Shown: positions 1 through 64,000 of the stretch, one piece after another
How positions within the stretch are numbered: position 1 is the stretch's first letter
Layout of the letters: every line of letters begins with the position of its first letter
Source of the DNA: Leucoraja ocellata
Lineage: Eukaryota
Direction: 5' to 3'
Length of the DNA: 64,000 nucleotides
NCBI GenBank assembly: GCA_036785375.1
Contig: JAWMAR010000611.1
Coordinates: forward strand, 124,001-188,000
The notes under the pieces: model-generated
What the model saw: the letters and a program-made list of their open reading frames with translations, nothing else
What the model was told of the DNA's origin: nothing
Database searches by the model: none
Position numbers and translations under genes: made by a program

Positions 1-239
1 GTAAACAAGAAATTGGCAGATCAGTTAAACAAATACTTTGGTTCTGTCTTCACTAAGGAAGACACAAACAGTCTCCCAGAAATACAAGGGGAACGAGGAT
101 CTAGTGGGAGGGAGGAAGTGAAGGGAATCCATATGATTCACGAAATGTTGTTAGGTAAACTGTTGGGACAGAAGACATGTAAATCCCCAGGGCCTGATGG
201 TCTGCATCCGAAACAACACAAGGAGGTGACCCTTGAAAT

Positions 240-1152
240 CAAAGATCTTATAGCGAAGCAAGATGGGTTACTCTCACGCAAACGTGAGGTCCGCTCATGG
301 GCGGATTCATGGGTGATTATAGGACACATTTTAGCAACCTGACTCCGCCATCTTGTTCCGCCATCTTGCTGACGCCTTCTTGCTTCCGGCGAAAGATTGG
401 ATCCGCAGCGGGGAGAAGGAGTGCGGGGCAGCGGGGAGAAGGAGTGCGGGGCAGCGGGGAGAAGGAGTGCGGGGCCCGGGGCAGCGGGGAGAAGGAGTGC
501 GGGGCAGCGGGGAGAAGGAGTGCGGTGCAGCGGGGAGAAGGAGTGCGGGGTCCGGAGCAGCGGGGAGAGAGAGTGCCCCAAGACAATGTTTCTTATTTAC
601 AATGTTTCTTATTTAATGTCCCTTGTCTAGTCTGAAATAAAGTTCATTATTGGATTAGAAGAAATATAATTGTGTGTGTTATATACATTTATATAATTTT
701 CATGTATGTGTGTTTATAAACATTTTATTCTTTAACAAGAATCAACAGAATTATGAACTAACAGAATTATGAATCTAACCCTATATCACGCACAAAAAGT
801 CCCCCCCTGTCAATCACCCTGCGAGTCGGGTCGGTTCCGGTTACTACAAAATCAACTCAAACACTGTTTGTGAGCCATTTAAAAAGAAATGATTTAAAAA
901 ACATTAGAAAAGACAATTACCAGAATCAAATTTTATTCTTGACAAGAAGTTTGAACTGACAGATTTATGAATCTGACCCACACAAACTGTTGCCCCGCAA
1001 CATTGATTACAGTGCGAGTCGGGTCGGGTTAGGTAGGCTCAGGTTGCTAAAATGGGCATGGAAAATGCCCATGATCCCCTCCATAGCGTACTACACGTCA
1101 GTCCATTGCATTTAGCAGGAGTAGCCTATCTTGCTTCGCTATAAGATCTTTG
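240..1152. mobile_element. Non-autonomous DNA transposon (MITE, hAT- or P-like)
   Basis: 25-bp perfect TIR CAAAGATCTTATAGCGAAGCAAGAT at both ends. 8-bp TSD CTTGAAAT at 232-239 and 1153-1160. Confidence 0.9.
405..566. repeat. G-rich 24-bp minisatellite inside the MITE
   Basis: Unit GCAGCGGGGAGAAGGAGTGCGGGG, about 6 copies. Confidence 0.9.
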
Positions 1153-2037
1153 CTTGAAATCGCGGATGTATTGGTGATCATTTTCCAATGTTCTATAGAC
1201 ATTCAATTAGTTCCTGTGAACTGGAGGGTAGCTAATGTAACCCCATTTTTTAAGAAAGAAGGGATAGAGAAAGCAGGGAATTATAGACGTTAGCCTGACA
1301 TCGGTAGTAGGGAAGATGTTTGAGTCGATTATTAAAAATGTAATAGCAGCACATTTGGAAAGCAGTGACAGGATCGGGCTGAGTCAGCATGGATTTGTGA
1401 AGGGAAAATTATGCTTGACTCATTTTCTAGAATTTTTTGAGTATGTAAGAGGGAAAATCCAAGGGAGAGCCTGTGGATGTGGTGCATCTGGACTTTCAAA
1501 AGGCCTTTGAAAAGAGAACTGGTTGGCAGACAGGAAGCAAAGAGTAGGAATTAACGGGCCCGTTGTAGAATGTCAGGCCGTGACGGGTGGGGTGCCCACA
1601 TGGTTCAATGCTAGGATTTTCAATATAGATTAACGATTTAGACAAAATAATTAAATTTCGCATCTCCAAGTTTGCGGATGTCACCGAACTGGGTGGTAGT
1701 GTGAGCTGCGAGGAGGATTATTTAAGGCTACAGGGTGAGTTAGATAGGTTGGGTGAGTGGGCAGATGCACGGCAGATGCAGTATAATGTGGATAAATGTG
1801 AGGTCATCCACTTTGGTGGCAAGGACAAGGAGACAGATTATTATCTGAATGGTGTCAGATTAGGAAAAGGGGAGGTGCAACGAGACTTGTGTGTCCTTGT
1901 ACAATTGTCACTGAAAGTAAGCATACAGGTTAGGCAGGCAGTGAAGAAAGCAACTGGCAAGTTGTCCTTCATAGCGAGAGGATTTGAGTATAGGAGCAAG
2001 GAGGTCCAACTGCAGTTGTACAGGGCTCTGGTGAGAA

Positions 2038-2657
2038 CACGGAGCTGGGGCTCGCTGGAGGGGAGCGCTCCGTTCCGTTGGCCCGCAGCAGACGGCAGCC
2101 TGAAGCCGCGGTCTGCACAGCTCCAGCTGGCGCGGCGTCTACAGCCCGGGATCCCTCGTGGGGGACACGGGGGGAAGAAGAAGCTTCCACCGCCGGCCCG
2201 CGGCCAACTTCTACCGCGGGTCCGGTATGGACTTACATCACCCCTGGAGGGGAGCTTCGACCGCCGGCCCTGCAGACTGCGGTGCTTACGGCTGCGACGT
2301 GGAGGGAACTTTAAATCTTCGGCCGCCGGCCTGCGGCCTACACCAACTAAAAGCCGCGGTCTCCGGTGGGGAGGAGCCGACTCTGGACTTACCTGGACTT
2401 GTACCTTGTCCTTTACCATCTGGACGCCCGCAGCAACGGCTGCGGAGGGTTGAGGTCCCGACCACGGGGGGAAATGGAGGAGGACTGGCCGAATTGTGTG
2501 CCTTCCACCACAGTAATGAATGCTGTGGTGGATGTTTATGTTAACAATGTATTGTGTTTTTGTGTGTGCCCTTTATCATTGTATCGCTGCTGACGTATCA
2601 TTTCACTTGCATTTTTTGTGCAATGTGACAAATAAACCGTTGTATTGTATTGTATTG
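2038..2657 (+). mobile_element. GC-rich non-autonomous retroelement (SINE-like)
   Basis: GC-rich body ending in GACAAATAAA and a (TTGTA)n tail. Similar architecture at 29910-30580, 41180-42218 and 55184-55945. Confidence 0.55.
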
Positions 2658-2989
2658 TGGCAAAACATCTAACTCTATGTCTCCTAAGGTGGTAACTGGA
2701 GGGAAACACTGGCCCGATATTGGGGCCCATGACGCCAGGCCCACTCAGTATTCAAACAACGTAAGGTCCGAAAACACAAAGCCCATTCAGTGTTGGTGTT
2801 GCATGATGCCACAGAAAGTAGGCCCAATCTCTAAGGGGGGTGTGCACGTAAGGTCACTGGGTCATAGGGCTTGACGCACGGGGCCGCTCAATTCATCTGG
2901 AGGACATCTGTAACTTCCGGTATATTTTATTAATGCAAGAAACGCGTACTTTCCTACCTGTTAATAATCCCCAAAATATTGAATTATAG

Positions 2990-3590
2990 CGCTGTAAAAA
3001 ATTGTGTAAGTCGGGGTAAGCGTGAGAGACATGTACCCAACTTCAGAATTCCAAACGTGAAGCGAAATGAAGGTAAAGAGAAGTGAGAGCTGAAGGGACA
3101 ACAACAGCTAAAGTGCTTGGCGAACATTGGCCGTGCAGATATCGGAATTGAAAATATTGGGAATCATAGCGTTCGCTCACTGCATTTCATCAACAGTAAG
3201 GCATTATTTGTGGTTTTTCTTGATTCCTTTGGTATCTAAAAAGTCTCAGAAGTGATAAATCTAGCTCCAAATTTTGCTTCAGATGCGTTTTCATTTTGTA
3301 GGTAAAAACCCACTTGAGAACTATGGGAGATTTTAAAATTTTACAGCCTGATTTATCACTTCTGAAACTTTTTAGATGCCAAAGGAATCAAGAAAAAACA
3401 CAAATAATGCCTTAGTTGATGGAATGCAGTCAGCAAAAGGCCAATGTTCGCCAAGCACTCTGGCTGTTGTTGTCCCTTCAGCTCTCGCTTCTATCTACCG
3501 TCATTTCTACTCCCGTTTGGAATTCTGAAGTAGGATAAATGTCTCTCAGCTTATCCCGATTTCCGTAATTATTTACAGCGCAAAAGTGGA
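2990..3590. repeat. Long imperfect inverted repeat (foldback/MITE-like core)
   Basis: About 3000-3265 is the reverse complement of about 3345-3580, e.g. CTTCAGAATTCCAAACG / CGTTTGGAATTCTGAAG and AGAAGTGATAAATC / GATTTATCACTTCT. Confidence 0.7.
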
Positions 3591-3789
3591 CATTTTCGAC
3601 GGGTTTTAACGGGCCCACTACGCTGGAAACAATGGTTAGTGCCTACCTGCAGTTCATCGCTTGTACTCCAGTTTGAGTGGTGTAGCAACAGTACGGGTCA
3701 TGGGTCGTGACCCGACTGCCGTGAAACCTCCATATACATGACCTTAACGTCATCGGACACCCGAACGCGCAATGGTCGCATAATCGAAG

Positions 3790-6220
3790 TCACTCCTGTC
3801 CCTTCACCGACACCTCGACCCCGCTTCCTCCGAGAAATCACCTTCCGTAATCTAAAATCCATCGATCTCCACCATCTCTCTGACCTGCTCTCCACCACTC
3901 TCCCCCTGGACTCAACCCATATCTCACCTGATGATCTCACAAACCATCTCAACTCCACCTTGTCTACCTCCCTAAACATTCTGGCCCCCCTCAAAACAAG
4001 AACCGTAACTTTTAACACATCTTCACCCTGGTACACACCTGGTAAGCTGAAACAGACTGGTCGCCGACTTGAACGACTCACTAAGAAATCATCTCTCACA
4101 GTCCACCATGAAGCTTACAAACTCCACCTCACTGCCTACAAAGATGCCCTCATTGCTGCAAAATCTGCCTACCTCTCCTCCATATTCACCGACCCCTGCC
4201 TAAACCACAGAACCCTCATCTCCACAGTGGACAACCTCCTCAAGCCTCGAACCAACATTCTCCCTACGGATCTCTGCAACTCATTCCTCAACTTTTTCGC
4301 TGATAAAATCAGCACCATCTATCAATCTTTATCCCTTGTACCCGACTCTCCAGCATCTACTCCACCACCTACCAAGGCCCCTCCTTTCAACATCTCCACT
4401 GACCTCCTTACCCCTCCTCCACACTGCTTCCTCTCCCAGTTTGACCTGGTCACCCCTACTGAAATTTCCAAAATCATCAGCTCTTCCAATCCCACTACCT
4501 GCTCCCTCGACCCTCTCCCCACTCCCCTGCTGAAGTCCTGCCTCCCCGTTCTCTGCCCCTACCTCACTAATCTCTTCAACTCCTCATTGTCCCAAGGAAT
4601 TGTCCCCTCCGCTTTCAAAACTGCTGCTGTCACACCAATCTTAAAGAAACCTGGTCTTGATCTCTCCTCGCTCATTAACTACCGCCCAATCTCAAACCTC
4701 CCCTTTCTTTCAAAATCCCTGGAGTGTATCGTTGCGTCACAACTTCATTCCCACCTCCTTGCGTATAACCTATTTGAACTCTTCCAATCTGGCTTTCGCC
4801 CCCTCCATAGCACAGAAACTGCTCTCCTCAAAGTCCTCAACGACCTCCTCACCTCTGCTGACACTGGTTCCCTCAACATCCTCATCCTCCTCGACCTGAG
4901 CGCAGCCTTCGATACAGTGAACCATAACATCCTGCTTACCAGACTTGGGGACCTCGGCATTGAAGGTTCTGCACTCAGCTGGCTCCGTTCCTACCTTTCC
5001 AACAGATCCCACTTCATCTCTCTCCACAACCACACCTCTGCTACAGCCACAGTCACTCAAGGCGTTCCCCAAGGCTCCGTACTCGGCCCCCTCCTCTTCA
5101 TCATCTACATCCTCCCCCTTGGTCAGATACTCCACCACTTCAACCTGGACTTCCACTGTTACGTCGATGACACCCAGATCTACCTCGGCACCAAATCCCC
5201 CCACAACCCCTCCCCCCCCCTCCCCCCCTCTCCCATATCAACTCCTGTTTGTCAGCTATAAAGACCTGGATGCAACATAACTTCCTCAAACTCAACAGCG
5301 ATAAAACAGAATTCCTCCTCATAGGCTCCAAATCCACACTCAGCAAAATAAATAACCCCACTCTCACCATCGACGGCACCACTGTCTCCCCATCTCCCCA
5401 GGCCCGCAACCTTGGCGTGATCTTTGATTCCACCCTCTCCCTTGAGCCTCACATCCGCCATGTCATTAAAACCTCCTTCTTTCACCTCCGCAACATCGCC
5501 AAAATCAGACCCTCTCTCACACCTCCTGCTGCTGAAAGACTCATCCATGCCTTCATCTCCTCCCGACTGGACTACTGTAATTCACTTCTCCTTGGCATCA
5601 GCTCCACCTACCAACCGATTCCAACTGGTCCAGAACGCAACTGCCCGACTCATCACCCACACCAAATCCTGGCATCACATCACTCCAGTCCTCAAACAAC
5701 TTCACTGGCTTCCCATCTCCCACCGGATCACCTACAAAATCCTGGTCCTCACCTACAAAGCCCTCCACCATCTGGCCCCCCCATATCTCACTGACCTCCT
5801 CTCCCCCTACCAACCCTCACGGTCCCTCAGATCCACATCAGCCGGTCTCCTCTCCATCCACAAGTCCAACCTCCGCAGTTTTGGGGACAGAGCCTTCTCC
5901 AGGGCAGCTCCCAGGCTCTGGAACTCCCTCCCCCAACTGATCCTCAATTCCGTGTCCCTCACCATCTTCCAGTCCCGCCTCAAGACCCATCTCTTCACCT
6001 CTGCCTATACTTATCCCCACGTCCCCCTCCTTTTTCATCTGTGCTTGAATTGCCTCATATTGTGTTTTGAATTGAATTCTGTCTTTAATTTGTGTACTAG
6101 TCATGTCTCTACTATTTACTTCATTCCGCTTACATGTTTTTCCTCTACTTGCTAAATTTTTGTAAGATGTCCTTGAGACTCTTGAAAGGCCCCCATAAAT
6201 AAAATTTATTATTATTATTA
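3790..6220 (+). mobile_element. L2-clade LINE, 5'-truncated, RT domain largely intact
   Basis: ORF 3738-5261 has NYRPISNLPFLSK, QSGFR..HSTETAL, LDLSAAFDTV, GVPQGSVLGPLLF and YVDDTQIY. After frameshifts it continues with SRLDYCNSLL and HITPVLKQLHWLP. Ends in AATAAA and an (ATT)n tail. Confidence 0.95.
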
Positions 6221-6363
6221 CTACTCGCCAGTGACGATCTGAGAGAAAATATATTGAGGGAAATGGTGGAACACGAAGAAATACGAGTGCGCATTTATCG
6301 TAAGGTGCTGGTTCCTTCGAGAAACAAATATAGCAAACCAGGTTAGGCTTTTGTAGTTCAGCT

Positions 6364-6369
6364 TTTATT
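6364..6369 (-). terminator. Candidate poly(A) signal for membrane IgM mRNA
   Basis: AATAAA on the minus strand about 840 nt after the TM2 stop. An alternative lies at 6605-6610. Confidence 0.45.
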
Positions 6370-6599
6370 TGTGATTTAACAGAAACACATTACAGAGACC
6401 TTTTTAAAAACATAACACAAAGTGGTCAAAACAACTGAATTCCACACTGAGACCAGGTACATTGAACATGTGGCTCGAGAGTCAAAGGTTAGCTCTGAAT
6501 TAAGGAAAGGACAATTGAGCAGAAAAGGAGTAAATAGATATTTGCTGATATGTGCACACGCGTTGGATTGTTGGGTATGTATTTACACGTGCATTTACA

Positions 6600-6830
6600 T
6601 GACATTTATTTACAGGCCTTCGGTTAGGTCGCACTTGGAGGTCAGGTCGTCCCTTCAAGGGGATAATGTGGAGGCTTTGGAGAAGATGCAGAAGAGGTTT
6701 ACTAGAATGCTGCAGCCCGGGTTAGAATTATTAGCTAGAAGAGGCAAACATGGATTGTTTTCTTTGGCGCATCGGAGGTTGAAGTGGGACACGGTAGAAC
6801 TTGTTAGAATAATGACAGGCATAGATAGTG
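6600..6830 (+). mobile_element. Old CR1 fragment
   Basis: Decayed RSHLE...LEKMQKRFTRML...GLFSL..RRL. Confidence 0.65.
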
Positions 6831-7203
6831 TGTCTGAATTTAACATGAAGATTACGATCTCACACAAACAGCGTTCCCGACTTTCTATACAACACCGGAA
6901 GGACACAAATATGGCCCATGCTAAAGAAAAAGAGAATGTATAGGAAAAAAAGATAAAAAGAAGATAAGAAAACGTCTACCGTTTGAGAAAATTGACTTAT
7001 TTTCACATGATATTCAAATTACGATTAAAATATTTTGATACATTAACGCTATACGAAAGGCAACTAGGCAATATCAAACAAGTCAGATAGACAGAATGAA
7101 CTATTGTTTATGACATTGCCCGCTTCTGCTTTGAACATTTCCCTTGGTTACATCGACGTCCATAGACCGGTCAGATAAATACGCGGTTTTCAACATTCAA
7201 TCG

Positions 7204-7212
7204 TCACTTGAC
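7204..7212 (-). CDS. IGHM: IgM heavy chain TM2 exon (V-K-stop)
   Basis: Polypyrimidine-TTACAG acceptor then GTC AAG TGA, completing the KVK cytoplasmic tail. Confidence 0.9.
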   Translation of the reverse strand, partial: VK

Positions 7213-7346
7213 CTGTAAAGAGAGGGAGAGAATATGAAAGTGTATCAGCAGTCTGTGACTAAGATGCCAGGACATCCAGTGAGTGGGACAATCGCTATTT
7301 TGCCCTACACTTCAATCAGGTGAAAAAGTAAGTGCAATGGACTCAC

Positions 7347-7474
7347 CTTCACCAGAGTTACGGCAGCACCGTAGGAAATGCTCAGGAAGAACAAGATAAT
7401 GAATGTGGAAGCGGTTGTCCAGATATTGTCTCTGTCTTCCTCATAGTCCTCTAGAGGAACGTTGTCGGCGTAAT
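7347..7474 (-). CDS. IGHM: IgM heavy chain TM1 exon
   Basis: DYADNVPLEDYEEDRDNIWTTASTFIILFFLSISYGAAVTLVK with CART motif. Acceptor TTTGCGTAG, donor AAG|GTGAGT; phase fits the CH4 internal donor. Confidence 0.95.
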
Positions 7475-8192
7475 CTACGCAAAGCAGAACGCGAAGACGT
7501 TCACAATATATTCTAATCATTGTATTGTATTTATTATTTACCAAAATAATAGGGATATTAATATTAGGGATATTAATTTCCTATGAGCTGTTTTTACGTT
7601 GAGGTGATCATCCATCCTCAACAATTGTATCCACAACCATGGCCACTTGTAGACACAGCTGCTAATAAACAGCCGTTTATGAATAGTTTTGGGGAAAACA
7701 ATGTGTTTGCATATTTCTGGGATTCATTACTCATTCTATAAACGTCCGCTTCCCATTAATATATTTTACTAACCAGGATGGTATAACACTTGGAGCTGGT
7801 TATTGCTTACAATGTTATCAGATAACCCTGTATTTGGATATGGTGACCGGAGCTCGGTGAAGGAACTCACTGAATGGAAACATTGGCTCCCAATAATGTG
7901 CCATAATTCCCACATTAGAACCCTGTTGGCTGATGTATCCTGTTTTCGGTTAGGGGATGGAGGAAGGCTTGTGTACACAAATATAACTTTGAACCATTTG
8001 ATAGGCATTATATTTCTAGTGTAAAATATGGAGCATTAATGATCTACGGTTATACTTAGTTGTTAGGAACGCGGGGAAAACTACTGGATAAATGATCTGA
8101 TTGGCCCTTCCGTTTGCCGGTAACTAGCTAGATGTGTATCATCATGTATAAGTTTGCCTAAATTCTAACATTGTTTTCGTACTGGTTCATGG

Positions 8193-8193
<1 letters not shown>

Positions 8194-8265
<72 letters not shown>
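8194..8265. repeat. (GT)n microsatellite
   Basis: About 35 GT units. Confidence 0.95.
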
Positions 8266-8271
<6 letters not shown>

Positions 8272-8479
8272 CATATAATGCGTGCGTTGTTGTGGAAAAT
8301 CTATTTCGACATCAATCAGCATTTATGCAGAAGAAAAATATAATATGAGCCAATAAATCTACTAGCGTGTATTATTGACACGGGGATTTTGCTTTGAAAG
8401 TCCATTGGTGTTAAAGTGAGAGCCTAAATGCATTTGTGTTGTATTAATGTGGTTTGTTTTGTGCAAATATGCGCTTTTA

Positions 8480-8925
8480 CAAGGTTGAACAAGTTAGGGC
8501 TTTATTCTTTGGAGCGCGGAAGGTTAAGTGGGGACTTGATAGAGGTCTTTAAAATGATGAGAGGGATAGACAGAGTTGACATGGATAAGCTTTTCCCACT
8601 GAGAGTAGGGAAGATTCAAACAAGGGGACATGACTTGAGAATTAAGGGACAGAAGTTTAGGGGTAACATGAGGGGGAACTTCTTTGCTCAGAGCGTGGTG
8701 GCTGTGTGGAATGAGCTTCCAGTGAAGGTGGTGGAGGCAGGTTCGTTTTTATCATTTAAAAATAAATTGGATAGTTATATGGATGGGAAAGGTATGGAAG
8801 ATTATGGGCTGAACGCAGGTGTATGGGACAAGGGGAGAATATGTGTTCGGCACGGACTAGAAGGGTCGAGATGGCCTGTTTCCGTGCTGTAATTGTTATA
8901 TGGTTATATGGTTTATATGGTTTAG
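8480..8925 (+). mobile_element. CR1 3' end, same subfamily as 32930-35730
   Basis: RLNKLGLYSLERGRLSGDLIEVFK...FF.Q.VVAVWNELP, followed by a (TTATATGG)n tail. Confidence 0.9.
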
Positions 8926-9492
8926 CTAACCGTTCCTATTATTTTGTATTTCAAAGAATGTATGATTGCTGGTGTGTTTAGGTGGATGTCCATGTGCTAT
9001 GGGGTAAGCATGTCGTTAATTGCGTTTTATGTATGTTTCTATGCGACCCCATAAATGATTTTATTTGTGTGCGCTTGCTGATGTTTTGTGGTGAGTAAGC
9101 TTCGTGTACATCAGGGGGAGAACTGGAAACGGACATGGCCTTGTCTAATGCTCGAGCCGCATCTGATATTTGGATCTAAGTTTGTGTTCTCACGAGCCAC
9201 TCATAGCGGTTATCCCATCAATCGCCTGCACACATTGTGATGCCCGTTTAATAACTGAACGCCACAGCATTCTGGAGCCGGAGTTAAATGGCCCACTTCA
9301 TGGGAACAATCTATAATGGTGACACTTTATTCTTGTTCTTTACGTTCCACATAGTTGTACTTAGCATTACGTTGCTTTCATTGAATTGCTATCGGCTGTT
9401 TCTTCTCTACGCTCCTGAACACATTCAGCATCATGTGCATCAAAAGAGCCATTACATTCTCTTATCATTAATATATGGATCTTCCTCTCTCA

Positions 9493-9993
9493 NNNNNNNN
9501 NNNNNNNNNNNNNNNNNNNNNNNNNNNNNNNNNNNNNNNNNNNNNNNNNNNNNNNNNNNNNNNNNNNNNNNNNNNNNNNNNNNNNNNNNNNNNNNNNNNN
9601 NNNNNNNNNNNNNNNNNNNNNNNNNNNNNNNNNNNNNNNNNNNNNNNNNNNNNNNNNNNNNNNNNNNNNNNNNNNNNNNNNNNNNNNNNNNNNNNNNNNN
9701 NNNNNNNNNNNNNNNNNNNNNNNNNNNNNNNNNNNNNNNNNNNNNNNNNNNNNNNNNNNNNNNNNNNNNNNNNNNNNNNNNNNNNNNNNNNNNNNNNNNN
9801 NNNNNNNNNNNNNNNNNNNNNNNNNNNNNNNNNNNNNNNNNNNNNNNNNNNNNNNNNNNNNNNNNNNNNNNNNNNNNNNNNNNNNNNNNNNNNNNNNNNN
9901 NNNNNNNNNNNNNNNNNNNNNNNNNNNNNNNNNNNNNNNNNNNNNNNNNNNNNNNNNNNNNNNNNNNNNNNNNNNNNNNNNNNNNNNNNNNNN
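9493..9993. other. Assembly gap in the CH4-TM1 intron
   Basis: Run of N. Confidence 1.
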
Positions 9994-10218
9994 CAGCAAG
10001 AGCGATAATGTTGAAGTGTGTCCGCGATGCGTGCAGTGGTGCAGCTGTGACTTATCTCCAAAACCCCGACGTTACTGTGCCGTCTACATGCGTTTTCAGT
10101 AAATTGTCGCCAAGATTTTCAAGTATCAACGTTAATATATAGTCATCGTTTTGGCAGAATGTTTTATATAATTAATTGGGTGGCCACGTGTTCAGCTCAA
10201 GATTGGAGGTTAAAGATA

Positions 10219-10234
10219 TTTATTAGCATTTATT
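10219..10234 (-). terminator. Tandem poly(A) signals of secretory IgM mRNA
   Basis: Two AATAAA (10229-10234 and 10219-10224), about 30-40 nt after the secretory stop. Confidence 0.8.
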
Positions 10235-10261
10235 TCAGAGGAATTTGAAACTAATTCATTC

Positions 10262-10653
10262 TCATTGACAGGAATTGACAGTGTCCATTAATACAAGGGA
10301 AACGTTGACAAAACTGGGTTTACCGCTGGACTTATTGACCGTTCTGACGATGGTCTTCATGGGGAGTGCTTCGTGCCCCACTAGACAGGAGAAGGAGGCT
10401 CCGCTAGCCCACTCCTCTGCCCCAACGGATAACAGGCTGTATGTGAAGAAGGTATCATTGCCGTTCTCCGCCTCCACCTCGGTGTTCTTGTACTTGCTCT
10501 CATCCACCCGCTTGTCATCAAGTGTCCACGTGACGAAGACCCTGCGAGGGGAGAATCCTCTCACGAAGCAGGTGAGGGTGATAGTCTTGTGCGCGGAGAT
10601 TTCTTCTGTCGGCGGCAGAAGGACTGAGAGGGAAGGTGGCAGCAGATGTTGAC
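10262..10653 (-). CDS. IGHM: IgM CH4 exon plus secretory tailpiece
   Basis: C1-set domain ([11 protein letters not shown]...[11 protein letters not shown]). Tail [20 protein letters not shown] has the NVS sequon and penultimate Cys. Internal donor G|GTAAA at 10324/10323; acceptor TTCCCTAG. Confidence 0.97.
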
Positions 10654-11765
10654 CTAGGGAACAATTGAAATTGCGTTTATTATACAAGACGGTTAAAGCG
10701 ATTAAAAGCGAATATATCCGTGAGTAAACTGCCAACCGACAGTATTAACGGCATTGCATTCCCCTTTTGTGACTTGTCTCTTTGTTCAGACATATACACC
10801 TGAATGTGCGTCTCTCCTGTGCACGGCAGAAGATTTGTATGAATCACTTCACACACTCACAACACAAGATCAAGCCAAGCGCCCTCTCTGATCCGTGTTA
10901 TTTCTGATGGCCATGGTTGACTCTGCTCCTTTTGTAATTTATTGCTAAATGCAATTGAATGAGACGTTATCAACCCATGGCAGGAGTAGTTAGTGGATGC
11001 CAGTGGACAATGCTGAGCGTACAAGGTGATGCTTTGTGAAGTGCGTTTTCGAAATCGATGCAAATGATGGAATTGTAAAATGAATTCAGGGGTCGCAGGA
11101 AACAAAGAGCACGTCAGACAGTGTGTACGCAAAAAGAGATGCCTTTGTATGACGTGGGGAAATGACCCATTCTTAAGTTGCAGAGATAATGTTGGACGGA
11201 GTTGAGAGTAAAAAGGGAATTTGGAAATGGCCATTTTGACCTGGACAATACAAGCAAAATGCAAAACAAAACACTTCTAGGCTCTTGGTCTGCGGTCTTC
11301 CTCGGTGTTATATCTAATCCCTATGGCAAGCTTTCAGAATGGCATTCCTCCGATCGTTTGTGTAGATGCAGACCATTGGAGCCAATATTAAATGTTCTGC
11401 ATTAAGTTGACGTCTTTCCGATATACGACATTTGAAGTATTTTGTTTTTTTTCGAATAACTCGTTTCATGTGCCTAGCTCAGAAACGGACATTTCTGCAA
11501 CTCGAGAGTATCTGCGATCTACTGACACCATCACCACATGGTAATTTGGTAGGCAAACCCATATCCCTGCAAGTTACAACACTCATTTCATGCAAAGTCA
11601 TCTCGTATTCTCTCTTTTCCAGCTCTGACCAAGGACTCAGTGAAGTCTTAGCACTATTTCATTTTGCATAGATATTGCTTCGCCGACGGAGTGATCTCAA
11701 TCATTTATTTTAGCTTTATCTCAGAAGAAAAGTGCACCAGTCACCTCTGGCCCACACCGGCTCAC

Positions 11766-12065
11766 CTTTCTTCCAGTTGATTCGTTCAGTTTTTGGCTTT
11801 GGCATATTACCATGGCTCACCGCGCATTCGAAATAATCCCCACTCAGCCAGTCTTGAGTCGAAATGTTGACTTTGCTCTGTACGATATCTGCAGGTCCTG
11901 TGGGCTGGATGTATGATACCAAAGGTACATTCCCACGTTTCCAAGATACTGTGATACCATAAGGTGCATCGGATACCAGACAGGTTAACGTCACGGTCAT
12001 CTCCATTAACTCTTGTTCAACGTGTGGTGGAAGGATTTTAATACTCAGTTTGTCGCAGGAAACAT
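11766..12065 (-). CDS. IGHM: IgM CH3 exon
   Basis: DVSCDKLSIKILPP...LTCLVSD...VSW...FECAVSH. 300 nt, CAG acceptor, GTGAG donor. Confidence 0.95.
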
Positions 12066-12511
12066 CTGTGGCACAATAATGAATGTGAACATAAGCATTT
12101 GCAGGAGTAACCGGGATCGAAGGTTTACACCAATCATCCGCCCCCAAAACTTGAATGTGTACATGACCCCTTCTGATTAGTGATTCTGGGAACATGGGTC
12201 CTAAATCGTCATGAACTGACTTTTGTCTCTGTGCAGAGAACGACACAATAAATGAAATGAGAGGTCGCATCATGGGCTATACCACGCTAGACACGCAGAG
12301 CTGGAGTACTGTAACTCAGCGGGTCAGGCACCATCTCTGCAGAAAATGAATACATGCTGTTTCTGGTCGAGACCCTCCTTTAGACTGAGAGTCTGGGTGG
12401 GGGGGGGGGGGGGGGGGGTGTAGAAGTATTAATAGGTACAAATAAAAAAACAACCCTGAGCGCTAATGTTTACACTAATATCCCGAGACACACCACGGAT
12501 GTATTTCTTAC

Positions 12512-12829
12512 CTGGAGGCATACTGATGTTTTGGCTTTTCAAATCTTTTTCATGGTTGACTTGGCAGGTATAGACGAAATCTCCGAACCACTCTTCAGCT
12601 GTGAATGTCAACTGGCTGGTCGCCGAGAAGTTACCGGTACCGTTCACCTGGAAGGCGGGAGAGGTGACGATGCCAGAATCCAATGGCTTTCCATTCTTCA
12701 GCCAGTTCACAGTAAATATGGCTGGGGTGAAATCGTTGACCAAACACACGGCGATCGCTTTTCTGCTGCGCTTAATTTCATCAAGAGCAGTTATGGTAAT
12801 GGTGACGGTAGGATGATGTACCACGCGGA
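12512..12829 (-). CDS. IGHM: IgM CH2 exon
   Basis: VRVVHHPTV...AVCLVNDFTP...VNWLKNG...YTCQVNH. 318 nt, TTCAG acceptor, GTAAG donor. Confidence 0.95.
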
Positions 12830-38517: not shown

Positions 38518-39645
38518 GATAGACACAAAATGCTGGAGTAATTCAGTGGGACAGGCAGAATCTCTTGAGAGAAGGAATGGGTGACGTTTCGGGCTTCTTC
38601 AGACTGATGTCAGGGGAGTGCGCGGTACAGAGATAAAATGTAGTTGGAGCCAGCAAGACTGGTGCAAGAACTGGGAAGGGGAAGGGAATGGCCAGAGAGG
38701 AAAAGCAAGAGCTGCTTGATGTTAGAGAAGTCAATGTTCATACCGCTGGGGTGTAAGCTGTCCAAGCATCATATGTTCCTCCAATTTGCACTGGGCCTCA
38801 CTCTGACAATGGAGGAGGCCCAGGACAGAAAGGTCAGTGTGGGAATGGGAGGGTGAGTTAAAGTGTTGAGCAACCGGGAGATCAAGTAAGTTTAGGCGGA
38901 CTGAGCGGAGGTGTTCTTCAAAATGATCGCCGAACCTACGCTTGGTCTCGCCGATATACAAGAATCCACACCTGGAACAGCGGATACAGTAGATGAGGTT
39001 GAAGGAGGTGAGTGAAACTCTGCCTCACCTGACAAAGCTGTCGGGGTCCTTGGATGGAGTTGATGGGGAGGTATAGGGACAGGTGTTGCAGGGAAAAGTA
39101 CCTGGATGGCAAGGGAGGAGTTGGCCAAGGATTTGCGATGGGAGCTGTCTCTGCGGAAAGCAGAAAGGGGTGGAGATGGCTAGTAGTGGGATCCTGTTGG
39201 AGATGGCGAAAATGTTGGAGGATTATGTGCTATATGCGGCAGCTGATGGGGTGGAAGCCGAAGACAAGGAGGAATCTGTCCTTGTTACGAATGGGGGAAG
39301 GGAGAGCAAGAACGGAGCTGCAGGATGTTGACAAGATCCTAGTGAGAGCCTCATCTATAATGGAAGAGGGGATCCCCATTCCCTGAAGAATGAGGACATC
39401 TCGGATGACCTGGTATGGAACACTTCATCATGGGCGCAGATGCGGCGTAGGAGGAGGAATTGGGAGTAGGCAGAGAGTCTTGACAGGAAACAGGCTGGGA
39501 AGAATCTAGATAGCAATGAGAGTCAGTGGGTTTGTCATAGATGTCAGTCGATAGCCTGTCTCCTGTGATGGTGATGGTCAGATCTGGAAACGGCATGGAG
39601 ATGTCGGGGATGGTCCAAGTGAATTTCAGTGCAGGATGTAAATTT
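38518..39645 (-). mobile_element. Penelope-like element: RT C-terminus, GIY-YIG endonuclease and terminal repeat
   Basis: PFPDLTITITGDRLSTDIYDKPTDSH; YIGETKRRFGDHFEEHLRSV..PVAQHFN. Confidence 0.9.
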
Positions 39646-41179
39646 GGTTGTGACGTTAATGGTCAGTTAGTGCTGCATTGGTGCAGGTGGCACCACCGAT
39701 GCAGGCGTTCATGTAGCACAGGTAGAGTTTTAAAATTTAAATGACGAAGGTGACTTGAGAGCTGGGGGCTGGGGAGTAAAATATGGGCACAAGAATGAGG
39801 AAGAGAGTGTGTGCAGGGTGCTATGATTCTAAATTGGAGAAATCGGTGTTTATACTGTTCCATTGAAAGATATCCAAGCAGATCATCATCGGGTGCTGCT
39901 CTCCACTGTGTGTGAGGCCAAGATTGACAATGGAAGATGCTCAGTGTGGGAATGGGAAACAGAGCTTAACTGACTGTGAACTTTACGGAGAGAGCATAAT
40001 GGTCATCAAAACGGTTGCCTGGTCACTCTTGGTCTCACCAATGTACACGAATGAGCATCTCGGGAAACAAATGCTGCACACGTGATCTGCAGAGGTAGAT
40101 GTGAATCTCAGTCTGAACTGGGACGACTGCCTGAGTGGCTGGTGGAAGTGAAACAGGAGCTGTCGGGTGAGGCGTTACATTCCATGCGGATGTAGGGGAA
40201 ATGCTTGGGAATGGAGCGGTTTCGGTGGGGAGAGATGAGCAGACCAAGCAACTGCGGACAATGTGGTCTCTCTGGAAAACGGAAGGGGCGGAAACGGAAA
40301 GAGACAGAGAAACATAGAGTGATACAGTGTGGAAACAGGCCCTTCGGCCCAACTTGACCACACTGACCAACAATGTCCCAGCTACACTTGTCGCACTTGC
40401 CACAGAAGGTAGTTGAGGCCAGTTCATTGGCTAGATTTAAGAGGGAGTTAGATGTGGCCCTTGTGGCTAAAGGGATCAGGGGATATGGAGAGAAGGCAGG
40501 TATGGGATATTGATTTGGATGATCAGCCTTGATCATATTGAATGGTGGTGCAGGCTCGAAGGGCCGAATGGCCTACTCCTGCACCTATTTTCTATGTTTC
40601 TATGTTTGCCTGCGTTTGGTCCATAACCCTCCAAACCTGTGCTATCCATGTACCTGTCCAACTGTTTCTTAAACGATGGGATAGTCCCAGCCTCATCTAC
40701 CTCCTCTGGCAGCTCGTTCCATACACCCATCACCCTCTGTGTAATCTTTCACAACCATCTTCACTTTCTGCAAAACCACCCACTTTTGTATCATCAGCAA
40801 ACTTGCTAATCTTGCCCTGTATGTTCTCATCCAAATCATTGATGTAGATGACAAACAGTAACGGGCCCAGCACCCAACCCTGAGGCACACCACTAGTCAC
40901 AGACCTCCAGTCCGAGAAGCAACCTTCCACCATCTCCCTCTGTTTCAGTATTTCCTTGACGGTAACCCTGACTGCTGTCATGACACTTCCTGTGACTGGA
41001 CGCGACTGGAGATGAGATCACGTTGAAGATATTGGAAATGTCGGAGAATTATATATTATATGTGCAGGCTGGTGTGGTGAAAAGCGAGGTCCAGAGGAAC
41101 ATTATCCTTGTTCCGTCTGAGGAAGGGCGAGCGAGAGCAGAACTGCGAGACACAGGGAAGATATGGATGGAGGTGTAAT

Positions 41180-42218
41180 CCACCACTTCCAGAAGTGGCG
41201 GTGCTGTTAAACGGCTGCGGCTCGCCTGCAGTCTGTCTGTTTTTACTTTTTTGTGTTGTTTTTTTGTCTAGTTCAGTTACATTTTTGGTTATTAGGTGGT
41301 GTTATGTGTGTGGGGGGTGGGGTGAAACAGGGCTTTCTGTCTCTCCCTTCGGGGGAATGCAACTTTTTTGTCGTATCCCCCTTCTCTTCCCCCGCCTGAG
41401 CTGAGGCCTAATGGCGGAGCTGGCGGCCTCCAACCTGTGACCAACCTCGAGGATCCAGAGGTAGAACCAGCGAGGCTGGCCGTGTTCGAGCTGCGGCGGC
41501 GTTCGGGCAGCGGCACGACTCGGCGCTCCGGTGAGGGCGGACGGCGCGGGGCTGAGACACTCCCGTGCGGGCGGCGCAGCTACCGGCTGGAAGGCGCTCC
41601 TGTGAGGGCGGCCTGGGTCCCGGCTGGAAGGTGCTCCGGTGTGGGCGGCCCGGCTCCCGGCTGGAAGGCGCTCCCGTGGGGGCAGCCCGGCTCCCGGCTG
41701 GAAGGTGCTCCCGTGGGGGCAACCCGGTGCGGGGCTGGAAGGTGCTCCCGTGGGGGCAGCCCGGTGCGGGGTGGAGACGGTGCTCCGCTGGCTAAGGCGG
41801 CGTTCTGGTGGCGGTGACCTGAATCCGGGGCTCAGCCGCGGGTCAGTGGACGACATCGTCGGGAGCTCGCGGGTCACAGGTTGATGACTGTTTTCCGGAG
41901 CTCCCGTGGCAACAGCTGCGTCCGCTGGACTGGAAGGCGGCAGCTTCAACCACCCCCGGGCCGCGGAGCTTGAACCGTGGGACTGACTTACCATCGCCCG
42001 GTGGGGTATCGCCTCAGCGCAGAGGGAGAAGAGGAGGGAAGAGACAGTAACTCTAAGACTTTTGTCTCCATCACAGTGAGGAGGTGCTTGGTGAACTCAC
42101 TGTGGTGCATGTTAATTTGTGTTTATTGTGTGTTGTTATTATTACATGTATGGCTGCAGGCAACAACATTTCGTTCAGGCCGAAAGGTCTGAATGACAAA
42201 TAAAGGATTCAATTCAAT
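41180..42218 (+). mobile_element. GC-rich non-autonomous retroelement with internal 35-37 bp tandem repeats
   Basis: CCGGCTGGAAGG(C/T)GCTCC repeats at 41583-41785; 3' GACAAATAAA-(ATTCA)n. Confidence 0.6.
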
Positions 42219-42664
42219 AAACCACGGCTACTGAAATTAAAGGAAGGTTTCGCATGTCGTTGGGTGAAAAACGTTATCGTAGAAGTAGAAGTAGCTGAGA
42301 CGGAGAAATCGAGAGTAAGGGATGGTGTCCTTACAAGGGGCAGATTGGAAAGATGCAGTCAAAGTAACTGAGAGTCAGCGGGTATTAATGGACGTCTGTG
42401 CGTAGTCTACATTTTGTGATGGAGCCAGGGAGATCCTGAAAGCAGAGTTCAGTCACAGAGATTGTCCTGGTGAATGTCCGTTGTTCTATTTAATTTCTCC
42501 ATGTCAGTAACACTCTCTGTAGACGTAAAGCCAGTCAAGCCTCACTACGTTCTGCCAGATTCTGAAAGTATTTGACATTGTCAAGGTGAATTCGATGATA
42601 ATTTATTCATATTTAAACTCTCTGACACATCATTTTTACCATGTTATGCTGTTTATCATATGCT

Positions 42665-43107
42665 GAGAGAATGGAACAGCTGGGCTTGTAAACTCTGGAG
42701 TTTAGAAGATGAGAGTGGATCTTATTGAAACATATAAGGTTATTCAGGGTTTGGGTACGCTAAATGGAGGAAACATGTTCCCGATGTTGGGGGAGTCCAG
42801 AACCAGGGGCCACAGTTTAAGAATAAGGAGTAAGCCATTTAGAACGGAGATTAGGAAACACTTTTTCACACAGAGAGTGGTGAGTCTGTGGAATTCTCTG
42901 CCTCAGAGGGCAGTGGAGGCAGGTTCTCTGGATACTTTCAAGAGAGAACTAGATAGGGCTCTTAAAGATAGCGCAGTCAGGGGATATGGGGAGAAGGCAG
43001 AAACGTGGTACTGATTGGGGATGATCAGCCATGATCACATTGAATGGCGGTGCTGGCTCTAAGTGCCGAATGGCCTACTCCTGCACCTATTGTCTATTGT
43101 CTATTGT
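42665..43107 (+). mobile_element. CR1 3' end
   Basis: DLIETYK...SRTRGHSL...FFTQRVV.LWNSLP; (TATTGTC)n tail. Confidence 0.85.
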
Positions 43108-44689
43108 TATTGCGCAAGGGACATGCTCCAGGGAAATATTTGTAATTGCGATTTCATGAACAACAGTGTTGTACACTGAAACATATTATAGTAACGGATC
43201 ATGACTAGACACGAACATTAACGATTGGAGCAAGGTGGGCCATTAGGCCCTTAAAACTGGTTCAGCCTTCAACCCAATCATTGCTGATCATCATGTGTCC
43301 GATTCTTCCAAATATTATTACCAGTTGAGGGTAAGAGACATGTGTTGCTGGGCAGATCTTGGAGTTGTTAGTTTGCAGTCAGCAGCTCTGTGCACCGGGC
43401 TGGAATCAGTACATTCATTTCTCTAAATAATCCACAGGTGCTTCCGTTCAGTTAGCTCCTGCTCTTTGTTAGCGGTGGAGTGTTGGACTCCAGCCACATC
43501 ATATGTGGGGGAAAGGTGAAATCAAATGGAAACAGAATAAATATGAAATGACATTCATTTAAAAAAAAATTCAGCTTTAACGGCGAGTTCTGAGGCTAAT
43601 AAAATTAAGTGACACAGATGTGGCAGGGAAAACGTAACATTTTGGATGATCATTCATGGTCAAGTTGAACGTCAATAAGCAATAATGCAATAGCAAGGAG
43701 AGACATTCGTTTGGATGTTGTAAAATCAGTATGGGTAGAACAGTGAAATAGCCAAGGGCAGAAAACATTTGTTGGAGTGGGATACAGACCCCCAACAGCA
43801 AGATGGAGGTTGGGGATAGCATCAAGCAGGAAATTAGTGATGCATGCAGCAAAGATACAGCGGTTATCATGAGTGACTTTAATTTACCGGTAGATTGGGC
43901 CAACCAAATTGGTAACAGTGCTGAGGAGGATTTCCAGGAATGTATACGGGATGGGTTTTTAAACCAATATGTAGAGGAACCGACTAGAGGGCAGTCTGGC
44001 TATTGTGTAACGAGGACAGAATAGTTAGCGATCTTGTTGTGCAAAGCCACTCGGTCAACTGTGACCATAATATGGTGGAATTCCACATTAGAATGGAGAG
44101 TGACACGGTTAATTCAGAGACTAGGCTCCTGAACTTGAATAAAGACTTTGAAGGTATGAGACGGGAACTGGCTAGGAGAGACAGGCACATTTTACTTAAA
44201 GGGTTGACAGTGGAGATGCAATGGCGAAGATTTAAAGACCGCTTAGATAAACTTAGATAAGTCACAGAGTCATAGTGTACTACAGTGTGGAAACGGGCCC
44301 TTCGGCCCAACTTGCCCACATCAACCAACAATGTCCCAACTATACTAGTCCCACTTACCTGCGCTTGGTCAATATCCCTCCAATCCATGTCATATCAATG
44401 TATCTAACTGTCTTTTAAACAATGGGATAGTCCCAACCTCAACTACCTCCTCTGGCAGCTTGTTCCATACACCCACCACCCTTGGTGTGAAAACGTGATC
44501 TCTCGGATTCCTGTTAAATCTTTTCCCTTTCACCTTGAACCTATGTCCTCTGGTCCTCGATTCCTTCACTCTGGGCACAAGTCTCGGGGCATCTTCCCGA
44601 TCTTTTCCTCCCATGATTTTGTACACCTCTTTAAGATCTCCCCTCAACATCCTCCTGCGCTCCATGGCGATTGATACAAATACATCTAT

Positions 44690-45654
44690 AGATGCTCCTG
44701 AACACATCATCAGTGATGTAACCTGGGGTCATTGGGTGTTTCGGGTCTTTCAACATCAGACACCCTCACCCAGGCGACCCAGCCATGGTTGATCAGACCA
44801 CGACTTGTGTTCAGGTGGTATTCGCTCCTCCCTATGGACCTTCTCTCCTGATCCAGCCATCTCGAGGCCTTCTCCGCTGCCTCAGTGGTGTTCTTGATGG
44901 CCCTTCTCCTCGCCACTCCGTTGATGCCCATTGCACTCAAGGCTCTGTAGAGCGATTGCCCTGCAAAACCTCTGCAGCCAACCTGGATGGACATACACCT
45001 TGCCTTCCAGCCCTGCTTGCGGCAGTCTATGACCAGCTCTTCATACTTGCCCATCTTCCTCTCGTGGGCCTCCTCCAGATGGTCCTCCCACGGCACTGTC
45101 AGTTCCAACAAGACAATGTTTTTGGTCGTCACTGAGACCAGGAGGATATCTGGCCTCAGGCAATGTGCCGTGGGAACCTCAGCTGTTTCACCAGGTCTAC
45201 GGAAAGCTGCCAGTCCTGCGCAGTCGCCAGGATTCCTGACGGATTCCTGGCTGCTGTGGTTCTTGGCAGCTGCACTCCGGCCTTCACGAAGGTGATCATC
45301 TGGGTGGTGGGCCATTCTCGTCTACAGCTGCTGATTCCCATGCTGATGGCTTCTGCAAATGGTTTAAGAACCTGGTCATGATGCCATGTGTACCGGCCCT
45401 GCCCAAGAGCCTTTGGGCAACAGCTCAGGATGTGTTCCAACGTCCCCTTGCCTGAGCATTGCGGGCAATCTGGAGATTCCGCTTTGCCCCAGATGAAGAG
45501 GTTCGATGGGCTGGGCAGGACATCATACACTGCCTGGACCAGGAACTTGATGCGCTGTGGTTCAGCCTGCCAGAGCTCAGTCCATGTGACTTTTCGGTCC
45601 ATGGCCTGCTCCCACCTTGTCCAGGCTCCTTGCTGCCTCAATCCAACTGACATC
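44690..45654 (-). mobile_element. HERO/NeSL-type REL non-LTR retrotransposon, 3' part (CCHC finger, PD-(D/E)xK endonuclease, structured 3' UTR)
   Basis: QQGAWTRWE, CPQC...TLEHILSCC, RYTWHHDQVL, LRPDILLVS..KNIVLLELTVPWE..HERK..KY. Confidence 0.88.
44697..44815 (-). ncRNA. Candidate non-circularly permuted hammerhead ribozyme in the HERO-like 3' UTR
   Basis: CUGAUGA, GAAA and GUC core; helices I (UGAUGU/ACAUCA), II (GGGUC/GACCC) and III (GGGUG/CACCC); three auxiliary helices. See findings. Confidence 0.6.
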
Positions 45655-46803
45655 ATTCAGGACCCTGCTGTTATATCCAATGCTTTCAACCAGCACTTCT
45701 CCACTGTATGTAGCTCTACTGTATTTGACTCATCTATTTTACTTCGGAGTCACGTGAGTGACTTCGTGAAGAACCCCGCTTCCACGCATGCGTGACACAC
45801 AGAGGGGAACGGCGTTCCCCAAGCGGGAGATTTGAAAGTCGGGAACAGCAGGTAAGCGACTCTGCGTTCCTTTTTTCTACTTACTTTTAGGTGGCTGCGG
45901 AAAGCCGGCGGGGAGACCCATGGAGGGCGAGCAGCCAGCAGCAGCAACAGCACGAGTTTTCCCTGGGGGAGGGAACAACCTGAGCCCGACTTTGCTCCCG
46001 CACCGGCAAAATTCACCTCTCGGCCGGGCGGGAAGCAAAGTAAAAAAGGTCCCTATGCCAGTCTCAAATGAGACTGGCTTTGGAACAGTCGGTAGCAGCC
46101 AGCACAGAGGCTGCGGGACAGACAGCTCGGACCAGCGGTACCGGGGCTCGAAACGCTCAGCGAGTGCAGCGGCACTTATGGAGTCGGAACGGGACGTTCG
46201 GGCTGAAAACCTTGTTCACAAGGTAAGGGCCAGGGGATCCATAGGAACAGCCGGGGTTACCGGCTGCGGAACTGCCGCGAAGGACCAGGCCCGTGAACAC
46301 CGGGGTCGGTCCAAGCGGCTCGAACCCGACACAGGGAACGACGGTCACCGGCGGGAGAAGGAAAGTCGGGAACAGCAGGTAAGAGACCCTGCGTTTTCCT
46401 TCAACTTACCTTTCTAGGTGCAGACATGGACCAGGTCCATGTAAGGTGCAGAAGGCCGGCGGGAGAACCGCGGAGGAGCGGCAGCAGCAGCAGCGGCAGC
46501 GGCAGCAGCAGTGGCAGCCGGCAGCTGCAGGAGCACTAACAGCTGCAGGAGCACAGGCAGCTGCAGGAGCACAGGCAGCAGCAGTGGCAGCTGGCACTTC
46601 GTGAGGAGCTGGCAACGGCAGGAGCAGCATGGGCACATCGGTTCCCGGAGAGGGAAAAACACCTGTGCCCAACTTCGCTCCAGCATGGTGAGAAAGTTCA
46701 TTTCTCGGCAGCAAAGGACTTTGCAGTTGACTGGCTGCAATCTACTACAAGGGACCAGTATTTGAGTACCAGGGTCGGTCCCAGCGGGGTTTTAGTTACA
46801 ATA

Positions 46804-46898
46804 ATCGCTTCTCGGTTTTTTTGGCTAAGATCAAGTGTAGTATCTGTTCTTATCAGTTTAATATCTGATACACCCCTTATCTAGGGACTATATATATT
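46804..46898 (+). pseudogene. RNU2: U2 snRNA 5' domain (about nt 1-95), no Sm site
   Basis: ATCGCTTCTCGG..TTTTGGCTAAGATCAAGTGTAGTATCTGTTCTTATCAGTTTAATATCTGATAC followed by stem IIb; matches conserved U2. Confidence 0.92.
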
Positions 46899-46910
46899 AT
46901 ATAAAAACTA

Positions 46911-46968
46911 TAGTAGCTGTTATCATCAGTTTTAATGTCTTGTATGTCCCTTATCTAAGGACCATATA
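46911..46968 (+). pseudogene. Second, diverged U2 fragment (about nt 34-92)
   Basis: TAGTAGCTGTTATCATCAGTTTTAATGTCTTGTATGTCCCTTATCTAAGGACCATATA aligns to U2 from the branch-point region through stem IIb. Confidence 0.7.
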
Positions 46969-49900
46969 AGTAGGAGTGCCCAGAATTGAGGGCATTAGAG
47001 TGGGGTTGACCGGCTGCAACAACCATAAGGGACCAGTACCGTCAGTACGGGGGTGGGTCCCAGGGGTCTTAGATAAAGGAGCAGCCAGGAGTGCTGAGAG
47101 CGTTGAAGCCAGGTTAAAGGAATAGATGGAAGCAGCTGTGCCAGTTATCCTCCACACCGGCCATATCCACTTCACGGAAGGAAGGACAAAACTGGAGAAG
47201 GAGGACCATGGAACAGCGGGCAGCCAGCAGCAGCCAGTGGCACTTGGATCAACCGTAGTGGGATCAGCTGTGCCCGATGTCGGCCCCGCACCGGCCAGAT
47301 CCATGTGACCGAGCGGTAGGCTAGACACAAATCAAACAAGGTAGTGGACTCAGAAGGGTCCGACTTTGCATAAAACCGCCGGCAACCAGCGCCCGAGAGG
47401 GCTGGAGCGGGAAGAAGCGGTGTATGGAGCCTTGCTCCAACATGATAAACCCACAGCAGTACCTCTTTGAGGGCTGCACAATGCTTCTACCCCATCAGAG
47501 GGGAGCACTGTGGGTCAGTTCTGGGTTGACTTGCAAGAGGGGTCCGCAGAACAAAAGACAAGTGGGCAGCAGTTAAGCCCCACAGGGGTACCCCGTGTGG
47601 GACCCTAGAGATCTCTAACTCTATAAAAAAGAGTAGGCAGGACCCTGATGGGCCAGAGCCTGGTAATACAGCGTCCCATGATCCTAACACAGCAGGGACT
47701 CTGCTGGACATGGTGGCCGATTACTTTAGCCAAGTCAAACATGGGTAGACTTGGATCCAGGATGGCAATAGTATTACTATATGTCTGGCCACATACGCCA
47801 ACAAGAAAAATTTACAAACACTGGCCAGACATCTGCCACCTGGCAACGGTGAGGCATTACAGGTGCCCAGTGTAATCCAATGCATTTGGCAGCATATGGA
47901 CGAACATCAGGAACCAGGACCTCAAGATCCAGAGAACCTTCAAGGGATTGACGGAAGGCATCATAGCATACACCAGCACCCTGGACTAAACGTAGGTAAC
48001 CAAAGACCATCAAGACGCACTAGATCTGTTTAATAATATGCAATATGACCTGAACTACACGTGGATGGCGGCCATTCAGCCAGCACTAGGACCCCAAAAA
48101 TGCTACCATTTGCAAATAAAGAACCGTGTGTGGACTAAGCTAAGACACTGGGGCTCATCAAGGCCAGCGCAAGGGCCTATTTTGGAGCATGATACCAGCC
48201 ACAGGCAAGGCCATAAAAAATGTGGCTCATACCAGTAGCAGTGTCAGAAATCGATATAACCTGCAGGATCCGTTTTAGGGTATGGCCAGGGCGGCCACCC
48301 TGGAAGATGCGGAAGCCTCAACCTCCCACACAACCCCGAACAAGAAATATCAAACCAGAACCTTATTTTCAAAAAACCAAGGAAATAACAAAACCACCGG
48401 TAACCATGGAGGTAGGTGGGTGGGGTTTCTTCTGTTAAATAGGGACCTACGGGTGTAGGGGAGGTTGCAACACTATAGTTATGTATGGTATATAATCACT
48501 ACAGATTCATATAATCTCAGCAGTATTCAGGGTTATCTGATAGGGTTTTTCTCATCCCATTAACCACAGTACATCATACACCAGAAGGGCATTTTGTCCT
48601 TACATAAACCAAACTATCTAAAACCCACATGGTGCTACAAGAATTGTACACAAAAGATGGGATTGAACATATTTATTAAAAATAAAATAGAGTAGGGTTG
48701 CAGGATTATCATTGATTTTAACCCTAAACACATTTGTTCTAGATATTCATTTTAGGATGGATGCTCTTATTATTCATAAAGACTTGGTGTCAGTTGCGGG
48801 TTTCTATATGGCAGGCATTGACTCAATAGAGGAACTCTGGCAATATAGAGCTTACAAAAGGGGCAATCATTAGCCCCAATATTATGTATTAAAATTCGTA
48901 AACCAGCTTGGCATTGTTATGTAAATAAGCCATAGGGTGAGGTTTTCCCCCGTTCGGACCCATCATTGGGGTACTAGGGAAAATTCAACCACACTCGGCA
49001 TCTGGAATTTTCAGAGTACCCGACTGACCTTCTCAATCATGGTATTTCAGTCTTACAGGGGATGGTGTTAGAACCATGTTCCCTATGAACATTGCCAAAA
49101 AATTATTCATTTATCCAGTGACTGGAGGCAGTCATCCATGCCATAACACTTTGGATTTATTGATTTGTAGAGTCTAACAGACCCACTACACTGTCAGACA
49201 GGACGATGAATCTCATCTCATCTGCACTAAGACTGTCAACACGGGGGCATATACTGCTTGGACAACAATCTCGACCAAAAGGCCAAGAACATTCTGGCCG
49301 TATTGGAATTTTAACAAGCCTCCATTAGGATAATCGATGGAGCTACAGTGCCATCAATAGTGCCACAAGTGCACTCTCCAATTACCTATCACAAGGATCG
49401 GAACGGCACGCGGTGGGAACGCACCCCTGGTAAACTAACCAGGTACTCCGAAATCTGGGACACGGGTGTCGTTTTCTCAACATGCTGAGGAGCTTGTAGC
49501 TCATAACAGTGTTGTCACCTCAGTAACAGACCAGGAAGATGGTTATGCTCATGGTGTTATTTACCGCACAACAAGTCCAGCCATTAAGCAAACTGAGCCT
49601 GGACTCCCTGATCATCTCACCAAGAAACTGGTGTTGTCATACAGGATTTAATAAAAGAAAACAGATCGGGTTCCTCGGGTCTAGGGTTTGATTTTATGGT
49701 ACACCCATATGGCAAACGACTGTGTATAACAAGACACATCTAACAATACATAGCATATACTCAGAACATTTGAGGTCAGAGTATGGAGTTGTTTATCTCT
49801 TACAAGAAACTGCATGATAGGGTCACGACTCAAATTATTTCAAGGTGGCTCAAATAGGTCCTAAAAATGGCAGGAATAGACACTGATGTTTCAACTCTCA

Positions 49901-51768
49901 TTCCACCAGGACGGCAGCAACATCCGCAGCAATATTATACAGGTACCCACAGACCAAATCCTCAGAATGGCAGGAGGGTCATTTAAAAAAAGGGTTTTTC
50001 CACAGGTTGTATAATAAACCAGTTAATTTGGAGCCATCATTGTATTAAGAAAACATTTTAGGTTCAACAAAATATTTTGGCCGATAGGTTACAGGGTTAT
50101 GATTCTCAAATTTTAAAAAATGTTATATATTTTTTTTTTTCGTTATACCACACAACTCTTTGTATAATTGTGTTTTAAAACTACTAATGATGCTCTCTCC
50201 CAATACCCAAGGCAGTTGTGAAGCATGGACTCGTTCCACGGCATGAGGTCACAGAGCTTTGAAATCTTCACGAAGTCACTCACGTGACTCCGAAGTAAAA
50301 TAGTAAGATTAAACGAGAACTTACCAGTTTGAAGTTTGATCTGTATTTTATGAGGAGTTACGATGAGGGATTTCGTGCCCTCCGCTCCCACCCTCTTATG
50401 ATCATATCAAAAACTGGTATCTCTTTGATAATCTTACTATGTTAGATCATTATAGGTTTCTGTGACCTCACACCGCTGCTTTGAAGAATGACACGCATGC
50501 GTGGAAGCGGGGTTCTTCACGAAATCCCTCATCGTAACTCCTCATAAAATACAGATCAAACTTCAAACTGGTAAGTTCTCGTTTAATCTTACTATTATAT
50601 GTGACTTTCCAGCTACCTCTACATGTAGAAGCTCTTTTTCTTTTCAAAAAATAAAACCTGTTGACGTTCAACATGCTATTAATGAATTAAAGGATGATTG
50701 TGGAGCTGGTCCAGCTGGTATTGAGCCTAAATTAACTAAGATAGGAGCTAATATTCTAATGTACCCACTATGCGACCTGTTTAATTTGTCTTTCTCAACT
50801 TGTACCCTCCCTTCCGCATGGAAGTGTGCTAATGTTACTCCACTACATAAGGGAGGCGAACCACACGATATTAACAATTACCGCCCCATCTCAATTATCA
50901 ACTCGGTGGCTAAAATCCTTGAGAAACTAGTGTTCAACCAGCTTTCACATTATGTCTCAACTTTCAACATTCTATCTCCATGCCAGTCTGGGTTCAGACC
51001 TAATCACTCCACAACTACAGCTCTGTTAAAACTCACCAGCAATGTGTTCACTGCTTCTGAGGATGGTAACTCACCGGTGCCATCTTTCTTGATTTAACCA
51101 AGGCCTTTGATGTTGTTGACCACTATCTACTGCTTGATAAACTTTACTCTATTGGTCTTTCTCAAAACAATCTACTGTGGTTTAACTCGTACCTTCATAA
51201 CAGACGCCAATGTGTCACCTTTAATGGAAGTCAATCCAATTTCTTAATTGTTGAGAAGGGGGTCCCGCAAGGTTCGTCCTTGGGACCACTCCTTTTCTCT
51301 ATTTTCATAAACGACCTCCCTAATATCTGTTCTGATTGTCAAACACAACTATATGCCGATGATGCAGTGCTATATACATCTAGTACTAACAAATCAGACA
51401 TTGAAAGATCCCTTCAATTAGATCTTACTTCTGTTCAGAAATGGCTATTATTTAACAAATTAATTTTAAATAAAAATAAATCATGCAGTATGTTATTTGG
51501 TACCAGACAAGGCCTTGGTAATTCTGTAGATTTGACTATATCATTTATTGAAGGATCACCATTAGAACAAGTATTGAACTTCAAATATCTTGGTGTTTGG
51601 CTCGATCCAACGCTTTCATTTACGAAACATAGTGAGACGATTACTAAAAAACTCAGCTGTAATCTAGCTATTCTTTACCGCCATATAAATTGTTTCACCT
51701 TTCAGATGAGAAAAATAATTGTCTCTCAACTACTACTACCAACACTGGATTATGCTGATAATGTCTAA

Positions 51769-53535
51769 TAGTCCCAGCCACCTTCTGAGAAAGCTGCTGA
51801 CTTTCCTCTCCAATCTCTCTACGATGGATATTGGGACTTTGTAGACAAGCAGTGGCCAGAGTATCCTTGGCAGGAAACCATGCCGGTAAATCCATGCCTT
51901 GAACTTTCCGGGAAGCCCCGACCGGTCCACTGCTCTCAACCAACTCTCCAGCTCCTGACAGGTTGCCTGGACAGATGCTGTATCCTTCAGGCTGTTGTTA
52001 AACACCTTGCCAAGACTCTTCACTGGCCTTTTTGAGACAGTTGGGATTGGTGTCCCTTCGATGCTGAAGCGGAACCTGTCCATGACTTTGCCCTTCTTCA
52101 GCACCAGTCACCTTGATATTCCTGGCTTAAACCTCATCCTTGCCCATCCAATCAGCTTCTCCAACCCCTGCAGGATCCACCTGCCTCCTGGCACTGACTC
52201 AGTGGTGACAGTCAGGTCGTCCATGAAGGCTCTGATTGGTGGTTGGCGCATTCCTGACTTGGTCCGAGGGCCCCGGCACTCTGGCTCAGCAGACTTGACC
52301 ATCATGTTCATCGCCAAGGCAACAAGGATCACAGAGATGGTACAGCCTGTGATGATCCCAACCTCCAGTCTGTGCCACTGATGTTACTGACCCTAATGAG
52401 ACTCTCATGCTGTACTGGTTGTAATAGTCCAGGATGAGATCTGCCACTTGGCCCGCAGGGCACGTGATGCTTGGCCATGACTGTCTGGATCAGCTTGTGC
52501 GGGATGGAGCCGTAGGAGTTGGCCAGGTCAAGCCAGAGCACTGTCAGGTCTCCCTTGTTCTCCCTGGCTTCTCTGATGAGCTGGGTCACCACTCCCGTGT
52601 GCTCTAGACACCCCGGCACTCCAGACAAGCCTCCCTTTTGCACTGAGCTGTCGATGTAGCCATTGCTGAAGAGGAAGTTGGTCAGCCACCTCGCCACTAT
52701 GCTGAAGAAGCTCTTGCCTTCAACACTTAGCAAGGAGATGATTCTGAACTGATCGATCTTCTTGGAATCTTCTTCCTTTGGGATCCAGACTCCTTCAGCT
52801 AATCGCTACTGCTGCGCCACTTTTCCTCTCCTCCAGATGATTTTCAGGATCTTCCACAGCCGTTTCAGTAACAAGGGGCAGTTCTTGTAGACCCTGTAGG
52901 GAACTCTGCTCGGCCAGGGGCTGAGCCAGCTCTTGCTTTCTTCACAACGTCCTGGACCTCTTTCAGGAGTGGCTCCCTACTATCAAACTCCTTGATGGGT
53001 GGAGGTGGTTTTTATCAGGATGTTGCACTGGCCCAGCTCCTGCTGCCTGACGGGGTCACTGTAGGTCGTCTGGATGTGCCGGTCGATCTCCTCCTTAGAG
53101 CAAGCCAAACTCCCACTGCGCTTCTGCCCGAGTAGTTGTTTGGTGAAGCCGAAGGGGTTGGCTATGAAGGATGCTCCTCGCTTCCTGGCTCTTTCCTTCC
53201 GGCGTCTTCGGTGCCACTCAGCTCTACAGAGGGTCATCAGCTTCTTACTCAGGATAGTTCACAGCTCAGCCAAGGGGGGACGTTGCTCTTCACTGGCCTC
53301 TTTATTCTGCTTCTTGAGGGACTTCAGCTCCTGCTGGATCTTGTGGATCTTTGTTGCTCGTTGGTTCATGGTGAAAGGTGTTCTGGCCGGCTTCTTCTCC
53401 ACTGCTCCAAACCTTTCCACAGCTAGGCTGATGATGATTGTCGTCATCGCCCACAGCCTTCCGTCCACGTCTCCCTTCACAGTTGCTTCAAGCACCTTGT
53501 CGACCTCCTCGTCAAACTGATGCCAGACTGATCCT
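51769..53535 (-). mobile_element. HERO/NeSL-type element RT part, 5'-truncated
   Basis: FIANPFGF, VQKGG..GVPGCLEH, LWLDLANSYGSIPH, RAFMDDLTV, LPGKFKAWIY, RRWLGL. Confidence 0.88.
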
Positions 53536-55183
53536 GAACTGCCAAAAGAATAAAACTGGGAAGGCGGCTTAACCGTGGCTGAGGAGGGAAGACAATGATT
53601 GGGTTAAATCCAAAGTAGAGGCATATAAATTGGCCAGAAGAAGCGGCAAATCAGGGGGCTGGGAGAAATTTGGAACTCCAACAGAGGAGGACAAAGGGGT
53701 TAACTAAGAGGGGGAAGAGCATGAAAGAAAGCTTGCGGGGAATATAAAAACTGACTGTCAACATTTATTTAGGGATGTAAAAAGAAATAGATTAGCGAAT
53801 GCAGGTCCCCTACAGTCAATGACAGGTGAATATATAATGGGGAAAAAAATAAATCGCAGAGCAGTTAAATGAGTACTTCGATTCTGTCCTCACTAAGGAA
53901 GGCACAAACAATCTCCCAGAAATACTAGGGGACCGAGGATCTAGTGGGAGGGAGCATCTGAAGGGAATCCACATTAGTCAGAAAATGGTGTTAGGTAAAC
54001 TGTTGGGACTGAAGGCAGATAAATCCCCAGGGCCTGATGGTCTGCGTCCTAGACTCCTCAAGAAGGTGACCCTAGGATGTATTAGTGATCATTTTTCTTT
54101 GTTCTCTCGACTCTGGATTAGTTCCTGTGGACTGGAGAGTAGCCAATGAAACTCTACTTTTTAAGAAAGGAGGAGAGAGAATAAACGGGGAATTACAGAC
54201 CAGTTAGCCTTACATCGGTAGTGGGGAAGATGCTGGAGTCGAATATTAAAGATGTTATAGCAGCACATGTGGAAAGCAATGACGGGATCAGTCAAAGGCA
54301 GCATGGGGAAACCATGCTTTTCTAATATTTTAGAATTTTTTGAGGATGTAACAGATAGAATGGATAAGGGAGAGCCAGAGGATGTGTTGTATCTGGACTT
54401 ACAGAAAGACTTTGACAAGGTCCAGCAAAAGAGATTAGTGTGCAAAATTAGAGCACATGGTATTGGGGGTAGAGTATTGACATGGATAGAGAACTGGTTG
54501 GTGGACAGGAAGCAAAGAGTAGCAATTAACGGGTCGTTTTCAGAATGACAGGCAGTGACTAGTGGGGTGACGAAAGGCTCGGTGCTGGGACCCTGATTGT
54601 TCTCAATATATATCAATGATTTAGACGAGGGAATTAAATGTAACCTCTCTAAGTTTGCGGGTGATACAAAGCTAGATGGCAGTGTGGGATGCAAGGAAGA
54701 TGTTATGTGGCTACTGGGCTTATAGCATCTTGTACAGGTTGGGTGAGTGGGCAGAAGCATGGCAGATGCAGCATAATGTGGATAAATGTGAGGTTATCCA
54801 CTTTGGTGGCAAGAACAGGAAGGCAGATTATTTTCGGAATGGTGTCAGATTAGGAGAATGGGAGGTGCAATGAGACCCAGGTGTGCTTGTACATCAGTCA
54901 CTGAAAGTAAGCATGCAGGCACAGCAGGCAGTAAAGAAAGCAAATGGCATGTTGGCCTTCATAGCGAAAGGATTTGCGTTTAGGAGCAAGGAGGTCCAAC
55001 TGCAGTTGTACAGAGCCCTGGTGAGACCGCACCTGGAGTATTGTGTGCAATTTTCGTCTCCTAATTTGAGGAATGACATTCATGCCATTGAGGGAGTGCA
55101 GCGTAGGTTCACCAGGTTAAATCCCGAGATGGCGGAACTGACGTATGATGAAAGAAGGGGTCAACTGGACTTGTATTCACTGT

Positions 55184-55945
55184 AATACAAGATACAAGAT
55201 TCAATTTAATTGTCATTTGGACCCCTTGAGGTCCAAACGAAATGCCGTTTCTGCAGCCATACATTACAAACATTACAAATAGACCCAAGACGCAACATAA
55301 TTTACATAAACATCCATCACATCGCTGTGATGGAAGGCCAAAAAACTTATCTCTCCACTGCACTCCCCCCCCCCCCCCCCCCCGATGTCAGAGTCAAAGC
55401 CCCCGGCTGGCGATGGCGATTGTCCCGCGGCCATTAAAGCCACGCCGGGTGGTGCAAGGCGACTTCTCCCGCAACTTGGGCGGGAGAAGTCGCCGTTGCG
55501 AGAGCCCTGAAAAGCGGTCTCCCTCCAGGGACCCGCGGGCTCCCGGTGCCGCCGTCCACCAGACCTGCAGTTGAAGCCTCCGAATCTCCGGAGGCCGGGA
55601 CGCAGCAGTAGCAGTGCTCCTCCACCGCTCCACCCGCTCCGGACTCGGCCAGCCCCGCCACGGTGACGGTGAGTCGTCGGCACCAGAGTCCCCGGTCTTC
55701 TCCTGTTGGAGGCCGCACCTCGTTGCAGCCCCAACGACAACGGAGACCCGACAAGAAAAGGTCGGGTCTCCCGAGCAGGGAGAGATTTAAAAGTTTCCCC
55801 CTCCCTCCCACCCCACCCCCACTCCCCCACACACACACACCCCAACAAAAAATAACAAAAACTACACAGAAACATAGACAAAAATAATAAAAACGCGGAC
55901 GGGCTGCAGAGGCCGCTGCTGACGAGAGTCGCGCCGTCTACCGGA
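55184..55945 (-). mobile_element. GC-rich non-autonomous retroelement inserted in CR1
   Basis: GC-rich body with a (TATCTTG)n tail; the CR1 frame resumes after it. Confidence 0.55.
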
Positions 55946-58184
55946 TTTAGAAGGATGAGAGGATATCATGTAGAAACATATAAAATTCTTAGAGCATTGG
56001 ACAGGGTAGGTGCACGCATAATGTCCCGATGTTGGGGGTGTCCAGAACTAGGGGTCACAGTTTAAGATTTTAAGGGATAGGCCATTTTGGACTGAGATGA
56101 GGAAAACCTTTTTCACCCAGAGAGATGTGAATCTGTGGAATTCTCTGCCACAGAAGGCAGTGGAGGCCAATTCACTGGACGTTTTCAATAGAGTTAGATT
56201 TAGCTCTTAGGGCTAACGGACTCAATGGATATGGGGAGAAAGCAGGAACGGGGTACTGATTTTGGATGATCGGCCATGATCGTATTGAGTGGCAGTGCTG
56301 GCTCGAAGGGCCGAATGGCCTACTCCTGCACCTATTTTCTATTTTTCTAACGAGTAATCTGAGATCGAACGGCCAACTCATGCGATCTATCTGTTAACCT
56401 TTTGTCCTCCTATGTTATATCAAATCCATTTTAACTCGCTGCCGTATCGATCAGGTTCCCCGTGTCTTCTCCAAGACTACATGTCCATTAAATCAGTGGG
56501 GAAAACTAAATTAACTTTATTAATGCCTCACACTTTCCTCTAATTGTTTGTGTTTATGTGGCTCTTCAGAGATAGTCCTTATTATCATAAGAATGCGCAT
56601 TGAATAAATGATAAAATGATTAATAGCATAAGAAAGGAATGCATTTCAGATTCTGCTGAATCAGAATATCCCCCCTCTTCTACATTTTCTGTGGCGAAAT
56701 GGTGAATGATCGGCAAGAGCCCTCCATGTAACTGAAAGGAAACACCTTTGTCGGCCGTGCTGCTAAATTAATCAGGCACTTTCAGTCTGTTGCTCAAACA
56801 ATAAAAATTCTGATGGTTAATAACAACTAACAAAATATAAAAAACTACCTCGCAATCTATATCTCGCAAACTTCCAGCTACCAATCGTATTGGTTACATG
56901 CTGCATCATTTCGATTAAATTGTCAGGAGTATCCATTGTGATCATGTAAATCCCAGCTACTGTGTTTGGTTGGGATTAGCTTTCACGTTTACAGTGGGCA
57001 TCAATGTGTCTTGGATTCTGTATGGAATCTGTTTAGAGATGATCTGACACAGGGTTATCAGGTAGTTCATATAGTGGGTATGATTGTTAGTCACACACCA
57101 CACAGTTAGTGACCTGAGTAAAAATGAGCAAAATACCGAATGGATGTTCATTATCTTCCAGTTTAGCGAAGGCCAGAGGTGTCCACATTGTTTCCCTTTG
57201 CACACTGAAGCCGTGATATTCTTTATGTTTGCATACAGTCTAATAAAATCGCACAGCAGACCTCATCTAGGTAGTGCACAATGTGTCACCATGTTTCTGG
57301 CACCGAGAATGTTACAAAATGTATATTGAACAGACATCGATGGCACGTCAGTCAAAAGTCAATTTCTTTGCACCGATAGAATCCGTCTTTGATTTAACCA
57401 TTTAATCACAGCTAAGCATTATCGGTATATCAGCTGGAGTCACTCCGCGGGCAATGACACCTCTAGTAAATACATGGTTATCTCCATAAACCTTGTTCGT
57501 TCCAATTCTACAAGAGCAGGGGGATGTACTACTAATATTCTGAGCAAAGCCCTCGCAACTGTTTTTCGGACAAATATTATAGGGGAGGGTAACCCTTGAC
57601 GAGGCTCAATGACAAAGTTCACTTGACTCTCTCCCATGAAATGCACTGGGACAAATGCAGCATTGGTTGGATGTGGAGATGAGATCCCTCAATTCGTTAT
57701 GAAACGCACGGAGCGTGTATTTAGTGATGCTCCTGCTCATGTCCTAATCTGCACACTGCCGCACAGTTGCACAGATCCAGGTTCGATCCTTACCTCGGGA
57801 GCTGTATGTGTGGAGGATGCAACCGTGTAGATTTTCTCCGGGGGCTCCGGTTTCCTACCTCATCCCAAAGATATATACGGATCTGGATCACAGCAATGGG
57901 CTGTGTATTATTGCCTTTTATATGTTCGATGTGGATAAGAAAGTGGGATAACAATACACTAGTGTGAACGGCAGGTCGATGTTCGCCATGGACTCGTTAG
58001 GCACAAGGGCCTGTATCCATGCGGCATCTCAAAAATTACAATTAAATATATTCACAAGGATAAATACCCAAAGGGGCTATTTCCATTATTTCTCATGGAT
58101 GCTTCTCTTACACTGCTCACTCTTCTACACCCGAAAATATTCTCAGTTCATTGAAAATGTAGATCATGAAGATCGTGTTAATCT

Positions 58185-59290
58185 AATAGAGGCATAGAAA
58201 TTGGCCAGAGGAAGCAGCAAACCGGAGGACTGGGAGACATTTAGAATTCAACAGAGGAGGACAAAGGGGGGGAAATAGAGCATGAAAGAAAGCTTGCAGA
58301 GAATTTAATAACTGACTGTAAAAACTTTTTAAGATATGTGAAGAGGAAGAGATTAGTGAAGGCAAATATAGGTCCGTTACAGTCAGAAACAGGTGAATTT
58401 ATAATGAGAAACATGAAATGGCAGGCGTGTTAAACGAGTACTTTAGTTTTGTCTTCACAAAGGACGACACAAACAATCTCCCCGGAAAAACTATGGGAGC
58501 GGGGATCTACTGGCAGGCCGTGACTAGTGGGGTGCCGCAAGGATCGCTGCTGGGACCCCCATTGTTCACAATATATATTAACGCTTTAGACGATGGAATG
58601 AAATGTAACAATAAGTTTGCAGGTGACACAATGCTGGGTGGCAGTGTGGGCTGCGAGGAAGATTCTATGAGACTGCGGGGTGACGTATAGGTTGGTTGAC
58701 TGGGAAGAAGCATGGCAGTGCTGTATAATGTGGATTAATGTGAGGTTATCCACTTTGGTGGCACAAACAAGAAGGCAGATTATTACCTGAATGGCGTCAA
58801 GATTATGAGAAGGGGAGGTGCAACGAGACCTGGCTGTGCTGAAAGTGAGCATGCAGGTACAGTAAACAGTGAAGAAAGCAAATGGCATGTTGGTCTTCAT
58901 AGTGAGATGATTTGAGTTTAGAGGTTCTACTGCAGTTGTACAGAGCCCTGGTGAGATTGCACCTGGAGTATTGTGTGCCATTTAGATCCCCTAATTTGAG
59001 GAAGGACATTATTGCTATTGAGTGAGTGCAGCGTAGGTTCACCAGGTTAATTCCTGGGATGACAGGACTGACGTATGATGAAAGAAGGCGTAGATTGGAC
59101 TTGAATTTGCTGGAATTTAGTAGGATGAGAGGGCATCTTATACAAACATAAATTATTAGAGCATTGGACAGGGTAGATGCAAGCATGATGGTCCCGATGT
59201 TGGGGGAGTCCAAAACCAGGCTCACTGTTTAAGATTCAGGGATAGGCCATTTAGGAATGAGATGAGGAAAAACGTTTTCACCTAGAGAGT
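58185..59290 (+). mobile_element. CR1 fragments
   Basis: [29 protein letters not shown]. Confidence 0.8.
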
Positions 59291-60175
59291 CAATAGACAA
59301 TAGACAATAGGTGCAGTAGGCCATTCAGCCCTTCGAGCCAGCACCGCCATTCAAAGTGATCATGGCTGATCATCCCCAATCAGCACCCCGTTCCTGCCTT
59401 CTCCCCATATCCCCTGACTCCGCTATTTTTAAGAGCCCTCTCTCTTGAAAGCATCCAGAGAACCCGCCTCCACCGCGCTCTGAGGCAGAGAATTCCACAG
59501 ACTCACCACTCTCTGTGAGAAAAAGTGTTTCCTCGTCTCCGTTCTAAATGGCTTACTCATTCTTAAACTGTGGCCCCTGGACTCCGGACTCCCCCAACAT
59601 CAGGAACATGTTTCCTGCCTTTAGCGTGTCCAAACCCTTAACAATCTTATATGTTTCAATGAGATATCTTCTCATCCTTCTAAACTCCAGAGTGTACAAG
59701 CCCAGCTGCTCCATTCTCTCAGCATATGACAATCTCGCCATCCCAGGAATTACCTTGTAAACCTACGTTGCACTCCCTCAATAGCAAGAATGTCATTCCT
59801 CAAATTAGGGGACCAAAACTGCACACAATGCTCCATGTGTGGTCTCACTAGGGCTCTGTACAACTGCAGAAGGACCTCTTTGCTCCAATATTCGATTCCT
59901 CTTGTTATTAAGGCCAACATGCCATTTGTTTTCTTCACTGCCTGCTGTACCTGCATGCTTACTTTCATAGGCTGATGTACAAAGACCCCCGATCCCATTG
60001 TACTTCCCCTTTTCCCAACTTGACGCCAATTAGATAGTAATTTGCCTTCCTGTTTTTGCTACCAAAGTGAATAACCTCACATTTATCCGCTTTAAACTTA
60101 ATCTGCCATGCATCTGCCCACTCACCCAACCTGTCCAAGTCACCTTGCATTCTCATAGCATCCTCCTCAGTTCAC
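59291..60175 (-). mobile_element. CR1 3' portion
   Basis: LYRALVRPHMEHCVQFWSP; (TATTGTC)n tail. Confidence 0.85.
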
Positions 60176-60809
60176 ACCAAAGATTATAGAGGAGCAAGAT
60201 AAACCACTCGACGAAAAAGCTGTAGTACGGTCATAGGCTCATGGGTAATTTTTTGCGCGCCATTTTGAGAATCATATATATGAGCGTTTTATTTAAATGG
60301 GCTTCTATCATGGCGTCCACATCTACCAGCGTAGCGAGCTGTTCTGCTATAGTAAATGTAAGTGATTCGAGCACATTATAGCAGTCTTTCTTCAGATTCC
60401 CCACTAAAGACAAAAGGTAAGAAAAAAATTATAACTTTCTGTCTTGAGGCCGATCTCTTCCTATAGCTCAGATCGCGGAGCCGGGGGTCGCCAGAAGAAT
60501 TGCTCTGATCGCTGGCCCGCGGACTATAACACCCTGAAGCCGCGGTGTGTGGAGCTTCTAGTCGCGGGGGCAGCGTGCACTTTTTCTCGCGGAGTCTAGG
60601 ATCCCTCGCCGGAGAAAAGCTCCGATCGCCAGCCCACGGCCTATAACATCATGAAGCCCCGGTCTCCAGTAGGAAGCGGCCAATTCGGGACCTCCTAGCC
60701 GCGGAGATCCCGAATCGGCTTGTGTTTAAGCAGGTTTGAAATAGTGTTTAAAATACAGGATAAATGGTGTTAAATATTCACAACGTACACGGATTAATGG
60801 TGTTTAAAA

Positions 60810-61540
60810 TCTATATTACTAAATCTCTGATCTTGACCGCTTTTGGCCAACTGTGCTGCGATTTCTGAGAGAACGCCGCCACCTACGGCCGTCATTTTTG
60901 GCCACCTCGCTCAGAGCCCCGCTCTGCCATATGAGTGCGGAGGATTTTTTCCGTCGATGAAAAATGAGAGAGATATTAATGTTTTTACAAAATTCCCCAT
61001 TCTCTCTGCTGCCCCCGCTGGCGTGTCGTGCCTCATTCAGTCTCTGCCAGACCAGGAAGCAAGATGGTCACGGCTCTCTGAGCTGCGAATAACACTGAAT
61101 GCAAGTCTACTCCACGGTGAGTCCCCTCGATGCGACTTTAAAGTGGCTGCAGCCTTTTTTAACAAGTTTGTGTTCGCAAAATGAATTTTGGTTGTCGTGT
61201 GTCTGCAGCCCAATTGTTTGCCTCGCCTTTTTGACAAGTTTGTGTTCACAAAATGAATTTTGGTTGTCGGGTGTCTGCAGCCCAATTGTTTGCCTTGGCT
61301 TGGCTTTTAAAATCGTTGCAACAGTTGGATGCCTGCTCAAGCATCCATACGGCCCACAATGTCTATACTAGCCCTCTGGAAACCAGTGCCTTCGGCCCGC
61401 AACACCTAACATACTAGCGCAACAGACAGCCCCACCCCCCCCACTGGCGAGCAGTATTGGAATTGGTGGAGAGGTGGAATATTGCGTTGGTGACCAGCCC
61501 TCCCGTGTGATGCTGGGACCCAACGGGTCCCACAGTCTGG
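60810..61540 (+). mobile_element. Non-autonomous Helitron
   Basis: 5' TC (TCTATATTACTAAA); 3' hairpin TGGGACCC-AAC-GGGTCCCA then CTGG (CTRR); inserted between A and T with no TSD; internal 72-bp duplication. Confidence 0.85.
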
Positions 61541-62946
61541 TACATGATAAATGGTGTTGTAGGGAACAACGACAAGCCACGAGGAACACACATTAACGCC
61601 TTAATTTCCTTCCCAATTTATGATGACCGTAACATATATCATTCTATTCTTATGATCCTGACAATGTATTATATTATATAAGACATTTTTTGGTACATGA
61701 GCAAGTTATTAGAAAGTCTTCTTTTATAGATATAGACTTAGCACAATAACAAAGGTAGACAAAAATGCTCTAGCTCCATAAGAATTTCTCCAGCATTTTT
61801 GTCTACCTTCGATTTTCCAGCATCTGCAGTTCATATTAAACAATAATAAGGGTATCAATTTTTACACTGCTGTACATTTTTGGTTTTGTTCTTGTCGTAA
61901 GGCAGGCATGGTATTGTAAGCTCTTCTACATTTAAGTTAAATCAAGTCAAATCAAGCCAAGAGAGTTTATTGTCATGTGTCCCAGATAGGACAATGAAAT
62001 TCTTGCTTTGCTTCAGCACAACAAAACATAGGAGGCATGAATACAGACTTTATTCAGTAGGCATAAATTGACCTACTAGAGGAAAAATGCATCTTCAATA
62101 TACATGTGTCTCCCCATCCCTGAAAACAATTGCATTTAAGTGACATATCATCCATTCTGCAGTTATGTAGTTATAATCAGATTTGTTCTTATGTTAATTC
62201 TATATGATATGTTACTGTAATTTCAGATGTTGACAGTGGGTCCAGAATACTCGTTGATAAGATCTCCTACAGCGAACTATGGAGTACTTGTCAAAGAACT
62301 GCCGTCTTTGTTCTGAACACTCTGTATATCTCACACATAAAACAATAAATTATGTAAATCTTACCATAAATGACAGAAATAAAAAGTGTTATCCTTGTTT
62401 ATGAATTTTGTTGTAGAATTATTTAAAATTGAGTGGCTTGATGCAATATACTGCTAACCCACAAATGTTTAGTTATGAGATATTCACATTTAAAAACTCA
62501 CTCAGAGTTCGGGTGGCTGCCGGGCCCGGACAGTGGAACCGCAGCTAGACCCGGGGCTCGCAGGTGACCTGGGAACCGCAGCTAGACCCGGGGCTCGCAG
62601 GTGACCTGGGAACTACAGCTAGTCCAGGAGGGTCCTGGCCCCTGTGCAAAAAAGGCTGCGGACCCCTGGACTAAACCAAACCCTCGATCCTGGCCCGCCA
62701 TCCTTTTTTCAAAATTTAGCAACTCAAATGGTGGTGCGTCTTCATTGCCGGGAAATAGGGTAACTCATTTCCCTCAAATATATGTAAATTTCCCTCAAAT
62801 ATATGTTAAATTAAAAACTAAACTATGGTAGCAATGCACAGTTTTCATGTCTAATGCTCGTACTTCTGCATCAATGTAGGTATGTATACACTATATTACT
62901 TTACTAATATAGAATGAAAAAATATCTTGGCATGTGTTCATTTATA

Positions 62947-64000
62947 TTTTACTTCGGAGTCACGTGAGTGACTACATGAAGAACCCACCAGTACGCATGC
63001 GTGTCATTATTGCTACACGCATTATAACGAGTCATTGGGGGAAGGAAGGACGTTCCTCCCAAACGGCAGGTTTGGAACCTGCAACAGTAGGTAAGAGAAC
63101 TTTGTTTCTTTTTTACTTACCTTTGTTTACAGGAAGGCTGTGGAAAGCTGGCGTGGGAGAGCTGCTATATAGGAGCAGGCAGCCAGCAACGGCCGGTGGC
63201 ACGACAATCTCCCTTGGCGGGAGCCGGTGCGACTTCAGCTCCAGCAAGGGTATGGGTCGCCGACAACCGATGGAGCACTCAGGAGCCGTCAATCTGACGA
63301 TTCGGAAAAGCCCAAGGACCTACAGGGTAAGGAGCGCTACATGGGTCCGTGGGGCTGAGAAATAAAAATAGCAGCGAGCGGTCGGTGCCCGTGAGCACCG
63401 GGTACGCGTTGGAGCTGCTGGGCCTGCGTCGCGAGCGGCCAGTTCCCCGTGAGGACTGCACCGCATTGGAGCACAGCAGGCCCAAGGGGGAAGCAGCGGC
63501 ACAGTGGGGAGCACTGCACCGCGTTAAAACCACCATACCTGCGGTTGTGAGCGGCCAGCTCCCCGAGAGGACTGAACCGCGTTGGAGCACAGCAGGCCCA
63601 CGTGGGAAAGGAGCGGCACAGTGCAGAGCACTGCACCGCGTTAAAACCACCATACCTGCGGTTGCGAGCGGCCAGCTCCCCGAGAGGACTGAACCGCGTT
63701 GGAGCACTGCAGGCTAACGGTACTACAGGCGGCTCAGTGCCGTGAGCACTGCACGGCGCTTTGGAGCACTGCAGGCCAACGGCACTACAGGGGACTCAGT
63801 GCCCGTGAGCACTGCAATGCGTTGACACTGCGGGACCTGCACCTGCGAGAACATACCGCGTTTGCAGCGATGCAGGTCCAAAAAAGAAGAACAAATCCTC
63901 GAGTGGGTAACTCCCATAGCAGCACCTTATACAGGGCTGTATCTCACTTCTACTATTACAGGTAAGTGCTGGAGGAAAAGACAGACTTAGGGAGAAGGAT
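62947..64000 (+). mobile_element. Second DIRS1-like element, 5' part, runs off the window
   Basis: Starts TTTTACTTCGGAGTCACGTGAGTGACT like the element at 45737; about 121-bp internal tandem repeats at 63440-63710. Confidence 0.85.

Follow-up and report, generated by a model that had tools for sequence, protein, structure and literature searches.

Some retroelements are known to insert into U2 genes, Utopia among them. Keno, of the Tx1 clade, does so as well (PMC4494074). In retroviruses, MLV packages pre-U2 from the cytoplasm, U2 precursors being a known passenger of Gag particles (PMC4378196), and the reverse transcriptase patches host RNA into its products at microhomologies (PMC4997597). 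U6/LINE chimeras arise via template switching that joins the snRNA in sense to the retroelement. They involve one switch and almost only U6; these non-LTR products are dead on arrival, have the snRNA as their 5' part and show target-site duplications (PMC4476161). In crocodilian SINEU, likely mobilised by Tx1 non-LTR elements, the snRNA forms a 5' head and the element carries a poly(A) tail (PMC4494074). TRIMp3 elements (Cassandra, Helenus, Ajax) hold a 5S or tRNA piece in the LTR, with the Pol III promoter boxes kept (PMC10886601). Our literature search, which covered listings and the starts of abstracts but did not extend to Repbase, Dfam, supplements or subscription journals, returned no prior report of snRNA cargo in DIRS. 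In the accessible text of a paper on DIRS1-like elements such cargo is not mentioned and the word "snRNA" has 0 occurrences (PMC3266345), and neither "snRNA" nor "DIRS" occurs in that of the TRIMp3 paper (PMC10886601).

Here we describe U2 sequence inside a DIRS element of Leucoraja ocellata. The window is the whole stretch of DNA analysed, 64,000 nucleotides of contig JAWMAR010000611.1 (positions 124,001 to 188,000, forward strand), and its relevant features are as follows.

45736..50595, + strand: non-autonomous DIRS1-like element, family A (4.86 kb), within a LINE reverse-transcriptase fragment
45736..45797, + strand: left inverted terminal repeat (87.5% inverse match to 50489-50551)
46726..46798, + strand: R1, upstream duplication copy, likely born with the first U2 capture (~75-80% like R2)
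46804..46902, + strand: U2a, U2 snRNA nt 1-96, likely the younger capture (90/96 identical to host U2, 3 inserted nt)
46906..46968, + strand: U2b, U2 nt 29-90, likely the decayed remainder of an older capture (52/62 identical to host U2)
46969..47075, + strand: spacer and R2, downstream duplication copy (R2 at 47005-47075)
47800..48094, + strand: gag (ORF1) remnant (tblastn, residues 241-339 of the intact L187 ORF1, 34-36%)
48459..49171, + strand: pol (ORF2) remnant (matches limited to residues 71-170 and 616-692)
49176..50072, + strand: broken tyrosine recombinase (ORF3) remnant (tblastn, residues 16-337, 29%)
50265..50595, + strand: internal complementary region and right inverted terminal repeat (self-comparison)
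62945..64000, + strand: second DIRS, family B, 5' part (full element L050:446-6041)

The host element was called a DIRS in a first-pass annotation of the window, and its inverted ends and internal complementary region bear this out. In self-comparison, the first 39 nt of the left end matched 50265-50303 inversely at 100%, placing the complementary region near the 3' end. All 19 fetched full copies of family A aligned end to end, one of them with a 1.7-kb internal deletion. Both ends were common to all 19, the flanking DNA was unrelated from copy to copy, and no target-site duplication was found at any of them. Copies start with NTT, namely ATT in 17/19 and GTT in 2/19. The coding remnants stand in DIRS order (gag, pol, tyrosine recombinase) and are all broken, the pol remnant being without the reverse-transcriptase core and RNase H, and no ORF longer than 200 aa was found in any of 20 copies. 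Relatives with the same ends have intact coding regions recognised by Pfam as RVT_1 and Phage_integrase, the latter at E 1.3e-6 for the intact L187 recombinase. Family A is a non-autonomous DIRS1-like member. With the elements described (PMC3266345) it shares ATT ends without target-site duplication, inverted terminal repeats with an internal complementary region, and the gag / RT-RH-MT / YR layout; it is without reverse-transcriptase core or intact ORF, and it carries snRNA cargo, of which that description makes no mention.

The sole Rfam match in the window was U2 (RF00004, 46804-46912, 94.2 bits, E 1.5e-17). Identities were calculated against the U2 gene of the same genome (L051), where host U2 lies in arrays. 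U2 begins 1069 nt into the element, at nt 1 of the snRNA, and the branch-point recognition hexamer sits at 46837-46842, as first reported. The description of this copy as near-perfect needs qualifying, U2a being 94% identical to host U2 in the window's subfamily; the full 96/96 was seen in a sister subfamily, A3, at 6/20 loci. U2a does end before the Sm site, at nt 96, but this is not a general property of U2 captures, since 4/10 of them run past that site, to nt 174-186. Likewise, a short A-run just after U2a qualifies the remark that no poly(A) tail is visible. The second, more diverged copy next to the first proved to be U2b. A decayed direct repeat, R1/R2, brackets the cassette. In a sister lineage, A', a ~110-nt duplication abuts both ends of a single U2 1-90 and its two copies are identical at 99/106 aligned positions. 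U2b stops at nt 90, and the spacer after it is the one that also follows this single U2 1-90. Short tandem expansions arise readily in the element, at 46489-46608.

The U2 pieces are cargo of family A, present in hundreds of copies, rather than a one-off pseudogene. The exact U2 junction 21-mers gave 272 matches in the genome and R1 motifs numbered 541. Both U2 pieces were still held by 20/20 R1 loci that lack the exact junction, and the 19/19 full copies share both ends in unrelated flanks; a post-integration insertion confined to this locus, the case in which other members would lack both pieces, is contradicted by these loci. One copy (L183) lacks the whole cassette, and U2 nt 1-24 are deleted from several others. 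Following the second DIRS beyond the window end, as the first-pass annotation had proposed, also revealed U2, at a different site of the element: family B, for which at least 40 copies match at 96-100% along 501 nt, has its own U2 nt 7-95 within the reverse-transcriptase remnant, ~1.1 kb past the window end (L050:2591-2682, 89% identical to host U2).

Repeated capture, already suspected from the two copies in the window, was observed genome-wide. At least 12 separate snRNA captures were found in DIRS elements (10 of U2, one of U1, one of U6), all 12 in sense orientation (P 0.0005) and 11 of them starting at snRNA +1. The 10:1:1 ratio is not a rate, because the search for U2 went much further than those for U1 and U6. 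Exact matches in the genome (1188 for U2, 66 for U1, 36 for U6) and Rfam scans at the gathering threshold, in which 40 stretches gave 0 hits, had suggested specificity for U2. We rejected this, as a decayed U1 1-127 was present in 4/34 DIRS elements sampled by their ends and U6 1-97 in one other. At E 0.05, no further Rfam family was found in 21 loci, except for one weak MEG8 match. U2 itself was found in 0/34 end-sampled elements. All 29 loci picked by a U2 25-mer for their lack of R1 lay within DIRS-type elements, as did 37/40 loci found by U2 stem IIb; the other three, the non-DIRS loci among the 69 examined, begin at U2 nt 38-41. Of the dispersed near-full-length U2 matches in the Rfam list, the two that were fetched both lie within DIRS and show 100% identity with host U2; DIRS make up only ~2-3% of the genome. 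Stems IIa and IIb were present in all 10 U2 captures, a partly circular result given that loci were found via motifs from those stems. The 3' ends cluster either just 3' of stem IIb (nt 90-96, six events) or at nt 174-186 (four events).

These gains of U2 were independent across DIRS lineages, because capture sites differ between lineages (from nt 61 to 3.2 kb) and carriers, about 7 of some 25 lineages seen, are interleaved with U2-free elements on a tree of the recombinase region (46 rows), where the U2 label requires 7-8 changes. Lineages C and F carry U2 at nearly the same site, and we considered one shared old capture; this was rejected, each being nearer to U2-free elements than to the other. 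In one U2-bearing element (L292), which matches the intact family L187 at 98.3% identity, U2 takes the place of 71 element nt.

We examined the junctions of these captures. An AT microhomology was present at the U2 5' junction in 5/5 captures for which a U2-free relative could be aligned clearly (D, F, G, H and I), as compared with a background AT frequency of 6-8%. Outside this clean set, junctions were less clear in B and C and ambiguous in A', and E had no U2-free relative in the set. Homology at the U6 junction was at most 1 nt. Most captures replaced element sequence (~130 nt in D, ~30 nt in G, 71 nt in H), none showed short target-site duplications, and several had short A-rich 3' junctions. 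The two freshest captures re-enter the element at nt 61-62, that is, at the edge of the left terminal repeat.

We consider it probable that host U2 came to lie in this coding-dead DIRS family by template switching onto a likely co-packaged snRNA, followed by neutral amplification; co-packaging and switching are both read from the DNA junctions alone. DIRS reverse transcriptase, likely supplied with the other enzymes by intact relatives, would switch from element RNA onto U2 RNA, copy it to its 5' end and switch back to element RNA, and the patched elements would then have been amplified as passengers. The substrate was presumably U2 trimmed at its 3' end, in many cases bearing a short A tail, because U2 ends cluster at the two positions given above. 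At the window locus, a first capture of U2 1-90 would have re-entered the element downstream and so duplicated ~110 nt (R1/R2). After ~10% divergence, a second capture, of U2 1-96, would have abandoned its template within the old U2 copy and returned, guided by homology, at that copy's 5' end, yielding U2a then U2b. U2a and U2b are likely two captures of different age, as the first-pass annotation had held, and of the three roles that it offered, that linked to template switching is the one that fits the evidence. LINE insertions also show target deletions and microhomology, which counts against ascribing such junctions to DIRS template switching. As a separate observation, about seven U2-bearing lineages out of some 25 are many for a purely neutral accident, which sits uneasily with the passenger part of this reading. 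A bolder proposal, which we regard as unlikely, is that DIRS RNPs selectively load U2, that switching onto it routinely accompanies DIRS reverse transcription or even assists it, that re-entry at nt 61-62 marks a strand-transfer point or the RNA 5' end, and that U2-bearing non-autonomous lineages gain a replication advantage.

Two other candidates were rejected. For recruitment of U2 through pairing with the DIRS termini, duplex z values ran from +0.6 to -1.7 and the longest helix was 12 bp, within shuffles; in the 9 tests, a single value, for U1, went as far as z -2.1. A captured host promoter was also discarded: comparing family A with 8 host U2 loci outside the RNA returned one 28-nt match (E 0.009).

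We then asked whether the cargo is conserved. Over 40 copies, U2a had 22 changes versus 18.5 expected and U2b 18 versus 12.1, while the terminal region (50265..50595), our positive control, had 41 versus 68.8. Neither U2a nor any of its three sub-parts showed excess conservation, in a test with little power for mild constraint. The U2 pieces change as fast as the dead body of the element, while constraint is seen in the terminal repeats. Family B has mutations in the branch-point motif, family E has lost it by deletion and family A shows no constraint on it, and we rejected a splicing decoy acting through it. The suggestion that U2 was kept for a function, such as splicing decoy or antisense regulator, is not supported, given these losses, the lack of excess conservation, the 0/34 end-sampled elements with U2 and the capture of U1 and U6 as well.

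A looser form of usefulness is that U2 benefits the non-autonomous RNA (stability, export, packaging, silencing escape, control of its own splicing), favouring carriers even if its sequence is loosely constrained. Coding-dead lineages did gain U2 repeatedly, family A added a second U2 onto a decayed first, all U2 captures keep stems IIa and IIb (subject to the circularity above), and high amplification is limited to U2. In A3, moreover, U2a is unchanged from host U2 while U2b differs from it at 6 of 57 nt (Fisher P 0.002), but two captures of different age predict this contrast too. We nevertheless hold a useful cargo to be rather improbable: besides the absence of excess conservation and the fate of the motif, nt 1-24 are gone from several family A copies and the entire cassette from L183, insertion sites are scattered, and the end-sampled DIRS free of U2 include several that also lack a long ORF. 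No benefit of the cargo emerged from the conservation and distribution comparisons, and the captures are likely passengers rather than useful parts.

LINE machinery could instead have made 3'-truncated U2 retrocopies, some of which hit genomic DIRS copies that later became source elements. L1-made 3'-truncated snRNA retrocopies, with short preferred truncation segments, are the commonest mammalian class (PMC4476161), several captures have A-rich 3' junctions, and A-tailed, free-standing retrocopies of U1 and U6 do occur in the genome. Set against this are the uniform sense orientation, the replacement of element nucleotides and lack of short target-site duplications, the start at +1 in 0/3 non-DIRS U2 loci, and the location of both fetched 100%-identical copies in DIRS despite their small share of the genome; we regard this origin as very unlikely. 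For the window locus only, a single capture split by internal tandem duplication, with U2a kept host-like by selection or gene conversion, would suit the adjoining pieces and the proneness to tandem expansions, but is scarcely credible given that host nt 91-96 are in U2a and absent from U2b and from the single copy of A', that several U2b changes are common to all A subfamilies whose common U2a ancestor equals host U2, and that U2a shows no constraint after the split.

To our knowledge, most of what is understood about the DIRS replication intermediate derives from a model. The insertions are a genomic record suggesting that DIRS reverse transcriptase encounters host snRNA and is capable of two template switches, like retroviral enzymes. 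They point to the RNAs present, the U2 forms (3'-trimmed) and the switch sites, which makes packaging a testable question. They also represent a further route by which snRNA sequence is amplified, to ~1000 dispersed copies, that will inflate U2 gene counts and could give U2 probes dispersed signals in this lineage.

Compared with known systems, Keno and Utopia show the reverse arrangement, as already pointed out in the first-pass annotation: there the element goes into U2, whereas here U2 went into the element, whose copies are flanked by unrelated DNA and not by U2 halves. We know of no internal promoter reported for U2. Like TRIMp3, family A is non-autonomous and carries a small-RNA gene piece, in TRIMp3 within retrovirus-like elements (PMC10886601); here the piece is internal and unconstrained. 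Crocodilian SINEU is likewise a mobile family with U1/U2-derived sequence and recurrent new snRNA pieces (PMC4494074), but U2 lies deep inside family A, which has DIRS termini at both ends and not a 3' poly(A). With U6/LINE chimeras and 3'-truncated snRNA retrocopies, the captures share sense orientation, a complete snRNA 5' end and a 3' end truncated in preferred segments (PMC4476161). They differ from the chimeras (Group IV) in that the snRNA is internal, with DIRS sequence on both sides, two switches would be needed, U2 predominates among those examined and the elements are still mobile. In retroviral patch recombination (MLV pre-U2; 7SL patched into a recombinant), as proposed here, a host small RNA lies mid-retroelement after two switches at microhomologies (PMC4378196, PMC4752605, PMC4997597), and in captures D, G and H host sequence indeed replaces element nucleotides, with short homology at junctions. 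Packaging by DIRS is deduced from DNA, whereas U2 precursors are known passengers of retroviral particles. Unlike the retroviral case, the carrier is a tyrosine-recombinase retrotransposon, and its products became fixed in the germ line, where they multiplied to hundreds of copies.

The 4.86-kb element at 45736-50595, a member of family A, bears inverted terminal repeats together with an internal complementary region, as do the DIRS1-like elements described in PMC3266345. Both ends were common to 19/19 further copies with unrelated flanks, and no ORF above 200 aa was present in any of the 20 copies. Using as queries the intact ORFs of a relative, L187 (RVT_1 and Phage_integrase), we found remnants of gag, pol and recombinase standing in DIRS order, while the RT core and RNase H were missing. 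Family A is a non-autonomous DIRS family. Its terminal 20-mer has 33,507 exact matches genome-wide, from which we estimate that DIRS of this type occupy ~2-3% of the genome. The DIRS expansion as a whole is very large: counting the carriers together with the 34 sampled elements gives at least 15 families, and some DIRS retain intact ORFs (L187, L190, L173). The element is itself nested in a LINE RT fragment, which splits a second non-LTR element; the latter bears a motif that we take to resemble a restriction-like endonuclease. A ~90-nt block, duplicated with 80% likeness, holds a 5' splice-site-like motif, a pyrimidine tract and an AG, and motifs of this kind recur towards the 5' end of the second DIRS. 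An Rfam search of the 64-kb window gave U2 as its sole match (46804-46912, 94.2 bits). Host U2 genes sit in arrays, judging from the best 48 matches.

Features of the window locus
44710-45656 and 51736-53603, minus strand: non-LTR element with zf-RVT
45660-45735 and 50596-51768, plus strand: LINE RT fragment (RVT_1)
45836-45893 and 46365-46420: duplicated block
46726-46798: direct repeat R1, on one side of the U2 pair
46804-46902: U2a, probably the younger piece, U2 nt 1-96, 90/96 against one host U2 gene
46906-46968: U2b, probably the older piece, U2 nt 29-90, 52/62 against one host U2 gene
47005-47075: direct repeat R2, on the other side of the pair

The first-pass annotation had proposed that the U2 pieces were family cargo. 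This proved correct: we counted 272 exact matches to the 5' U2 junction and 541 to the R1 motif, and 20 R1 loci without the exact junction, which represent other subfamilies with bodies 3-6% diverged, all carried both pieces. Other family members therefore do not lack both pieces, as they would have done after a single pseudogene insertion. In L183, a member identified through its ends, a deletion spans the whole U2 cassette, and another relative (L192) has a different sequence at that position.

Repeated capture, also suggested at first pass, was borne out by the second DIRS (family B, 62945 onward), which has little internal sequence in common with the first and holds its own U2 nt 7-95 within an RT remnant (at least 40 copies). 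Searching the genome with a U2 25-mer gave 1188 exact matches; among the first 100, 71 adjoin R1 or a junction match when compared by eye, and the remaining 29, once fetched, all lay inside DIRS-type elements (18 A, 1 A', a sister lineage of A, 6 C, 2 D, 2 E). Likewise, a stem-IIb 22-mer gave 1182 matches; 40 loci were fetched from the first 100, and 37 of these were within DIRS (18 A, 7 A', 8 B, 1 C, 2 F, 1 G), the other three starting at U2 nt 38, 38 and 41. Two dispersed near-full-length U2 matches from the Rfam list (H and I) were within DIRS as well. This gives ten U2 events, at distances between 61 nt and 3.2 kb from the element's left end.

U2 nucleotides held by each event
A': 1-90
U2a: 1-96
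B: 7-95
C: 1-93
D: 1-94
E: 1-90
F: 1-185
G: 1-186
H: 1-181, 100% identical to host U2
I: 1-174, 100% identical to host U2

On a recombinase-region tree of 46 rows, with E, H and I left out and L174 and L241 giving no usable stretch, the U2 label needs 7-8 changes. Family E (L142, L143) has DIRS ends, a U2 piece and internal tandem repeats; DIRS protein comparison gave no match in it. Captures C and F (L133, L241), from different lineages, sit at almost identical homologous positions by the pol start, possibly a switching hotspot. The two 100%-identical captures (L292:3990 and L293:3990) share a start at element nt 61-62, where the left terminal repeat has its edge; this position may mark an RNA 5' end or a strand-transfer point. 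Two non-DIRS U2 pieces (L238, L239) run from nt 38 to nt 181, a start presumably close to the Keno target position.

As a control, we took 40 stretches of one contig by terminal motif only, of which 34 gave a two-ended element. U2 was in 0/34, and a decayed U1 nt 1-127 in 4/34, all of one family. Exact 5' motifs matched 66 times for U1 and 36 for U6; 0/30 U1 loci fetched in this way and 1/8 U6 loci (nt 1-97, sense) were inside DIRS. The capture habit extends to U1 and U6, and the amplified one is U2, the ratio of events not being a rate because U2 was searched much more deeply. Thirteen of the 30 U1 loci belonged to a Tx1-like non-LTR family (L218, L226-L235, L294, L295), and several of them formed part of a tandem repeat unit. 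The family opens at its 5' end with U1 nt 1-52/56, after which comes a 16-nt match to U2 nt 37-52, an arrangement resembling SINEU or Keno heads; translations read by eye gave a zinc-knuckle ORF1, AP-endonuclease and RT.

All 12 snRNA captures are sense to the element (P 0.0005), and 11 start at snRNA +1, B being ambiguous in its first 6 nt. Among events with a cleanly aligned U2-free relative (D, F, G, H, I), the empty site reads AT exactly where U2 starts with AT in 5/5, against a background of 6-8%; AT is also found at the B 5' junction, and the junctions of C, A' and the U6 capture do not allow a clear reading. Element sequence was usually replaced: ~130 nt in D, ~30 nt in G (relative 96.7% identical) and 71 nt in H (relative from an intact family, 98.3% identical). 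In A', a ~110-nt duplication instead adjoins both U2 ends. A few A's occur at several 3' junctions. Such features are the marks expected from RT template switching, a step we infer from sequence: the RT would leave the element RNA, switch onto a 3'-trimmed snRNA, copy it to its 5' end and re-anneal to element RNA by 2 nt.

The A' lineage carries just one U2 1-90, flanked by repeats that are almost identical, and downstream of it comes the spacer that also follows U2b. In family A, divergence is similar for R1/R2 and for U2b, and the common ancestor of U2a is identical to host U2 and reaches nt 96. In a second capture, the RT may have quit its template within the older U2 sequence and resumed at the 5' end of that sequence, which would yield exactly U2a then U2b.

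That the captured U2 is useful cargo seems unlikely. By parsimony on an element-body tree of 40 copies (L146 and L183 left out; 0.208 changes per column), U2a had 22 changes where 18.5 were expected, and U2b 18 where 12.1 were. The right terminal region had 41 against 68.8 (P below 0.001), which shows that the test can pick up real constraint; a mild benefit, or one at the level of lineages, may still go unseen. No excess U2 conservation was seen across the 40 copies, even though many had been picked by exact U2 motifs, a choice that favours conserved copies. B has a mutated branch-point motif and E has lost it by deletion, and a search for special complementarity between U2 and the DIRS ends found none. 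That LINE machinery made the U2 insertions is less probable still. We consider capture by template switching, with neutral carriage and passive amplification, the probable course of events.

Collectively, recurrent and recent snRNA capture in DIRS is a real variant of a known process, apparently unpublished; a literature search, leaving aside Repbase and Dfam and papers behind subscription, turned up no account of DIRS with snRNA cargo. MLV shows a preference for packaging cytoplasmic pre-U2 (PMC4378196, PMC4752605), retroviral RT can patch host RNA, including 7SL, into its products at microhomologies (PMC4997597), and cytoplasmic P-bodies collect snRNAs without an Sm ring, truncated ones included (PMC7293007). 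Set against U6/LINE chimeras (PMC4476161), SINEU (PMC4494074) and TRIMp3 elements (PMC10886601), the DIRS captures differ from each in a defining feature.
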